A stretch of DNA of 64,000 nucleotides from an uncultured Rhodobacteraceae bacterium (GTDB lineage Bacteria; Pseudomonadota; Alphaproteobacteria; Rhodobacterales; Rhodobacteraceae), in contig CANMAI010000013.1 in assembly GCA_947495795.1 (NCBI GenBank), positions 48,157 through 112,156 of the forward strand, given 5' to 3'. Of this stretch, positions 1-64,000 are shown piece by piece. The notes under the pieces are model-generated. The model worked only from the letters and a program-made list of their open reading frames with translations, made no database searches and was not told where the DNA came from. A program made the translations under genes and the position numbers. Numbering within the stretch: position 1 is the stretch's first letter; each line of letters starts with the position of its first letter.

Positions 1-1438
1 TTGCGCTTCATCACCTTGCCGTTCTGGTTGAGCGGAAACTCGGCTACGATCAGAACGCGCTTTGGGCGTTTGTCTGCCGTCAGGTTCTTGCGACAGAAGG
101 CCAGCAGATCCTCTGCGGTAAGACTGGGCTCCACAACAGCGAAAATCGCGATCTCCTCGCCTGCGCGGGCATCGGGATACCCAATGGCTGCCACATCTTT
201 CACGCCCTTACATGTGGCAATGACGTGTTCCAGTTCCTGCGGGTAGATATTGACACCGCCTCTGATGATCACCTCCGAGGAGCGGCCCATCAGCTTGAGG
301 TAACCCTCGCTATCGATGAGGCCGACATCATGGGGGTAATACCAATCGCCCTCAAAACGATCGCCGGCACTCCTAGCATCGCGGCCGATGATGCCATCCG
401 CTCTGGAGGGCGTGCGCACGCGGATCTGGCCAATGGAATTTGGGGGGAGGGGAGTGTTGTTGTCATCCACGATCTCCACTTCGACGCCGGAGAGCGGGCG
501 GCCCACAGTATCGCCTTTCCGGTCCAGCTCATCACAGAAAATGGCGGTGACGGCCCCTACGGGTGAACTCGCATAGACCTGCACCACATTTGGAGACAGA
601 TATTTGCGCAAGGCCTCAAGCTCCTTGCTTGAGATTGCAGCACCTGATGCCGTGAGGAAGGGTACGTTGGTCGGGGTTGTGATGGTTTCGCCCGTTTCGC
701 GTGCATAGGCCAGGAGATCACGTAGCGCAGTGGGGACAAGCGGCACACCGGTAATCTGATGTTTGCGGATGGCCGCCGCAAGATCCTGCGGGCGATAAAC
801 AGGCGGGAAGAATACAATGGTGCCGCCGTGGAGAAGGGCGCTTTTCACCCAGCCGAGATTGGCCCCGAAAGACAGAGGTGCGGCACTTAGCACGCGTGTG
901 TAGGCCTGGGGCAGAGGTGTGCCGCGCCAGACTCCGTAACGTGCAAAAACCGCTCTGTGCGAAATTCTGAAACCGGCAGGTTTGCCGGTGCTGCCGGAGG
1001 TGAGAAGGATTGAGGCGGCGGCTGGCGTTTCGCATGGCGTGATTTCTGCCACTGGGGCTGAGGCGATGAGGCTATCCCACTCCGCATGCGAGACGCTGCG
1101 ATATGCGCCTTCTGCCGCGGTGTCCTCTATGAACACATCGTGGAGAAAGGTCTTTGCCAGCTCTTCCCGGGCGGCGGCGGGAGTGCGGAAATCTATCGTG
1201 TTGCAAGTGGCACCGAGCATCCAGGCGCCGATCATGACGATGAGGCCTTCATGCGCATCGCGCAGTGCCATCCCCACGACGCTTCCCTGCGTGATGCCCA
1301 TTGCTTGAAGTGCGGAGGCTGCTTTCTTCACGGCCTCCTCCAGCTCGGCATAAGTATGGACGCGTGTTTCGGACTGTACCGCAGGTTGTTCGGGGCGTGT
1401 TCTTCTGTGCTCTAAGATTGCAAATGCTAAATTTTCCA
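1..1438 (-). CDS. AMP-dependent acyl-CoA synthetase/ligase (3' end cut by window edge)
   Basis: Reverse-strand translation of 1-130 reads ...EPSLTAEDLLAFCRKNLTADKRPKRVLIVAEFPLNQNGKVMKR, the conserved C-terminal motif of adenylate-forming enzymes. The frame stays open to about 1438, and the N-terminal region reads ...TRVHTYAELEEAVKK, typical of AMP-binding N-termini. Absent from the ORF track because there is no stop codon inside the window. Probable GTG start near 1436-1438. Confidence 0.7.
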
Positions 1439-1539
1439 CAAGAAACTCCCCAACATTTGTTTCACAACCGGCCCGTCGATATGCTAGCCCTGATCTTCAT
1501 GCAGATGTAAACACTTCACTATTGTAAGGGAAATACTGA

Positions 1540-2475
1540 ATGTTCAGATCTTTATCATCGATTGTCTTTTCTCTGGTTCTTTCTGGAAGTGCAGTCTTTT
1601 CAGATACGGCAACTATCGCCACCACGGCAGAGGGAACCTCGCTGCATTACATCGCTCTGGCGCTGACGAAGACGAGCGATGAGGTGGCGGGTCTGGATCT
1701 GCGCCCGAGGCCTTACAAGTCGGCGGGGCAGGGTGCTGTTTTCGTGAACAAGGGTGAGGTGGATTTCGGGCTTCACAACGTGATTATTCTGCGTGAGGCG
1801 TATCTTGGGCAGGAATTTTATGAAGGCAAGCGGCTGGAAAACCTGCGCGCTGTGGCGCGGCTGATCCCCTTTCAGGTGACGTTTGGCGTGCAGGGGGATT
1901 CTGATATCCGCACCATTGCCGATATGCGCGGTAAGCGTTTTCCGGCAGGTTTCGATTCCACAGCTTTCGGGGAACGGCTTTACGATGCTCTTCTCGGCAC
2001 GGCGGGCCTGAGTTATGCTGATGTTGATCAGGTAAAGGTTTCCGATTGGGCGGCGCTGGGTAAGGAGTTTGTGCGTGGCAATCTGGATGTGGGCGGGCTG
2101 GTTGTGGGCTCAGGCTCTGCGGCGCGCTATGAGCAGCTGGTGAAGGGGTATCGCGGCATTTCGCTGCCGGATGGGCCCGGGGTTGAGGCCGGTTTGCAGG
2201 AGAAATTCCCGTCGAGCCGTCTTGCTGTGGTGGAGCCCGGTGAGGGGCTTTCCGGTATTCTTGAGCCGATAACAGTACTTGAATACGACTATTGGCTTTT
2301 CGCGCACAAGGACACACCGGATGCGGCGGTGACCGGGTTGCTGCAAAGCCTGACGGAGGGCAAGGATGAGCTGATCCGCATTCGCAAGGATTTCCGGGAC
2401 TTTGATCCTGAGGCGATGTATCAGGATATTGGCGTGCCGTTTCATCCGGCGGCTGAGGCCTTCTATGCGAAATGA
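1540..2475 (+). CDS. TAXI-family TRAP transporter solute-binding protein
   Basis: 311-aa ORF with an N-terminal signal peptide (MFRSLSSIVFSLVLSGSAVFS). Size and architecture match TAXI (Imp-like) periplasmic receptors. Its stop overlaps the start of a fused TRAP permease. Confidence 0.7.
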   Translation: MFRSLSSIVFSLVLSGSAVFSDTATIATTAEGTSLHYIALALTKTSDEVAGLDLRPRPYKSAGQGAVFVNKGEVDFGLHNVIILREAYLGQEFYEGKRLENLRAVARLIPFQVTFGVQGDSDIRTIADMRGKRFPAGFDSTAFGERLYDALLGTAGLSYADVDQVKVSDWAALGKEFVRGNLDVGGLVVGSGSAARYEQLVKGYRGISLPDGPGVEAGLQEKFPSSRLAVVEPGEGLSGILEPITVLEYDYWLFAHKDTPDAAVTGLLQSLTEGKDELIRIRKDFRDFDPEAMYQDIGVPFHPAAEAFYAK

Positions 2476-4316
2476 CGGCCTCTAAGGCCTGGCTGAACGC
2501 GCTCTTTCTGCTCGCAGGGTCGGTGGCCCTTGTTGGCCCGGTATTGCGCGAGATCTGGCCGGGCAACCCTCTGACAGGTGTGCTTTCACTGGAGCAGTTT
2601 TTGGCGCTGGAGCTGCATGCTGCACTGCTGGCGTTCTGGGCGCGCCGCGCATCCTTTGGGAAGCGATGGTTGCATATCCTCGGGCCGCTTCTGCTGGCCG
2701 GAGCGGCCTTTGCCTCAGGCTTCTGGATGATCCGCTTCTTTGGAACGGTGGAGGCTGTATTTCTCACCCCAACGGCGCCCGTGATTGGCTTCGGGGTGAC
2801 CACGATTCTACTGGTACTCGGCGCGGGCATCGGTGCGGCTGGTTGGCCGCTGATCGCAATTGTGGCGAGTGTTCTGGCCTTCGGCTTTCTGGGCCAGTTT
2901 GCCTTTCTCGGGGCCACTGTTCCGCCGACTAGCCTGCCCAGTTTCATCACGTATCTCTCCTACGGCTCGGACGGGCTCTTCGGGCGTGCGCTTGATATCA
3001 TCACGAACCTGGTGCTGATCTTCGTGATTTTCGGTGTCTGTTTCGAGGTGGCAGGCGGCGGGCGGGTGATTGCCAATATCGCGCTGCGCTGTGCATCGCG
3101 AAGCCGGGCCAACGCGATAAAGGCCTGCGTGATTGCATCGGGCCTCTTTGGTACTGTCAGCGGTGCCGCCACATCCAATGTGGTGACATCCGGCACATTC
3201 TCCATCCCCAGCATGCGCCGCATCGGAGTGCGCAATGAGACGGCGGCGGGGATCGAGGCGGCTGCCTCCACTTGCGGGCAGATCATGCCGCCCGTTCTCG
3301 GTGCAGCGGCCTTCTTTCTGGCGGAACTGGCGGAAGTGGCATATTCCACCGTCGTCATTGCCTCGATCGGGCCTGCGCTGGCCTGCTATTACGCCTTCTT
3401 CAGGCAGGCAGATCTGGTGCCACTGGACGCTGGCGGAGAGGACGGCGCGGAGGCTCCCGAGCCACTGCGTGCTGTGTGGCTTCTCTATATGCTGCCGCCT
3501 GCCGCGATCATTTCCCTCCTTCTTCAATCGAGCGCATTTGTATCTCTGGCAGCCATCGCGGGCACGGCTACTTGCCTTCTGATCGCGGTGCCGCTGCAGG
3601 GCCTTATTCCGACATTGCGACTGTTGCGCAACAAGATGGCGGGCCTGATCCTGAGCGTCGTGAACCTTGTGATCGTTGCGGCCTCCGTTGGGCTGCTTTT
3701 GGGCGTGCTTTATTCCACGGGGCTTACCGTCGCTGGTGCCGTGATGATCGGCAAGATCGGGCAGGAGCATTTGCTGCTGGCGCTGCTTCTTACCGGGTTC
3801 TCCGCGTTTGTACTGGGGATGGGAGTGGCAACCGTTGGCGTCTATATCGTGGCCGCCACGCTGCTGACGCCGGGGTTGATCGAGGCTGGTATTCCCGTTC
3901 TGGCAGCACATTTCTTTGTGCTTTATTGCGGCATCCTTTCGTTGATCACACCACCCATCGCGTTTGCCTCACTGGCGGCCAGCGCGCTTGCAAAATCCGA
4001 TTTCACCGCGACATCGTTTGCCGCGATGCGCTTTGGCTGGATACTTTTTGTGATCCCCTTCGTTATTGCACTTTCGCCTGGGCTGCTGATGCTGGGAAGC
4101 TGGATGGAGATCGCCACGGCCTATCTCACGACCTTTGTTTTTGTTGCAGCGACTACTGCGCGTTTGGGCATTGCGCTGAAACTGGCGCTGATGGGCCTGT
4201 CGGCTTCGGCGATACTCTGGCCCGGAGCAGACTGGCAGGCGGTACTGATCGCTGTATGTGTTGTCGGATTTCTTGGCACGCGGTCCCACATGGCGCTCAG
4301 GCGCGCCTCCACTTGA
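2472..4316 (+). CDS. TRAP transporter fused permease (TAXI-type 4TM/12TM fusion)
   Basis: 614-aa highly hydrophobic polytopic protein. ATGA overlap with the upstream TAXI binding protein. The length fits fused DctQ/DctM-type TAXI permeases. Confidence 0.75.
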   Translation: MTASKAWLNALFLLAGSVALVGPVLREIWPGNPLTGVLSLEQFLALELHAALLAFWARRASFGKRWLHILGPLLLAGAAFASGFWMIRFFGTVEAVFLTPTAPVIGFGVTTILLVLGAGIGAAGWPLIAIVASVLAFGFLGQFAFLGATVPPTSLPSFITYLSYGSDGLFGRALDIITNLVLIFVIFGVCFEVAGGGRVIANIALRCASRSRANAIKACVIASGLFGTVSGAATSNVVTSGTFSIPSMRRIGVRNETAAGIEAAASTCGQIMPPVLGAAAFFLAELAEVAYSTVVIASIGPALACYYAFFRQADLVPLDAGGEDGAEAPEPLRAVWLLYMLPPAAIISLLLQSSAFVSLAAIAGTATCLLIAVPLQGLIPTLRLLRNKMAGLILSVVNLVIVAASVGLLLGVLYSTGLTVAGAVMIGKIGQEHLLLALLLTGFSAFVLGMGVATVGVYIVAATLLTPGLIEAGIPVLAAHFFVLYCGILSLITPPIAFASLAASALAKSDFTATSFAAMRFGWILFVIPFVIALSPGLLMLGSWMEIATAYLTTFVFVAATTARLGIALKLALMGLSASAILWPGADWQAVLIAVCVVGFLGTRSHMALRRAST

Positions 4317-4448
4317 CTTCCTGCGTGTAAGTCCGGGCCGAGTGCGCCGGCTGCTGTGTTCACCCGCTTGTGTTTTCGGCGGATGTCGGACAAAAGATGC
4401 GAGGCTTGTGAACCGAGAGAGACGAAAGTGGCGGAATGACCTTTGTGA

Positions 4449-6056
4449 TTGAACGACATGTTCTTTATTGAATTCTGCTTTTTTCTGACGCCCAAGGCTA
4501 TATGCGCTTTCGGAACTGCTGATCCGGACATGCTGGCTGTGCTAGAGCTTTCGTCTCCCAAGGGCTCTGGTTTTAAGGCGACGCCAGTGTGGTTTGAACG
4601 TCAGGGCCTGAAGAATCCGAAGGCCAAAGCGTTTATGGCTGTTTTTCTTAATGAGCCGGGGTTCGATCTTGATCGAAATATGGAGCTGAAGGCGGCCCAC
4701 AAGACGATAAAACTGTCTTCCAACCGTTTGAGTGCGGATGGAGCGAAGTTTGGAGAGAAAGCCAAGGAAAACGCGCTCAACCATCTGCTCTACGGGGTTG
4801 CTGCTGGCGATCTGCCCCAGCCGTCTCCGGATCTGGCTGTCGCCCTGCACGGGCGGATGGCTGGAAGGAACCAGATGCGTGGGGATTTTGAGTATTCTGC
4901 AATCAACATCGGCTCGGCAATGGTGGTGAATGGGCAGGACGCGGGGCTGGTTGGCGGATGGCACCTTGCCTGCCGGGAGAGCACATCAGAGCCCGCGCTA
5001 CTGTGCGTTGGGCCCGCCTCCGCCGCTCCTGTGGAGCTTTTTCTGAAATCCGTTCCCCGATCAGACCTTGAGCGCTTCAAACCCAAATATCCCGTGACTT
5101 CCAAGGATGGGTTTTGCGGAATTCTACCTCTCGGCGGCAGTTCGCCGGGACCGATTTTCGTGGTCGGGCTTCTGAAGCGACCGGGGCGCTGTCACAGGGT
5201 GGCGATCAAGGCCGAAGTGGTGGAACCGGTTGTGATGACGACGCGGATCCAAAAACTTCAGAAGCTGATGGGATCTGTGCACGCCTCCGAGCGGTTGGAC
5301 ACATTGGTCAGTACCGATGGTATGACGATTGGTTTGCAGTCGGAGGCAATCCGGCCAGTGGGGGACTCCGCGACAACTCTGCTCATCCTTGTTCATGATG
5401 CACCTGACACCGATCTGCGTGAGATCCTGAGAATTTGCAGCGCACGGTTGCCCGGGCCTAAGATATTGCATGTTCTGCGGAACTCACCCTCCTCCAAACT
5501 CCGCGCTGCCCTCACCGGTGCTCTGCGCGATGCGCCTGAGCACTGGATCGAGATGTTGGAGCCTGCTGATAATCAAGACGAGGTGGCGCTGACGCGCGGA
5601 GCAGAGATTGTGTGCTTTGCCCAAAGTTCTACTTTGCTACAGTTCGACGGGGTGGAAACAGCCTTGAGTGACTTGAGGGCGAAGCGTGTGGCTGCGTCTC
5701 TGATCCTGCATGACGAGATGGTCAATCTTTCCGAAGCGGCCCCTGCGAAACTGGATGCCGTGACCAATCTTGTGAATCCGAACTTCCCACTTTTCGCGGT
5801 ATTTAACGGAGATGTGTTTCGTGAGGTCAATGAGAAGATCCCTAACGGTTTTGCCTCGCTGGACGGCCGACTACGTGCTGTTTTGTGTATGTTGCTAAAA
5901 GCTGAACTGGCTCGATTTGCGTTTGATCGGAGCTTGAGCTTCTTTCAGGGAGAGGCAGAAGTGCCGCCAGAGCAGGCGGCAGAGCTTCGCCGTGCGGCCG
6001 CGAGTGACGCACCCTTGCTGAGAAAAGTCGGCCGAACTGGGGCCATGCTATCATGA
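4449..6056 (+). CDS. hypothetical protein (535 aa), first gene of a low-GC two-gene module
   Basis: Long uninterrupted ORF with non-repetitive composition. GC is visibly lower than the flanks (about 50-55% by eye). Its stop overlaps the start of the downstream GT4-sulfotransferase (ATGA at 6053-6056). I recognise no motif. Confidence 0.5.
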   Translation: MNDMFFIEFCFFLTPKAICAFGTADPDMLAVLELSSPKGSGFKATPVWFERQGLKNPKAKAFMAVFLNEPGFDLDRNMELKAAHKTIKLSSNRLSADGAKFGEKAKENALNHLLYGVAAGDLPQPSPDLAVALHGRMAGRNQMRGDFEYSAINIGSAMVVNGQDAGLVGGWHLACRESTSEPALLCVGPASAAPVELFLKSVPRSDLERFKPKYPVTSKDGFCGILPLGGSSPGPIFVVGLLKRPGRCHRVAIKAEVVEPVVMTTRIQKLQKLMGSVHASERLDTLVSTDGMTIGLQSEAIRPVGDSATTLLILVHDAPDTDLREILRICSARLPGPKILHVLRNSPSSKLRAALTGALRDAPEHWIEMLEPADNQDEVALTRGAEIVCFAQSSTLLQFDGVETALSDLRAKRVAASLILHDEMVNLSEAAPAKLDAVTNLVNPNFPLFAVFNGDVFREVNEKIPNGFASLDGRLRAVLCMLLKAELARFAFDRSLSFFQGEAEVPPEQAAELRRAAASDAPLLRKVGRTGAMLS

Positions 6057-8125
6057 GGACGGTGTTTGTTGCGCATTCTCACCCGGCGGTTCGGGTTGGC
6101 GGTGGTGAGCTGGCCGCTTACCAGCTTTTTCAACACATGCGCCGGAGTGGCAATGACGTGCGGTTCGTCGGGCTGACGAGCGAAGAGAAGGACGGCCCGC
6201 GCGTTTTCGGACCAAACCAGAATGCCGTTACATTCGATGAAGGCGATCATTGCGTGCGTGGCTTTGGCATGAATTCCCTGACAATGGAGCATGGCAACAT
6301 TGCCCGCGAAGACTGGCTCGTGCACTTTCTCCTGAAGCTCAATCCTGATGTCTATCACTTCCATCACTTCTGGAAAGTTGGGGCGAGTGCGATCCGTCGG
6401 TTGCGGAAGGCCCGGCCCGACGCGAAGATGATCTGTACGCTGCACGAGTTACTGGCGATTTGTGCCAATCATGGCCAGATGGTGAAAGCTGGCACGCGGG
6501 AGCTTTGCTACCGCGCAGAGCCAATTGCCTGTGCGGGGTGTTTTCCCGGGCAGTCGCCGATGGAGTTCAAGCTTCGCAGGATGCGGATGATGAGCATGCT
6601 CGATGCGTTCGATGCGCTGATCTCGCCAAGCGACTTTCTCAAGCAGCGTTTTGTGGATTGGGGCCTTCCGGAGGACCGGATCGAGGTGCTGGAAAACGGC
6701 TTGCCGACGACGCCCGACTTTCCAATGGAGGATGATGCCGAGCTTGCGCATAAAGCCCGGCGGTTCGCGTTCTTCGGGCAGGCAACACCCACCAAGGGCC
6801 TGAATATACTGGTCGAAGCGGCCCGAAGTATTGCCGCAACAAACCCTGCGATGGATATCGTGGTCGATGTCTACGGTGTGACAGCCGAGAAGTTTGCGAA
6901 GCTCTACCCGAGTGTTGAGGTGGGGCCGTTCATCTCCTTCAAGGGGCGTTATGCGCCACAGGATTGCGTCGGCTTGATGCGCCATTATGGGTGGATCGTG
7001 GTGCCTTCCGTCTGGTGGGAGAACTCGCCCCTCATCATTCAGGAAGCACGGGCGGCCGGTACCCCGGTACTCACCTCCGACATCGGGGGAATGGCGGAAA
7101 AGGGCCGCGATATGGGAGCGCAGTTTCGGGTGGGGGATGTTTCCTCGCTGCGTGAGCAGCTTCTGTCTCTTTACGGCGATGTGGATATCCTGAAAGCGAA
7201 AAAGGAGAGCATGGCGCGACCTCTCTTTCTGGATGCCTACGCCTCTCGATGGACAGAAATCGTAGAGGCAATTGAGCGCCCCGAGGCACCGGTGCGTTTG
7301 CCGCAGGAGCCTGTCAGCATGAAGGCGTGGAGGGAGACAAGTTACTCCGCTTTCGTGGAACGCGCGCAGGCAACTGCGGATCTCACGATATTTCAGCACA
7401 TTCCGAAGACCGCTGGCAGTTCACTTGTAACAGAGATTGGGCGCAATATCGGTGGATATCGCGGTATAAACATCAACTGGGACGACGTTTCGGAGAATAA
7501 AAGCACAAGGGATCTTCTGGCTTCTGCAGTGGAGCGTTTCATTGCGGAGTATGATCCGAAGGACCGCCGGACGGCTTCGGGCCATCTTCTCGGACCGGAA
7601 GTGAACAGGCTGATGGAAGCCATTCCGGGGGCGCGGGTCATCACCTTTCTGCGCGATCCGGTTAAGCGTGTGATCTCGGATTATCGTTATCAATGCACAC
7701 CGCAACACCCGCCATACAAGGAATTCATAGAGCGCTGCCCGACGATACAGGATTACCTGAACGGGCAGGGCGAGATGAACAAGATGTGGCTCTTTATGGT
7801 GGGCGAAGAGGATGATATCGAGGCTGGCCTCGCTTTGGCGGAAGAAAAGTATGCTTTTGTTGGCATCACCGAGCTCTACGACCTTTCATGCAATACATTG
7901 ATGCTCATGCACGGGCATAACGTCATGCCGAAATACACTGTGCGGGTGACTCAGGACCGCCCGGAAAACAAGGTGGTCGAGGATGATGAACTGCGCACGT
8001 TGATCGCTTCGAAAAACAAGAAAGACGTGGCGCTCTACAATCATTTCAGGGGGCTTCTGGAGCAGCACCAGAAGGGCTGGCAAAACTACCGGAGCTTCCT
8101 TGGGGGAGATGCCGCGAACCGCTAA
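6053..8125 (+). CDS. fusion protein: N-terminal GT4 glycosyltransferase plus C-terminal sulfotransferase (Sulfotransfer_2-like)
   Basis: N-terminal about 400 aa carries the GT4 EX7E motif (WWENSPLIIQEARAAGTPV). C-terminal about 280 aa carries the PAPS 5'-PSB motif (IFQHIPKTAGSSL) and the 3'-PB motif (FLRDPVKRVISDYRY). Confidence 0.7.
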   Translation: MRTVFVAHSHPAVRVGGGELAAYQLFQHMRRSGNDVRFVGLTSEEKDGPRVFGPNQNAVTFDEGDHCVRGFGMNSLTMEHGNIAREDWLVHFLLKLNPDVYHFHHFWKVGASAIRRLRKARPDAKMICTLHELLAICANHGQMVKAGTRELCYRAEPIACAGCFPGQSPMEFKLRRMRMMSMLDAFDALISPSDFLKQRFVDWGLPEDRIEVLENGLPTTPDFPMEDDAELAHKARRFAFFGQATPTKGLNILVEAARSIAATNPAMDIVVDVYGVTAEKFAKLYPSVEVGPFISFKGRYAPQDCVGLMRHYGWIVVPSVWWENSPLIIQEARAAGTPVLTSDIGGMAEKGRDMGAQFRVGDVSSLREQLLSLYGDVDILKAKKESMARPLFLDAYASRWTEIVEAIERPEAPVRLPQEPVSMKAWRETSYSAFVERAQATADLTIFQHIPKTAGSSLVTEIGRNIGGYRGININWDDVSENKSTRDLLASAVERFIAEYDPKDRRTASGHLLGPEVNRLMEAIPGARVITFLRDPVKRVISDYRYQCTPQHPPYKEFIERCPTIQDYLNGQGEMNKMWLFMVGEEDDIEAGLALAEEKYAFVGITELYDLSCNTLMLMHGHNVMPKYTVRVTQDRPENKVVEDDELRTLIASKNKKDVALYNHFRGLLEQHQKGWQNYRSFLGGDAANR

Positions 8126-8168
8126 GATCTCTTTTCAGAACAAGTGAGTGCTTTTGTCTGCTGCTCTG

Positions 8169-8188
8169 GCCAAAAGCGCTTGGCTTTT
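8169..8188 (+). terminator. putative rho-independent terminator after the GT4-sulfotransferase gene
   Basis: Hairpin gccaa-aagcgc-ttggc followed by TTTT, about 45 nt downstream of the stop at 8125. Confidence 0.45.
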
Positions 8189-8334
8189 GATCTGAAACAT
8201 TACTTATCACCTCACGCGTTGAGATCTTTGATTTCAGGCAGCGATAGGTGATTCAGGTTTAAGGTGAAACGCTGTGGTGAGTGTTTTCTCCCCTTCCCGA
8301 GGCCTAGGACCTCATCAGTTGGATGGCAGGATCT

Positions 8335-9621
8335 CTATCTCATGCGCGCCGTGCGTATTGCACTCGCCAGTTCGCGCCGGTCGTCGCGATTGGTAATTGA
8401 TGTGTTGTTATCCGTTGCGATGAGGAGAAGATGACGGTGCAGGATGGGGCCGTGCCGTTTGTTGGCAACCGAGGCGATCATGCCGATGGCCTGAACCAGA
8501 CGAAGGGTTACCAGAACATTGCCACGTGCCGCACGCCGCAGCGGGTGCATCACGACACCCACGATCTCCTTCATCCCCATTATTTCCATCCAGACCCTTG
8601 GCGTACCTTCGTTATTGCAGTGAAGAGATCTTGGAACACCGCGCTGGAGAATGGTGGCGAGAGAACCTGAAAGATGATCGATTGCGCTGATGGCGGTGTA
8701 GCTGTCGTTGATGCCGGGAGAGAGGGCGCGAAGGGCTATCTCTACTGCGAGGTGCATGTGAAAGCGGATATCGCCCTCCGGCGCGCGGGTATCGCCAATC
8801 AGGATAGTGGCGAGGATAGCTGACGTGTCCGCCTCTGTCGCGCCATCAAAAACCCGGGCAAGCGGGCTGCCGGCCACTACATAGTCGCCAGGCCGCACGC
8901 ACATCTGCACAAAGCCGCCTGTTTCTTCTGCGATTGCCTTGAGCGCTGGAATATCGACGCCGCGAATGTATCCGGCGCTGGGAGCTTTGATCGGTATGCC
9001 TTCGCTCTCGGGGGTATACTCGGACTCCTCGGAGTGATCATCGGGTTCATCGCGCATCTGTTCGTGGATGGCTGCGCGGAGCGCGTGCTGGGTGCGCGCG
9101 ATTTCGTTATCCACTTTTACGCTGCGGGCCACGTTGTTCACAAAGTAGATAAGCCAGAAGAGGCTGACTGTCGCCAGCAGGATGGCGATGGCCACCGATA
9201 GCTTTGGCACCTCTTCATCGCCGACGATGTAAAGCACGATCAGCGCATAGAGAAAGGTGGCACCGAGCAGGCCAATGGTTGTCTGGTTCACGCGATTGTC
9301 TGTGAAGCTTTCCAGAAGGCGCGGGCCAATATTGGAAGCGGCGAGTGTAAACACCACGAGCGTGAGGGAGTAGACGAGGCTGATCACCGTCATCATGGCA
9401 CCCGCGATGGTGCTGAGAACGGAGCGAGCGCCAGTTGCGTTGATGTTCAGGAACTGTGCAAATTCGAAGACAGGTTCCAGTTTTGCGCCGCGATCAATCC
9501 AGACGGCCGCGATGGCCAGAACCACGCCGCCGATTGCAATGATGCTGGGTACGAACAGGAAGCCTCCGACGAGACGCCGGAGAAAGACCTTGATGGGACC
9601 CGGAACAATTTGTAGCTGCAT
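8335..9621 (-). CDS. DUF2254 family membrane protein
   Basis: 428-aa ORF with N-terminal transmembrane helices and a large soluble C-terminal domain. Architecture and length are typical of DUF2254. Confidence 0.6.
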   Translation of the reverse strand: MQLQIVPGPIKVFLRRLVGGFLFVPSIIAIGGVVLAIAAVWIDRGAKLEPVFEFAQFLNINATGARSVLSTIAGAMMTVISLVYSLTLVVFTLAASNIGPRLLESFTDNRVNQTTIGLLGATFLYALIVLYIVGDEEVPKLSVAIAILLATVSLFWLIYFVNNVARSVKVDNEIARTQHALRAAIHEQMRDEPDDHSEESEYTPESEGIPIKAPSAGYIRGVDIPALKAIAEETGGFVQMCVRPGDYVVAGSPLARVFDGATEADTSAILATILIGDTRAPEGDIRFHMHLAVEIALRALSPGINDSYTAISAIDHLSGSLATILQRGVPRSLHCNNEGTPRVWMEIMGMKEIVGVVMHPLRRAARGNVLVTLRLVQAIGMIASVANKRHGPILHRHLLLIATDNNTSITNRDDRRELASAIRTARMR

Positions 9622-9837
9622 CGCACCCCTTCAAGTCTGCGTATTTCCCGCCTGTACAGTGAAGCACCTTGGAAGAGAACGCCACATGCTAGACCGAGCG
9701 GACGTCGATTTGTGCAACTGGCCCGCAACCCGGACATTTGCGTGTAAGTGCCTGCAAGTAAGAGAGGGTTTAAGGAATGGCTGACCGGCGATTTGTATTG
9801 ACCTGTGGACCCGGCGTTTGATCGCAGTATCAACCAA

Positions 9838-10524
9838 TTACGTTGTCAGGAAGTAGTTTCTCTGCACCGCGATGGCCACAGCTTGTGTGCGGGTTTTGGC
9901 GTGCAGCTTGCCGCATGCCTTGATGGCCCGCTGCTTCACCGTGGATTCCGATATGCCAAGTTGTGTGGCGATTTCGCGTTGGCCGAGCCCGTCCTTCAGG
10001 CCACGCAGCACATCCAACTCTCCGGCTGTGAGGGGTGGCTTGTTCATAACCAACTGGCCCCACGTACAGAATTTTGCATCGACAAAGTCAATCTCCGCAT
10101 CCGTCAGTTCCCTATCCGAACGGGTGACGGTCAAAGTGGATGTTGTCGCATTATGTCTCTGCGAGAAAGCGGCACCATATTTCATGTTGAAGCGCCGCGC
10201 TTCTTTCATCACGTTCCGAACATCCGGCAGCCGGATCTCCGACCATCGCTTCGATCCGGTGTTCGAGAGAATCCATGCAAAGACCGGATCTGCAAAATAG
10301 TAGTTGCGTCGTTGATAGATCTCTGTCCATTCGGGGTGATAATTCTGGTACACATGCTCCGGCCCCCAGAACGAGAACCCGAACATCAGAAATAGGCCGG
10401 AGGGGGCAAGCTCGTGAATTTGTTCAATTTCTGATTCGAAGTTCGGGATAAGGGTTGTCAGCACTGCACTGGTCTTTCTTTCGTCAGCGGAAGCTATTCT
10501 CAGACTAGAGGTTTTTGCTTTCAA
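9838..10524 (-). CDS. LuxR-family transcriptional regulator (autoinducer-binding domain plus HTH), apparent solo
   Basis: C-terminal LuxR-type HTH (LTAGELDVLRGLKDGLGQREIATQLGISESTVKQ) and an N-terminal domain with conserved W/Y/D positions of AHL-binding domains. No luxI-type synthase is adjacent. Confidence 0.7.
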   Translation of the reverse strand: MKAKTSSLRIASADERKTSAVLTTLIPNFESEIEQIHELAPSGLFLMFGFSFWGPEHVYQNYHPEWTEIYQRRNYYFADPVFAWILSNTGSKRWSEIRLPDVRNVMKEARRFNMKYGAAFSQRHNATTSTLTVTRSDRELTDAEIDFVDAKFCTWGQLVMNKPPLTAGELDVLRGLKDGLGQREIATQLGISESTVKQRAIKACGKLHAKTRTQAVAIAVQRNYFLTT

Positions 10525-10844
10525 TCTGAAACTTTATGACGTTTCGCTCAGAAATTGGAGCGTCAGAATCTTGCCCCGCTCTTGGACATCTGGAGGTAAG
10601 ACGTCTCAGAGTGGAGAACCGATAAATGGCGGCTCTCCATGACTGTTTCAGTATGGGTGAGGTTGCGGCGAAGCCAGGCAGTCTGAAACACTTCCAAATC
10701 GCGTGACGTGATCGCCATTGTGGAAATGGGCCGGCTGTTTTCAGAGCTGCAGAAAACGACGGGCAAAGTGGCCGCGCACTCAGCAATTGCTCAAACAGGT
10801 TTGCATCCTGACAAAGCGTTGAGCGCAAACCAGACAATCCAATC

Positions 10845-10873
10845 AAAAAAGCCGGGCAAACCCGCCCGGCTTT
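10845..10873 (-). terminator. rho-independent terminator of the MORN gene
   Basis: Perfect 7-bp stem gccgggc/gcccggc with a 6-nt loop. Read on the minus strand it is followed by a T6 run (the A-run at 10845-10850 on plus). It sits 20 nt downstream of the MORN stop. Confidence 0.7.
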
Positions 10874-10894
10874 CATGTACTTGATGGAAAAAAT

Positions 10895-12331
10895 CTAGTT
10901 GTTTGCGCCGGTCCTGTCTTCTGCCTCGGCGGCTTCAGCTTCATCCTTGCTGGCCTGTTCGCCGCGGGCCCAGTAGCCATCATATTCTTCGCCCGAAGCG
11001 TAGATCATTTTGCCGAGGCCCTGGCGTTGGCCTTTGGTGAAGAAGCCCTGGTATTTATCGCCGTTTGGATAGGTGGCTGTGCCTTCACCATCAATCTCGC
11101 CGCCTTTCCAGCCGCCCTGATACTTGAAGCCATCTGCCATTGTGATGGTACCTGCACCCTCGCGCTGGCCTTGAGCAAATGTGCCCTCATAGACTGTGCC
11201 ATCTGCATAGGTTGCTGTACCGTCGCCGTCCCGAAGACCGTCTTTCCACTGGCCGGAATAGGTGAATCCGTCCTGATACGTCATCGTGCCGAAGCCGTGG
11301 TTGCGTGCGTTCTTGAACTCGCCTTCATAAACAAGGCCGTTCTCGTATTTCGCGATGCCTTTGCCTTCGATCACGCCATCTACCCATCCGCCCTCATACG
11401 AGGAGCCATCGGCATAGGTGATCTTGCCTTCGCCGTGGGCAACATCATTGCGGAAATCGCCTTCGTAGGTTGAACCGTCTGGGTAAGCTACCTTGCCTGT
11501 GCCCTCGATGCGGCCTTCAATCCATTCACCTTCGTAGCGGTAACCATCTGTGCCTGTGAATACACCTGTGCCGGAGCGTTGATCGGCCACGAATGTGCCT
11601 TCGTAAACATCGCCGGAAGCGTATGTTGCGATGCCTTCGCCCTCACGCTGGCCATTGACCAGGGTGCCTTCATACTTGTCGCCATTGGCTTGGATCAGAA
11701 CGCCTGTTCCGTTGATCTGCCCACCAGCCCATGCGCCCGTATAGGTGAGGCCATCGGGCATTGTGAGTGTGCCTGTGCCCGCGCGTACGCCCTGGGAGAT
11801 CTGGCCTTCATAGATGGCACCATCGGGATACACGATCTTGCCTTCGCCATCCTTGATGCCGTTCACCCATGTGCCGGTATAAACATAACCGTTTGGCGAG
11901 GTCATTGTACCGGTTCCGTGGTGGACTGCCTCCTGGAATTCGCCTTCGTAGCGCACGCCATTGGCGTAAACGGCCAGACCGCGACCGCCGATTTTGCCTG
12001 CGACCCATTCACCCTGATAGGTGCCGCCATCGGAGAATACGATCTTGCCTGAACCTTCCGGACGTCCGTTTACGAATGTGCCAGTGTAAACAGAGCCGTT
12101 CGGGAACTTTGCAACGCCTTGGCCTTCAATGCGGCCATCGATCCACTCGCCTTCATACTCATAGCCGTTGGGCAATGTGTATTTGCCGGTTCCGTGCTGT
12201 TTACCGTCCTTGAATTCACCCGTGTAGACCCCGCCCGTATCGTACTGCTTGGTCTGAACTCCGCCTTCCTGTGCGGAAGCCGCTACGGCTGTGACAAGTG
12301 TAGTACCAATCACAAAGGATATATTTTTCAT
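10895..12331 (-). CDS. secreted MORN-repeat protein
   Basis: More than 15 tandem MORN repeats (YxGxxxxGxxxGxG pattern: YTGEFKDGKQHGTGKYTLPNGYEYEGEW...). Sec signal peptide MKNISFVIGTTLVTAVAASAQ if started at the internal ATG 12331. The track ORF extends to 12427. Confidence 0.7.
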   Translation of the reverse strand: MKNISFVIGTTLVTAVAASAQEGGVQTKQYDTGGVYTGEFKDGKQHGTGKYTLPNGYEYEGEWIDGRIEGQGVAKFPNGSVYTGTFVNGRPEGSGKIVFSDGGTYQGEWVAGKIGGRGLAVYANGVRYEGEFQEAVHHGTGTMTSPNGYVYTGTWVNGIKDGEGKIVYPDGAIYEGQISQGVRAGTGTLTMPDGLTYTGAWAGGQINGTGVLIQANGDKYEGTLVNGQREGEGIATYASGDVYEGTFVADQRSGTGVFTGTDGYRYEGEWIEGRIEGTGKVAYPDGSTYEGDFRNDVAHGEGKITYADGSSYEGGWVDGVIEGKGIAKYENGLVYEGEFKNARNHGFGTMTYQDGFTYSGQWKDGLRDGDGTATYADGTVYEGTFAQGQREGAGTITMADGFKYQGGWKGGEIDGEGTATYPNGDKYQGFFTKGQRQGLGKMIYASGEEYDGYWARGEQASKDEAEAAEAEDRTGANN

Positions 12332-12594
12332 TTTCAACACTGCGTTCCCTCGTTCCACCTTTGGCATCCTACCGGCACTCGGCGTTTGACCATTCTCTCT
12401 GCTATACGCGCGCACTACCAAACACAAAACCCTCGGCTGCAGAGATTATGGGCAACCAAAATTCATGACAACGCTTTTTATCATCAATTATGGCCAGCCG
12501 ATGGCAAGACCGTAACGCTTCTGCGGCGATCTCACGCTATTGCCCCCAACAGCGCTTCAGTATACCGCGAGCAGGCCGGAAATGGGAGTGCGGA

Positions 12595-14253
12595 ATGTCC
12601 GATCAGTTAAAAATCACGCTTGCACAGCTCAACCCGGTGGTGGGAGATCTGGCCGGGAATGCGGACAAGGCCTTTGGGGCATTTGAAGAGGCGAAGAAGG
12701 CGGGCTCGGACATCGTGGCTTTGCCGGAGATGTTTATCACCGGCTATCAGATACAGGATCTCGTGCAGAAGCCTGCCTTTGCACGGGATGCGCTGGCAGC
12801 CGTCGAGGCCTTGGCGCTGCGCTGCAAGGATGGCCCGGTGATGTTGATCGGTGGGCCGCTTTGGGAGGCGGACAAGCACTACAATGCCTATTTTCTGCTG
12901 CGGGATGGGCGGATTGACGGCGTTGCACGCAAGCATCACCTGCCCAACAATGCGGTTTTTGATGAGCTTCGGCTTTACACCAGTGGTGATATCTCCGGCC
13001 CCTTCAACGTGGGCAATGTGCGCATCGGCTGCCCGGTTTGCGAAGACAGTTGGCATGGTGATGTGGCCGAGACGATGACGGAAAGCGGGGCGGAATTTCT
13101 GATCGTGCCGAATGGTTCTCCTTATCATCGTGACAAGCTGGATCTGCGGATGGGCCATATCGTGGCGCGCGTGGTGGAGAACGGGGTGCCTGTTATTTAC
13201 CTCAATATGGTGGGCGGGCAGGACGATCAGATTTTCGATGGTGCCTCCTTCGTGGTGAACCCAGGGGGGGAACTGGCGGTGATACTGCCGCCGTTTGAGG
13301 AGGCTTATGAACATATTGTGATGCGGCGGGAAGCGGATGGTTGGCGCTGCGAGCCTGGAACCCGTGCGCCACAGCCCGATGCCTGGGAGCAGGATTACCG
13401 CGCGATGGTGGAGAGCCTGCGCGATTATCTCGGTAAGTCGGGATTTTCCAAGGTTCTCCTCGGCTTGTCGGGCGGAGTTGATTCGGCTTTGGTGGCCGCG
13501 ATCGCTGCCGATGCAATCGGGCCTGCGAATGTGCGGTGTGTGATGCTGCCCTCGGAATACACAAGTCAGGCATCTCTTGATGATGCCGCAGGTGTGGCCA
13601 AGGCGCTTGGCTGCCCGCTGGATACGGTGCCGATCAAGGCAGGGCGCGCGGCCATTCTGGAGACGCTGGCGCCCTTGTTCGAGGGTACGGAGCCAGGGGT
13701 AACGGAGGAGAACATCCAGAGCCGCTTGCGCGGGCTGTTGTTGATGGCGATCTCCAACAAATTTGGGGAAATGCTGCTAACGACGGGCAACAAATCGGAG
13801 GTGGCCGTGGGCTATGCGACGATTTATGGAGATATGGCGGGGGGGTATAACCCGATCAAGGATCTCTATAAAACGCGGGTGTTCGAGACCTGCCACTGGC
13901 GTAATACCAACCATCGCGATTGGATGATGGGGCCTTCGGGTGAGGTGATCCCCGTCTCTGTGATCGAAAAGCCGCCTTCTGCCGAATTGCGCGAAGATCA
14001 GAAGGATGAGGACAGTCTGCCACCCTACGACGTGCTGGATGTGATCCTTGAAATGCTGATCGAGGAGGATGCGAGCGTTCCGGAGATTGTGGCTGCCGGG
14101 TTTGACCGAGAGACGGTGAAGAAGGTGGAGCATCTGCTCTATATCTCGGAGTACAAGCGGTTTCAGGCAGCGCCCGGTACGCGGCTGACCAAGAAAGCAT
14201 TCTGGCTGGACCGACGCTATCCGATTGTGAACCGGTGGCGCGACCCCGGGTGA
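12595..14253 (+). CDS. nadE: glutamine-dependent NAD+ synthetase
   Basis: N-terminal nitrilase-like domain (MSDQLKITLAQLNP...) fused to an NAD synthetase domain with the PP-loop SGGVDS. RBS GGGAG upstream of ATG 12595. The track ORF begins earlier, at 12490. Confidence 0.85.
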   Translation: MSDQLKITLAQLNPVVGDLAGNADKAFGAFEEAKKAGSDIVALPEMFITGYQIQDLVQKPAFARDALAAVEALALRCKDGPVMLIGGPLWEADKHYNAYFLLRDGRIDGVARKHHLPNNAVFDELRLYTSGDISGPFNVGNVRIGCPVCEDSWHGDVAETMTESGAEFLIVPNGSPYHRDKLDLRMGHIVARVVENGVPVIYLNMVGGQDDQIFDGASFVVNPGGELAVILPPFEEAYEHIVMRREADGWRCEPGTRAPQPDAWEQDYRAMVESLRDYLGKSGFSKVLLGLSGGVDSALVAAIAADAIGPANVRCVMLPSEYTSQASLDDAAGVAKALGCPLDTVPIKAGRAAILETLAPLFEGTEPGVTEENIQSRLRGLLLMAISNKFGEMLLTTGNKSEVAVGYATIYGDMAGGYNPIKDLYKTRVFETCHWRNTNHRDWMMGPSGEVIPVSVIEKPPSAELREDQKDEDSLPPYDVLDVILEMLIEEDASVPEIVAAGFDRETVKKVEHLLYISEYKRFQAAPGTRLTKKAFWLDRRYPIVNRWRDPG

Positions 14254-14388
14254 GTGGAGTGCGCGACTGTGATTTGGCGTGCGGGCCTGCTGTGCTAGAT
14301 TTAACCCTCGGTGTGTTGGAGTTGGCTACCGCGCAGGAGGAAACAGCAATTGGCTTCTCGGGTGTTCACGTCTGCTGAAGTGCGGGAG

Positions 14389-14919
14389 ATGTCTTTCGGG
14401 ATGCAGATGTTCCTGTTTCTCGCCCTCGGCCAGCTTTACAAATATGCGCTTTTTCTGCCGACGCCCGACGGCTCCGCAATTGGCCCCCACGCGGTTTTCT
14501 TCGGGGCTCTGCTGTTCTCACCCTTCATCATAGCTCAGGTGCCGCCCTTGCTGGCATGTGTGCCGCGCCTGCTGCTGCGCCGGGAAAGCCGGGTGGAATT
14601 GCATTCCGGTGGGCTGATCTTTCACTATGACAGCGTGAAGCGCCCGCTTTTCGTGGAATGGGCCGATCTGGCCGAGTTGGAGCGCACCGCGTGGGGGCTA
14701 CGGTTCGAGGTGCGAAAGGGGGCTGATGTGACGCGTGCAATGCCATCCTATCAGGGCCAGTTCTGGCGCGCGCGAACTGCGCGGCCGGTCGCTATCAAGT
14801 ATCTGGGCCGTTGGCAGAACACGGCCGCATTGCGCGAATGCCTCTCGGCGGCGATTGCAGCGGGAGTGCGCGTTTCCGGATTTGAGGTGGCGGCTTCTGG
14901 AGATCTTCAGAGCGCGTGA
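14389..14919 (+). CDS. hypothetical membrane-associated protein
   Basis: ORF with two N-terminal hydrophobic segments (MSFGMQMFLFLALGQLY..., FFGALLFSPFIIAQVPPLLA). No recognisable motif. Start chosen at an internal Met of the track ORF 14311-14919. Confidence 0.35.
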   Translation: MSFGMQMFLFLALGQLYKYALFLPTPDGSAIGPHAVFFGALLFSPFIIAQVPPLLACVPRLLLRRESRVELHSGGLIFHYDSVKRPLFVEWADLAELERTAWGLRFEVRKGADVTRAMPSYQGQFWRARTARPVAIKYLGRWQNTAALRECLSAAIAAGVRVSGFEVAASGDLQSA

Positions 14920-15299
14920 TGATCCTGTGGATCATCGACCAGATTTTACCGGTTTCTTGCTGACTGGCGGGCAGCCCAAAACAGATCACCGGCTGCGTTG
15001 GTCTTCGATGCCCAAACCCTCTTCGTTTTTTTGGCCGGTAGGCGGAAATTCGCCGTTCGTTCGCTGCCGTACCGAGATTAAAGCGATTGAGATCCGTAGA
15101 ATAGCAATATAATTTTATTGCTTCTGCTGACAGTTTGGAACGGTTGACCGGACTGAGCGTGTGATATTTTCGCGCCAGTGTTTTGATCGAGCCTCATATT
15201 TGCCTGATTCCGCAGTTAGCGGAACGATTGACTGATATTTGGACAGTTTCTTCTCTAAAAGCTCGCCGTTAGGGTGCGCAAAACCAAACGGGAGTTACT

Positions 15300-16433
15300 A
15301 TGAGACTAACGACCCTTCTAACGACTGCTGCCTTGGCGGCTTTTTCTTCATTGGCATCGGCAGAAATCAAGATCGGAATGATCACCACACTTTCGGGTGG
15401 TGGTTCCTCGCTTGGGATTGATGTCAGGGATGGGTTCATGCTGGCGGTTGAGCTTTCCGGACGCACCGATATGACTGTGCTGATTGAGGATGACGGACGC
15501 AGTGTGGACACCGCCGTTGCGCTGGCCGACAGGATGATGGGGCAAGACAACGTTGACGTTCTGACCGGCATCATCTGGTCCAATCTTGCACTGGCGGTCG
15601 TTCCGAAGGTCGTTGAACAGGATGTGTTCTACCTTTCGCCAAACGCTGGCCCATCGGCCTTTGCGGGCGAGGGGTGTCATGCCAACTACTTCAACGTTGC
15701 ATGGCAAAACGACAATCTGCATGAGGCCGCAGCACCCTATGCGAACAAGCTTGAATACCGCCGCACCTTCATAATGGCGCCCGATTATGCCGCTGGCAAA
15801 GACGCACTGAGAGGGTTCAAACGCTTCTATGAGGGAGAACCTGCCGGCGAGATTTATACGGAATTGGGCCAGACAGATTATGCGGCTGAGCTTCAGCAGA
15901 TCAGCGCTTCGGGTGCTGACAGTGTTTACTTCTTTCTTCCCGGCGGGATGGGGATCAACTTCCTAAAGCAGTATGAAGCAAGTGGGATGGATTTGCCGGT
16001 AATCGGCCCTGCCTTTTCGTTTGATCAGGGGATCCTTCAGGCGGTGGGCGCGTCTGCACTTGGCATCGTCAACTTCTCCCAGTGGAGCAATGATCTCGGA
16101 AATCTGGCCAATGTGACGTTTGTGGAAGCCTTTGAGGCGAAATACGGACGGTTGCCCTCGCTCTACGCCAGTCAGGGCTATGATACGGCAAACCTGATCA
16201 TCTCTGCGATGGAGCGCGCTGATGTATCGGATATGGATGCTTTCAGATCCGCACTGAAAAGAGCGGATTTCAAGAGCACGCGAGGCGACTTCAAGTTCGG
16301 GAGAAATCACCATCCAATCCAGAATATCTACGCCCGTGAGGTTGTGCAGATCGGGGATGTGATAACCAACAAGACGGTGGGAACCGGAGCTATCGGACAC
16401 CGGGATGCCTACGGGATCGACTGCCCGCTGTAA
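15300..16433 (+). CDS. ABC transporter substrate-binding protein (LivK/branched-chain amino acid type)
   Basis: 377 aa with signal peptide MRLTTLLTTAALAAFSSLASA, and the leading motif EIKIGMITTLSGGGSSLG typical of Peripla_BP_6. No permease or ATPase genes are adjacent. Confidence 0.7.
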   Translation: MRLTTLLTTAALAAFSSLASAEIKIGMITTLSGGGSSLGIDVRDGFMLAVELSGRTDMTVLIEDDGRSVDTAVALADRMMGQDNVDVLTGIIWSNLALAVVPKVVEQDVFYLSPNAGPSAFAGEGCHANYFNVAWQNDNLHEAAAPYANKLEYRRTFIMAPDYAAGKDALRGFKRFYEGEPAGEIYTELGQTDYAAELQQISASGADSVYFFLPGGMGINFLKQYEASGMDLPVIGPAFSFDQGILQAVGASALGIVNFSQWSNDLGNLANVTFVEAFEAKYGRLPSLYASQGYDTANLIISAMERADVSDMDAFRSALKRADFKSTRGDFKFGRNHHPIQNIYAREVVQIGDVITNKTVGTGAIGHRDAYGIDCPL

Positions 16434-16521
16434 TCACGCCGCGGTTTACCTGACATGTACAAAGGCCCCCTTCCGGATATACCCGGAAGGGGGCCTTCGC
16501 TTTTCTGAACCTTCAGATCAA

Positions 16522-17439
16522 TCAGAGCATCATCTGATAGCTGGCGGGTACGTAGTGGAAGCCATCTCCGCGAGTATCAACAAAGCCCATTCCAGGGAAC
16601 GGCATATGGTAGCCGATAAAGGGCATCTTTTCCGCAGCCAGCATACCGAGCACCTTGCGGCGAGAGGCTGCGGCTGCGGCTTTATCCATATCAAACTTCA
16701 CTTCCCAGTCGGGATAGGCGAGGGACCAGACATAGTGGTTCGCGAGATCGGCTGTAATCAGAAGCTGCGCACCATCGCTGTCGAGCATATAGGTGGTGTG
16801 GCCAGGCGTGTGGCCTGTGGCCATCATCGCCGTGATGCCTGAGGTGACAGAGCCGCCGTCGTCCAGGAACGTCATCTTCTCGGCCATCGGTTCGACATTG
16901 CTCTTGAAGCCATCGTTATCGGCCCCTTTCCAGTGATCGAACTCTGCAGCGGCTGTGACATAATTGGCGTTAGCGAAGGTCGGGTTGCCATCGCTCATCA
17001 TGCCGCCGATATGATCGCCGTGCATGTGCGTGATGACGACAGTATCGACCTGATCCGCCGAATAGCCCGCAGCTTCCAGCGGTGTGGTTATGCTGGTGCC
17101 GGAGAGCCCTGTATCGAAGAGGATCAACTCTGATCCGGTGTTCACGATAGTGGGTGTGAAGAAAAACTGGACCTTGTCGGTGGGAATGAAATTGGCGGCG
17201 GAGGCTTCTGCGAACTCTTCGGCAGACGTGTTCATGCCGAATATGTTCTGCGGCTCTTCGACGGTGCGGTTGCCCGCCATCAGTGTGGTGACTTCCATCG
17301 AGCCGAGCATGAAGCGGTTGAAGTTGGCAGAGTTTGCGCCCTTCATTTCTGCTTTGGCACTTGCCGAAGTGGCGGCCAACCCTGCTGCGAGAGGGGCGGC
17401 GGCACCCGTGAGAAGAGCGTTGCGGCGGGAAAGCTTCAT
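16522..17439 (-). CDS. Tat-exported MBL-fold metallo-hydrolase (candidate lactonase)
   Basis: HMHGDH (HxHxDH) zinc motif. Twin-arginine signal MKLSRRNALLTGAAAPLAAGLAATSASA. Strong RBS GGAGGA 8 nt upstream of ATG 17439. Confidence 0.7.
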   Translation of the reverse strand: MKLSRRNALLTGAAAPLAAGLAATSASAKAEMKGANSANFNRFMLGSMEVTTLMAGNRTVEEPQNIFGMNTSAEEFAEASAANFIPTDKVQFFFTPTIVNTGSELILFDTGLSGTSITTPLEAAGYSADQVDTVVITHMHGDHIGGMMSDGNPTFANANYVTAAAEFDHWKGADNDGFKSNVEPMAEKMTFLDDGGSVTSGITAMMATGHTPGHTTYMLDSDGAQLLITADLANHYVWSLAYPDWEVKFDMDKAAAAASRRKVLGMLAAEKMPFIGYHMPFPGMGFVDTRGDGFHYVPASYQMML

Positions 17440-17797
17440 CGGTTGTATCCTCCGGTTGATGATAGGTGAAGATATAAGCGGACGAGCACCTTCGTCCACT
17501 GACGGAGGCGTGATGAACAGACCGGTTCTTATCCGGGATCAATCCAAAATCGGCGTTCAGGCCTTGTTCATGTGGCGTACAAACCACATTCAGGTGATCA
17601 TTTTCACATAATGTTGTCTTGATTACAGTTATTTAATGGGAGTTAGGTTCTAATCTAAAGGTATACATCGCACCAGGCCGGGCGTGCGGTGGCCCGATAA
17701 ACCCTCGGTTTATAGCCGGGGTGGGCATGTAAGGCCAGTTTCTGGCTCAGACACCCGGCGCTGAGCCAAGGGTGTGTGAAAGCCGGAGGGTTTGGCG

Positions 17798-17986
17798 ATG
17801 AGTGGTGCTGAGAAAAGCGACCAGAATACAAGAGGCCAGGGCGAGCAGCCTGAACGTCCGCAAAAGAGATTTTCTGCCGAGGAGCGTGCGGATTACCGTA
17901 CGGTTCTGGCGCGCTTGGCGACGGCGAAACTGCCGCAGCGAACCGCAAGCATAGGATCTCTGGAAGACAAGGGATTGCTCTTCTAA
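17798..17986 (+). CDS. small hypothetical protein (62 aa)
   Basis: ATG 17798 preceded by GGAGGG 7 nt upstream. Hydrophilic, charged product. Sits in an AT-rich divergent promoter region. Confidence 0.3.
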   Translation: MSGAEKSDQNTRGQGEQPERPQKRFSAEERADYRTVLARLATAKLPQRTASIGSLEDKGLLF

Positions 17987-18106
17987 CGTGAGATATCGGG
18001 AACGTATTCTCGGATTTTGATCCGCAAGGTGTAGGCCGACGGCTGATCCTGAGTGGACAAAGCATGGGCGCTGTGGAAGGGAAAAGGTGCACTCTAGGAG
18101 CACCTG

Positions 18107-19432
18107 ATGACCACGACCCGTTTCGCCCCGTCGCCCACGGGCTACCTTCACATCGGCAACATGCGCGCCGCGCTTTTCAACTGGTTGATCGCGCGCAAGG
18201 CTGGTGGCACCTTCATTCTCCGCATTGATGATACGGATGCCGAGCGTTCGGAAGAGCGCTACGTGGATGCGATCCGCGCTGATCTTGAGTGGCTCGGGCT
18301 GGATTGGGATCGGGAGGAGCGGCAATCCACCCGACTTGGTGTCTATGAGGCGGCGGCGGAGCGTCTGCGGGCCGATGGGCGGCTGTATGAGGCATTCGAG
18401 ACACCGGTGGAACTGGACCTCAAGCGCAAGAAACAACTGAATATGGGCAAGCCGCCGGTCTATGACAGAGCTGCCCTGTCGCTTTCTGACGCAGAGAAAG
18501 ATGCATTGCGGGAAGAGCGCGGTGGCCATTGGCGGTTCCTGTTAGAGCGCGAGCGGATCGAATGGGTGGACGGTATTCTCGGGCCGCAATCCATTGATGC
18601 AGCTTCTGTTTCTGATCCGGTTCTGATCCGGGGAGATGGGCAGATGCTCTACACTCTGGCCTCCGTTGTGGATGATACGGAGATGGGGGTTACGGATGTT
18701 GTGCGCGGCTCCGACCATGTGACGAATACGGCCACCCAGATCCAGATTATCGAAGCTTTGGGAGGCGGTTGCCCCACCTTTGCGCATCACTCATTACTCA
18801 CCGGGCCGCAAGGCGAGGCGCTTTCCAAGCGGCTGGGGACACTGGCCTTGCGGGATTTGCGGGATGGGGGCGTTGCGCCCATGGCGATTGTCTCGCTTAT
18901 GGCGCGGCTCGGCTCGGGCGATCCGGTGGAGCTTCGCGGTGCAATGGATGAGGTTATCGAGGGCTTTGATCTCTCGCGCTTTGGCGCCGCCCCGACCAAA
19001 TTTGATGCGGCCGACCTTGACCCACTGACGGCGAGGATCTTGCACGAGACCGCCTATGAGGACGTGGCGGGGCATTTGGCGGAGATCGGCGTGCCCGGAG
19101 ATATCGCCGCTGCTTTCTGGGGTGTGGTTCGGGAGAATATCGGCCGCATGAGCGAGGTGGCCGATTGGTGGGCGCTTTGCCGGGACGGAGCGGCGCCAGT
19201 GATCGAGGCGGAGGATGCTGAATTTGTGGCAGAGGCCTTGGCGGCACTGCCGGAGAAGCCCTGGGATGAAAGCACCTGGGGCGCATGGACGGGAGCCTTG
19301 AAGGCCTCCAGCGGGCGCAAGGGACGTGCTCTCTTCATGCCGCTTCGTAAGGCGCTTACCGGGCAGGCGCATGGGCCGGATATGGGTGCTTTGATGCCAC
19401 TTTTGCAGACTGTTAGGGCCCTTGAACGGTGA
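18107..19432 (+). CDS. gltX: glutamate--tRNA ligase (short, second-copy type)
   Basis: N-terminus TTRFAPSPTGYLHIGNMRAALFNW contains the class-I HIGH motif. 441 aa. Confidence 0.9.
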   Translation: MTTTRFAPSPTGYLHIGNMRAALFNWLIARKAGGTFILRIDDTDAERSEERYVDAIRADLEWLGLDWDREERQSTRLGVYEAAAERLRADGRLYEAFETPVELDLKRKKQLNMGKPPVYDRAALSLSDAEKDALREERGGHWRFLLERERIEWVDGILGPQSIDAASVSDPVLIRGDGQMLYTLASVVDDTEMGVTDVVRGSDHVTNTATQIQIIEALGGGCPTFAHHSLLTGPQGEALSKRLGTLALRDLRDGGVAPMAIVSLMARLGSGDPVELRGAMDEVIEGFDLSRFGAAPTKFDAADLDPLTARILHETAYEDVAGHLAEIGVPGDIAAAFWGVVRENIGRMSEVADWWALCRDGAAPVIEAEDAEFVAEALAALPEKPWDESTWGAWTGALKASSGRKGRALFMPLRKALTGQAHGPDMGALMPLLQTVRALER

Positions 19433-20823
19433 GCGAGCAGGCCAAGTTCCTTGAAGGGAGCCTGATGCGGCATGTGGTGGTGATGTCCACCACGTCTTCT
19501 CTGGGGCTGATGGCTGTTTTCATTGTCGATTTCGTGGACATGATTTTCATCTCCATGCTCGGCAAGGCCGAACTGGCGGCTGCGATTGGCTATGCCGGGG
19601 CGATCCTGTTTTTCACGACCTCAATCAGCATTGGCCTCGCAATCGCGGCCGGGGCTCTGGTGGCGCGCGCTTTGGGGGCTGGAACAGCTGCACGGGCACG
19701 GGAGCTGGCGAGCCATGTGATGGTGGCGGGGTTTGGGCTTGCGGCGGTGTTTGCGGCCCTTGTCTGGTGGAATTTGGCACCATTGGCCGCGCTTGTCGGG
19801 GCGGAGGGAGAGACGCTGGACCTCGCGGTCTCCTACCTCTCGATAATCATCCCTTCCATGCCATTTCTGATGCTCGGCATGGTCGGCGGTGCGATCCTGC
19901 GGGCGCATGGTGATGCAAAGCGGGCGATGTGGGCAACGCTGGCGGGCGGCGCGGTGAACGCTGTGCTCGATCCCATTCTGATTTTCGGGCTGGGGCTGGA
20001 ATTGCAGGGTGCGGCACTCGCCTCTGTTGCGGCTCGGCTGACGATCATGGTGGTGAGTTTGCTGCCAATTCTATGGTATTATGGAGGCTTCGCACCTGTG
20101 CGGATTGGACCGTTTCTGAAAGATGTGCGCCAGATCGGTGGTATCGCCTTTCCGGCCATGCTGACCAATGTGGCAACACCTGTCGGAGCCGCCTATGTGA
20201 CGCGGGAAATGGCGCAGTTTGGCGAAGAAGCTGTGGCCGGGATGGCCATTGTGGGCAGGCTGACGCCTGTAACCTTTGCCTTGATCTTTGCTCTTTCAGG
20301 GGCGATCGGGCCGATCATCGGCCAGAATTACGGAGCGCAGAAACCTGATCGCGTGCGCGAAGCCTTTCGCAACGGGCTGTTGTTTACAGGTGCTTACGTG
20401 GTTTTAGCGGCGCTTGTGCTGTTTCTTCTTCGAGAACCCATTGCAGCACTTTTTGATGCTGACGGCGTGACGCGGAGCCTGATCTTTCTCTTCTGCGGGC
20501 CTTTGGCGCTGGCTTGGTTTTTCAATGGGGTGATCTTCGTGGGCAATGCGGCATTCAACAATTTGGGCCATCCGTTTTACTCGACCACGATAAACTGGGG
20601 GCGAAACACGCTTGGCACGATCCCCTTTGTTGCGTTGGGGGGGTGGGCTTTTGATGCACCGGGAGTGTTGATCGGGCAGGCTGCCGGAGGTGTGATTTTC
20701 GCGATGATCAGTTGGGTGTTGGCACTGCGCATGATGGCGCGGCAGGATCCTGGTGAGTTGCGGGAGCGGGATGTGTTTTCGCGCCGTGCGCGGGTGATGC
20801 AGCTTTTCCACTTGCGGCGGTAA
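19429..20823 (+). CDS. MATE family efflux transporter
   Basis: 464-aa 12-TM protein with the duplicated-halves composition characteristic of MATE/NorM. GTG start overlaps the gltX stop. Confidence 0.7.
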   Translation: MSEQAKFLEGSLMRHVVVMSTTSSLGLMAVFIVDFVDMIFISMLGKAELAAAIGYAGAILFFTTSISIGLAIAAGALVARALGAGTAARARELASHVMVAGFGLAAVFAALVWWNLAPLAALVGAEGETLDLAVSYLSIIIPSMPFLMLGMVGGAILRAHGDAKRAMWATLAGGAVNAVLDPILIFGLGLELQGAALASVAARLTIMVVSLLPILWYYGGFAPVRIGPFLKDVRQIGGIAFPAMLTNVATPVGAAYVTREMAQFGEEAVAGMAIVGRLTPVTFALIFALSGAIGPIIGQNYGAQKPDRVREAFRNGLLFTGAYVVLAALVLFLLREPIAALFDADGVTRSLIFLFCGPLALAWFFNGVIFVGNAAFNNLGHPFYSTTINWGRNTLGTIPFVALGGWAFDAPGVLIGQAAGGVIFAMISWVLALRMMARQDPGELRERDVFSRRARVMQLFHLRR

Positions 20824-20872
20824 CCCGGCCGGCGCTTCCCTCAGCCGGGGCGCCCACCCGCCCGCCCCGCCC

Positions 20873-20898
20873 CCCGCCCGGGCGAAGCGCCGGGCGGG
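20873..20898. terminator. GC-rich hairpin between convergent MATE and CAP-domain genes
   Basis: 9-bp stem cccgcccgg/ccgggcggg with an 8-nt loop, then TT. Lies between convergent 3' ends. Confidence 0.45.
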
Positions 20899-20899
20899 T

Positions 20900-21358
20900 T
20901 CAGCGCGGTGTTCCGAAGACCTGAACGGCGTATGTTGTGCGGCCACTGGTGGCGGTGCCCACGCCGATTTCTGTGAGGGTTGTGTGCAGGATGTTGCGGC
21001 GATGGCCTTCTGAAGTGAGCCAGCTTTTCAGGAGGGTGGCTGCGAGATTGGAAGAGCTTTCCCCGCTCTGAAAGGCTATGTTTTCTGCGGCTTGCCTGTA
21101 GCGATAGCCGACGCTTGCAAGGCGACCCGTGAGAGATGTGCCATCGGCGGAATGTGAAAGCCTTCCTGCGCGAAGCAACACTTTGGCGTAGCTTTTCGCC
21201 AGCCTTTCCAGCGTGCCGGATCTTGCAAACGGCCGGAGGTTCTGTTGGTTTCTCGCGGTGTTTGTGAGTGTGAAGATCTCATCCGCGAGTGTTGCCGCTG
21301 CCGCTGGTTGAGGGAGGAGTGCCGCACCTCCCGCTATGAGAAAGATGCGGCGCTGCAA
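20900..21358 (-). CDS. secreted CAP/SCP (PR-1-like) domain protein
   Basis: CAP-domain signature motifs (HSADGTSLTGRL..., GHRRNILHTTLTEIGVG). Predicted TTG start at 21358, 3 nt after the prx stop, giving signal peptide MQRRIFLIAGGAALLPQPAAAA. The track ORF extends to 21499, which would overlap prx by about 130 nt. Confidence 0.55.
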   Translation of the reverse strand: MQRRIFLIAGGAALLPQPAAAATLADEIFTLTNTARNQQNLRPFARSGTLERLAKSYAKVLLRAGRLSHSADGTSLTGRLASVGYRYRQAAENIAFQSGESSSNLAATLLKSWLTSEGHRRNILHTTLTEIGVGTATSGRTTYAVQVFGTPR

Positions 21359-21362
21359 GGGG

Positions 21363-22019
21363 TTAGCCTGGTTGCTTTGTCTTGCGGAGATAGGGGAGGA
21401 CCTTATCGAAGTCGCCAAACTTCTCCTTGGCTTCTTCGTCGGAAACCGCTGCTGTGATAATGACATCATCGCCATCCTGCCAATTGGCGGGGGTGGCAAC
21501 CTTGTGTTCAGCTGTCATCTGTATGCTGTCTATAGCCCGGAGGATCTCATCGAAATTCCGGCCTGTTGTCATGGGATAGGTGAGCGAGAGTTTCACCTTC
21601 TTGTCGGGGCCGATAACGAAGACGGAACGCACCGTCTGGTTGTCTGCCGGCGTGCGGTTGGCGGGATCGCCGGAGGCTTCTGCAGGAAGCATGTCGTAGA
21701 GCTTTGCAACCTTCATATCCGGATCGCCAATCATCGGGTAATCTACTGAATTACCGGAATATTTCTGGATATCGGACTTCCACTTCATATGATCTTCAAC
21801 AGGGTCTACCGAGATGCCGAGGATCTTGGTATTGCGCTTGGTAAACTCGCCTTCCATGCCTGCCATAACACCCAGTTCCGTTGTGCAGACGGGTGTGAAA
21901 TCCTTGGGGTGGGAAAAGAGGACGGCGTAGCCATCGCCGACCCACTCGTGGAAGGAAATTTCGCCTGCTGTGGTGTCGGCTGTGAAGTCTGGTGCGGTGT
22001 CGTTGATGCGCAAGGCCAT
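21363..22019 (-). CDS. peroxiredoxin (1-Cys/Prx6-type)
   Basis: DFTPVCTTE peroxidatic-Cys motif. 218 aa. Confidence 0.85.
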   Translation of the reverse strand: MALRINDTAPDFTADTTAGEISFHEWVGDGYAVLFSHPKDFTPVCTTELGVMAGMEGEFTKRNTKILGISVDPVEDHMKWKSDIQKYSGNSVDYPMIGDPDMKVAKLYDMLPAEASGDPANRTPADNQTVRSVFVIGPDKKVKLSLTYPMTTGRNFDEILRAIDSIQMTAEHKVATPANWQDGDDVIITAAVSDEEAKEKFGDFDKVLPYLRKTKQPG

Positions 22020-22116
22020 GATGGGTCCCCCAAAATATTGTGTTCTCTGTGAGAGTGGTGTGGAGAGACGTAAAACGCAAGGTTTCGGATGATGTGGCCT
22101 GTGCTAAACTTGGCAG

Positions 22117-22707
22117 ATGCCGGGGCGTGTTTTCATAGATGCTGGGTTGGATCTTGGTGGGATTGCGGCTGATCCGAGTGTTCCAGAAGCGCGGGTTGAT
22201 GCAGCACCTGGAGAAGAATTTCTTGTTTTATCAGAGGCTTCGCCTGGTATTTTAACGTTGATGCGCTGGGGTATGGTGATGTCTGGCCGCCGGAATGCGC
22301 GGGGCCGGCCTGTGATGGAGACGATTGTGAATGCGCGATCCGAGACCGTTTTTGAGAAATCCGCTTTTGAAGGCGTGAAGCGGGCGGTTCTGCCCGTTTC
22401 CGGCTGGTATGAATGGACGGGCAAACGTGGGCGCAAGCAACGGTGGCGGATCACAGTGCCCGGTGCGCAAGCCCTTCTTTTTGCAGCGATTTACGATGTC
22501 TGGAAGGGGCCGGGCGGCGTGGAGGTGGCGCAGTTCGCGACGCTGACGGTGGAGCCGAATGACGATGTGCGGGAGATCCACCACCGGATGCTGGCACTGC
22601 TTGGGGCGGATGATGTGCCGCGCTGGCTGAGTGGTGGGGCGGGCGCCGATTTGTTGGTGCCTGCCGAGAATGGATTGGTACAGATCGACGCAGTGAGAGA
22701 GCCCTGA
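22117..22707 (+). CDS. SOS-response-associated peptidase (SRAP/YedK/HMCES family) paralog 1, with Pro in place of catalytic Cys2
   Basis: SRAP motifs RWGMV, NARSETV, RAVLPVSGWYEW and IHHRM are present. N-terminus reads MPGRVFIDAG, so position 2 is Pro (codon ccg) rather than the canonical MCGR Cys. Confidence 0.65.
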   Translation: MPGRVFIDAGLDLGGIAADPSVPEARVDAAPGEEFLVLSEASPGILTLMRWGMVMSGRRNARGRPVMETIVNARSETVFEKSAFEGVKRAVLPVSGWYEWTGKRGRKQRWRITVPGAQALLFAAIYDVWKGPGGVEVAQFATLTVEPNDDVREIHHRMLALLGADDVPRWLSGGAGADLLVPAENGLVQIDAVREP

Positions 22708-22818
22708 AACGGGCGCTGGATTTGGTATGGTTTTGATACCGGTTCGGTAGTGCAACCTGTTCTTAAGACAGGCAGGTGCACACTTCCCCTTTTTCAGCAA
22801 TTTTTTAGGGGAATTTTA

Positions 22819-23148
22819 ATGGTTGCGAAGCGGACAAAGGTTGAGGAGAAGGCGCATTCCGAGCTGCTGGTGGAACTGGCGGAGATGGATTTGTGGATGC
22901 AGCAGTTCCGGCTGAAGGAGGGGTACATTCCGGAAGCCTGGGCGGAGATGGAAGACCGCGCCCCGGTGAATGAACCGAAGACGAAGGTTACGATCTCTTT
23001 GGATACGAAAGTGCTGCGCTGGTTCAAGGCGATGGGGCGGGGCTATCAGGCGCGGGTGAATGCGGTGCTGCGCACGTATATGCTCTCGATCCTCTGCAAG
23101 GAGGTCAAGGGGCAGAAGGATGTCGACTGGAAGGGAGAGCCTCTCTGA
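22819..23148 (+). CDS. BrnA-like / DUF4415-type ribbon-helix-helix protein (orphan antitoxin-like)
   Basis: C-terminal motif KTKVTISLDTKVLRWFKAMGRGYQARVNAVLRTYM matches the BrnA/DUF4415 signature (K..vt.RlD.dvl.wfk..G.GYQtriNavLR). Start taken at the internal Met MVAKRTKVEE. No BrnT-like gene is adjacent. Confidence 0.45.
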   Translation: MVAKRTKVEEKAHSELLVELAEMDLWMQQFRLKEGYIPEAWAEMEDRAPVNEPKTKVTISLDTKVLRWFKAMGRGYQARVNAVLRTYMLSILCKEVKGQKDVDWKGEPL

Positions 23149-23242
23149 CATCGCGCTGTTTTCGGATGCCCGAAAGAACGGTGCGTGAGGCGATAGTGGC
23201 GCAGCGGAAACCCGCGACGCCGGTTCTTGTTACCTTAACGGC

Positions 23243-23452
23243 TCAGTCGTCCAGTGCGAGATTTCCTGCGGACTGGCGGCCATCACGACCGGCTTCGAGG
23301 TCGAATGTGACCTTCTGGTTGTCGTCCAGGCCGGAAAGACCTGCGCGCTCTACAGCAGAGATGTGTACGAACACGTCTTTGCCGCCATCATCGGGCTGGA
23401 TGAAGCCGAAGCCCTTAGTTGCGTTGAACCATTTCACTGTGCCCTTGGCCAT
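23243..23452 (-). CDS. cspA: cold-shock protein
   Basis: [34 protein letters not shown] contains the RNP1 and RNP2 motifs of CspA-family proteins. 69 aa. Confidence 0.9.
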
Positions 23453-23918
23453 AGTGAAGTCTCCTCAGTTTTGTGCTGCCCGCATGAGTGCGGCAGCTCG
23501 GCGTAGTCAGCGCAAGATCGAGAACTGAGGCCGAAGACCGGAGACAGTGGGTCGATAGAGGTAACGTAGCAAGCCCCATGTGGGGGTTTTTTGGCTGAAA
23601 AGCAAGATAAATCGGGCAGGAATGTGGTGAGTTGCACGGTTGTTGCGCATACAGGGCAAGGTTTTCCCGCGCGATGAAGCGGCAATTTTTGCTGGTTTTG
23701 GGCAGGTAATTGCGCGGCCGAATTGAGATACGCAGCTTCGTTTCGCGCAGAGGGTCTTTGGTGGGCCCTTTACGTTGAAAGGGTGCTTGTTTGAGCAGCT
23801 TTCTTCACATCGGCATGTGCCGCATTCTTTGCTGTGCGGGGATATCAGGCTGGAGGGAAGGGTTTGGGAAGGAGTATTTTTCCGGCCGTGAGTTGGTATT
23901 GCACGGCCGGATCTGCAG

Positions 23919-24623
23919 TTATTGCTCGTTTGTGGAGAGTTCGCCACTCTCGCCCGCCAGCACAACCTCACCCGTGGGAGAGAGCGCTGTGGTGGGCCAG
24001 CGGGCACCCAGAAGGCGATTGCGGGCGATGCGGGTGACGTTGACCTGATCGGACTGATTGCCGCCAAGAACGTGATAGGCCCCCTGATCTTCGCCGTGGT
24101 AAAAGCCCACATGGCCCTGCCATCCCGATCTGCGATGCCGCCAGAAAACGAGAACGGAGCCACGTTGCGGTGTGCATTCCGTGCCGAATTTGAGCCAGTT
24201 GCGCGCGCCGAGAAGACCGTTGGGCAGCGCCTCACCCGGCAGCATGGAGCCCACGCAATGGCCGACGAAGAGGCCGCACCACGGCACATCATCGCCCGCG
24301 TAATCGATATCGAGATCCTTCGCCATATCCATCAACAGCGGGTTATCACCCGGGCCCGGCGTTTCCTTCGTGCCGATCAGGCGCACGGCTTCCTCGAACC
24401 ACGGCATCGCATCGAAGGACATGGCCTCGCCGGGTGCAGGCTCTCCGAACAGCGCCTTGAAGGTTTGCGGGCCGACGATACCATCGACCAATAATCCGCG
24501 CGCCTCCTGAAACCGTTTGACCGCGTTGATAGTATTGCGTCCGCGGATGCCATCTATCGGGCCGGGGTTGAACCCGTTTTTCTGCAGGCGGATTTGAATG
24601 GATTTCCAGTTTAGAGAACTCAT
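23919..24623 (-). CDS. peptidoglycan-binding domain protein with C-terminal TIGR02594/NlpC-P60-like hydrolase domain (phage-type cell-wall hydrolase)
   Basis: N-terminal PG_binding_1 motif (IDGIRGRNTINAVKRFQEARGLLVDGIVGPQT). C-terminal domain resembles the TIGR02594 family seen in prophage and GTA lysis modules. Confidence 0.6.
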   Translation of the reverse strand: MSSLNWKSIQIRLQKNGFNPGPIDGIRGRNTINAVKRFQEARGLLVDGIVGPQTFKALFGEPAPGEAMSFDAMPWFEEAVRLIGTKETPGPGDNPLLMDMAKDLDIDYAGDDVPWCGLFVGHCVGSMLPGEALPNGLLGARNWLKFGTECTPQRGSVLVFWRHRRSGWQGHVGFYHGEDQGAYHVLGGNQSDQVNVTRIARNRLLGARWPTTALSPTGEVVLAGESGELSTNEQ

Positions 24624-24767
24624 ACTTACCTCCTAATGTAATGGGCGGAGGGTAGCATTGTATTCGTGCTCGCTGAACTTGGGGCTGGGGGCAAGTGTGG
24701 CGAACCTCTCAATTTGAGGCAAAGTGTTGGGGTTGCGGGCAGGTGCCTGATTGCGGAGAGTGCGGCC

Positions 24768-25376
24768 ATGCCCGGACGTTTTGCCCTGACTGCGCCGATT
24801 GGAGAGGTTGCCAAATGGATGGCCTCTGACGGAGCGGCTGTTGAGCGCGAGGGACAGCGATGGAACATAGCACCTTCACAGGAGGTGGTGGTTGCCATGC
24901 CGGGGCGGCGGCTGGAGCGGCTGCGCTGGGGGATGGAGCCGCCCGGGCGGCCGGGGCAGAAAAAGCTGGCCCCCGTGATCAATGCGCGGAGCGAAACGGT
25001 GGCGGAGAAGCCCATGTTTCGCGAGGCCGCACGGATGCGGCGATGCCTTGTGCCCGCGACGGCCTGGTATGAGTGGACACCGGATCGGGATGGCAAACGG
25101 GCGTGGCGTGTGCAGTCTGTTCAGGGGCTGATGGCCTTTGCCGGGATTTATGAGAACGGCTTTTTCGTGACGCTGACTTGTGAGCCCAATGAGCTGATGC
25201 GCAAGTATCACCACCGGATGCCGGTGATCATCTCGCCGGAGAAGTTTGGGCTGTGGCTTGGCGAGGAAGGCAAGGGTGCTGCGCGGCTGATGGTGCCTGC
25301 GCCGGAGGATTTGCTGGTGGTAGGACCCGTTTCGGACCGGATCAACTCCGCCCGGTTCGAAGGCCCCTTGGAGTGA
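24768..25376 (+). CDS. SRAP/YedK-family protein paralog 2, with Pro in place of catalytic Cys2
   Basis: Starts MPGRFALTAPIGEVAKWM (canonical YedK: MCGRFA...). Other motifs conserved: RWGMEPP, NARSETVAEKPMFREA, RRCLVPATAWYEW, YHHRMPVII. Start taken at ATG 24768 inside the track ORF 24666-25376. Confidence 0.75.
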   Translation: MPGRFALTAPIGEVAKWMASDGAAVEREGQRWNIAPSQEVVVAMPGRRLERLRWGMEPPGRPGQKKLAPVINARSETVAEKPMFREAARMRRCLVPATAWYEWTPDRDGKRAWRVQSVQGLMAFAGIYENGFFVTLTCEPNELMRKYHHRMPVIISPEKFGLWLGEEGKGAARLMVPAPEDLLVVGPVSDRINSARFEGPLE

Positions 25377-25440
25377 GATCGGCGGAGGTTCGCGGCTTTG
25401 GATCTCCTCTCTTTTCTCAGCGTTTTGAGCGGGCTATCAT

Positions 25441-26166
25441 GTGCGGATGATAGTGCGATCCTTATGTCTTCTTGTGCTGCTCGCCGGGTGCGAAGTGGTT
25501 CCCGTAACGTCCACAGGCCCGGCGCCTGCGCCGACTGCTGCGGAGGTGACGCGCTCTTCCAAGGCGGCGACCAATTCCTTCCGCCGGAGTGTGCGCCGGA
25601 TTGAGCCGATTGCCGAGCGCAGATGTCGTGCGAAGAACCCTGATTTTCGGGCGCGATCCTGCGATTTCCGGTTTGCGATCAGCAATGACCCGAAGCTGGG
25701 GCGGAACGCGTTCCAATCCATCGGACGGGACGGGCGGCCGCAGGTGACGTTCACGCTGGCGTTGTTGCGGGTGATGCGCAACGACGATGAGGTGGCGTTT
25801 GTGCTGGCGCATGAGGCGGGGCACCAGATCTCGCGGCATCTGCAGAAGGCTTCGGCACAGCAGCAACTGGGTGCGGCACTTCTGGGCGGGTTGCTGGCGG
25901 CCTCGGGTAATGCGAGTGAGCAATCGGTGCGGCAGGCGGCGGGGCTTGGCGCATTTCTCGGTCGGAGGGCCTATTCGAAGAAATTCGAGTTCGAGGCGGA
26001 CCGGCAGGCCGTGTTTATCTCGATGGAGGCGGGCTACGATCCGCTTAAAGGGGCGCAGCCGTTCACGCGGGTGGAAACAGGCACGCGGCAGTTTCTCGGC
26101 ACGCATCCGCCATCGTCGGACAGGCTCCGGCGGATCCAGCGGGCGATCGCTGAAGCGCGCCGTTGA
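25441..26166 (+). CDS. M48-family zinc metalloprotease lipoprotein
   Basis: HEAGH zinc-binding motif. Lipobox LLAGC after the signal peptide MRMIVRSLCLLVLLAGC. Confidence 0.75.
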   Translation: MRMIVRSLCLLVLLAGCEVVPVTSTGPAPAPTAAEVTRSSKAATNSFRRSVRRIEPIAERRCRAKNPDFRARSCDFRFAISNDPKLGRNAFQSIGRDGRPQVTFTLALLRVMRNDDEVAFVLAHEAGHQISRHLQKASAQQQLGAALLGGLLAASGNASEQSVRQAAGLGAFLGRRAYSKKFEFEADRQAVFISMEAGYDPLKGAQPFTRVETGTRQFLGTHPPSSDRLRRIQRAIAEARR

Positions 26167-26201
26167 CGTGCTTTAGGTTTGTCCTGTAGTAGCCTGATAT
26201 A

Positions 26202-26375
26202 TCAGGTATTTTTGACCTTTGAGCGGATCGCGGTGGAGGCGGAGGCCAACGTGCGATCCGTTGTCTCATCCGGTACGGGCACAGTCAGCTTGCGCACACC
26301 GTAAAGGCTGCCAAAGGCAATCGCTGCGGCGAGAACGCCGAGCACGATATCAGACGTGGTGATGAGCTGTTCCAT
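26202..26375 (-). CDS. small single-TM protein (57 aa), not in ORF track
   Basis: My translation: MEQLITTSDIVLGVLAAAIAFGSLYGVRKLTVPVPDETTDRTLASASTAIRSKVKNT*. ATG at 26375 lies 13 nt downstream of the stop of the 26391-26996 gene. Confidence 0.3.
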   Translation of the reverse strand: MEQLITTSDIVLGVLAAAIAFGSLYGVRKLTVPVPDETTDRTLASASTAIRSKVKNT

Positions 26376-26390
26376 GACCCTAATATGCCT

Positions 26391-26903
26391 CTAACGGCCC
26401 TTGTTTTCAAGTTGTGCGAGCAAATCCTCAAAACTTTGCTTACGCTTTGCGATTTTCCGCCCTTCCCGCGCGAGGCGAGAACGACCGTGGATGCTGGTGA
26501 TCGTGCCGACAATGCCCGCGATGGCCAGCAGAATTGCGCCCGGCGCGGCCGCTGCACCGGAAGCAACGGCTCCGTAGAGCAATGCGCCGCCACCGCCGAT
26601 TGTGGCGGCTGTGGAGATGCGGCCAATATAGTAATCGATGGTTGTCATCCGCGTGCTGGCCTGATCCAGACGCTCCTGATCATCGCGGATGAGGGCGCGG
26701 AAGATGTTGGTGACAAGCCGCTGCGCCTCCGGGTTCTGGGAGAAGCTGTGATAGCGATCGACGAATTCGGCCAGGAGCGAGATATCGGAGGCAATCTCGC
26801 CCAGTTCCTCCAGCTTGAGGGAGATACTGGCCTTATCGCCCAGACTGACGGCACGCACATCGTTGAAAAAGCGGGAGGGAAGTGTGGGGGAGACAATCGT
26901 CAT
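26391..26903 (-). CDS. hypothetical protein with C-terminal Gly/Ala-rich hydrophobic hairpin
   Basis: Helical N-terminal region, then TAATIGGGGALLYGAVASGAAAAPGAILLAIAGIVGTITSI (probable 2 TM) and a basic tail. Start uncertain: internal ATG 26903, or the TTG at 26996 used by the track. Confidence 0.4.
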   Translation of the reverse strand: MTIVSPTLPSRFFNDVRAVSLGDKASISLKLEELGEIASDISLLAEFVDRYHSFSQNPEAQRLVTNIFRALIRDDQERLDQASTRMTTIDYYIGRISTAATIGGGGALLYGAVASGAAAAPGAILLAIAGIVGTITSIHGRSRLAREGRKIAKRKQSFEDLLAQLENKGR

Positions 26904-27091
26904 GAAAAGGGGTGTGCTGGGCTTGCTTGTTATTGTTTGCACGACTTTAGGGGAATTGCGGGGAATTGCCAGTGACATGTGTGGCGGCCCGCGCAAAGAC
27001 GTTGGTCGTTATGACAAGGTGGGTTTCCGGCTTGAGGAAGAGGGCAAAGGGCGCGCGTCGGATCAATTGCCGGTGGTGAAGCGGGATGGGG

Positions 27092-27146
27092 TGGTGGGTT
27101 AGCACCCACCCTACAGGCAGCGCGTAGGGTGGGTGTTAACCCACCG
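27092..27146. repeat. REP-like nested hairpins immediately upstream of the RAYT gene
   Basis: cacccaccctac (27104-27115) pairs with gtagggtgggtg (27125-27136) as a perfect 12-bp inverted repeat. Additional ggtgggt/acccacc arms flank it. Confidence 0.6.
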
Positions 27147-27173
27147 TTTACCAAGGCCCGTCACGTTGCGCCC

Positions 27174-27662
27174 ATGTCGAATTACCGTCGCGCCAGGGCT
27201 GCCGGAGCCACCTATTTCTTCACCGTTGCATTGCAGGAGCGTGGCTCCGCGCTTTTGGTGGATCGGATTGACGATCTTCGCGCGGCTTTTTTGAAGGCTA
27301 CCGCGGATGCGCCCGTTCAGGTCGATGCAATGGTGGTTTTGCCTGATCATCTGCATGCTGTGTGGACTTTGCCGCCTGGGGATCGGGATTTCTCGGGCCG
27401 TTGGCAACGTTTGAAGGAGAGTTTCACAAAGTCCACAGGGTTGGAGCGGCCAAGGAGTTATTCAAAACGGGCCAAAGGTGAAAAGGGTGTTTGGCAGCGG
27501 CGGTTTTGGGAGCATCTGGTGCGGGATGAGGCGGATTTCGCGGCGCATGTGGAGTATTGTTGGATCAATCCGGTGAAACATGGGCTGGTGCGCAGTGTGG
27601 CCGATTGGCTGTATTCATCCTTTCAACGGGATGTTCGGAGAGGGATGGTTGCGGCAGATTAG
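27174..27662 (+). CDS. REP-associated tyrosine transposase (RAYT, IS200/IS605 TnpA-like)
   Basis: HuH motif LPDHLHAVW and the conserved Tyr region (WQRRFWEHLVRDEADF) are present. Adjacent REP hairpins. Confidence 0.75.
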   Translation: MSNYRRARAAGATYFFTVALQERGSALLVDRIDDLRAAFLKATADAPVQVDAMVVLPDHLHAVWTLPPGDRDFSGRWQRLKESFTKSTGLERPRSYSKRAKGEKGVWQRRFWEHLVRDEADFAAHVEYCWINPVKHGLVRSVADWLYSSFQRDVRRGMVAAD

Positions 27663-27829
27663 GCCGGACACGCTGAAGACTTTGAGACGATTGGGGAGTG
27701 AGGCAGACGTTTGGAGCAGTGGGTTTCACCCAGCTTACCGATTTACTGCACAGCTTAAGTCCATCCGTCTGGACATTTTTCTCAAAAAGTGTATGCGCAA
27801 TAATGAGTTCGATTTAAGGGAGAGTTACG

Positions 27830-28507
27830 ATGTCATATTACGAAAGAATTGCTAGAGAAGTTAAGAATGCTAAAGACTATTTTCTCAATTGGCCAGCAAA
27901 TGAACCAGTAAAGCTTGGGGACTACGGCTTTTACAATGGTAGAAGGGTGTCATTTGATTGGCAGGGGAATCTCTCGAGCTTCGGTGTGAATCTCGCTCCA
28001 CTTTCTGAAAACCTTCCTATGTCTCAGTCAACACGGAGTGGCGGTTCTGTGGATGTTAAATTTGATTTGCGTAGTTCGACGCCAGCCTCGGCTAGGCTTG
28101 CATTTCGCAAGAAGCATTGCGTTTCGTTTGAATCTCATGGCGGAGTGATTGAAAAGGTTGAAATGGATTTGTTGTTTAAAGCAATTCTGGAACGCATCGG
28201 TATTGGGGAACTCACTTGGAACCCACACTGGGTAGTAGTGACTCAAATCTATAAAGTTGATTCATTTTCCTCGTTTGTCTCGGGTTCGAAAAGTGCGGGT
28301 GCAGAGGTTGTTGCTTCGACGTGCGCACGAACGACACCATTTTCATTGGCAGATCCTTCTGGTGGCCTTAGCATAGGTAATCAATGCCAGATGGCGCACT
28401 GTTCAGTAGCAGAGAGAGGCGCACTACCTTTTTTTGTCATCGGCAAGGTGAAAGGCGAAAAGGACGGGTCCTTGCGAATGGAACGGTACGGCCTGGGCGA
28501 GCGATAG
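27830..28507 (+). CDS. hypothetical protein (225 aa) in a strongly low-GC insert
   Basis: ORF MSYYERIAREVKNAKDYFLNWPANEPVKLGDYGFYNGRRV... with AT-rich codon usage (about 45% GC by eye, against a genome that looks above 60%). No recognisable motif, signal peptide or TM segment. Confidence 0.45.
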   Translation: MSYYERIAREVKNAKDYFLNWPANEPVKLGDYGFYNGRRVSFDWQGNLSSFGVNLAPLSENLPMSQSTRSGGSVDVKFDLRSSTPASARLAFRKKHCVSFESHGGVIEKVEMDLLFKAILERIGIGELTWNPHWVVVTQIYKVDSFSSFVSGSKSAGAEVVASTCARTTPFSLADPSGGLSIGNQCQMAHCSVAERGALPFFVIGKVKGEKDGSLRMERYGLGER

Positions 28508-28522
28508 TTGAGTTGTCTTAAA

Positions 28523-30178
28523 CTATCTCGCGAATTTCTTATACTTGATCCGCTTTGGCTCCACCGCATCCGGCCCCAAGCGCCGGATCTTGTCGGCCTC
28601 GTAGTCCTCGAAATTGCCCTCGAACCATTCCACATGGGCTTCGCCTTCGAAGGCCAGGATGTGGGTGCAGAGGCGGTCGAGGAAGAAGCGGTCGTGGCTG
28701 ATGATGACGGCGCAGCCTGCGAAATCGGCGATGGCGTCTTCGAGGGCGCGGAGGGTTTCGACGTCGAGATCGTTGGTAGGTTCATCCAATAGCAATACGT
28801 TGCCGCCTGCGCGGAGCAGTTTGGCCATGTGCACGCGGTTGCGTTCGCCGCCCGAGAGGAGGCCGATTTTCTTTTGCTGGTCGCCGCCCTTGAAGTTGAA
28901 GGCGGAGACGTAGGCGCGAGAGTTGATCTCGGCGTCGCCGAGTTTGATGATATCCAGCCCGTCCGAGATTTCCTCCCAGACGTTCTTGTCTCCATCCAGC
29001 GCATCCCGGCTTTGATCCACGTAGCTCAGCTCTACCGTGTCGCCGAACTCGATTGTGCCGCCGTCGGGCTGCTCCTGCCCGGTGAGCATGCGGAAGAGGG
29101 TGGATTTGCCTGCTCCGTTGGCTCCGATGACGCCGACGATGCCGCCTGGCGGCAAGGCGAAGGTGAGGCCGTCGATGAGGAGTTTGTCTCCGTAGCCCTT
29201 TTGCAGGTTTTCGACCTCGATGACTTTGGCACCGAGGCGCGGACCGTTGGGGATGACGATCTGGGCGCGCCCGACCTTTTCGCGCTCGGATTGCTCGGCG
29301 AGGTCGTTATAGGCGTTGATGCGGGCCTTCTGCTTGGTCTGGCGGGCTTTCGCGCCTGCGCGAATCCATTCCAGTTCGCGTTCAAGGGTTTTCTGGCGGG
29401 TCTTGTCTTCGCGGGCTTCGTGGGAAAGGCGTTTGGCCTTTTGCTCCAGCCAGGCGGAATAGTTGCCCTCGTAGGGGATACCGCGGCCGCGGTCGAGTTC
29501 CAGGATCCAGCCGGTGATATCATCGAGGAAGTAGCGATCGTGCGTGACGATCAGGATGGTGCCCTTGTACTCGATCAGGTGCTTTTGCAGCCAGGCGATG
29601 GTTTCTGCATCGAGGTGGTTCGTGGGCTCGTCGAGGAGGAGCATATCTGGTGCTTCAAGCAGGAGCTTGCAGAGGGCGACGCGGCGCTTTTCGCCGCCCG
29701 AGAGGGTGGAAACCTCGGCTTCATCGGGCGGGCAGCGGAGGGCTTCCAGCGCGATGTCGATCTGGCTGTCGAGATCCCAGAGGTTCTGCGCATCGATCTG
29801 GTCCTGCAGGGCGGCCATCTCGTCGGCTGTCTCATCGGAGTAATTCATGGCGAGTTCGTTGTAACGAGCCATGAGGTCGCGTTTCTCGGCGACACCTTCC
29901 ATGACATTCTCGCGGACGTTCTTGCTCTCATCAAGCTGGGGTTCCTGCGGAAGGTAGCCGACGCGGGCACCTTCGGCGGCCCAGGCTTCGCCCGTGAACT
30001 CCGTATCCATGCCCGCCATGATGCGCATGAGGGTGGATTTGCCCGCGCCATTGACGCCGACAACGCCGATTTTCACGCCGGGGAGGAAGTTGAGGCGGAT
30101 GTTCTCAAAGCATTTCTTGCCGCCGGGATAGGTTTTGGAGACACCATCCATGAAGTAGACGAATTTGTTGTCGGCCAT
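28523..30178 (-). CDS. ettA: energy-dependent translational throttle protein EttA (ABC-F)
   Basis: Two ABC cassettes with Walker A motifs GVVGVNGAGKST and GVIGANGAGKST, signature LSGGEKRRV/LSGGERNRV, and an ABC-F arm between them. 551 aa. Confidence 0.9.
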   Translation of the reverse strand: MADNKFVYFMDGVSKTYPGGKKCFENIRLNFLPGVKIGVVGVNGAGKSTLMRIMAGMDTEFTGEAWAAEGARVGYLPQEPQLDESKNVRENVMEGVAEKRDLMARYNELAMNYSDETADEMAALQDQIDAQNLWDLDSQIDIALEALRCPPDEAEVSTLSGGEKRRVALCKLLLEAPDMLLLDEPTNHLDAETIAWLQKHLIEYKGTILIVTHDRYFLDDITGWILELDRGRGIPYEGNYSAWLEQKAKRLSHEAREDKTRQKTLERELEWIRAGAKARQTKQKARINAYNDLAEQSEREKVGRAQIVIPNGPRLGAKVIEVENLQKGYGDKLLIDGLTFALPPGGIVGVIGANGAGKSTLFRMLTGQEQPDGGTIEFGDTVELSYVDQSRDALDGDKNVWEEISDGLDIIKLGDAEINSRAYVSAFNFKGGDQQKKIGLLSGGERNRVHMAKLLRAGGNVLLLDEPTNDLDVETLRALEDAIADFAGCAVIISHDRFFLDRLCTHILAFEGEAHVEWFEGNFEDYEADKIRRLGPDAVEPKRIKYKKFAR

Positions 30179-30248
30179 TGCATCCTCCTGCGTGCGTTGG
30201 GGGAGATGTAGCGATAGGTTGCGGAGGGTGCAATCGGGCGTGTGGGAA

Positions 30249-30719
30249 ATGGAACGGTTATCGGAATTGATTGCGCGGGTGGCGCAGCCGGGGCGGGTGG
30301 ACTGGCTTGGAGTACGGCCTGTGCGTAAGGGAGCGGTACGGGTTGTGGAGGCTGCGGAGTTGGGGCTTCGTGGGCTTGAGGGGGATCACGGCACGAGTGA
30401 GAAGCGGGCGCTGACTTTGGTGCAGGCGGAACATCTGGCGGTGATCGGGGCTTATCTTGGGTGCGGGCCGGTGGCAGCGGAGGATTTGCGGCGGAATGTT
30501 GTGGTTTCCGGGATCAATCTGCTGAGCCTGCGGGGGCGCGTTGTGGAGATTGGTGGGGCTGTTGTTGAGGTGACGGGGCCGTGTGCGCCGTGCAGCCGGA
30601 TGGAGGCCGCCTTCGGGCATGGGGGCTATGCGGCTGTGCGCGGGCATGGGGGTGTGACGGCGCGCGTGTTGGAGGTGGGGCGGATTGCCTTGGGGGATGT
30701 GGTGCGGCCCAGAGACTAG
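30249..30719 (+). CDS. MOSC domain-containing protein
   Basis: Conserved Cys in GPCAPCSRM is typical of the MOSC beta-barrel. Start chosen at internal Met MERLSELIARV of the track ORF 30165-30719. Confidence 0.55.
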   Translation: MERLSELIARVAQPGRVDWLGVRPVRKGAVRVVEAAELGLRGLEGDHGTSEKRALTLVQAEHLAVIGAYLGCGPVAAEDLRRNVVVSGINLLSLRGRVVEIGGAVVEVTGPCAPCSRMEAAFGHGGYAAVRGHGGVTARVLEVGRIALGDVVRPRD

Positions 30720-30900
30720 TGTTGCGAGCTTGCTACATGTTGCGCTGTCTTGAAATATAGTTTCGCATCGAATCGAGTGGTTGCCGTAGAGGAAGGCTCC
30801 CGTCCTGACGGACCGGACCCTTGCGGTTGGAGATGCATCTCCGCCGGTGCGGGAGGCTCTGCCGAACCGTATGCCAGGGCCGAGATGAAACGGCGGGATT

Positions 30901-30973
30901 GGGTTTGTAGCTCAGTCTGGTAGAGCGCCGGGGTTTCCCGGAGGACGCAGGTTCGAATCCTGTCTGACCACCC
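30901..30973 (+). tRNA. tRNA-like element 1 (canonical D- and T-arms; anticodon arm and acceptor stem do not fold canonically)
   Basis: GGGTTTGTAGCTCAGTCTGGTAGAGCG (D-arm) ... GCAGGTTCGAATCCTGT (T-arm). The ccggg/cccgg anticodon stem encloses only a 4-nt loop (gttt). The 5' gggtttg does not pair with the 3' ctgacca. Confidence 0.4.
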
Positions 30974-31050
30974 TTGATGTAGCTCATCCTGGTAGAGCAA
31001 CGGACCATTAATCCGTGTGTAGTGGGTTCGATTCCCATCATCACTCGCCA
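30973..31050 (+). tRNA. tRNA-like element 2 (Asn-like scaffold; anticodon loop CCATTAA; 2 terminal acceptor mismatches)
   Basis: cttgatg ta GCTCATCCTGGTAGAGC a acgga CCATTAA tccgt gtgta GTGGGTTCGATTCCCAT catcact c GCCA. Acceptor pairs 5 of 7. Anticodon would be ATT with C33. Confidence 0.4.
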
Positions 31051-31429
31051 AATAGGCACCAGTTTTAGGTACTGGCTACATGTGACTAAAGGGCTTCGGG
31101 GCTGGCGTGCAGGCTGGCCCGGACGGGTGTGCCTTCGGGTGCATTTGAAAGGCTCGGCTTGCCCGGCATGTGCGCCGGTGAGGACTGATGGTTGCGGCCC
31201 CGGCGGGCCTGGCTTTGGGGCTTTTGCTTCGAGGCTCCGCTCGGTGGGCAAGGCTTCGGGGTGCTCCCTTCGGCTTTGCCTGTGGGTCCAACGCCCTCTC
31301 GTCTTTTGCCCGTGTGTGTGGCGGCTTCGCCGGCTCCGAAGTCTGCATTTCAATTCCGGTTGTAAGCCGGATTATCCGGGGGTGATTGTGCCCCAAAAAA
31401 CTAGCCGGATCGCCGGCGGAAAGGAGGAC

Positions 31430-32569
31430 GAGATGGAAAATCTTGTGAAAATGCTTCTCGGGTTTGAGAAGGTGATTGTGATGGAGAACACGCGCGCCGT
31501 TGTTTTGGAAAATGGCCAAGTGTCGCGCATCCTGAAGCCGGGCCTGTACTGGCTGCGCCGGAAAGATACGGATGTGGAGAGCCACAGCCTGAGCCGTGCG
31601 GAGTTTGTCTCGTCCTATGAGCGGGCGCTTGTGATGGAAAGGCCGGATCTGGCGACTGACCATCTGACCTTGATCGAGACCGGAGAGGATGAGGTGGCCG
31701 TGGTGCTGCGGGACGGGCGCATTCATGATGTGATGGGGCCGCAGATGCGAGCCGTGCTCTGGACCGATGCAGGGGCGTGGACTGTGGAGCGTATCGATGT
31801 AAGCGAGACGCTTGACGTTGATGCGCGTATGGCCACGCGATTGGCGCGGGCCGGGCAGACGGCGCGGGTTGCCACTTTTGAGGTGCCGGAGGCCCATGTT
31901 GGGTTGATGAGCCTTGAAGGGGCCTTCGACCGTGTGCTTGAGGCCGGGACGCATCGCTTTTGGGCCGTGGCGCGGAAGATCGACGTGAAGCTCGTCGATC
32001 TCAGGCGTCGGGTGCATGACGTTGTGGGGCAGGAGATCCTGACCAAGGATCGGGTGACGATCCGGGTGAACCTTGCGGCCGATTTCCGCGTGGCGGATCC
32101 GGTGAAAGCCGTAACGATGGTGAAGGATTTCGAGGAAGCCTTGCACCGGGCCTTGCAGTTTGCCTTCCGCAAAACGCTTGGAGCGCTGACGCTGGATGCG
32201 CTTTTGGCGGAGAAAGTGAGCGTGGATGCCGAGGCTGCCGCACTTGTGCGCAGCCAGATGGCGGAGATCGGGCTCGAGGTTGGTGAGATCGCCTTGAAAG
32301 ACGTGATCCTGCCGGGTGAGATGCGCGACATCCTGAACAAGGTTGTGGCTGCCCAGAAAGAGGCCGAGGCCAATGTGATCCGGCGCCGGGAAGAGACGAA
32401 CGCGACGCGCTCGTTGCTCAACACGGCGAAGGTGATGGCCGAGAACCCGGTGATGCTGCGCCTGAAGGAGCTTGAGGCTCTGGAAGGGATCGCCGCGAAA
32501 GTGGATACGCTGACAATCCACAACGGGACGGACGGGTTGATGAAAGACCTTGTGCGTTTGCGCGACTGA
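31430..32569 (+). CDS. SPFH/band-7 domain protein
   Basis: ATG 31430 preceded by a perfect SD (GGAAAGGAGGACGAG). Product carries SPFH-like features (MENLVKMLLGFEKVIVMENTRAVVLENGQV...), with coiled-coil and Ala/Glu-rich regions. The track ORF 31022-32569 reads through the upstream tRNA-like and spacer region and is rejected as the start. Confidence 0.65.
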   Translation, partial: EMENLVKMLLGFEKVIVMENTRAVVLENGQVSRILKPGLYWLRRKDTDVESHSLSRAEFVSSYERALVMERPDLATDHLTLIETGEDEVAVVLRDGRIHDVMGPQMRAVLWTDAGAWTVERIDVSETLDVDARMATRLARAGQTARVATFEVPEAHVGLMSLEGAFDRVLEAGTHRFWAVARKIDVKLVDLRRRVHDVVGQEILTKDRVTIRVNLAADFRVADPVKAVTMVKDFEEALHRALQFAFRKTLGALTLDALLAEKVSVDAEAAALVRSQMAEIGLEVGEIALKDVILPGEMRDILNKVVAAQKEAEANVIRRREETNATRSLLNTAKVMAENPVMLRLKELEALEGIAAKVDTLTIHNGTDGLMKDLVRLRD

Positions 32570-32717
32570 AGAGACCGCCCGGAGCAATTCGGGCGGTTTT
32601 CTCTTTGGCGGGCCTGGAATGCGCAGGGCTTTGCCGCTGGATCGCACTCCTCCCATTCTGTCTTTGCGAATACGGTAGGGGGCGCTACGTCTAACGTATA
32701 CATCCAACCGGATTCGC

Positions 32718-34916
32718 ATGGAGACCCTCATGAACGGTGATGGCGCAGATTTCGCAGCGGGGGCTTTGAGCACCTCTGGCAACCAGATTATCGATGCCGA
32801 AGGCAATGCGGTGGAGATCCGCGCGGTGAACTGGTTCGGGCTGGAAACAGATATCATGACGCCGCATGGGCTGTGGGCGCGGAACTGGCAGGACATGATG
32901 GACGAGATGGTGGAGGTGGGGTTCAACACCATCCGCCTTCCGTTCAGCCATGAAGCGATCGATGCGGCCACCCGCCCGGGCAACGGGATTGATTTCGGGC
33001 AGAACGCTGACCTGCAGGGGCTTTCGGCGCTGGAGATCATGGACAGTGTGATCGACTATGCCGATGAGATCGGGCTGCGGGTGATCCTTGACCATCACCG
33101 GAGTGATGCTGGTGCGGGGCCGAACGGGAACGGGCTCTGGTACACGGACGGGTATTCCGAGGCGGACTGGATCGAGATGTGGGAAGCATTGGCCGCACGC
33201 TACGGCGACAGCCCCGCCGTGATCGGCGCGGATCTGCATAATGAGCCGCATTCCGGCCAGTGGGGCGGTGGTGGCACGAACGATTGGGCGCGGGCGGCGG
33301 AGGCTGCTGGCAATGCCGTTCTGGATGTGGCGCCGGACTGGCTGATCCTCGTGGAGGGGGTGAGCAACTATGAGGGTGCCAACTACTGGTGGGGCGGGCA
33401 ATTGGCCGGGGTGCGAGACCGACCCATCACGCTGGATGTGCCGGGACGGCTGGTTTACTCGCCCCATGATTATCCGGCCTCCGTATTCGATCAGCCGTGG
33501 TTCAATGATGGTTCCAACCTCTTTGATGTATTCCGGGAGGCCTGGGGATTTATCTACGAGGAGGGGATTGCGCCCATTTTGCTCGGTGAGTTCGGATCCC
33601 GTTTGGAGACGGCGGCGGACAGAGCCTGGGCGGAGGCGATTACAGCGTATCTGGAGGGCGATTTCGACGGTGACGGTATCGTGGATATCCCCGATGGCGA
33701 TGGTGGCATGAGCTTTGCATGGTGGTCTTGGAACCCCAATTCCGGTGATACGGGCGGGATCCTGAACGACGACTGGACGACCTTTCGCCAGAATGCGGTG
33801 GAGCTGCTGGAGCCTTTGCTGGAAGGGCCTGATGTGGTGGCGCCGATGATCATGATCACTGGCAACACGGCAACCGGTGTGGCCGTTGGAGCCGATGGCG
33901 AGGTTTGGGCGACGCTTGAGAGCCAGACGGTGAGCAATGATGATGTGGCGTTTGATTTCGGGGAATTTAACGACAGCAGCTATTCGCTTGCGGGTACGGC
34001 AGAGGCAACGGCGGGCATTGGGGTGCGGTTCGGGCCGGAGAGTGCGAATAACCGGTTGGTGATTGCGACCACCGGCGAGGCATTGGGCACCGTTGCCGGT
34101 GTGACCATTGGCGGGCGGAACAATGTGGTGGAGACGGCCGGTGATATTTCAGGCGGTGATGCTGGTGTGGCTTTCACCGGTGCGACGGGGCGGAATATTC
34201 TGATCAACACAGGTACGATCTCTGAAACCGGAGCTGGCAATATTGCAGTGCTTGGCAGTTGGCAGCGCGATCTGGTGGAGAATGGCGGCGCTGTTGCAGG
34301 AGATGTGCGCCTTGGAGCCGGGAACGATACGTATCGTGGGCAGGACGGTACGGTTTCCGGCATTGTCTTCGGTGGCAACGGGAATGACGGGTTGCTGGGC
34401 GGAGCCCTTGGAGAAATGCTGAACGGCGGCAACGGAGATGACCGATTGGCAGGTTTCGGCGGAGATGATGTGCTTCGCGGCGCAGGTGGTGCCGATGTGG
34501 TTCTGGGCGGCGAAGGGAATGATCGTCTTTTCGGTGGGGATGGCAATGACAAGCTTAAGGGCGGTTTCGGTGACGACGTCCTTTTCGGCGGTGCAGGCGA
34601 TGATACCATGCGCGGAAGCAGCGGCGATGATCTGCTGGATGGTGGCGAAGGCTCGGATACGCTTTTCGGGAACGGAGGGGCGGATACTTTCCGGTTTCGC
34701 GCGGACTCGGGCAGCGATGTGATCGAAGGGTTTCAAAACAATCTGGACCGGATTGATCTGCGCCTGCTGGGGGTGGCGGATGCGGCTGCGCTGGAGGCGG
34801 CAATCGGTGTTTCGGGCGCGGATGCGGTGATTGATCTTACAGCGTTCGGTGGGGATGGGATGCTGACGGTTGCGGATAAGGCGGGCGCGTTGGATGCGGG
34901 TGATTTTCTGTTCTGA
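32718..34916 (+). CDS. glycoside hydrolase family 5 (cellulase-like) enzyme with C-terminal RTX calcium-binding repeats (T1SS substrate)
   Basis: GH5 catalytic region (IGADLHNEPH ... ILLGEFGS with the two catalytic Glu). Tandem GGxGxDxL nonapeptides (GGNGNDGLLGG, GGNGDDRLAGFGGDDVLRGAGGADVVLGGEGNDRLFGGDGNDKLKGG...). No N-terminal signal peptide, consistent with type-I secretion. Confidence 0.75.
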   Translation: METLMNGDGADFAAGALSTSGNQIIDAEGNAVEIRAVNWFGLETDIMTPHGLWARNWQDMMDEMVEVGFNTIRLPFSHEAIDAATRPGNGIDFGQNADLQGLSALEIMDSVIDYADEIGLRVILDHHRSDAGAGPNGNGLWYTDGYSEADWIEMWEALAARYGDSPAVIGADLHNEPHSGQWGGGGTNDWARAAEAAGNAVLDVAPDWLILVEGVSNYEGANYWWGGQLAGVRDRPITLDVPGRLVYSPHDYPASVFDQPWFNDGSNLFDVFREAWGFIYEEGIAPILLGEFGSRLETAADRAWAEAITAYLEGDFDGDGIVDIPDGDGGMSFAWWSWNPNSGDTGGILNDDWTTFRQNAVELLEPLLEGPDVVAPMIMITGNTATGVAVGADGEVWATLESQTVSNDDVAFDFGEFNDSSYSLAGTAEATAGIGVRFGPESANNRLVIATTGEALGTVAGVTIGGRNNVVETAGDISGGDAGVAFTGATGRNILINTGTISETGAGNIAVLGSWQRDLVENGGAVAGDVRLGAGNDTYRGQDGTVSGIVFGGNGNDGLLGGALGEMLNGGNGDDRLAGFGGDDVLRGAGGADVVLGGEGNDRLFGGDGNDKLKGGFGDDVLFGGAGDDTMRGSSGDDLLDGGEGSDTLFGNGGADTFRFRADSGSDVIEGFQNNLDRIDLRLLGVADAAALEAAIGVSGADAVIDLTAFGGDGMLTVADKAGALDAGDFLF

Positions 34917-34955
34917 CGTCGGCTGAGAAACGCTGAGCTTGGAGGCGCGGCAGGT

Positions 34956-36830
34956 TCAGCCGCGTTTCTTGTATCGTAGCTCGAAAACGCTGCGGTCAAA
35001 CGCGGGTTCATGCCCGTTTTCAATCCAATCCAGGGCTTCTTGCATGCTCATCGGATTGGCTATGCCGTGCCCCTGGAAGACACTGACCCCCATTTCTCTG
35101 AGTACGCTGGCCTGCTCTGCCGTCTCCACGCCTTCGGCCACGACCTTGCGGCCAAGCAGCAGGCAGAGATCGACAATCGCCTCAGAGATCGTGCGCTCGG
35201 CCTTGTTTTCCAGAAGATCGGCGATGAGAGACTTGTCTATTTTCACGAAATCGAGTTTCAACCGGGCGAGGTGGGCGAGGCCCGCATATCCAGTGCCAAA
35301 ATCATCCAGAGCGATTGCTATGCCCGCGTCACTCAGTGCAGCGATTGTGAGCGCGGCACCTTCATCGCCCTGATCGATGATGGTGGATTCAAGCACCTCC
35401 ACCACGATGGATTCCGGGGCGATGTTGCGCGCATCCAGCTCCCATTTCAGGTGATCCACAAAGTCGGGGCGTGCGAGTGTTGTGGGTGATATGTTGATCC
35501 CGACCGTCAGGCCGGTTTTTCCGAGACTATGAAGAGTGACAACCGCATCAAGTGACTTGCGGATCGCGATCTCATCCAGCGCGCCCATCATGTCATGTTC
35601 TTCGGCCATATCGAAGAACGCTGCTGGCGGCAGAAGCCCGCGGGACGGATGCTGCCACCGGATCAGGGATTCTAAGCCGCACGGCTCAAGCGTGGTTGCA
35701 TCGACGATTGGCTGGAACTCCATCTCGAAGGCCTCTTCGTGAAGCGATGTTTTCAGTGCGATCCCTTCGTGCTTGCGTTCCAGCGTGCGGGCCTTGAACT
35801 GCTCGTCAAAGCAGACGATCTGGCCACGACCGTCTTCCTTAGCGGCGTAAAGAGCCATATCGGCCTGACGCAGCAACTCATCAATGTCGTTTTGCCCGTC
35901 CTCGGATAACACCACGCCAATACTCGTACCGAAACTGATCTCGTGCCCCTCCCACAGCAGTGGCTGGCGTGTTTCATGCAGGATTTGCGTGCCGATCTGC
36001 TTAAGATCGGAAAAGCCGCGCACGCCAGGGCAGATGATGATGAACTCATCCCCGCCGATCCGGCAGACGAGATCATCCACTGAGACGGCGTTGGACATGA
36101 TTGTGGAGGCATGAACCAGCACGGCATCCCCTGCGGCATGGCCGATTTCATCATTGATCTGTTTGAAACGGTCGAGATCCAGAGCGATCAGGCCCACACG
36201 CCCGCCTTCAATTTGCGAGACGCGCAGCGCCTCCTCAAGGAAGCTGCTGAGCTTTACACGGTTGGCCACATTGGTGAGGCTGTCGCGCTCCGTCTCTGCG
36301 GTCAACTGGCGTTCCGCAATGCGCAGCGACTCTTCCCGCTGGACCTGCTTGGAGACATCCCGGCAGACGAGAACCACTTTGGCGGGCAGCCCTTCTGAAA
36401 CTTCTGCAAGAGCTAGATTCATCTGGTTCCAGAATTCCGTGCCATCCTTGCGGCGGTTGCGCATGATCTGAAGATTGTTGAACTCCTCGCTTTCGGGATC
36501 GTAGCGGAAGGCTGCAATCTGATCCGGGCTTGGTGTCTTGTTCGCCGGAAACAGGAAACTCTGAGGTTTCTTGCCCTGAAGTTCATCGAGATGATAGCCG
36601 GTGATCTTGGTGTAGGCCGGGTTCATCCACTCCACATGGCCCTCAAGATCCTGAATGAGGATCCCGTCGCTCGCATATTTTGCGGCAACCTGAAGCGCAT
36701 CACGTGGATTGATTGTGATGGCGCGCCGCGCCCTGATGCGGCGCAGCACCTTGTAAACAAGGCGCGTGCAGAAAACACCGAGCAGAAAGCCAGCACAGAC
36801 GAGTGCCGCAATTGCCGCGAGTGTTTCCAT
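34956..36830 (-). CDS. membrane-anchored PAS-GGDEF-EAL c-di-GMP signalling protein
   Basis: GGDEF motif (RIGGDEFIIICP), EAL-domain motifs (ESLIRWQHP, DDFGTGYAGLAHL, KIDKSLI), and a PAS segment. Start at METLAAIAALVCAGFLLG (ATG 36830). Track ORF extends to 37022. Confidence 0.8.
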   Translation of the reverse strand: METLAAIAALVCAGFLLGVFCTRLVYKVLRRIRARRAITINPRDALQVAAKYASDGILIQDLEGHVEWMNPAYTKITGYHLDELQGKKPQSFLFPANKTPSPDQIAAFRYDPESEEFNNLQIMRNRRKDGTEFWNQMNLALAEVSEGLPAKVVLVCRDVSKQVQREESLRIAERQLTAETERDSLTNVANRVKLSSFLEEALRVSQIEGGRVGLIALDLDRFKQINDEIGHAAGDAVLVHASTIMSNAVSVDDLVCRIGGDEFIIICPGVRGFSDLKQIGTQILHETRQPLLWEGHEISFGTSIGVVLSEDGQNDIDELLRQADMALYAAKEDGRGQIVCFDEQFKARTLERKHEGIALKTSLHEEAFEMEFQPIVDATTLEPCGLESLIRWQHPSRGLLPPAAFFDMAEEHDMMGALDEIAIRKSLDAVVTLHSLGKTGLTVGINISPTTLARPDFVDHLKWELDARNIAPESIVVEVLESTIIDQGDEGAALTIAALSDAGIAIALDDFGTGYAGLAHLARLKLDFVKIDKSLIADLLENKAERTISEAIVDLCLLLGRKVVAEGVETAEQASVLREMGVSVFQGHGIANPMSMQEALDWIENGHEPAFDRSVFELRYKKRG

Positions 36831-37000
36831 TTTTGTGCCCCTTTTTCTGCTGGGTGAGAGGTAGCCCACAACCTGAAAGGATGTATTAAGTTCCCTCCAT
36901 CTTGTCCCAGTTGGTTCACGGGAGGTGAAAGATTGACAAATGCCGCCCCGCCGGAGACAAGCTGGATGCGGGGCTATGCGCCTCGAAACGGGCCAGGTGA

Positions 37001-37606
37001 TTGATCTTGCAGGGTTTCCCATATGCGCCGCCGGGGCTGAAAATCGGACTTCTGGGAGGATCGTTTGATCCGCCGCATCGCGGACATCTGCTGATCACGC
37101 GGCGTGCACTGCGTCGCTTTGGGCTTGATCAGGTTTGGTGGCTTGTTTCTCTCGGCAATCCGCTGAAGCCGGAGCCGCCCGCTGCACTGGAGCGGCGAAT
37201 GGTGGCAGCACGGAATCTGGTGCGCCATCCACGGGTAAAGGTGACCGCGCTGGAGGTACGGCTTCGCACACGGTTTACGGCAGAGACGCTGGCGCGTCTG
37301 CGGCTGGTTTACCCGGGCGTGCATTTTGTGTGGTTGATGGGGGCCGATAATCTGGCCGGGTTCCACCGCTGGGATCGTTGGCAGACGATACTGGAAACGG
37401 TGCCTGTTGGCGTGCTTTCGCGGCCGGGCGAGCAATTGCATGCCGCCCTTTCGCCTGCTGCTCGGCTGTATGCAAATGCGCGGCTGCCCGCCGGGGCGGG
37501 GCGGCTTTTGCCTTTGCGCGCAGCGCCCGCATGGTGCCTGATGACGGGGCCGATGCTGGAGCAATCTTCCTCCGCCATTCGGGCCGCTGGCAGCTGGCAG
37601 CGGTAG
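37001..37606 (+). CDS. nadD: nicotinate-nucleotide adenylyltransferase
   Basis: [16 protein letters not shown] contains the (H/T)xGH nucleotidyltransferase motif. 201 aa. Confidence 0.8.
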
Positions 37607-37722
37607 TGTTGCTGTGATTCATCTGCACCCGCTGATCACATTTTCCGTTTCTTAACTCCGCTTTGCCTAAAAAAGAGCGTATACTTGATCCAAAATCAAA
37701 GTGACCGCGCGAGCAGGCGGGC

Positions 37723-39228
37723 GTGTTTGAGTATGGGGCGATTGTGATGGCGGAGTTTGACGGGCGACTTTGGCACAGGCGCGCTTTTCTGGCCGGGCTT
37801 GGCGCTTCGGTGCCGGTTGGCGCGGCGGCGCTTGAGCGGGCGGAACGGCCGCGACTTCGGCGGGATGGGCTGCGGGCGCCAACATCGAATGATGTGCTCT
37901 CTTCCGGCAGGCTTTCCACCATCACCGGATTTGCGTTGCGCGATCTTTCCTCGGGCCGGGTGCTGGAAGCGCATCAGCCTTTCCTCAGCCTGCCGCCAGC
38001 TTCCGTGGCCAAGGTGATCACGGCGCTTTATGCGGTTGACGCACTGGGGCTCGACTACCGTTTTGAAACGCGGATTATTGGCACCGGGCCGGTGGAGGCT
38101 GGGCGGCTTATGGGGGATCTTTATCTGGTGGGAGGGGGCGATCCGACGCTGGATACAGATGGTTTAGCAGAGCTTGCCAGCCATTTGAAAACGCTTGGTA
38201 TTCGGGAAATTTCGGGCCGCGCTTTCGTGGTGGATAGCGGGCTGCCGTATCAAAAGAGCATTGATCCGGGGCAGCCTGTGCATGTGGGGTACAACCCTGC
38301 AATCTCGGGGCTGAACCTCAACTTCAACCGTGTGCATTTTCAGTGGAGCCGCTCCTCCGAGGGCTATGCTGTGAACATGACTGCGCGGGGGCGGCGGTAT
38401 GATCCGGCGGTGGCGGGCATACAGATGGCTGTGGCGCGGCGGAAGGCACCGGTCTTTGCCTACCGCAATGATCAGGGGCGGGACGCCTGGAGCGTGGCTT
38501 CCAGCGCGCTGGGCAAGGAGGGAAGCCGTTGGTTGCCCGTGCGCAGCCCCGGCGAGTATGCGGGCGAGGTGTTTCGCGAACTTGCCCGCAGCTTCGGCGT
38601 AAGACTTCCCTTTTGCGAGCTGGCGGACGCAGCGCCCGCGGGTACGGTTCTGGCGCGGGTGGCGAGTGTGGACAGTGCGCGGATGTTGCGGGACATGCTG
38701 AAATATTCGACCAATCTGACAGCGGAGGTGACCGGGCTGCGGGCGAGCCAGCGGCGCGGCGAGAACCCGGTTGATCTGGCGGCTTCCAGTGCTGCGATGA
38801 CGCGCTGGCTGAGGGCACGGTATGGGCTTCATCGGGCTACTTTTGTCAATCATTCCGGGCTGACGGACCAGACGCGGATGACGGCGGAAGAGATGGTGCA
38901 GGTGCTCGACATCGCCGCTGCCGGGCCCTTGCCTGATCTGCTGAAGGATATCGCCGTGAACACTGCACCGGGAAGCAAGACCCGGATGGAGGGGCTTCGG
39001 GTGCGGGCCAAGACGGGCACGCTCAATTTCACGCGTGGGCTTGCGGGGTATATGGACGGTGCGGGCGGAAGGCGGCTTGCGTTTTCGATCTTCACCTCCG
39101 ATCTGGAAGCGCGGGCCGCCATCAGAGCCGGAGCCGGAGAAGTGCCGCGCGGCGCGGTTTCTTGGCGCAATGCGGCGCGGCGTCAGGAAATGGCTTTGCT
39201 GCGGACGTGGAGCAGGGCCTATCTCTAG
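37723..39228 (+). CDS. dacB: D-alanyl-D-alanine carboxypeptidase/endopeptidase (PBP4, S13 family)
   Basis: Tat-like signal (RRAFLAGLGASVPVGAAA). Active-site motifs SxxK (PPASVAKV), SxN (YSTNL) and KTG (AKTGTL). Confidence 0.8.
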   Translation: MFEYGAIVMAEFDGRLWHRRAFLAGLGASVPVGAAALERAERPRLRRDGLRAPTSNDVLSSGRLSTITGFALRDLSSGRVLEAHQPFLSLPPASVAKVITALYAVDALGLDYRFETRIIGTGPVEAGRLMGDLYLVGGGDPTLDTDGLAELASHLKTLGIREISGRAFVVDSGLPYQKSIDPGQPVHVGYNPAISGLNLNFNRVHFQWSRSSEGYAVNMTARGRRYDPAVAGIQMAVARRKAPVFAYRNDQGRDAWSVASSALGKEGSRWLPVRSPGEYAGEVFRELARSFGVRLPFCELADAAPAGTVLARVASVDSARMLRDMLKYSTNLTAEVTGLRASQRRGENPVDLAASSAAMTRWLRARYGLHRATFVNHSGLTDQTRMTAEEMVQVLDIAAAGPLPDLLKDIAVNTAPGSKTRMEGLRVRAKTGTLNFTRGLAGYMDGAGGRRLAFSIFTSDLEARAAIRAGAGEVPRGAVSWRNAARRQEMALLRTWSRAYL

Positions 39229-39299
39229 AGGTGCAGTAGGGGCTTCTGATGAAGTTCCACGTTGATTATGGGATTGCCCGGGCACGCGGGGCCTAAAGC

Positions 39300-39395
39300 G
39301 TTTCGACTTTAACTTGAGTCGCTTTTTGCTGTCTCTCGCCTTTGGCTCGAATGCGAAAAGCGATGAGGGGTGTCTCAAGTTAAAGTCGAAACACT
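39300..39395. repeat. complex inverted-repeat element: perfect 19-bp outer arms flanking a nested 9-bp hairpin
   Basis: gtttcgactttaacttgag (39300-39318) is the exact reverse complement of ctcaagttaaagtcgaaac (39377-39395). Inside, tcgcttttt/gcgaaaagcga form a second stem. Lies between convergent genes. Confidence 0.6.
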
Positions 39396-39406
39396 ATAGG
39401 CGCTTC

Positions 39407-39823
39407 CTATACAGCGGAAAAAATCTGATGGGCCTGTCGCGCGCCAAACTCTTCCTTGGAATAGACGGCGCGGACATTGGCCTTGGTTGCCTTGTGATCC
39501 ATGAAGGGGCTTGGCCAACCGCTCAGCATAAAGACTGGAAGGCGGGCGGTGGCTTTGTAGTTCGCGAGTTCCAGAGCGAAGTCGGCCCCTTTTCCATCGG
39601 GCAGAGAGTTGTCGAGTATCACGCCCTGAAAGGACACTTTGCGGATTGCGATGCGGGCTTCGTTGAGGTTATGGGCAAACTCGAGTGTGAGCCGCCGATT
39701 GATCCGCTTGAATTCACGCATGATGATTAGCCGATCACCCAGCTCATCTTCCACCACCAGGATCCTTGGCACAAGCGGTGTTACAACCGCTTGCATCGGT
39801 TGCGTTAGGGCTGTCTGAGACAT
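39407..39823 (-). CDS. single-domain response regulator (CheY-like receiver)
   Basis: ILVVEDELGDRLIIMREF ... VILDNSLPDGKG contains the phospho-acceptor Asp. 138 aa. Confidence 0.75.
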   Translation of the reverse strand: MSQTALTQPMQAVVTPLVPRILVVEDELGDRLIIMREFKRINRRLTLEFAHNLNEARIAIRKVSFQGVILDNSLPDGKGADFALELANYKATARLPVFMLSGWPSPFMDHKATKANVRAVYSKEEFGARQAHQIFSAV

Positions 39824-39963
39824 TGCGCTTCACTCCTTTTGGAAGGGGTGGAAGAAGTCTCCCGGAAAACCGCTAATTATGGGTTACGCGCGCTGGGCTG
39901 TAACCTCGTAGCCACATCCAATCTGGTTTCATCGTCCCATATTTCTTTGGAGGGCTGAAGGGC

Positions 39964-41535
39964 TCACATTGGGCGTGCAAGAGCCTTGTCTATCAACTCA
40001 GCGGTTTCCTCTGTGCCGAACAGCGCTGCGAAGCCACCGAATCTGGGGCCCTGGCTGGCGCCGAGGAGAACTTCGTAGATCCCGGTGAACCATGCCCGGA
40101 GCGGCTCAAAATCGTGATCCTTTCCGACGGCGAAGATCATTGTTTGCAGCTCCTCAGCCTCCAGCGGGCCATCCCACGCGCGCAGGCGCGCAGCGAGATC
40201 GGCGAGGGCTGCCCGTTCCTGATCCGTTGGGGCGCGGTAGGTCTTGGTGGGTTTGACACGCTCCTGATAGTAGCGCACGGCGTATTCGGCTGCCGCATCA
40301 AGGCCCGGATGTGTTGCTGGCGTGGCGTTGGCGTATTTCTGTATGAACCCCCAGAGCACATCCTTGCTTTCCGCGCCCGCAGCCGAGGCAAGGTTGAGCA
40401 GCATCGCGAAGGGGATTTCCATATCGGAAGCCGGCACATTGTGGCCGTGGATGTGGAAAACGGGATTGTTGAGGCGCTGAGCCGTATCCTGCGTGGCATA
40501 GCCGCGGAGATGCTGGTGGTATTCGTCCACCATCTTCGGGATCACATCGAAATGCAGGCGCTTGGCGGTTTTGGGCTTCTGGAACATGAAAAGCTGGAGG
40601 CTTTCGGCGGGCGCGTAGGCCAGCCACTCCTCCATCGAGATGCCGTTGCCCTTGGATTTGGAGATTTTGCCCCCCTGTTCGTCAAGGAACAACTCGTAAG
40701 AGAAGATCTCTGGCGGGGGGCCGCCCAGAGCCTTGCAGATGCGGGAATAAATGGCGGTGTTGGTTGCGTGTTCCTTGCCATACATCTCAAAATCCACACC
40801 GAGTGCCGCCCAGCGGGCGCCGAAATCGGGCTTCCACTGGAGTTTGACGTTGCCGCCGGTGACGGGGAGGGTGGTTTCTGTACCATCCTCATCATCAAAG
40901 GTAATTGTGCCTTCCTTGGCATCGACGTTTTTCATAGGCACGTACAGCACGCGGCCCGTGGTGGGCGATATGGGCAGGAAGCAGGAGTAGGTTTGCTGGC
41001 GCTCTTCGCGGAGGGAGGCGAGCATGATTTTCATGATGTCATCGTAGCGCTCAACGGCGCGGAGAAGGATTTCGTCCATTTGGCCGGAGGCGTAGTATTC
41101 CGTCGAGCTGATGAAATCATACTGGAAGCCAAAGCCATCAAGGAAGCGGCGGAGCATGGCGTTGTTGTGTTCGCCAAAGCTTGGATCTGTGCCGAATGGA
41201 TCGGGAACGGAGGTGAGCGGGCGTTGCAGATGTTCGGCCATCGCCTCCTGATTGGGGACGTTATCGGGGACCTTGCGGAGGCCATCCATATCATCCGAAA
41301 AACAGATGAGTTTTGTGGGGATATCCGAAAGAACCTCGAACGCCCGGCGTACCATTGTGGTGCGTGCAACCTCGCCGAAGGTGCCGATATGCGGAAGACC
41401 AGAAGGGCCATAGCCCGTCTCGAACAGAACATAGCCCTTTTCGGGCGGGGCCTTGGCATAACGCTTGACCAGTTTGCGCGCTTCCTCGAAGGGCCAAGCT
41501 TTGGAAGACATCGCGGCTTCGCGGAGGTTGGACAT
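39964..41535 (-). CDS. lysK: lysine--tRNA ligase, class I (archaeal-type LysK)
   Basis: Class-I Rossmann catalytic motifs HIGT ([12 protein letters not shown]) and KISKS ([11 protein letters not shown]). About 520 aa. Start could be the internal Met at 41511. Confidence 0.8.
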
Positions 41536-41639
41536 GTTGCAACTCGCTTCTGGTCAGGGAACGTGGCTCCTCCTATTGTGGGGGGAGGGCCGCGTCAATA
41601 TATGCAGCGAGAGGCCCCGTATAATTGAGGATTTTCCTG

Positions 41640-42080
41640 ATGACTGACCGTGACGACATCCCCCCATCGCTGAGCCCGCAGGACGCGCTGGTGGCCGTGA
41701 TGGTTGCGGCTTCTGCCTCGGACGAGACGGTGACGACGCGGGAATTGCTTTCGATTGTGCGGATTGTGGCGAGCCTGCCGATTTTCGAAGGCTACGACAA
41801 GGAGCGGATTTCGGCGGTTTCGCGCACGGTTTTCGACCTATTTGAAGTTGAGGATGGGCTGGATGCATTGTTCGGGCTGGTGCGGGAGACTTTGCCGGAT
41901 GATCTTTATGAGACATCCTATGCGCTGGCCTGTGATGTGGTGGCGGCGGACGGAAATGCTCAGGATGCTGAGCTGCGACTGCTGGAAGAAATTCGCTTTG
42001 AACTAAATATTGACAGGCTTCATGCCGCAGCGATTGAACGGGGCGCGCGCGCCCGTTTTGCAAGGCTGCCAGCGGCGTAG
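41640..42080 (+). CDS. TerB-like (tellurite-resistance-associated) family protein
   Basis: MTDRDDIPPSLSPQDALVAVMVAASASDETVTTRELLSIVRIVASLP... matches the DnaJ-like/TerB fold signature (paired helical segments with a conserved D/E..R..L motif). Confidence 0.5.
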   Translation: MTDRDDIPPSLSPQDALVAVMVAASASDETVTTRELLSIVRIVASLPIFEGYDKERISAVSRTVFDLFEVEDGLDALFGLVRETLPDDLYETSYALACDVVAADGNAQDAELRLLEEIRFELNIDRLHAAAIERGARARFARLPAA

Positions 42081-42200
42081 CGCCGACACACCCGATTTGT
42101 TACATTTGTGAACAGAAGCAATTTGCTTTTGCGCTATCTGGATTCTGAGAAGCCGGGTTGGCTGGTTTCCGAAACATGAAGTGCGTCTGAGGGCACAGAG

Positions 42201-42794
42201 ATGGGGAAGACTATGATGAAAACGGTTTTGGCTTGTGTTGCGGCGGTAATGATTGCGGCGCCGGTGATGGCGGAGCCGGTTTGGGTGCTGGATGGAGATG
42301 CCTCCAAGGTGGCCTACGGATCCATCAAGAAAGACCGGATTGGCGAGGTGAACCATTTTACATCGGTTTCGGGCAGTGTGGATGGTGAAGGCCTTGTGAC
42401 GGTGGAGATTGATCTCGCCTCCGTTGAAACATGGATTGATATTCGCAATGAACGGATGCGGGAGCATGTTTTCGCAGCATCCCCCAAGGCCACGCTGACG
42501 GCCGGGATAGATATGGCCGCACTGGAAGCCATGGCGCCCGGTGATACCGACGTGGTGGACATTGAGGGCAAGCTTGGCTTTGCCGGGCAGGAACTTGAGA
42601 TCTTCACGGAGCTTTTTGTGGCCCGATTGGGTGAGGGCAAGGCGCTGGTGACAACCGATGAGATGATCATGATCGGCACGGAAGAGCTGGAGATCGACGC
42701 TGGCATTGACACGTTGAAGGGGCTGGCGGAATTGCCGGGTATCACTCGCGTGGCACCCGTGACGCTGCGGCTTGTGTTCGACAAGGCTGGCTAA
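42201..42794 (+). CDS. YceI family periplasmic protein
   Basis: Signal peptide plus YceI-like beta-barrel motifs (EPVWVLDGDASKVAYGSIKKDRIGEVNHFTSVSGSV). Confidence 0.7.
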   Translation: MGKTMMKTVLACVAAVMIAAPVMAEPVWVLDGDASKVAYGSIKKDRIGEVNHFTSVSGSVDGEGLVTVEIDLASVETWIDIRNERMREHVFAASPKATLTAGIDMAALEAMAPGDTDVVDIEGKLGFAGQELEIFTELFVARLGEGKALVTTDEMIMIGTEELEIDAGIDTLKGLAELPGITRVAPVTLRLVFDKAG

Positions 42795-42797
42795 ACT

Positions 42798-43106
42798 GTG
42801 GCAGATAACCGGGCGCGCTATGTGGCTTTGGCCGCAGCGCTGCCCGGGTTTACCGCTCGGGGCAAGAAGAGCCGGTACACTGTGATCAACGGGAATATGT
42901 TTGCCTTCGTCGATCCGGAGGGCCGTGTCCGCGTGCGTTTGGGCGTGGAGGAAGGGGCGGCCGTTGAAGCGGAAAACGGCACCGGACCTGTGGGTCAATA
43001 TGGTTCGGTGATGCACGGGTATGCGCCGCTGCCCCATGCGGTGTTGGAAGCTGATGTGGAGGCCACCGGTTTTCTAGCGGATGCGGAGGCGCTGAAGCCC
43101 AAGTGA
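42798..43106 (+). CDS. hypothetical protein (102 aa)
   Basis: GTG-start ORF 4 nt after the yceI-like stop. No motif recognised with confidence (possibly YjbR/MmcQ-like). Confidence 0.35.
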   Translation: MADNRARYVALAAALPGFTARGKKSRYTVINGNMFAFVDPEGRVRVRLGVEEGAAVEAENGTGPVGQYGSVMHGYAPLPHAVLEADVEATGFLADAEALKPK

Positions 43107-43167
43107 GGGGCTTTCCCTTGACAACTGTTGCGCTAGTTTTTGACCAACGGTTCGGGAGGATATTCTG

Positions 43168-43572
43168 ATGAAGGCTGTTTTTGTTGCTTTTTTGTTGATG
43201 TGCGGTGCCTTTCCTGCGGCGGCACAGAGTTCTGGAGAGCGGATCGAGGCGGTGATCGCCAGCCAGTTTGAAGCGTTTCAGAGCAATGATGTGGAGGAGG
43301 CATTCTCCTTCGCGTCGCCCATGATCAAATCCATGTTCGGTTCACCGGAACGTTTTGGCCAGATGGTGGAGCGCGGTTATCCGATGGTGTGGCGGCCTGA
43401 GGCTGTTTCCTACACCTGCCTGACAGAGCGGGAGGGCAAGTTCTATCAATCCGTGCTGATCACGGATGAGGGCGGCAAGAAGCACAGCCTGGACTACGAG
43501 ATGATCGAGACAGACACGGGCTGGCTGATCAATGGCGTGTATTTCCGGCCGCCAACCTGCCTCGGCGCTTGA
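43168..43572 (+). CDS. secreted small protein (DUF4864-like)
   Basis: Signal peptide MKAVFVAFLLMCGAFPAAAQS. About 134 aa. Confidence 0.45.
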   Translation: MKAVFVAFLLMCGAFPAAAQSSGERIEAVIASQFEAFQSNDVEEAFSFASPMIKSMFGSPERFGQMVERGYPMVWRPEAVSYTCLTEREGKFYQSVLITDEGGKKHSLDYEMIETDTGWLINGVYFRPPTCLGA

Positions 43573-43779
43573 GGCTCCCCTCTTCCGTGCGAACTTATGG
43601 TTAAGAGCCTCTTAACCGCATTTCCCTGATACTCACTCCCATGTTGCGTCGGGTTTCAACCGGCCAGCGGTTTCTCATGAGATGTAGCCAGATGTGTTCC
43701 GCCATTTTGCGGGATCGGGCTTTCGTGCGGTGCACGGGGGCGGCTGGCAGGGATTTGTGCCAAAAGGGGTTTTGAACCG

Positions 43780-46074
43780 ATGAACAAGGCGATTACCGAA
43801 GGGTTGGATTTCATGCCGCCCGCCTTCATTGACGGGTTGAGTGTATGGTCCAGCGGCGACGGAACGCCGGGATCGGTGCGGTATAGCAATGATCCGAACG
43901 GCACGCTTGTTGCCTCCGATCAGGATTTCGGGCCGTGCATCGAAATCGTGAAGGCAGCAAGCCCGCAGCGGCTGCGCTATGCGGGCGAGACGCCCATTTT
44001 GCCCGGCTGTTATCTGGAAGTGACTGCTCGGGTGAAGCTGATCAGCGGGCCGTTCCCGACGGTGCGCATCTCTGCGTTTGCGGGCGATGTGAATGGCGAC
44101 GCGCTGAACGGGGTGAACCGCAGCGGCCCCCAGATATCTCTTGATCAATACGGCCGCGTTTACACTGTGCGTGCGATTGTGGGCTCTGGCGACCGGACGG
44201 GCGTGGACATGGTGTGGGGGACGACCCCTGTTTATGGCCATTTCGGGCTGGATATCGAGGGCAGCGACGGTGCCGTGGTGCGCGTGGAAAGCATCGAGAT
44301 CCGGGACATGACCTCTGTGTTCCATCGCAAGCTGATGGATTGGGTGGATGTGCGGGATTATGGCGCCATCGGCGACGGGATTACCAACGATGCTGCGGCG
44401 TTTGAGACAGCGGATGCGGCGGCTGATGGGCGTGATGTGATTGTGCCTGCGGGCAGCTATTTCCTTGGCAAGAATATCACCATGCTTTCGCGCGTGAGGT
44501 TTGAAGGCACGATTGTTCAGGCGGCAAACCACGCTTTCATTCTACGCTCCAACTTCGACTATCCGACTTATGTGGATGCATTTGGCGACGAGCGCATAGC
44601 GCTGATGAAGGCCCTGCAATCGCTGTTTGGCTTCTCCGACCACGAATCCCTCAATCTGGGCGGTCGGCGCATTCAGTTGAGCGAACCGATCGATGTGGCG
44701 GCGGCCGTGCCCGCGATTTCCAACTTCGGCAATCGCCGGGCGATCCGGAACGGGCAGCTTGAGGCGACTGACAGTGCCGGATGGGATCCGGAGATTGTGA
44801 ACTCCAACGCGAACTACAGCGACGCCAACCCGCTGCAACTGACCAACGTGGCAAATGTTGCTTCTGTGCCCGTGGGATCCTTGATCGAGGGTTTCGGTGT
44901 GGGGCGCGATGTGTATGTGCGCGCCCGCGATATCGGGGCGCAAACCCTGACGCTGAGCAATCCGCTGGGCCGGGCGCAGGCGCTGCAGACCTACACGTTC
45001 ACGCGGTACAAGTATCTGCTCGATTTCAACGGTATCCAGCGGATCAATGCGTTCAATATCGATGATGTCGAGTTTCTGTGCAACCGGCGGGCCAATGGCA
45101 TCCTGTTGCCGGATGATGGCATAACCTGGGGCATCCGTGATTGCTGGTTCACGCGGCCGCGCACACGGGCAATCTCTTCGCCGGGCAAGGCGTGTCAGGG
45201 GATCTCGATTGATCGGAACCAGTTCATCGCGCCGGATGATGATGTACTGGTGCCAGACAGGAACTCGACCGCATTCAATGTGAACGCGAACGATGCGAAA
45301 ATCCGCAACAATCGCTGCGTTCAGTTCAAGCATTTCTGCATTCTGAACGGTGGCGGGAACCTGATTGTTGGAAACCATTTCTGGCAGCTGGACAATGATG
45401 CTGATGGTGAAAACACAGCCGGGATTGTGTTTACGCGGCCGAGTTGCAAATCGACGATCACCGGTAACTATATCGACAACATGTCCATCGAGATGACGAA
45501 CGAGCATGCGCCGAACGGCAATATCAACAGTGCCGGTTTCGGGAAGCTGACGATTACCGGGAATATCTTTACGGCGCAGCTTGTTCCGGACCGGTTCACA
45601 TTCATTAAAGTGAGAGTCCGCGGGAATGGCTGGACGCTGAACGGAATTACGGTAACGGACAATACGTTCAAGATGTTCAACGGCTCCACGATTGACCGGA
45701 TCGACGAGCTTGATACCTCTTTTGGCAGTGTCAATCATGCAGCGACGCGCGATGTCACCTTCACAGGCAACAGCTTTGAGCGGGTGCGCGACAAGACAGA
45801 AAACCCTGTGACGATAAGCCATACGCAGACAACGGCCAATGCTGCCTGGGTGGTGCTGTTTGGCAATTATCTGCCGTTCGGTGGCTTTACTCTGGGAGTG
45901 GACGGGATTGTTGCACACTCACAGATTGAGACATCCGGAGGCACGGATGTGTACGATAATCCTTGGGTGAATGTGCGGCACGGATCAGCGGACAACCAGG
46001 TGCAGGTGCGTTGGTCCACGCCCGTTGTCGGCACTGTTCAGGTGCGGGCGCGGTGCGATCTGGCGGAGGACTGA
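43780..46074 (+). CDS. right-handed parallel beta-helix protein (pectate-lyase-superfamily / tailspike-like depolymerase)
   Basis: DYGAIGDGITNDAAAFE motif (Pectate_lyase_3 / tailspike-like). Many NxxGxxxxG-type beta-helix turns. 764 aa, no signal peptide. Confidence 0.6.
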   Translation: MNKAITEGLDFMPPAFIDGLSVWSSGDGTPGSVRYSNDPNGTLVASDQDFGPCIEIVKAASPQRLRYAGETPILPGCYLEVTARVKLISGPFPTVRISAFAGDVNGDALNGVNRSGPQISLDQYGRVYTVRAIVGSGDRTGVDMVWGTTPVYGHFGLDIEGSDGAVVRVESIEIRDMTSVFHRKLMDWVDVRDYGAIGDGITNDAAAFETADAAADGRDVIVPAGSYFLGKNITMLSRVRFEGTIVQAANHAFILRSNFDYPTYVDAFGDERIALMKALQSLFGFSDHESLNLGGRRIQLSEPIDVAAAVPAISNFGNRRAIRNGQLEATDSAGWDPEIVNSNANYSDANPLQLTNVANVASVPVGSLIEGFGVGRDVYVRARDIGAQTLTLSNPLGRAQALQTYTFTRYKYLLDFNGIQRINAFNIDDVEFLCNRRANGILLPDDGITWGIRDCWFTRPRTRAISSPGKACQGISIDRNQFIAPDDDVLVPDRNSTAFNVNANDAKIRNNRCVQFKHFCILNGGGNLIVGNHFWQLDNDADGENTAGIVFTRPSCKSTITGNYIDNMSIEMTNEHAPNGNINSAGFGKLTITGNIFTAQLVPDRFTFIKVRVRGNGWTLNGITVTDNTFKMFNGSTIDRIDELDTSFGSVNHAATRDVTFTGNSFERVRDKTENPVTISHTQTTANAAWVVLFGNYLPFGGFTLGVDGIVAHSQIETSGGTDVYDNPWVNVRHGSADNQVQVRWSTPVVGTVQVRARCDLAED

Positions 46075-46117
46075 ACACATGCTTGACGCGGAGCCGGGCC
46101 GGGCCATCTGAAGAAAG

Positions 46118-46591
46118 ATGGATAGCCAGCCCCGCGAAAACGTACAGGATTATCCCCGCCCGCCCCGATTGGAGCGGGTGGGGTTTTCCTTGACGGTCCG
46201 TTTTGGTGCTGATCCGGTGGCCGAAACGAAGAGAGGATGGCGGGTGCTTGAGACCCATCATGCGCCCACCTACTACCTGCCACCTGAGGATATTGAACCG
46301 GGTCTTCTCCGCCCTGCATCCGGCAGCAGTTTTTGCGAATGGAAGGGGCGTGCCGCGTATTTCGATGTGGTAACCGGCGCGGACACCGCCTTGAGGGCGG
46401 CATGGTGCTATCCCGAGCCGACGGCTGCCTTTGATGAGATTGCCGGGCATCTGGCCTTTTATGTCGGTACGCTTTCTGCCTGGGTGGGTGAATTGCCCGT
46501 GCGGCCCCAGCCCGGAGACTTCTACGGTGGATGGGTGACGGATAATCTGGACGGGATCGTGAAAGGTGGCGCCGGCACGGCGCATTGGTGA
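46118..46591 (+). CDS. DUF427 domain protein
   Basis: 157 aa with DUF427-like conserved W/Y-rich motifs (HAPTYYLPPEDI, AAWCYPEP). Confidence 0.55.
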   Translation: MDSQPRENVQDYPRPPRLERVGFSLTVRFGADPVAETKRGWRVLETHHAPTYYLPPEDIEPGLLRPASGSSFCEWKGRAAYFDVVTGADTALRAAWCYPEPTAAFDEIAGHLAFYVGTLSAWVGELPVRPQPGDFYGGWVTDNLDGIVKGGAGTAHW

Positions 46592-46672
46592 AAATCGGCT
46601 TTGTGTGATCTGGATCAACGGTTTGACCCGCTCCTTCAGCCATTCTAGAATCCGAAAGAGGAGGGCAGACAA

Positions 46673-47080
46673 ATGTATTCCAACATTCTCGTTCCAATAT
46701 CGCTGGAGGAAAGCCGCGACAGCGCGCGGGCGCTTGATGTGGCCAAAGCTTTGGCCGGAGAGGGCGGCAAAGTAACGGCACTGCACGTGGTTGAAGAGGT
46801 GCCTGCTTATGTGGCCGATCATCTGCCAGCCGGGCATGCCGCTGCCGCAATGATAGAGCGGGAGAGGGATCTTGGTGGGGTGATTGGCGATCGGAAGGGC
46901 ATCGTCGTGGATGTTGTGTCGGGGCATTCTGGCCGCACGATCCTTGACTATGCGGAGCGTACGGGCGTGGATTGCATCATTCTCGCGTCTCACAGGCCGG
47001 GAATGCAGGATTATTTCCTCGGATCCACGGCGGCGCGGGTGGTGCGGCACGCCGAATGCTCGGTGCATGTGGTGAGGTGA
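46673..47080 (+). CDS. uspA: universal stress protein
   Basis: MYSNILVPISLEESRD... and C-terminal GSTAARVVRHAECSVHVV are typical of the UspA fold and its ATP-binding motif (G-x2-G-x9-G(S/T)). Confidence 0.8.
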   Translation: MYSNILVPISLEESRDSARALDVAKALAGEGGKVTALHVVEEVPAYVADHLPAGHAAAAMIERERDLGGVIGDRKGIVVDVVSGHSGRTILDYAERTGVDCIILASHRPGMQDYFLGSTAARVVRHAECSVHVVR

Positions 47081-47087
47081 TTGGGAT

Positions 47088-47107
47088 GGTGGGCAAGATT
47101 GCCCACC
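47088..47107. terminator. hairpin between convergent uspA and uvrB
   Basis: ggtgggcaa / ttgcccacc arms (8-9 bp) 8 nt after the uspA stop. Confidence 0.4.
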
Positions 47108-47141
47108 CTACCGGCTGCGTTTCATTTCGGTGGTGATGCCG

Positions 47142-49337
47142 TCACTTGCGCTTGCTTTTCCCCCGCACGACCCGTGTGCCTGCCTGGCCAGCCTTTGAGC
47201 GGCCCGCGGATTTCTGTGCATCCTCGACCGCCTGCTCAATGGCCGATTGCCGCGCCATCGGATCGTCGGCGACCGTGAGTTCCACCTCCTCGAGGCGTTT
47301 CACTTCATCGCGCAGGCGTGCGGCCTCTTCGAATTCGAGGTTCTCTGCAGCCTTGCGCATTTCGGTGCGCAGGGCATCGAGATGGGCCTGCAAGTTTGCA
47401 CCGATCATCGGTTTCTCGATGGTCGCGGTCACGCGGCTCATATCTGTGTCGGCCTTGAATGTACCTTCCAGAACATCCGAGACGTTCTTCTTGACGGTTT
47501 CCGGCGTGATATCGTGTTCGATATTGTAGGCTTCCTGTTTGGCGCGCCTGCGGTTCGTTTCTCCGATAGCCCGCTCCATCGAACCGGTGATCTTATCCGC
47601 ATACATGATCACCTTGCCATCCGCATTTCGCGCTGCGCGCCCTATCGTCTGCACAAGGGATGTTTCCGAGCGGAGGAAACCCTCTTTATCGGCATCGAGG
47701 ATCGCCACGAGCCCGCATTCCGGGATATCGAGGCCCTCGCGCAAGAGGTTGATACCGACGAGTACGTCGAACGCGCCGAGGCGGAGATCGCGCAGGATCT
47801 CGATACGCTCGATCGTATCAATATCTGAGTGCATATAGCGCACGCGGATACCCTGTTCGTGGAGGTAATCGGTAAGGTCTTCGGCCATCCGTTTGGTGAG
47901 CACGGTTGCCAGGACGCGGAGGCCAAGTTTGGCAACGCGGCGGATCTCGTCGAGGAGATCATCCACCTGGGATTCCACGGGGCGCACCTCTACCGGCGGA
48001 TCGAGAAGGCCGGTGGGGCGGATGACCTGTTCGGCAAAGACGCCGCTGGTTTGTTCAAGCTCCCAGGCTGACGGCGTGGCGGACACAAAGACGGATTGCG
48101 GGCGCATCGCGTCCCACTCCTCGAATTTGAGTGGGCGATTGTCCATGCAGGAGGGCAGCCGGAAACCGTGCTCTGCGAGCGTCATCTTCCGCCGGAAATC
48201 GCCCTTGTACATCCCGCCGATCTGGGGGACGGAGACGTGGCTCTCATCTGCGAAGACGATTGCGTTGTCGGGGATGTATTCGAAGAGGGTAGGGGGCGGC
48301 TCGCCGGGAGCGCGGCCCGTGAGGTAGCGGGAATAGTTCTCGATACCGTTGCAGGCACCGGTGGCCTCGATCATCTCGATGTCGAAGGTGGTGCGTTGCT
48401 CAAGGCGCTGCGCTTCAAGATGTTTACCTTCCTGCACAAGCTGGTCGAGGCGGAGCTTCAACTCTTTCTTGATATTGATAACTGCCTGCTGGAGCGTGGG
48501 GCGTGGAGTGACATAGTGGGAATTGGCGTAGATGCGCACTTTTTCGAGTTCAGCAGTCTTCTGGCCGGTGAGGGTGTCGAATTCCGTGATCCCCTCAAGC
48601 TCATCACCAAAGAACGAGAACCTCCAGCCGCGATCCTCAAGGTGGGCAGGCCAAACCTCGAGGCTATCGCCGCGCACGCGAAAACTGCCACGTTGGAAGG
48701 CGTTATCGTTCCGCTTGTATTGCTGGGTGACGAGATCGGCCATGATGGCGCGCTGATCGTAGGATTTGCCGGTTTCGATGCTCTGTGTCATCGCCGTATA
48801 GGTTTCCACCGAGCCGATACCGTAGATGCAGGAGACAGAGGCTACGATGATCACGTCATCCCGCTCCAGAAGCGAGCGGGTGGCGGAATGGCGCATCCTG
48901 TCAATCTGCTCGTTGATCTGGGCTTCTTTCTCGATATAGGTGTCGGAGCGGGGCACATAGGCTTCCGGTTGGTAATAATCGTAATAGCTGACGAAATATT
49001 CGACCGCGTTATCCGGGAAAAAACCTTTGAACTCGCCATAAAGCTGAGCCGCAAGCGTCTTGTTGGGCGCAAGAATGATGGCGGGGCGCTGCGTCTGCTC
49101 TATGATCTGGGCCATGGTGAATGTCTTGCCCGTTCCGGTGGCCCCGAGCAGAACCTGATTCTGCTCACCTTCGACGATGCCTTCCACAAGATCTGCAATC
49201 GCTGTTGGCTGATCTCCGGCTGGCTTGAATTCTGTTTTCATTGTCAGGCGCTTACCGCCATCCAACTTTTCAACCTTGCTGCGATCTTCCGCTACGAGTG
49301 GGGCTGTTTCGGACATCTCATTCTCCCTGTCCTTCAA
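47142..49337 (-). CDS. uvrB: excinuclease ABC subunit B
   Basis: Walker A GATGTGKT, helicase motifs ([12 protein letters not shown]), and a C-terminal UVR domain ([15 protein letters not shown]). Start could be the internal Met at 49316. Confidence 0.9.
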
Positions 49338-49653
49338 CTAGGTGATCAGGTGCGGTGGAATTTCAAGGTTAATAAATAGTTAAAACCATAGGTTGCGAAC
49401 TTGAAATAAAACTCCTCTTTTTAGAGAATAAACTGTTGTGATTGGAATATGTCCGCGCTACCAAAGACAGGCAAGCAGCAAGACCGTCGTCATCCGGGTG
49501 CAACACCACCCACCCCACCCCTCACTCCCTTGCACCCGGCTGACGACATCTTTCCTCAAAATCGGCGTTCTTACGCAACAGCTCTTGGCGCACGGGGCTT
49601 GCGCAGATGCTCCACTTCTCCGATAACTTGGCCAAACATCCTCGGAGCAGCAG

Positions 49654-49965
49654 ATGATCGCACGTATTTTTCAACCCGCAAAAACGGCTATGCAATCCGG
49701 GCAGGCCAAAACGGACACATGGGTGCTTGAGTTTGTGCCAAGCGAGAGCCGCAGTGTGGATCCGTTGATGGGGTGGACAAGCTCTGGCGATACGCAAACG
49801 CAGGTGCGGCTGAGCTTTGACACAAAGGACGCGGCGATTGCCTATGCCGAGCGAAACGGAATTGAGCACCGCGTGGCCGAGCCCAAAAAACGCAAGCACA
49901 TCATCCGCCCCGGAGGATATGGCGACAATTTCGCCCACAACCGGCGCGCGGCCTGGACGCATTGA
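49654..49965 (+). CDS. ETC complex I subunit conserved region protein (NDUFS4-like)
   Basis: ARIFQPAKTAMQSGQAKTDTWVLEF ... GWTSSGDTQTQVRLSFDTKDAAIAYAERNG matches the NDUFS4/AQDQ-like domain. Confidence 0.7.
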   Translation: MIARIFQPAKTAMQSGQAKTDTWVLEFVPSESRSVDPLMGWTSSGDTQTQVRLSFDTKDAAIAYAERNGIEHRVAEPKKRKHIIRPGGYGDNFAHNRRAAWTH

Positions 49966-50011
49966 GTGCGGGCGCACCGCGTATACGTGCCTGATTTCGT
50001 GCTGAGGTGAC

Positions 50012-51286
50012 ATGAAACTTGTTCTTCATATCGGAACGGAGAAAACGGGCACGACCTCTTTTCAGGTATGGGTGCAGGACAATCGTGACATTCTGCGCTC
50101 TGAAGGTGTGTGGCCCGCGCAAACCCTGAATGTGCCGAACAATGTGGCGCTTCCGGTGTTTGCACGGGATGCGGATAAACGGGAAGACAGTTTTCTCCAT
50201 TTCGGAATTGAAAGCGAAGAAGATCACGCCGCTTTTCGTGCGAAGGTGCGGGTAGATCTGCTAGCCGATATCGCGGAAGCGCGGGAAGCGGGTATGCGGA
50301 TTTTTCTCATAAGCAGTGAACAGCTGCAAAGCAGGCTTTTCACACTGCAGATGGTGGAGCGGGTCGCCAAACTGTTGAAGCCGCAATTTGAAGAGATTTC
50401 GGTGATCTGCTTCCTGCGTCCGCAGGTGGATACGGCGATTTCCCTTTCCTCAACCGGTTCCCGGGTTGGATTGAAAATCCAGCACCAGCAATTCGAGATG
50501 CTCGATGCGAAGGGCCACTACTATAATTTTAAAGGGCTTCTGGATCGTTGGGCATCAGCTTTTGGCAAAGACAATGTGTTGCCGGTGCCGTTCAAGCGGA
50601 ACAAAAACAGCGTTGCGTTCTTTCGGGAATTCATGGGCCTGACGCGGGAGGACTATGCGCCCGAGCAGCGCATGAACACAGCTCTGGATTACCGGGCGAT
50701 TGCGTTGACCAATCAGATTCGTATGACGCGGTTTCTGGAAAATGGCCGGATAAACCCGAACAGGCAGTTTTACGTGGAAGACCTTCCGTTCGACAAGCCC
50801 CTGACCCTCAGCAGGGATTTTGCCATCGGCGTGCATGAGCGGTTTGTTGAGATGAACCGCGAACTATCAGAGATTTGGCCTCAGATTACCGAGCGTGACC
50901 TGACACCCGATTGGGACAGATACCCCGAGGTTGGAACGCTGGATCTTATCGATGATTGTGATCTAGGACCAACTCTTCAATTTGTCGTGCAGCGTTTTAA
51001 TGCCGACCTGCATCTGGCGCGGGCGCAAATTGATTATTTCAAGGCCCGAGCCCTTCAGAAAGATGGCGCATTGAAACGCGCGGAGCGGCTGCTGAAACAG
51101 GGCCGCGACAAGCTTGACAATGCCGCCTGTTTCGAGCCGGCAGCTGAACGGGCTGCTGAACTTGGCAGGGAGTTTGATCGGGCGACGGACAAAAACCGGG
51201 AACTTGAACTGGCGCAGAGAGCAGCGAAGAAGCCCAAACAAAAACCTCTTCGCCAGCGTCTGCAAAGTTTGCTGACGGGCAGATAG
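50012..51286 (+). CDS. sulfotransferase-like protein (P-loop-like PAPS motif), low-GC gene
   Basis: N-terminal LVLHIGTEKTGTTSFQ resembles the 5'-PSB motif (PKTGTT) and FLRPQVDTAISLSS resembles the 3'-PB motif. C-terminal coiled-coil. GC is lower than its neighbours by eye. Confidence 0.4.
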   Translation: MKLVLHIGTEKTGTTSFQVWVQDNRDILRSEGVWPAQTLNVPNNVALPVFARDADKREDSFLHFGIESEEDHAAFRAKVRVDLLADIAEAREAGMRIFLISSEQLQSRLFTLQMVERVAKLLKPQFEEISVICFLRPQVDTAISLSSTGSRVGLKIQHQQFEMLDAKGHYYNFKGLLDRWASAFGKDNVLPVPFKRNKNSVAFFREFMGLTREDYAPEQRMNTALDYRAIALTNQIRMTRFLENGRINPNRQFYVEDLPFDKPLTLSRDFAIGVHERFVEMNRELSEIWPQITERDLTPDWDRYPEVGTLDLIDDCDLGPTLQFVVQRFNADLHLARAQIDYFKARALQKDGALKRAERLLKQGRDKLDNAACFEPAAERAAELGREFDRATDKNRELELAQRAAKKPKQKPLRQRLQSLLTGR

Positions 51287-51321
51287 CTGCACGGGCCTAT
51301 CCGCCGTTTGTGATGCCTTGC

Positions 51322-52065
51322 TTACCGGCCGCTTGGTGCGAGTGTGAGTGTATAGGCTTCAATCTCACCCAGCGCTGCTTCCGCGGCTGGAACATCCTGC
51401 ACCTCTATTGCATGCGCCAGCGCTTCATGGCTCGCGCAGATTTCCGCCCTGTCTCGTGCGCGGTAGGTGATCATGTTCATCAGGGGTTGCATGGCTGAAA
51501 CCGCGGAGCTGGCGTTGAGAGTGAGAAGGGGATTGCCACTGGCGGATATCAGGGTGCGGTGGAAGATCACATCTGAGGCGCAGAACTGTTCATCAGTAAG
51601 CGTATCGCTTTTCTGGCGTGCGATCTCTGCTTTCAATCTGGCGATATCCTCTTCCGTCCGGTTTTGGACTGCAAGAGCAAGGGTCGCGCGTTCCAGCGCG
51701 AAACGGCCCTTGCTGGCTGTGGCGAAATCGACGGCATGCAGCGTGATCATCAGAGTGGTGTTGGTTACCATCTGTGCCTCGGCCTCCTCCCAGGACATCC
51801 GGTTCACGAAGGCGCCGCCGGTTACACCGCGTGTGGTGCGGATAAGGTTTTGTGCGGCCAGTCTTTTGAGGGCCTCGCGGATGGTTGGGCGCGAGACGTT
51901 GAACTTTATGGCGAGATCCGCCTCGGACGGCAGCCGGGTATCCACCCGCAGAGTGCCCTCGACGATCGCGCTTTGAATGGCATCTGCAATCTGGGGTGCA
52001 AGGCTTTTGGAAGGATCGGGCTTGATAGAGACTTTCATGGCCGCACCTTGCCAATTGTCTGACAT
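51322..52065 (-). CDS. GntR-family (FadR/FCD subfamily) transcriptional regulator
   Basis: N-terminal wHTH (LPSEADLAIKFNVSRPTIREALKRL) plus a C-terminal all-helical FCD domain. Start may be the internal Met at 52038. Confidence 0.75.
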   Translation of the reverse strand: MSDNWQGAAMKVSIKPDPSKSLAPQIADAIQSAIVEGTLRVDTRLPSEADLAIKFNVSRPTIREALKRLAAQNLIRTTRGVTGGAFVNRMSWEEAEAQMVTNTTLMITLHAVDFATASKGRFALERATLALAVQNRTEEDIARLKAEIARQKSDTLTDEQFCASDVIFHRTLISASGNPLLTLNASSAVSAMQPLMNMITYRARDRAEICASHEALAHAIEVQDVPAAEAALGEIEAYTLTLAPSGR

Positions 52066-52123
52066 TTTTCCAATTGACTTTTCGCAGGGATTTGAGACGG
52101 TTCGCTCATTCTCTGGAGATCAC

Positions 52124-52993
52124 ATGCACGCAACGGTTTTTCCTTTTCGCTCTTTCGCCTGGCTTGCCTTTTTTGGCCTGATCCTGGGCGCATGGTGGAT
52201 TATGTATGCCATGGCGATGGATATGGGAATGACCCTGACGGGCGGCATGTCGATGCCTGTTGCCGGAGAAATGCAATCGCCGATGGGCGAGGATAAGGCG
52301 ATGCCTGCGCCGGATGGGATGGATATGCCTGCCGCCGCTGCTCCGATGATGGATGCCATGTCCATGGATGGAATGCCGATGATGCAAGGCATGACATCCT
52401 TGGGAGTGCTGATCCCGATGTGGATGATCATGATGGCGGCCATGATGGGGCCGACCTTTGTGCCCACGGCGCGAACCTATGAGGATCTGATCGGAACGGG
52501 CGTTGGCACGCGCGCGGGCTTTCTGGGGCTGATCAGTGGGTATCTCGGTGTTTGGTTCGGCTTCGGCGCGGCTATCGCGCTGGCTCATGCGGCATTTTTG
52601 CGGCTCGATCTGCTCAACGCCATGGGGGCCAGCCAATCAATACTCTTTTCGGCCCTTCTGTTGGCGGCTGCAGGAATTTTCCAGTTTACCGCCACCAAGG
52701 ATAGGTGCCTTGAGTATTGCCGCAGCCCGATGATCCATTTCATGGCCCGATGGCGAAACGGATTTGGTGGCGGTGCCTGGATGGGCGGGCGGATAGGCCT
52801 TTACTGCATTGCCTGTTGCTGGGCGATCATGTCGCTGGGGTTTGTAGGCGGGGCGATGAACCTTCTCTGGATGGGGATTGCCACGCTTATCATGACACTG
52901 GAGAAACTGCCCGATATCGGACGCTGGATGACGCGGCCTTTGGGGGCTGCCTTCCTCGGTGCGGCGCTCTGGCATATAACGAAACTGCTTTAG
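52124..52993 (+). CDS. DUF2182 integral membrane protein with a Met-rich insert
   Basis: Polytopic membrane protein. Residues about 25-85 read MDMGMTLTGGMSMPVAGEMQSPMGEDKAMPAPDGMDMPAAAAPMMDAMSMDGMPMMQGMT, roughly 18 Met in 60 aa with MxM/MxxM spacing. RBS GGAG before ATG 52124. Confidence 0.65.
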   Translation: MHATVFPFRSFAWLAFFGLILGAWWIMYAMAMDMGMTLTGGMSMPVAGEMQSPMGEDKAMPAPDGMDMPAAAAPMMDAMSMDGMPMMQGMTSLGVLIPMWMIMMAAMMGPTFVPTARTYEDLIGTGVGTRAGFLGLISGYLGVWFGFGAAIALAHAAFLRLDLLNAMGASQSILFSALLLAAAGIFQFTATKDRCLEYCRSPMIHFMARWRNGFGGGAWMGGRIGLYCIACCWAIMSLGFVGGAMNLLWMGIATLIMTLEKLPDIGRWMTRPLGAAFLGAALWHITKLL

Positions 52994-53002
52994 GGAGAAC
53001 GG

Positions 53003-53689
53003 GTGATGGCTGAGAAACTGAATGCGCCTGAGAAGATCGACAGCCGCTTGCCGGGTACGCGCCCTGAACCGCAACCGGATGTGGAATGGACGATGAAGGG
53101 GGAGCTGTTTCTGAACTGCTCCTGCACGGTTTTCTGCCCCTGCGTGGTGAGCCTTGGGGCGCATCCTCCGACAGAAGGGCATTGCCATGCCTGGATGGCG
53201 ATTATCATCGATGAGGGCAATTACGGGTCGGAGGATCTTTCGGGGCTGAGCATCGGCTTGCTTGTGGATATTCCGGGCCGGATGGGCGAGGGCAACTGGA
53301 AGGTTGGCCTCTATGTGGATGAGAACGCGAGCCATGTGGCGTTTGACGGGATCGCGCAAATCCTCTCTGGCAAGGCGGGTGGCACCACGGGGCTTCTCTC
53401 CATGTTGGTGAGCGAAGTGATCGGGGCTGAGCGGGCACCGGTGATCATCGAGCGCGACGGGCACAAACGGCGGATCATGATCGGCAAGAAGATACAGGGC
53501 GAGATCGAGCATGTGCTGGGCCATGAAGATCAGCCGGTGGTGGTGAAAAACACACGCTACTGGATGGGGCCGGATATCTTTGTGGCGCGCGGCACAAAGA
53601 GCCGTGTGCGAGACAAGGGCCGGGTGTGGGATTTCAGCGGCAAGTCTGCGGAGATCTGCCCGATTGATTGGCACGGGCCGGGCAAATAG
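53003..53689 (+). CDS. DUF1326 domain protein (Cys/His-rich, partner of DUF2182)
   Basis: NCSCTVFCPCV and EGHCHAWM Cys/His clusters. Sits 10 nt downstream of the DUF2182 gene. Confidence 0.65.
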   Translation: MMAEKLNAPEKIDSRLPGTRPEPQPDVEWTMKGELFLNCSCTVFCPCVVSLGAHPPTEGHCHAWMAIIIDEGNYGSEDLSGLSIGLLVDIPGRMGEGNWKVGLYVDENASHVAFDGIAQILSGKAGGTTGLLSMLVSEVIGAERAPVIIERDGHKRRIMIGKKIQGEIEHVLGHEDQPVVVKNTRYWMGPDIFVARGTKSRVRDKGRVWDFSGKSAEICPIDWHGPGK

Positions 53690-53699
53690 GAGAGAGAAA

Positions 53700-54692
53700 A
53701 TGAGCTTCAATGCACTGATCGTCGAGAAGGACGATGAGGGGAAAACCTCTGCATCTGTGCAGCAGATCACCGAAGATCGCCTGCCTGAGGGCGAGGTGAC
53801 CGTTGCGGTTGAGTATTCGACCGTGAACTACAAGGACGGGCTCTGCATCGGCCCTGGTGGCGGGCTGGTGCGGAATTATCCACATGTGCCAGGCATTGAT
53901 TTTGCCGGTATCGTAGAGGCATCCGATGATGCACGCTACAAGCCCGGCGACAAGGTGGTTTTGACGGGTTGGCGCGTGGGCGAGGCGCATTGGGGCGGCT
54001 ATGCCGAGAAGGCGCGGGTAAAGGCCGATTGGCTGGTACCGCTGCCCGAGGGACTGACAACGCGGCAGGCCATGGCGGTTGGCACCGCCGGATTTACCTC
54101 GATGCTTGCTGTGATGGCCCTGGAAGATCACGGGATGAAGCCGGGGCAGGGGCCTGTTCTTGTAACGGGTGCTGCTGGCGGCGTCGGCTCCGTTGCCACG
54201 GCCATTCTGGCGGCCAAGGGTTTTGAGGTGGCCGGTGTTACGGGGCGGCCTGAGAGCGCAGATTACCTCAAAAATCTCGGGGCGAGCCAGATCGTGGCGC
54301 GCGAGGAGATCAACGAAACGGTCAAGCGCCCGCTTGAGAGCGAGAACTGGGCAGGTTGTGTGGATGCAGTGGGCGGGGCGATGCTTGCACGGGTTCTCGG
54401 CCAGATGAAATACGGAGCATCGGTCGCGGCTGTTGGGCTTGCGGGCGGTGCCGGGCTTCCGGCCACCGTTATTCCGTTCCTTCTGCGCGGCGTGAACCTT
54501 CTCGGTATCGATAGCGTAATGCAGCCTTACGAGAACCGGGTGCGAGCATGGGGCGAAATAGCCAAGCACCTGCCAATGGACAAGCTTGAAGCGATGATAC
54601 AGCCCGCAACGCTTGGCGATTTACCGGCACTCGGAAAAGACATTCTGAAAGGGCAGGTGCAGGGCCGTGTGGTCGTGAATGTGAAGGACTGA
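53700..54692 (+). CDS. acuI: MDR-family acrylyl-CoA reductase (YhdH/AcuI)
   Basis: N-terminus MSFNALIVEKDDEGKTSASVQQITEDRLPEGEVTVAVEYSTVNYKDGL closely parallels E. coli YhdH. NAD(P) motif GAAGGVGS. Start taken at ATG 53700 inside the track ORF 53580-54692. Confidence 0.8.
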   Translation: MSFNALIVEKDDEGKTSASVQQITEDRLPEGEVTVAVEYSTVNYKDGLCIGPGGGLVRNYPHVPGIDFAGIVEASDDARYKPGDKVVLTGWRVGEAHWGGYAEKARVKADWLVPLPEGLTTRQAMAVGTAGFTSMLAVMALEDHGMKPGQGPVLVTGAAGGVGSVATAILAAKGFEVAGVTGRPESADYLKNLGASQIVAREEINETVKRPLESENWAGCVDAVGGAMLARVLGQMKYGASVAAVGLAGGAGLPATVIPFLLRGVNLLGIDSVMQPYENRVRAWGEIAKHLPMDKLEAMIQPATLGDLPALGKDILKGQVQGRVVVNVKD

Positions 54693-54715
54693 TTTCCCAC
54701 CCGGCAGGGCAGGCA

Positions 54716-54735
54716 GGGGGCGGACTCCGCCCCTT
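54716..54735 (+). terminator. rho-independent terminator after acuI
   Basis: ggggcgg-act-ccgcccc (7-bp stem, 3-nt loop) followed by ttct. Confidence 0.45.
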
Positions 54736-54878
54736 CTGCACGCCTTAAATGTAAGACAATTTGGCCATACCCGGCGAATCTTGACTGAATTGTGTCGCTT
54801 TACATTAGGTGATACGGCCATCCTCCCCTACACTTGCTGCCATAATTAATAAAAAGCAGTTCTGCTAGGGAGACTATA

Positions 54879-56573
54879 ATGGCCATACAACCGCCAATGA
54901 CGGACCTGCCGATAAAAACCGCTGATAGCGGTTTTTATCGTGGGTTCAGCAAGGACGTGACTATTTCAGCTAAGTTTCTGATCGGAGGGCTCGTTATTTG
55001 GGCCGTTGCTTTTCCGGATCAGGCAGGGACTATTTTGAATGCTTTTAATTCATTTATCCTCTCAAATTTTGCCAGTTGGTACATCTGGGTTATCGCCCTT
55101 TTCGTGATGGTATGTGTCGGTCTGTCGCTTTGGCCTGCGGCCGGGCGGCTGAACCTTGGGCAGCCGGGTGACAAGCCCGAGTTTTCCAATTTTTCCTGGT
55201 TTTCGATGATGTTTGGGGCGGGGATCGGTGTCGGCATGCTTACATGGGCCGTAGCCGAGCCTGTCTATCATTTCGGGAATAACCCGGAGGTTATTCAGGG
55301 GCTGGCAACGGGCGGTGCGGAAGACAATATCCGAAACGCCTACAAGTGGTCGTTCCTGCATTGGGGCTTCGGGGCTTGGGCCAGTTATGCAATTGCGGGC
55401 CTCGCGCTCGCCTTCTTCAGCTATCGCCGTGGCCTGCCGCTGACGATCCGCTCTTCACTGACACCTCTGTTCGGCAAGGCGCTTTCTGGGCCCTTCGGCC
55501 ATGTGATTGATGTGGTGGCCGTGGTCGCTACGATCCTTGGCGTGGCGCAAACATTGGGCTTTGGTGTGGAACAGTTTGTCTCCGGTCTCGCGCGTATTGG
55601 TATCGGAGGATTGACCCATGCCGAGGGCACTGTGAATGGCGATGGGGATAGCATCGCCGGAACCGCCAACTCGCTTGGGATCATCGTTGCGATCGTGATC
55701 ATCATGGGCGCTTCCACGCTTTCGGCTCTTTCCGGTGTCGGCAAGGGCATCAAGTGGCTGTCCAACATCAACATGGTACTGAGCATCTTCCTGCTCACAT
55801 TCTTCCTTCTCTTCGGCTCCACGTGGTTCGGACTGACAGCACTGGTGGTTGGGATTTGGGACTATGTGATCGCCTTCCCGGGCATGATGTTCCGTGTATG
55901 GCGGCCTGATGGTGTTGAAGGCAGTGTGGCTACTCAACTCGCAGGTTGGCAGGGCGGCTGGTCCGTCTTCTACTGGGCATGGTGGGTTGCGTTCGCACCG
56001 TTTGTCGGCCTTTTCCTTGCGCGTATATCCAGAGGCCGCACCGTGCGGGAATTCGTGCTGGGTGCCATGATCGTGCCGTCGCTGATGTGCTTTGTCTGGT
56101 TCACTTGGGCTGGCGGAACTGCGATCGATCTGGAGTTGAATGGTGGGGCCAATGGTATCATCAATGCAGCCCCCGACGGCGATAAGATCTTCGCGATGAC
56201 GGAGTTCATGCTGTCGCCCCTTCTGGGCTGGCTGATGGCCGTGCTGATCGTGGTGTTGCTTATGACCTATCTTGTAACCTCTGCCGATAGTGCGGTGCTG
56301 ATCGTGAACACGATCAACGCGGCGGGTGATGAGGGACCAAAGGCGCGCCCGCATATCATCTTCTGGGGTGTTGCTCTGGGAGCGGTGGTTGCAGCCTTGC
56401 TCCTTGTGGGCGGCCTCAAGGCCATTCAGACAGCGATGGTCATCGGGGCTTTGCCATTCTCACTTGTGATGGTGCTGATGTGCGTCGCGCTGGTGAAGGC
56501 GATCTATAATGATGGCAGGCGGGAGGCGCTCGGTGTCTCAACAGGCGCATCACAGGTTGAACCCGCTGAATAG
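54879..56573 (+). CDS. BCCT-family (betaine/carnitine/choline) transporter
   Basis: 564-aa 12-TM protein carrying the BCCT Trp-rich signature region (WSVFYWAWWVAFAPFVGLFLARISRGRT). Confidence 0.8.
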   Translation: MAIQPPMTDLPIKTADSGFYRGFSKDVTISAKFLIGGLVIWAVAFPDQAGTILNAFNSFILSNFASWYIWVIALFVMVCVGLSLWPAAGRLNLGQPGDKPEFSNFSWFSMMFGAGIGVGMLTWAVAEPVYHFGNNPEVIQGLATGGAEDNIRNAYKWSFLHWGFGAWASYAIAGLALAFFSYRRGLPLTIRSSLTPLFGKALSGPFGHVIDVVAVVATILGVAQTLGFGVEQFVSGLARIGIGGLTHAEGTVNGDGDSIAGTANSLGIIVAIVIIMGASTLSALSGVGKGIKWLSNINMVLSIFLLTFFLLFGSTWFGLTALVVGIWDYVIAFPGMMFRVWRPDGVEGSVATQLAGWQGGWSVFYWAWWVAFAPFVGLFLARISRGRTVREFVLGAMIVPSLMCFVWFTWAGGTAIDLELNGGANGIINAAPDGDKIFAMTEFMLSPLLGWLMAVLIVVLLMTYLVTSADSAVLIVNTINAAGDEGPKARPHIIFWGVALGAVVAALLLVGGLKAIQTAMVIGALPFSLVMVLMCVALVKAIYNDGRREALGVSTGASQVEPAE

Positions 56574-56646
56574 GCTGGCCTGATCGCGGCCTTAATGCAA
56601 AACTGAAACCCCGGCGCTTTGCCGGGGTTTCTTTTTGGATAACCGC

Positions 56647-57885
56647 ATGCCTGATCTCGATACCAAGTTCATCCGCTCCCAGTTCCCTGCCTTTTCTGAT
56701 CCCGCTCTCAAGGATTGGGCGTTCTTCGAAAATGCGGGAGGCTCTTACTCCTGCAAACAAGTGATTGATCGACTAACGCGTTTCTATATGAGCCGAAAGA
56801 TGCAGCCCTATGGTCCGGCAGAGCCCACAAGGCTGGGTGGCGAGGAGATGGATGAGGCGCGGACGCGGCTTTCGGCCATCCTGAATGTCGCACCCGACGA
56901 ACTCTCATTCGGCCCCTCCACCACGCAGAATACGTATGTACTGGCCGAGGCTTTTCGCCAGGTCCTCAGGCCCGGTGATGCGATCATTGTGACGGATCAG
57001 GATCATGAGGCCAATTCTGGCCCGTGGCGGCGGCTGGAGGCTGCGGGTATTGAGGTGCGTGTATGGCCGGTGGAGCGGGAGACAGGTGCGCTGCATCTGT
57101 CAGAGTTGAAGCGTTTGTTGGACGGAAAGGTGCGGCTGGTGGCATTTCCGCATTGCTCCAACATCGTAGGGGTTGCCAATCCGGTGGCTGAATGGGTGGC
57201 CGAGATCCACGCAGCAGGTGCCGCGGCCTGTGTAGACGGGGTCAGCTATGCTCCGCATGGCCTGCCGGATGTGGGTGCGCTGGAAGCGGATATCTATCTC
57301 TTTTCCAGCTACAAGACATTCGGGCCGCATCAGGGGGTGATGGTTGTGCGACGCGATCTGGCAGACAGATTGCCCAATCAGGGCCACTACTTCAACGCGA
57401 GCGCACGCTACAAGCGGTTCACACCAGCTGGGCCGGATCATGCTCAGATAGCGGCCTGTGCGGGTATGGCTGATTACGTGGATGCTGTTTATGCGCATCA
57501 CTTTGGTAGTTCTGCCCCGCCTTCGGAACGGGGCCGAAAGGTGCATGATCTGCAGGCTGAGGCAGAGCGGAAGCTGCTCGAACCCCTGATGGAGTATCTT
57601 CGCTCACGCAACGATATCCGGCTTTTGGGCCCGTCTCAGCCCGCAAAAAAGGTGCCAACGGTAGCGCTTTCTCACAAGGTACGGGGGGAAGCGCTGGCCG
57701 AGGCTCTGGCCGCACGAGGCATCATCGCCGGAGGCGGGGATTTTTATGCGAACCGCCTTCTTGAAGCGCTGGGCGAAGATCCTGCGCATGGTGTGCTGCG
57801 ATTGAGCTTTGTGCACTATACGGAAGAAGCAGAGGTGGCTCGGCTGATCGATGCACTCGATGTCGTTCTGGGTGCGGCTGCATAG
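56647..57885 (+). CDS. class V aminotransferase-fold PLP-dependent enzyme
   Basis: AT-V motifs (IVTDQDHEANSGPW, FSSYKTFGPHQG with the PLP Lys). Confidence 0.7.
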   Translation: MPDLDTKFIRSQFPAFSDPALKDWAFFENAGGSYSCKQVIDRLTRFYMSRKMQPYGPAEPTRLGGEEMDEARTRLSAILNVAPDELSFGPSTTQNTYVLAEAFRQVLRPGDAIIVTDQDHEANSGPWRRLEAAGIEVRVWPVERETGALHLSELKRLLDGKVRLVAFPHCSNIVGVANPVAEWVAEIHAAGAAACVDGVSYAPHGLPDVGALEADIYLFSSYKTFGPHQGVMVVRRDLADRLPNQGHYFNASARYKRFTPAGPDHAQIAACAGMADYVDAVYAHHFGSSAPPSERGRKVHDLQAEAERKLLEPLMEYLRSRNDIRLLGPSQPAKKVPTVALSHKVRGEALAEALAARGIIAGGGDFYANRLLEALGEDPAHGVLRLSFVHYTEEAEVARLIDALDVVLGAAA

Positions 57886-57940
57886 TTTTGAAAAGATGGC
57901 ATTTTATTGATCCAGTCCGAGAACCTGTGCGTATACTCTT

Positions 57941-59392
57941 TTGAAGACCTTGACCGAGAGTTTGCGCCGATCCATGCCTGCCCCACTTATCTTCTGGTTT
58001 CGCCGCGATCTGCGCTTATCTGATCATCCAGGTCTGGTTTCGGCTCTCTCGGCTGGCCAGCCTGTAATCCCACTTTTTATTCTTGATCCGGAAACGGAAG
58101 CCCTGGGCGCAGCACCGAAATGGCGGCTTGGCGAGGGATTGGGTGTGTTTGTGGAAACGCTGGCCGCAGCAGGAAGCAAACTGATCCTGCGGCGGGGGCC
58201 TGCGCTGGATGTGTTGCAGGCTGTATTAGCCGAAACGGGCGCGGAGGCCGTTCACTGGTCCCGCCTCTATGATCCTGCCTCCAAGGCGCGGGATACGGCA
58301 GTAAAGGCTTCACTCAGGGATCATGGGATCAAGGCCGAAAGCCATGCCGGGCATGTTCTGTTTGAGCCGTGGACGGTTGAGACCGGTTCGGGGGGATTTT
58401 ACAAAGTATACACGCCTTTCTGGAAAGCCGTTCGAGGAAGGGATATTGCAGAGCCGCTGGCGGTGCCGCATCTTGCTGCCCCGGAGGCTTGGCCGAAGAC
58501 CGACACGCTCGATGATTGGGCGCTCGGAGCTGCGATGCGCCGCGGTGCGGCGGTTGTGGAAAAGTACGCTCAGGTTGGAACCGAAGCCGCCGAGATGCGC
58601 CTGGATGCCTTTATCGAGAATTCTGTTGCGGCCTATGATGATCACCGGGACAGGCTGGATATGGACGGCACGTCCCGGCTTTCCCAGAACCTTGCGCTTG
58701 GGGAAATATCACCGCGCGTTTGCTGGTTTGCAGGCGTGCGGGCAATGCATGAGGGCAAGGCGGGTGCGGAAACCTTTCTGAAAGAGATCGTCTGGCGCGA
58801 TTTTGCGTATCACCTTCTGCATCACACGCCACATATCGTGGAGCGAAACTGGCGCGCGGAGTGGGATGATTTTCGGTGGCGCGGCGATGGCGAGGCTGCC
58901 GAGCGCTGGCGGCGGGGGCGGACGGGCGAGCCCGTGATCGATGCGGCCATGCGTGAGATGTATGTGACAGGCACGATGCACAACCGGGCGCGGATGCTGG
59001 TGGCTTCCTATCTCACCAAGCATCTGCTGACAGATTGGAAGGTGGGTCTCAGGTGGTTTGAGGAGTGCCTGATCGATTGGGATCCGGCATCCAACGCGAT
59101 GGGCTGGCAATGGGCGGCTGGAAGTGGGCCCGACGCCTCCCCCTATTTCCGTATTTTCAACCCGGCGACACAAGCCGAGAAGTTCGACCCCAAAGGCACT
59201 TATCGCAAGGCATGGGCCGCGGAGCTTTCAGAGGCGCCGCCCGAGACAGCGCTCGAGTATTATGAGGCCGTTCCAGAAAGCTGGGGGCTGGCCGCTACGG
59301 ATGCGTATCCCGAGCCAATGGTTGAGCTGAAGGCCGGGCGCGAGGCAGCACTGGCCGCGTATCAAAATTACAAGGCGGAAACGGCGGCATGA
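57941..59392 (+). CDS. phrB: deoxyribodipyrimidine photolyase (class I CPD)
   Basis: N-terminal LIFWFRRDLRLSDHPGL and C-terminal FAD-binding motifs (TGEPVIDAAMREMYVTGTMHNRARMLVASYL, WQWAAGSGPDASPYFRIFNP). Confidence 0.85.
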   Translation: MKTLTESLRRSMPAPLIFWFRRDLRLSDHPGLVSALSAGQPVIPLFILDPETEALGAAPKWRLGEGLGVFVETLAAAGSKLILRRGPALDVLQAVLAETGAEAVHWSRLYDPASKARDTAVKASLRDHGIKAESHAGHVLFEPWTVETGSGGFYKVYTPFWKAVRGRDIAEPLAVPHLAAPEAWPKTDTLDDWALGAAMRRGAAVVEKYAQVGTEAAEMRLDAFIENSVAAYDDHRDRLDMDGTSRLSQNLALGEISPRVCWFAGVRAMHEGKAGAETFLKEIVWRDFAYHLLHHTPHIVERNWRAEWDDFRWRGDGEAAERWRRGRTGEPVIDAAMREMYVTGTMHNRARMLVASYLTKHLLTDWKVGLRWFEECLIDWDPASNAMGWQWAAGSGPDASPYFRIFNPATQAEKFDPKGTYRKAWAAELSEAPPETALEYYEAVPESWGLAATDAYPEPMVELKAGREAALAAYQNYKAETAA

Positions 59393-59420
59393 GATCGCCC
59401 ACCAAAGCAGGGACAAGTGA

Positions 59421-60734
59421 ATGAAGATTGCGGTCGTTGGCTCCGGTATAGCGGGGATGGGCGCGGCTTATGCGCTGAAAGATATACATGATGTCACGCT
59501 CTTTGAGGCATCCGACAGGTTCGGCGGCCATGCTAATACTGTGGATGCAGAGTTCGGCGATACCGCTGTTCCGGTGGACACGGGCTTTATCGTTTACAAC
59601 TACCGCAACTATCCCAATCTAACGGGGCTTTTCGAGCATCTGGGGGTGCCCACCAAATGGTCTGATATGTCTTTTGGCCTTTCGGTAAAAGGCGGGCGAG
59701 TGGAATATGCCTGCGACAATCTCGATCAGCTTTTTGCGCAGCGGCGCAACCTTTTCAATCCATCGCATATCATGGGGCTAATGCAGATCCTGCGGTTCAA
59801 TCGCGAGGCTCCGGCACAGATGGACTCCGGTGCCATGGAGGGGCTTTCCCTCGGAGCGTGGCTGGAACGCGAAGGGTATTCGCGCTGGTTTCGGGATTGT
59901 TTCGTGCTGCCGTTTGGCGGTGCCATATGGTCGACGCCCACGCGCGATATGCTGGAATTTCCGGCCGAGAACTTTGTCTCTTTCTTCCGCAACCATGATC
60001 TGATGAACGGTATGGAGCCGATGCAACGCTGGCGCACAGTGGATGGCGGCTCTCGCGAATATGTAAGCCGACTGATCGCCGGTTTGGGGGATCGGGCCAA
60101 GCGAAACGCACGTGTTGTTGAAATCACCCGCGGAGCAGCGCCGACACTCCGTTTTTCAGATGGCTCCACGGCGGTTTTTGATGAAGTTATACTGGCATGC
60201 CACGGGCCGCAGGCAGCGGCGCTGATTGCCGGGAAAGACCCTCAGGAATGCGACATTCTGGGGCAATTCCAGACGAGCCAGAACAGGGCTGTCCTGCACT
60301 CCGATGCAGCCTCGATGCCCAGGCGGCGCAAGGTATGGTCCAGCTGGAATTTCCTTTCGGGTGGCGGAGAAGCTGATCTGGACAGGCCGGCACCGGTGAC
60401 CTACTGGATGAACCGTCTGCAGGGGATTGATGAGCGTTATCCGCTGTTTGTGAGCCTCAATCCCAGTAATGAGATTGATCCCGCGAAGATACACGCGGAG
60501 TTCGATTATGCGCATCCGATGTTCAATGTGGGTGCATTCGCAGCGCAGAAGGATATCGCGGCCATTCAGGGCCGGGGCGGGCTGTGGTATGCTGGCGCAT
60601 GGCTTGGATACGGGTTCCACGAGGATGGATTGCAGGCGGGCCTGAAAGTCGCGGTGGCACTCGGTGCTGCACCAGAATGGGCGAAGGCATTGCCCGAGCC
60701 TGCGCGCACGCCGCTGGCGGAGGCTGCGGAGTGA
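59421..60734 (+). CDS. NAD(P)/FAD-dependent oxidoreductase (amine-oxidase-like) of the photolyase-cfa cluster
   Basis: MKIAVVGSGIAGMGAAYAL contains a GxGxxG dinucleotide motif. Commonly found between phr and cfa-like genes. Confidence 0.75.
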   Translation: MKIAVVGSGIAGMGAAYALKDIHDVTLFEASDRFGGHANTVDAEFGDTAVPVDTGFIVYNYRNYPNLTGLFEHLGVPTKWSDMSFGLSVKGGRVEYACDNLDQLFAQRRNLFNPSHIMGLMQILRFNREAPAQMDSGAMEGLSLGAWLEREGYSRWFRDCFVLPFGGAIWSTPTRDMLEFPAENFVSFFRNHDLMNGMEPMQRWRTVDGGSREYVSRLIAGLGDRAKRNARVVEITRGAAPTLRFSDGSTAVFDEVILACHGPQAAALIAGKDPQECDILGQFQTSQNRAVLHSDAASMPRRRKVWSSWNFLSGGGEADLDRPAPVTYWMNRLQGIDERYPLFVSLNPSNEIDPAKIHAEFDYAHPMFNVGAFAAQKDIAAIQGRGGLWYAGAWLGYGFHEDGLQAGLKVAVALGAAPEWAKALPEPARTPLAEAAE

Positions 60735-61513
60735 CCGAAAATCCGGCAGCACGGATTTACCGTGGCCATGTGATGCACATGCGCCTGATCCCGAAGCGAC
60801 ATCAGTTTCGCTATCGCGTGTTTTCCGTTCTGCTGGATCTTGATCGCATGCAAGAGGTGTTTGCCAATGCTTCCCTTTTGAAACACAACGGCTTTGGCTT
60901 GCTTTCCATAATGGATAAGGATCACGGCCCCAGAGATGGTACTGCGCTGCGGCCTTGGGTGGATCGCGAACTTGAACGCGCGGGGGAGCCCGAGGCCACA
61001 CGGGTCGAGATGCTCTCTTTTCCGCGGATGTTCGGATACGGATTTAATCCGTTGACGGTTTACTATTGCTACGATGCCCATGGCACGCTTCAATCGCTGA
61101 TCTATGAGGTGAAAAACACCTTTGGTGATCAGGTGGCTTACGTTGTGCCAGCCGGGCCGATGGCGGGTGGGGCGTATCGTCAGCGGCAGGGGAAGGAGAT
61201 GTATGTCTCCCCTTTCATCGATCTCGATCAGATTTACCGCTTTGCGCTGAATGCACCAGATGAACGGCTCGCGCTGCGCATACGGCAAGCCGGGCCGGAG
61301 GGTGAGACGTTGATAGCATCGCTGACAGGGCAGGGTGAGCCCCTGAGCAACCGGGGGCTGGCGCGGGCGCTTCTGGCCTACCCCCTGATGAGCTTTCGCG
61401 TGATGTGGCTGATCCACTGGCATGCGCTGCGGCTTTTCGCAAAGGGCGTGCCATTTCTGAAGCTAAAAAACATGGCGCTTCCGAAGCGTTTGTCTGAGAC
61501 GACACAAAATTAG
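60731..61513 (+). CDS. DUF1365 domain protein
   Basis: GTG start overlaps the upstream stop. N-terminus ...RIYRGHVMHMRLIPKRHQFRYRVFSVLLDLD matches the DUF1365 signature. Confidence 0.7.
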   Translation: MTENPAARIYRGHVMHMRLIPKRHQFRYRVFSVLLDLDRMQEVFANASLLKHNGFGLLSIMDKDHGPRDGTALRPWVDRELERAGEPEATRVEMLSFPRMFGYGFNPLTVYYCYDAHGTLQSLIYEVKNTFGDQVAYVVPAGPMAGGAYRQRQGKEMYVSPFIDLDQIYRFALNAPDERLALRIRQAGPEGETLIASLTGQGEPLSNRGLARALLAYPLMSFRVMWLIHWHALRLFAKGVPFLKLKNMALPKRLSETTQN

Positions 61514-61518
61514 AAGCT

Positions 61519-62769
61519 GTGCCGGGTGGCGCAGAGCAGGGTGATGGAGTGAGTGAAATGACCGTTTTGACCTCGACACGGGGGCAGACTGATTTGCCGC
61601 GCTGGTTTCAGCCAGCATTTGCGGCGATGAGCCAACTGAAGGCCGGGCGTGTGGATAGCGTTTTGCCTGACGGCCGCGTTTTTCGCGCAGAAGGAGGCGA
61701 GCCTGGACCACAGGCGCAAATTCTGATCCGCGACACGGGCCTTTTTGGCCGGATCCTGCGTGACGGGGATGTGGGGTTCGCGGAGGCCTATATGGATGGC
61801 TGGTGGGATACGCCGGATCTCCAGGCTTTGTTGGATGTCCTGATGATTTCCAACGCAGAGGTTGCACGGGCGATGCCGGGATTGGCAATGGTGCGGGCTT
61901 ACGAGCGCTTGAGGCACTGGCTTCGCTCCAATTCGAAAGATCAGGCCAAGAAGAACATTTCCCACCACTACGATCTTGGGAACGACTTCTACTCCGCATG
62001 GCTCGACGACACGATGACGTACTCGTCAGCCATTTTTGAAACGGCAAGTGAAGATCTGGTGACGGCTCAGCAGCGCAAGTATGCGGCAATGTGCGACAAG
62101 ATCGGTGTGATCGAGGGCAATCACGTGCTGGAGATCGGTTGCGGCTGGGGTGGTTTTGCCGAATATGCGGCAGGCACGCGCGGTGCGAAGGTAACAGGGC
62201 TTACAATCAGCCGCGAGCAGCTCGACTATGCGCAACAGCGGATTTTCAAGGCCGGGTTGAATGAACGCGTGGAAATCGTCATGCGTGATTACCGCGATGA
62301 GCGCGGGAGCTTTGATGGTATCGCATCGATCGAGATGTTTGAGGCCGTCGGGGAGAAATACTGGCCCGTTTATTTCGATACGGTGAGGGAACGGCTGAAA
62401 CCGGGTGGGCGAGGCTCCTTCCAGATCATAACAATTGAAGACCGATTGTTTGATGGCTACCGAAAAGGTGTTGATTTCATACAGAAATACATCTTTCCTG
62501 GAGGCATGTTGCCGAGCCCGTCCGTGCTTCAATCCGAGGTGGAGCGCGCGGGGCTGGCCTATGGTGGCAGCCATGAGTTTGGCCAAAGCTATTCGGATAC
62601 GCTCCGACGCTGGCACGCGGACTTCAACGCAAGATGGCCGCAAATCGCCAATCTCGGCTTTGATGAGCGCTTCCGGCGAATGTGGAATTACTATCTCACC
62701 TCTTGTGCGGCTTGCTTTATGTCTGGCACAACGGATGTGACGCAGATCAGCGTGACACGGCCGGCCTGA
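61519..62769 (+). CDS. cfa: cyclopropane-fatty-acyl-phospholipid synthase family SAM-dependent methyltransferase
   Basis: HYDLGNDFYSAWLD and SAM motif VLEIGCGWGG. Confidence 0.85.
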   Translation: MPGGAEQGDGVSEMTVLTSTRGQTDLPRWFQPAFAAMSQLKAGRVDSVLPDGRVFRAEGGEPGPQAQILIRDTGLFGRILRDGDVGFAEAYMDGWWDTPDLQALLDVLMISNAEVARAMPGLAMVRAYERLRHWLRSNSKDQAKKNISHHYDLGNDFYSAWLDDTMTYSSAIFETASEDLVTAQQRKYAAMCDKIGVIEGNHVLEIGCGWGGFAEYAAGTRGAKVTGLTISREQLDYAQQRIFKAGLNERVEIVMRDYRDERGSFDGIASIEMFEAVGEKYWPVYFDTVRERLKPGGRGSFQIITIEDRLFDGYRKGVDFIQKYIFPGGMLPSPSVLQSEVERAGLAYGGSHEFGQSYSDTLRRWHADFNARWPQIANLGFDERFRRMWNYYLTSCAACFMSGTTDVTQISVTRPA

Positions 62770-62814
62770 ACGTGCTAATGATCCGCGTTGAGAAACTGAA
62801 GAGCGAGGCGTGGA

Positions 62815-63297
62815 ATGGGCGTAGAGCGCGGGATTGGGATGCCAACGGCGGCAAGGCTTGTGGCGGCGATAACTGTGAGTTTCGCCCTACTTGCAATGGT
62901 TTACGTTGTGATCGCCTATCTGCCGGAGGAACGACTGGAGCGGTACGAAACCCGCTTTCTCTGGGTGTTCGGAATATATGGTGCGATCCACGGCTGGTGG
63001 GGCCTGGGCGTAAGGGCGAACAAGGAGAAGGGGAGCGGCATTTTCCTCGGCATCCGGTCTGCCATTACCGTCACAATCGCCATTCTCTTCATGTGCGCCA
63101 TTGCGAAAGTGGTGGACGATATCCTCGACGCCAAGCTGGCGGGTGCACGGCCGATGCAGGCCATCATCGATATGTTTCAGGCCTTTGGCGAATTCGCATT
63201 CGTCCTGATGACGCAACCGATGCTGTTCGTCATCTTTGGCGCAACGGGCATTTTGTGCGGTGTACTGACACGAAACGCGGCGAAGCGCTGGGATTGA
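62815..63297 (+). CDS. small integral membrane protein (4 TM) at the end of the photolyase-cfa cluster
   Basis: 160-aa hydrophobic ORF. No motif recognised. Confidence 0.45.
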   Translation: MGVERGIGMPTAARLVAAITVSFALLAMVYVVIAYLPEERLERYETRFLWVFGIYGAIHGWWGLGVRANKEKGSGIFLGIRSAITVTIAILFMCAIAKVVDDILDAKLAGARPMQAIIDMFQAFGEFAFVLMTQPMLFVIFGATGILCGVLTRNAAKRWD

Positions 63298-63313
63298 TAG
63301 GGCCGCTTTTCGG

Positions 63314-64000
63314 GTGCCGCCTATAGTGCGGCTTCCCGTTGGAACACTTGCGGCTTTCGCCGGGCCTTCGCTGCCGCTCGCAGCCCTTTATTTTCCAGTC
63401 TACGTATTTCTGGCTGAGTTCTATGCCGCGGAGCGGGATCTCTCATTGGGGTTCATCGGGGCGGCGCTGATCCTTGTGCGGCTCTTCGATGCGGTGAGCG
63501 ATCCAGCCATGGGCGTCATCTCGGACAAGGTGAAAACGCGCTGGGGGCGGAGGCGGATCTGGCTGGTCTTTGGCGCGCCGCTCGTGATGCTTGGCGCCTG
63601 GTGTCTCTTCGCCCCACCCGCGTCTGCTGGCGCTCTCTGGTTTGTCGGCTTCCTGTTTCTGCTGACCTTGGGCTGGACGATTATGCTGACCCCGTATTTC
63701 GCATGGGCTGCCGAATTGAGCGGGAACTACACCGAACGTGCGCGTGTTGCCATCTGGCGTGATACAACGGGCCTTGTGGGCACCATTCTGGCTGCAGTGC
63801 TTTACAATGCGGGTGCCGACAAAGCGGGCGGAATGATGCTGATTGCGGCGATGATCGTGATACTGCTTCCGGTAAGTGTCGCTGTCTGCGTGTGGCGTGT
63901 CCCGGAGCCGAAGGATTACTCACGGAAGACAACGGCCAAGCCTGAGGCTTTTCTTCGTGTCCTCCGCCGCGAGCCGCTTTTTCTGCGCCTGCTGTTTGCC
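63314..64000 (+). CDS. MFS transporter, GPH (glycoside-pentoside-hexuronide:cation symporter) family, 3' end truncated by window
   Basis: Open frame to the window end. LGFIGAALILVRLFDAVSDPAMGVISDKVKTRWGRRRIWLVFGAPL matches the GPH signature (D-x-x-x-D-P ... R-x-G-R-R-R). Probable GTG start at 63314 or 63326. Not in the ORF track because there is no stop. Confidence 0.6.
   Translation, partial: MPPIVRLPVGTLAAFAGPSLPLAALYFPVYVFLAEFYAAERDLSLGFIGAALILVRLFDAVSDPAMGVISDKVKTRWGRRRIWLVFGAPLVMLGAWCLFAPPASAGALWFVGFLFLLTLGWTIMLTPYFAWAAELSGNYTERARVAIWRDTTGLVGTILAAVLYNAGADKAGGMMLIAAMIVILLPVSVAVCVWRVPEPKDYSRKTTAKPEAFLRVLRREPLFLRLLFA

Follow-up and report, generated by a model that had tools for sequence, protein, structure and literature searches.

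Two tRNA-like modules, E1 and E2, lie in tandem on the forward strand of the window (the whole 64-kb stretch of DNA that was analyzed), upstream of a gene for a protein of the SPFH/Band-7 "slipin family", and they are the sole tRNA-type matches in the window. The initial annotation had singled out this pair, which makes up 150 nt only of a conserved, structured leader of about 640 nt belonging to the SPFH gene at 31433-32569. The leader runs from a candidate promoter through a covarying 5' domain of about 105 nt, E1, E2 and more hairpins to the SPFH start codon. Its features are the following, with the basis for each in brackets.

30720-30794, + strand: conserved upstream block with a promoter-like site (alignment with locus L081 and with 36-68 loci)
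30795-30900, + strand: 5' domain, a predicted multi-helix junction (RNAalifold, RNAduplex, fold of the window)
30901-30971, + strand: E1, tRNA-like module (Rfam tRNA match, covariation among orthologues)
30973-31046, + strand: E2, tRNA-like module (ARAGORN tRNA-Asn(ATT), Rfam match, covariation)
31059-31075, + strand: hairpin CCAGT-UUUAGGU-ACUGG (loop motif recurrent across leaders)
31086-31403, + strand: 3' domain of G+C-rich hairpins (about 88% identity to L081 outside an insertion)
31404-31417, + strand: pre-RBS hairpin GCCGG-AUCG-CCGGC (kept in L081 and L082)
31423-31427, + strand: Shine-Dalgarno sequence GGAGG (upstream of the SPFH start)
31433-32569, + strand: SPFH/Band-7 "slipin family" gene, 378 aa (Band_7 domain, SPFH fold)

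E1 reads GGGTTTG TA GCTC AGTCTGGTA GAGC G CCGGG GTTT CCCGG AGGAC GCAGG TTCGAAT CCTGT CTGACCA, and E2 reads CTTGATG TA GCTC ATCCTGGTA GAGC A ACGGA CCATTAA TCCGT GTGTA GTGGG TTCGATT CCCAT CATCACT. The D-arms and T-arms are canonical in both elements, as the initial annotation had described them, and the hand fold on which it relied also holds for the anticodon arm of E1, where the stem CCGGG/CCCGG encloses the 4-nt loop GTTT, 3 nt short. In E2, the stem ACGGA/TCCGT carries the 7-nt loop CCATTAA with A34 and C33; the triplet ATT, C33 and the acceptor mismatches at 1-72 and 2-71, all read correctly by hand, are reproduced by ARAGORN and cmscan, and 5 of the 7 acceptor positions pair. The acceptor strands of E1 had been described as not complementary, which is right for two positions (the non-pairs G1.A72 and U6.U67 given by cmscan) but not for the other five of the seven, which do pair, so that the strands are partly complementary. 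Both elements lack a CCA end in the window: CCC follows E1, and the acceptor end of E2 has no CCA at position 74. Both nevertheless score above the Rfam tRNA cut-off of 29 bits (RF00005; E1 45 bits, E2 46 bits, E of about 1e-6 over the 64-kb window), with non-pairs as in the hand fold and with the alignment of E2 covering model positions 3-68 only. ARAGORN calls E2 as tRNA-Asn(ATT), its defects included, and makes no call for E1. The minimum-energy structure of each element is a cloverleaf; its folding energy is not better than that of shuffled sequence, and the structural evidence is thus covariation and not folding energy.

Upstream of the modules, the promoter-like site consists of TTTCGC (30761-30766), an 18-nt spacer and CGTAGA (30785-30790), and aligns with CTTGNN-N17-CTATAG promoters at orthologous loci, such as CTTGCG-N17-CTATAG at L063. 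A sigma-70 consensus scan gave no match, so that the assignment comes from the alignment only. Within the 5' domain, helix P0 would join 30798-30804 to 30892-30898, P1 (30800-30811) overlaps P0, and P2 (30824-30846) and P3 (30847-30872) are followed by a conserved single strand, GCCAGGGCC, at 30873-30881. P2 and P3 are recovered by RNAalifold from 36 loci, with double compensatory changes in 10 of their 16 pairs, and P0 emerges from RNAduplex for most lineages and from the minimum-energy fold of the window. Window and L081 share 93% identity over the 5' domain, against 66% at 4-fold sites.

Downstream of E2, the UUUAGGU loop recurs on covarying stems at the same place in L001, L005, L018, L074 and L083, stands in place of E1 in L003, L004, L015 and L023, and is absent from L081. 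The 3' domain includes GGGCUUCGGGG, followed by the hairpin GCUGGC-GUGCAG-GCUGGC (31101-31118), which is present in the minimum-energy fold, and contains a lineage-specific insertion of 38 nt at about 31250-31287; a block GGGYYYCGGGG with a hairpin is common to the leaders of Rhodobacteraceae and Mesorhizobium. Along with the pre-RBS hairpin, AGAAAGGAGGACGAG is conserved in L081 and L082. The leaders of several lineages carry extra T-arm-like and anticodon-arm-like hairpins further downstream, and in Mesorhizobium a second small hairpin with a 7-nt loop and a variable triplet follows E2. In 74 of 77 loci, the stretch from E2 to the ATG contains no terminator-like site. We also considered whether the leader is coding, as an open reading frame (31022-32569) runs in frame into the SPFH gene, and rejected this because the leader differs from that of L081 by indels of 1, 2 and 38 nt.

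In the SPFH protein, a beta-rich N-terminal region of about 190 residues (predicted strands) precedes an SPFH core and a long helix at the C-terminus, and the protein shows the order expected of the superfamily, with a Band_7 domain and SPFH fold followed by the long helix. Stomatin, HflK/C and QmcA typically have an N-terminal membrane anchor, whereas none was found in the window's protein, which is without a transmembrane helix (maximum 19-residue Kyte-Doolittle mean 1.1). SPFH proteins assemble into large oligomeric rings or cages, and the structures closest to this one are cage formers. Exact-match look-ups for the window's EttA and SPFH proteins returned no record. The leader RNA could serve as a function-linked handle on this family of soluble SPFH proteins.

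With the SPFH protein as query, we retrieved 80 genome loci. The same leader arrangement stands before every SPFH orthologue that has enough upstream sequence, as counted in 77 genome loci, five close relatives and 11 metagenome contigs. In every locus with sufficient sequence, tRNA-like calls are found 350-650 nt ahead of SPFH. That the pair recurs in this position at about 90 further loci takes it far beyond chance. The carriers are marine and soil alphaproteobacteria of the Rhodobacterales and Hyphomicrobiales, including Mesorhizobium, Ruegeria and Roseovarius. SPFH is the sole gene common to all loci, while the other flanking genes vary by lineage; the five closer relatives keep the arrangement in five different neighborhoods, and the pair is found in at least eight different neighborhoods, always ahead of SPFH. 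The linkage also holds in the reverse direction. A search of metagenomes with a DNA pattern of the 5' domain gave 120 matches, and since the pattern is too loose (about 90% chance matches), these were filtered by tRNA-like features and tblastn; in 11 of the 11 genuine RNAs with room downstream, SPFH lies 480-590 nt away. Several Roseovarius and Litoreibacter loci have no E1, and in L039, L070 and L077 the E1 slot is taken by an apparently normal tRNA-Lys(CUU). PADLOC gave no defense match at the locus, where the neighbors are housekeeping genes, and the RNA had no true matches in IMG/VR viral contigs and was not found in PLSDB plasmids. No integrase was recognized among the open reading frames examined near the window's locus.

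Comparison across loci provides the structural evidence. Over 55 loci, 89.8% of cells are paired, against 42-47% in slid controls, 26 pairs show double changes and none of 500 shuffles matches the observed values, all of these statistics being inflated by the kinship of many Mesorhizobium sequences. The covarying stems are the acceptor, anticodon and T stems in E1 orthologues and the anticodon and T stems in those of E2, and U8-A9, the D stems, the GG of the D-loop and the T-loop TTCRA are invariant or nearly so. Across the 55 loci, the anticodon loop of E1 has 4-8 nt, and E1 usually keeps a good acceptor stem, with G at +1, 6-7 bp and an encoded CCA in 45 of the 55 loci. E2 abuts or overlaps this CCA, an arrangement also known from the polycistronic tRNA precursors that RNase P separates (PMC2190699). 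The E2 loop has 7 nt in 54 of the 55 loci and bears 16 different triplets; the acceptor stem of E2 is poor, with only 4-6 of its 7 positions paired and the outer pairs mismatched. Between the window and L081, E1 and E2 differ mainly in loops and junction, with one compensatory stem pair. The E2 triplet is ATT in the window and GAT in a relative with 90% protein identity (the E2 anticodon arm of L081 is ACAGA CTGATAA TCTGT).

Among 27 Mesorhizobium sequences, each E2 triplet site has taken 6-7 parsimony steps, while the rest of E2 has taken 0.6 steps per site, compared with 1.98 at 4-fold sites; in pairwise comparisons with a 4-fold identity of 0.9 or more, the triplet identity is 0.61. We considered that the triplet might be under positive selection and rejected this: in the tree-based count, other unconstrained leader sites are equally fast or faster, the fastest of them with 9-12 steps against the 6-7 of the triplet, and we therefore claim only a lack of constraint. 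We likewise rejected a T-box-like or kissing-loop partner for the triplet, because other Mesorhizobium loops stay constant while the triplet varies; the UUUAGGU hairpin as a partner fails in the same way, being constant while E2 changes. The constrained parts of the modules are the acceptor/T-arm stack, U8, A14, the "elbow" of G18-G19 with the T-loop and, usually, the CCA of E1. As judged from these alignments, the parts that tRNA-processing enzymes recognize are under purifying selection, and the anticodon triplet is free to change, making decoding irrelevant to the function of E1 and E2.

We consider it very probable that E1 and E2 are conserved, functional tRNA-like modules of a structured RNA linked to SPFH, and the comparative evidence indicates that they are neither decoding tRNAs nor pseudogenes or att relics; unusual tRNA-like regulatory RNAs, one of the options that the initial annotation had offered, is the one that this evidence favors. 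The full hypothesis, to which we give a probability of roughly 0.4, is that they are tRNA-derived modules of a new leader of about 640 nt that punctuate the transcript for RNase P. It builds on conservation, covariation, gene linkage, the lack of a terminator and unconstrained triplets, and we infer from sequence that the leader and the gene are co-transcribed as a single RNA, that RNase P would cleave it and that a regulatory consequence could follow. A transcript from the leader's own promoter would run without a terminator into the soluble SPFH ("slipin") gene, and the L-shaped tRNA mimics would recruit tRNA-processing enzymes, RNase P first. RNase P and then the enzymes of tRNA 3' ends would cut the primary transcript at the modules, which would detach the 5' domain, free one or two stable tRNA-like RNAs and give the SPFH mRNA a new 5' end, so that SPFH expression would be coupled to processing.

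The RNase P step itself is proposed tentatively, at somewhat less than even odds. RNase P requires an acceptor/T-arm minihelix only, and since this suffices, the conserved anticodon arm of E2, the D-arms and the 5' domain are left unexplained; conservation of both the 5' domain of about 105 nt and a 3' domain of about 350 nt points to selection for more than punctuation. The two mismatches and missing CCA of E1 and the poor acceptor stem of E2 make both of the window's modules suboptimal substrates, and as the CCA of E1 is part of the acceptor stem of E2, intact release of both modules would be impossible.

Two other readings of the leader we regard as unlikely, and as comparable in that respect. 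According to one, the whole RNA of about 640 nt is the partner of the SPFH protein (scaffold, cargo or assembly factor) and acts with it as a ribonucleoprotein, for which reason it would be encoded beside the SPFH gene, and the tRNA-like modules would provide elbows of T-loop and D-loop through which tertiary contacts form or proteins bind. The two-way co-occurrence of RNA and SPFH gene in changing neighborhoods, purifying selection across the entire leader beyond the modules, and the additional T-arm-like and anticodon-arm-like hairpins in several lineages all speak for this, as do the missing membrane anchor, beta-rich N-terminal domain and cage-forming nearest structures of the protein. The other takes the leader as a cis-regulatory sensor, in which the tRNA mimics would bind a tRNA-recognizing factor (a synthetase, modification enzyme, EF-Tu or stress nuclease) and the 5' domain would toggle between the local hairpin P1 and the long-range closing helix P0, with SPFH expression reporting the state of the tRNA pool or a ligand. 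Most lineages offer both P0 and P1, which exclude each other, the 5' domain is highly conserved in its junction sequences, the full L-shape including the E2 anticodon arm is conserved beyond the need of processing, and a conserved hairpin directly precedes the RBS. However, no riboswitch or leader family in Rfam matches even at E <= 10, neither a terminator nor an obvious RBS-sequestering helix was found, P0/P1 covariation was assessed by eye and RNAduplex, and the 16 triplets make a factor that reads the anticodon unlikely.

Improbable is a combination in which the RNA of about 640 nt would be a new class of large bacterial structured RNA, built from tRNA parts and forming an SPFH ribonucleoprotein, from which E1 would be excised and charged with alanine where G3.U70, A73 and CCA are kept; if true, E1 would be a tmRNA-like, non-decoding aminoacyl carrier tied to an SPFH cage or scaffold. 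The release and aminoacylation of E1 as a non-decoding alanine carrier, charged by AlaRS like the tRNA-like domain of tmRNA, is a reading in its own right that we consider quite improbable. AlaRS recognizes G3.U70, and position 3-70 of E1 is G.U in 26, C.A in 5 and G.A in 1 of the 55 loci, a non-Watson-Crick pair maintained inside an otherwise covarying stem; most such loci also have A73 and an encoded CCA, the body of E1 resembles tRNA-Ala, and the alanine identity set is present on E1 in Mesorhizobium and some Rhodobacteraceae. The set is not universal, however: the pair is G3-C70 in the window's E1, which also has two mismatches and lacks CCA, and C3-G70 in Ruegeria; E1 is missing from several Roseovarius and Litoreibacter loci, and G3.U70 could be an inheritance from a tRNA-Ala ancestor.

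Very improbable is a role of the modules as decoys or sensors for anticodon-loop nucleases of phages or competitors, with an arms race over the triplet. Change at the E2 triplet sites does run at about three times the mean 4-fold rate in a loop that keeps its 7-nt shape, and in the second Mesorhizobium hairpin, too, a variable triplet sits in a 7-nt loop; yet the 9-12 steps at other unconstrained positions make positive selection needless, and the RNA lies among housekeeping genes, with neither defense genes nor a PADLOC match, and neither viral contigs nor plasmids yielded it.

Decay into tRNA pseudogenes or att-site remnants, the other biological option of the initial annotation, would fit the window's defective acceptor stems, odd loops and missing CCA, but is refuted by the comparative data: the modules hold a fixed site before one gene, and across two orders, in about 90 loci, their position and structure are conserved with compensatory changes; they are better conserved than 4-fold sites, which argues against neutral decay; and whole tRNA-length units rather than 3' halves are kept in differing neighborhoods, with no integrase recognized among the open reading frames examined near the window's locus. 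Genuine, if unusual, decoding tRNAs are just as hard to credit, despite cloverleaves that score above the RF00005 gathering threshold and canonical-looking orthologous copies (e.g. Lys-CUU in L039, L070 and L077), and are refuted for the window's copies, as neither has a 7-nt loop with U33 (E1 has 4 nt, E2 has C33 next to A34), neither has a 7-bp acceptor stem with a discriminator/CCA 3' end (E2 being mismatched at 1-72 and 2-71), and one backbone carries 16 triplets that are not conserved even at 90% protein identity; the suspicion that real tRNAs had been mis-parsed by hand falls with them, since the hand fold was correct.

The RNA appears to be undescribed. Full-text literature searches for tRNA-like RNAs with SPFH/stomatin/slipin, Mesorhizobium and Alphaproteobacteria found no description of it, and cmscan against Rfam 15 at E <= 10, run on 30650-31500 of the window and on 5200-6050 of L063, returned tRNA matches, an echo of YrlA and noise only. 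The YrlA (bacterial Y RNA-like) family, RF02553, shares the tRNA-like T-arm and D-arm elbow and is encoded beside its protein partner, but the window scores 27.3 bits and L063 34.6 bits, below the cut-off of 69, these matches merely span the E1 T-arm and the E2 D-arm, and the locus has no Rsr/Ro60 gene and no Ro-binding stem. The large bacterial RNAs OLE, GOLLD, ROOL and raiA are similar in having several hundred nucleotides, multiple domains, covariation and a characteristic gene association; the SPFH leader RNA differs in having no Rfam match to any of them, in being found only in Alphaproteobacteria, in being built partly of tRNA modules and in holding the leader position of one gene. The tRNA-like domain of tmRNA likewise mimics a tRNA but has no functional anticodon and is attached to a transcript that contains an mRNA, and Mesorhizobium E1 shares G3.U70, A73 and CCA with tmRNA and tRNA-Ala. 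ARAGORN found no tmRNA in the window or in the other loci, and the leader has no tag reading frame or pseudoknot ring, nor does the window's E1 have the alanine set.

Closer in kind are the t-elements of plant mitochondria, which in the outline given in PMC1920247 are tRNA-like structures that set mRNA 5' and 3' ends via RNase P and RNase Z. As with the t-elements so outlined, E1 and E2 are tRNA-shaped, non-decoding and placed inside protein-gene transcripts, the acceptor/T-arm and a conserved elbow being retained while the anticodon is dispensable, and a role as processing signals is proposed. Relative to that outline, E1 and E2 differ in being bacterial, tandem, part of a much larger structured RNA and bound to one gene family, and in being full cloverleaves with conserved D-arms whose processing is only proposed. 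In the E. coli tRNA-mRNA co-transcripts thrU-tyrU-glyT-thrT-tufB, secG-leuU and metT, RNase P separates the units (PMC2190699), and closely spaced tRNA units 5' of a protein gene, their proposed separation by RNase P and the real-looking tRNA-Lys in the E1 slot at three loci all recall this arrangement; those tRNAs are functional decoders, in contrast to E1 and E2, which are mimics with off-size or free anticodon loops between conserved 5' and 3' RNA domains. Mimicry for end formation or factor recruitment rather than decoding is also known from mascRNA-type elements of MALAT1/MEN-beta and from viral 3' tRNA-like structures; these occur in eukaryotes or viruses as single 3'-terminal units with no sequence relationship to E1 and E2.

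The SPFH leader would be a bacterial case of tRNA mimicry in an mRNA leader, a phenomenon so far documented mainly in organelles, viruses and eukaryotic long noncoding RNAs. Clear covariation and a strict gene partner put this widespread and apparently undescribed RNA within easy reach of experiments in cultivable model strains. tRNA finders label the modules tRNA-Asn(ATT), tRNA-Stop, tRNA-SeC, "tRNA-???" and so on, and in these genomes such calls will contaminate tRNA gene counts, analyses of anticodon usage and searches for suppressor or recoding tRNAs.

The two tRNA-like elements ahead of the SPFH/Band-7 gene are read here, with a probability of about 0.9, as conserved functional tRNA-like modules of a structured RNA linked to that gene. 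The features of the region are as follows.

27129-27662 (+): ORF of 177 aa
27830-28507: neighbouring ORF of 225 aa
30719: end of the MOSC-domain gene
30795-30900: ~105-nt 5' domain of the leader RNA
30901-30971: E1, the first tRNA-like module
30973-31046: E2, the second tRNA-like module
31059-31075: hairpin with a 7-nt loop
31250-31287: 38-nt insertion relative to L081, within the 3' domain
31433-32569 (+): SPFH/Band-7 gene, 378 aa
32718-34916 (+): GH5 cellulase with RTX calcium-binding repeats, directly 3' of the SPFH gene

The 713 nt following the MOSC-domain gene hold no credible ORF, and the SPFH gene starts at 31433 with a ribosome-binding site, GGAGG, ahead of it; an ORF running through the gap (31022-32569) is a mechanical artefact, since L081, the relative with 90% SPFH protein identity, has 1-, 2- and 38-nt indels there. 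As the initial annotation had described, both modules carry textbook D-arms and T-arms, the CCGGG/CCCGG anticodon stem of E1 encloses a 4-nt loop (gttt), and E2 has the anticodon ATT with C33 and acceptor mismatches at 1-72 and 2-71. The E2 loop has 7 nt (CCATTAA), and acceptor pairing in E2 is confined to positions 3-7 with 66-70. The annotation's statement that the E1 acceptor strands are not complementary holds for two non-pairs flagged by the Rfam tRNA model, but five of the seven positions do pair. CCA does not follow in register after either module. ARAGORN calls E2 alone, as tRNA-Asn(att), and the Rfam tRNA model scores E1 at 45 bits and E2 at 46 (cut-off 29; alignment of E2 restricted to model positions 3 to 68), the sole tRNA-type matches across the 64-kb window. 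The cloverleaf is the minimum free energy fold of each element, with a stability no better than that of shuffled sequence. When E1 and E2 are folded jointly (30901-31046), their near-identical D-arms can pair together at minimum energy and replace the two cloverleaves; this may represent a trap for misfolding or an alternative state.

Related loci were fetched with the SPFH protein as query (the best 80 of 285 SPFH relatives, 58-68% protein identity) and came from Roseovarius, Ruegeria, Litoreibacter, Shimia, Actibacterium, Mesorhizobium, Nitratireductor and Roseibium. In 75 of these best 80, ARAGORN finds a single tRNA-like gene or two of them at 350-650 nt ahead of the SPFH gene, with highly varied identities (Stop, SeC, Lys, Met, Leu, Asn, Cys, and many "???" with two-base anticodons); four of the five loci without a call are truncated by contig ends, and direct parsing shows that the fifth carries the element. 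The tandem pair is also present in five closer relatives (SPFH identity 90% and 70-73%). In an all-against-all ORF comparison, the SPFH gene is the sole neighbour common to all loci, the flanks being housekeeping genes that vary with lineage. Many Rhodobacteraceae loci have rpsA, trpF and trpB upstream, Mesorhizobium loci have a ketoacyl-synthase cluster on the downstream side, and other loci have genes for an acetyltransferase, a methyltransferase, an AsnC regulator or a MOSC protein. As a reverse test, a DNA pattern built on the 5' domain was searched in metagenomes and returned 120 contigs, mostly chance matches; in 11 of the 11 with tRNA-like features and downstream room, SPFH is encoded 480-590 nt away. 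The pattern had no genuine occurrence on viral contigs or PLSDB plasmids.

Across the 55 loci carrying E1 and E2 together, 89.8% of cells show the cloverleaf pairing, versus 42-47% with the 3' partners slid, and double-sided changes occur at 26 pairs, observed values that none of 500 shuffles reaches in this set, which includes many related Mesorhizobium. Little or no variation is seen in the D stems, at U8-A9, in the D-loop GG or in the T-loop TTCRA, indicating that the L-shaped tRNA elbow is preserved in both modules, and the defects of the two are complementary.

Complementary features of E1 and E2 (55 loci)
Acceptor stem: E1, 6-7 bp in most loci; E2, 4-6 of the 7 positions paired, with mismatches at the outer ones
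Position +1: E1, G in most loci; E2, usually C
Encoded CCA: E1, 45/55 loci; E2, absent in 52/55
Anticodon loop: E1, 4-8 nt, commonest 6; E2, 7 nt in 54/55, with 16 different triplets

In Mesorhizobium and Ruegeria the CCA of E1 forms the initial three bases of the E2 acceptor strand, and in some Roseovarius and Litoreibacter loci a short hairpin stands instead of E1 and the lone module has a better acceptor stem. In the window lineage, L081 included, E1 is comparatively degenerate: it has a loop of 4 nt, the mismatches U.U and G.A, and CCC in the place of CCA. In three Rhodobacteraceae loci, L039 (5432-5506), L070 (5440-5514) and L077 (5436-5511), what occupies the E1 slot appears to be a canonical tRNA-Lys(CUU): its acceptor stem has 7 bp, its loop reads CTCTTAA or CCCTTAA, and CCA is encoded. 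The E1 3-70 pair is non-Watson-Crick in Mesorhizobium (e.g. L063 5468-5541), L005, L013, L069 and L082 (G.U in 26, C.A in 5 and G.A in 1 of the 55), mostly with A73 and CCA, a combination that makes up the set of alanine identity elements in tRNA-Ala and tmRNA; the window E1 has G3-C70 and lacks CCA.

The E2 triplet is ATT in the window versus GAT in L081 (canonical CTGATAA loop), and the anticodon stem differs between the two by a compensatory G-C to A-U change. Parsimony steps counted on the SPFH gene tree of 27 Mesorhizobium species amount to 6-7 per site for the triplet; the mean 4-fold site takes 1.98, and the remainder of E2 takes 0.6. The triplet is free of constraint, because it takes 6-7 steps while other unconstrained leader positions reach 9-12; given those positions, we do not claim positive selection on it. 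Leader alignments yielded no sites co-varying with the triplet.

Alignments of the loci show a single conserved non-coding unit before the SPFH start codon, in the following order.

Promoter; ~105-nt 5' domain; E1 and E2; small hairpins; G+C-rich 3' domain; pre-RBS hairpin; start codon

The promoter is of the alphaproteobacterial type CTTGNN-N17-CTATAG in the alignments and degenerate in the window, where a consensus scan found no match and the assignment is putative, taken solely from the alignment. RNAalifold on 36 diverse 5' domains gives two hairpins, P2 and P3; 10 of the 16 pairs carry double compensatory changes. A candidate long-range helix P0, pairing UCCCGUC (30798-30804) with GGCGGGA (30892-30898) in RNAduplex and in the window's minimum-energy fold, would close the domain; in most lineages it is predicted to compete for UCCCGUC with a local tetraloop hairpin, P1 (30800-30811), which suggests a possible conformational switch. 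One long RNA is the simplest reading of the leader, because terminator-like sites between E2 and the ATG occur in just 3 of 77 loci.

Between the window and L081, the 4-fold degenerate sites of the SPFH gene are 66% identical, versus 93% for the 5' domain, ~86% for E1 and E2 (changes mainly in loops and the E1/E2 junction) and ~88% for the 3' domain, one insertion excluded; these higher identities indicate that the leader RNA is under purifying selection. The insertion consists of two short G+C-rich segments with CUUCGG in each (GGCUUCGGGG, CCCUUCGGC). The hairpin at 31059-31075, with its loop UUUAGGU/UUUGGGU and covarying stems, recurs in differing slots (following E2, substituting for E1, or as the loop of either module) in L001, L003, L004, L005, L015, L018, L023, L074, L083 and the Mesorhizobium E1/E2 loops; it is missing in L081, and a search for a complementary partner found none. 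Further tRNA parts, a T-arm-like minihelix (GGGG-TTCGACT-CCCC) with an anticodon-arm-like hairpin before or after it, lie ~80-130 nt 3' of E2 in L010, L014, L015 and others, and at 2170-2210 in L085. Downstream of E2, Mesorhizobium has a small hairpin, GGC-CTGATAA-GCC, its triplet again variable.

Selection on the modules maintains features read by enzymes that sense tRNA shape, not the anticodon. The most economical mechanism is that within the long leader E1 and E2 would mark where RNase P and 3'-end enzymes process the transcript, the RNase P step itself being tentative, at somewhat below even odds. Precedents are polycistronic tRNA-mRNA precursors, whose closely spaced units RNase P separates (PMC2190699), and the t-elements, tRNA-like structures in mRNAs of plant mitochondria (PMC1920247). 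The apparently real tRNAs in some E1 slots suggest that the leader RNA arose from a tRNA-mRNA operon. A processing-signal role leaves the conservation of the E2 anticodon arm and of the large flanking domains unexplained, so the leader probably does more than this, perhaps acting as a regulatory switch or partnering a protein. Tested against the comparative data, the initial annotation's options of tRNA pseudogenes or att-site relics, and of real decoding tRNAs, are ruled out.

Rfam 15 has no family matching the flanking domains; the only extra match, to YrlA, is sub-threshold and arises because a T-arm and then a D-arm occur in succession. A full-text literature search found no description of the leader RNA. 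While tRNA mimicry within transcripts is a known type of device, its bacterial, tandem and gene-linked form as part of a large structured RNA appears to be new.

Relatives of the SPFH protein are named "slipin family protein" by NCBI. In the AlphaFold model (pLDDT 82.7), some 190 N-terminal residues rich in beta structure come before the SPFH core, and a long helix follows it; no transmembrane segment was predicted. The GH5-RTX product suggests a secreted glycosidase, and in L081 this gene is absent from that position and a GGDEF-EAL gene lies directly 3' of the SPFH gene. The window is a chromosomal segment from a Rhodobacteraceae-like alphaproteobacterium, with an EttA-type ABC-F gene on its minus strand. 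The 177-aa ORF has no Pfam match at E <= 0.001 and contains LPDHLHAVW, a motif reminiscent of HUH/Y1 REP-associated transposases; no family was found for the 225-aa ORF. GC skew is positive in nearly all 1-kb bins over the 64 kb and reaches a cumulative 7.5, consistent with a single replichore and a majority of genes on the plus strand.
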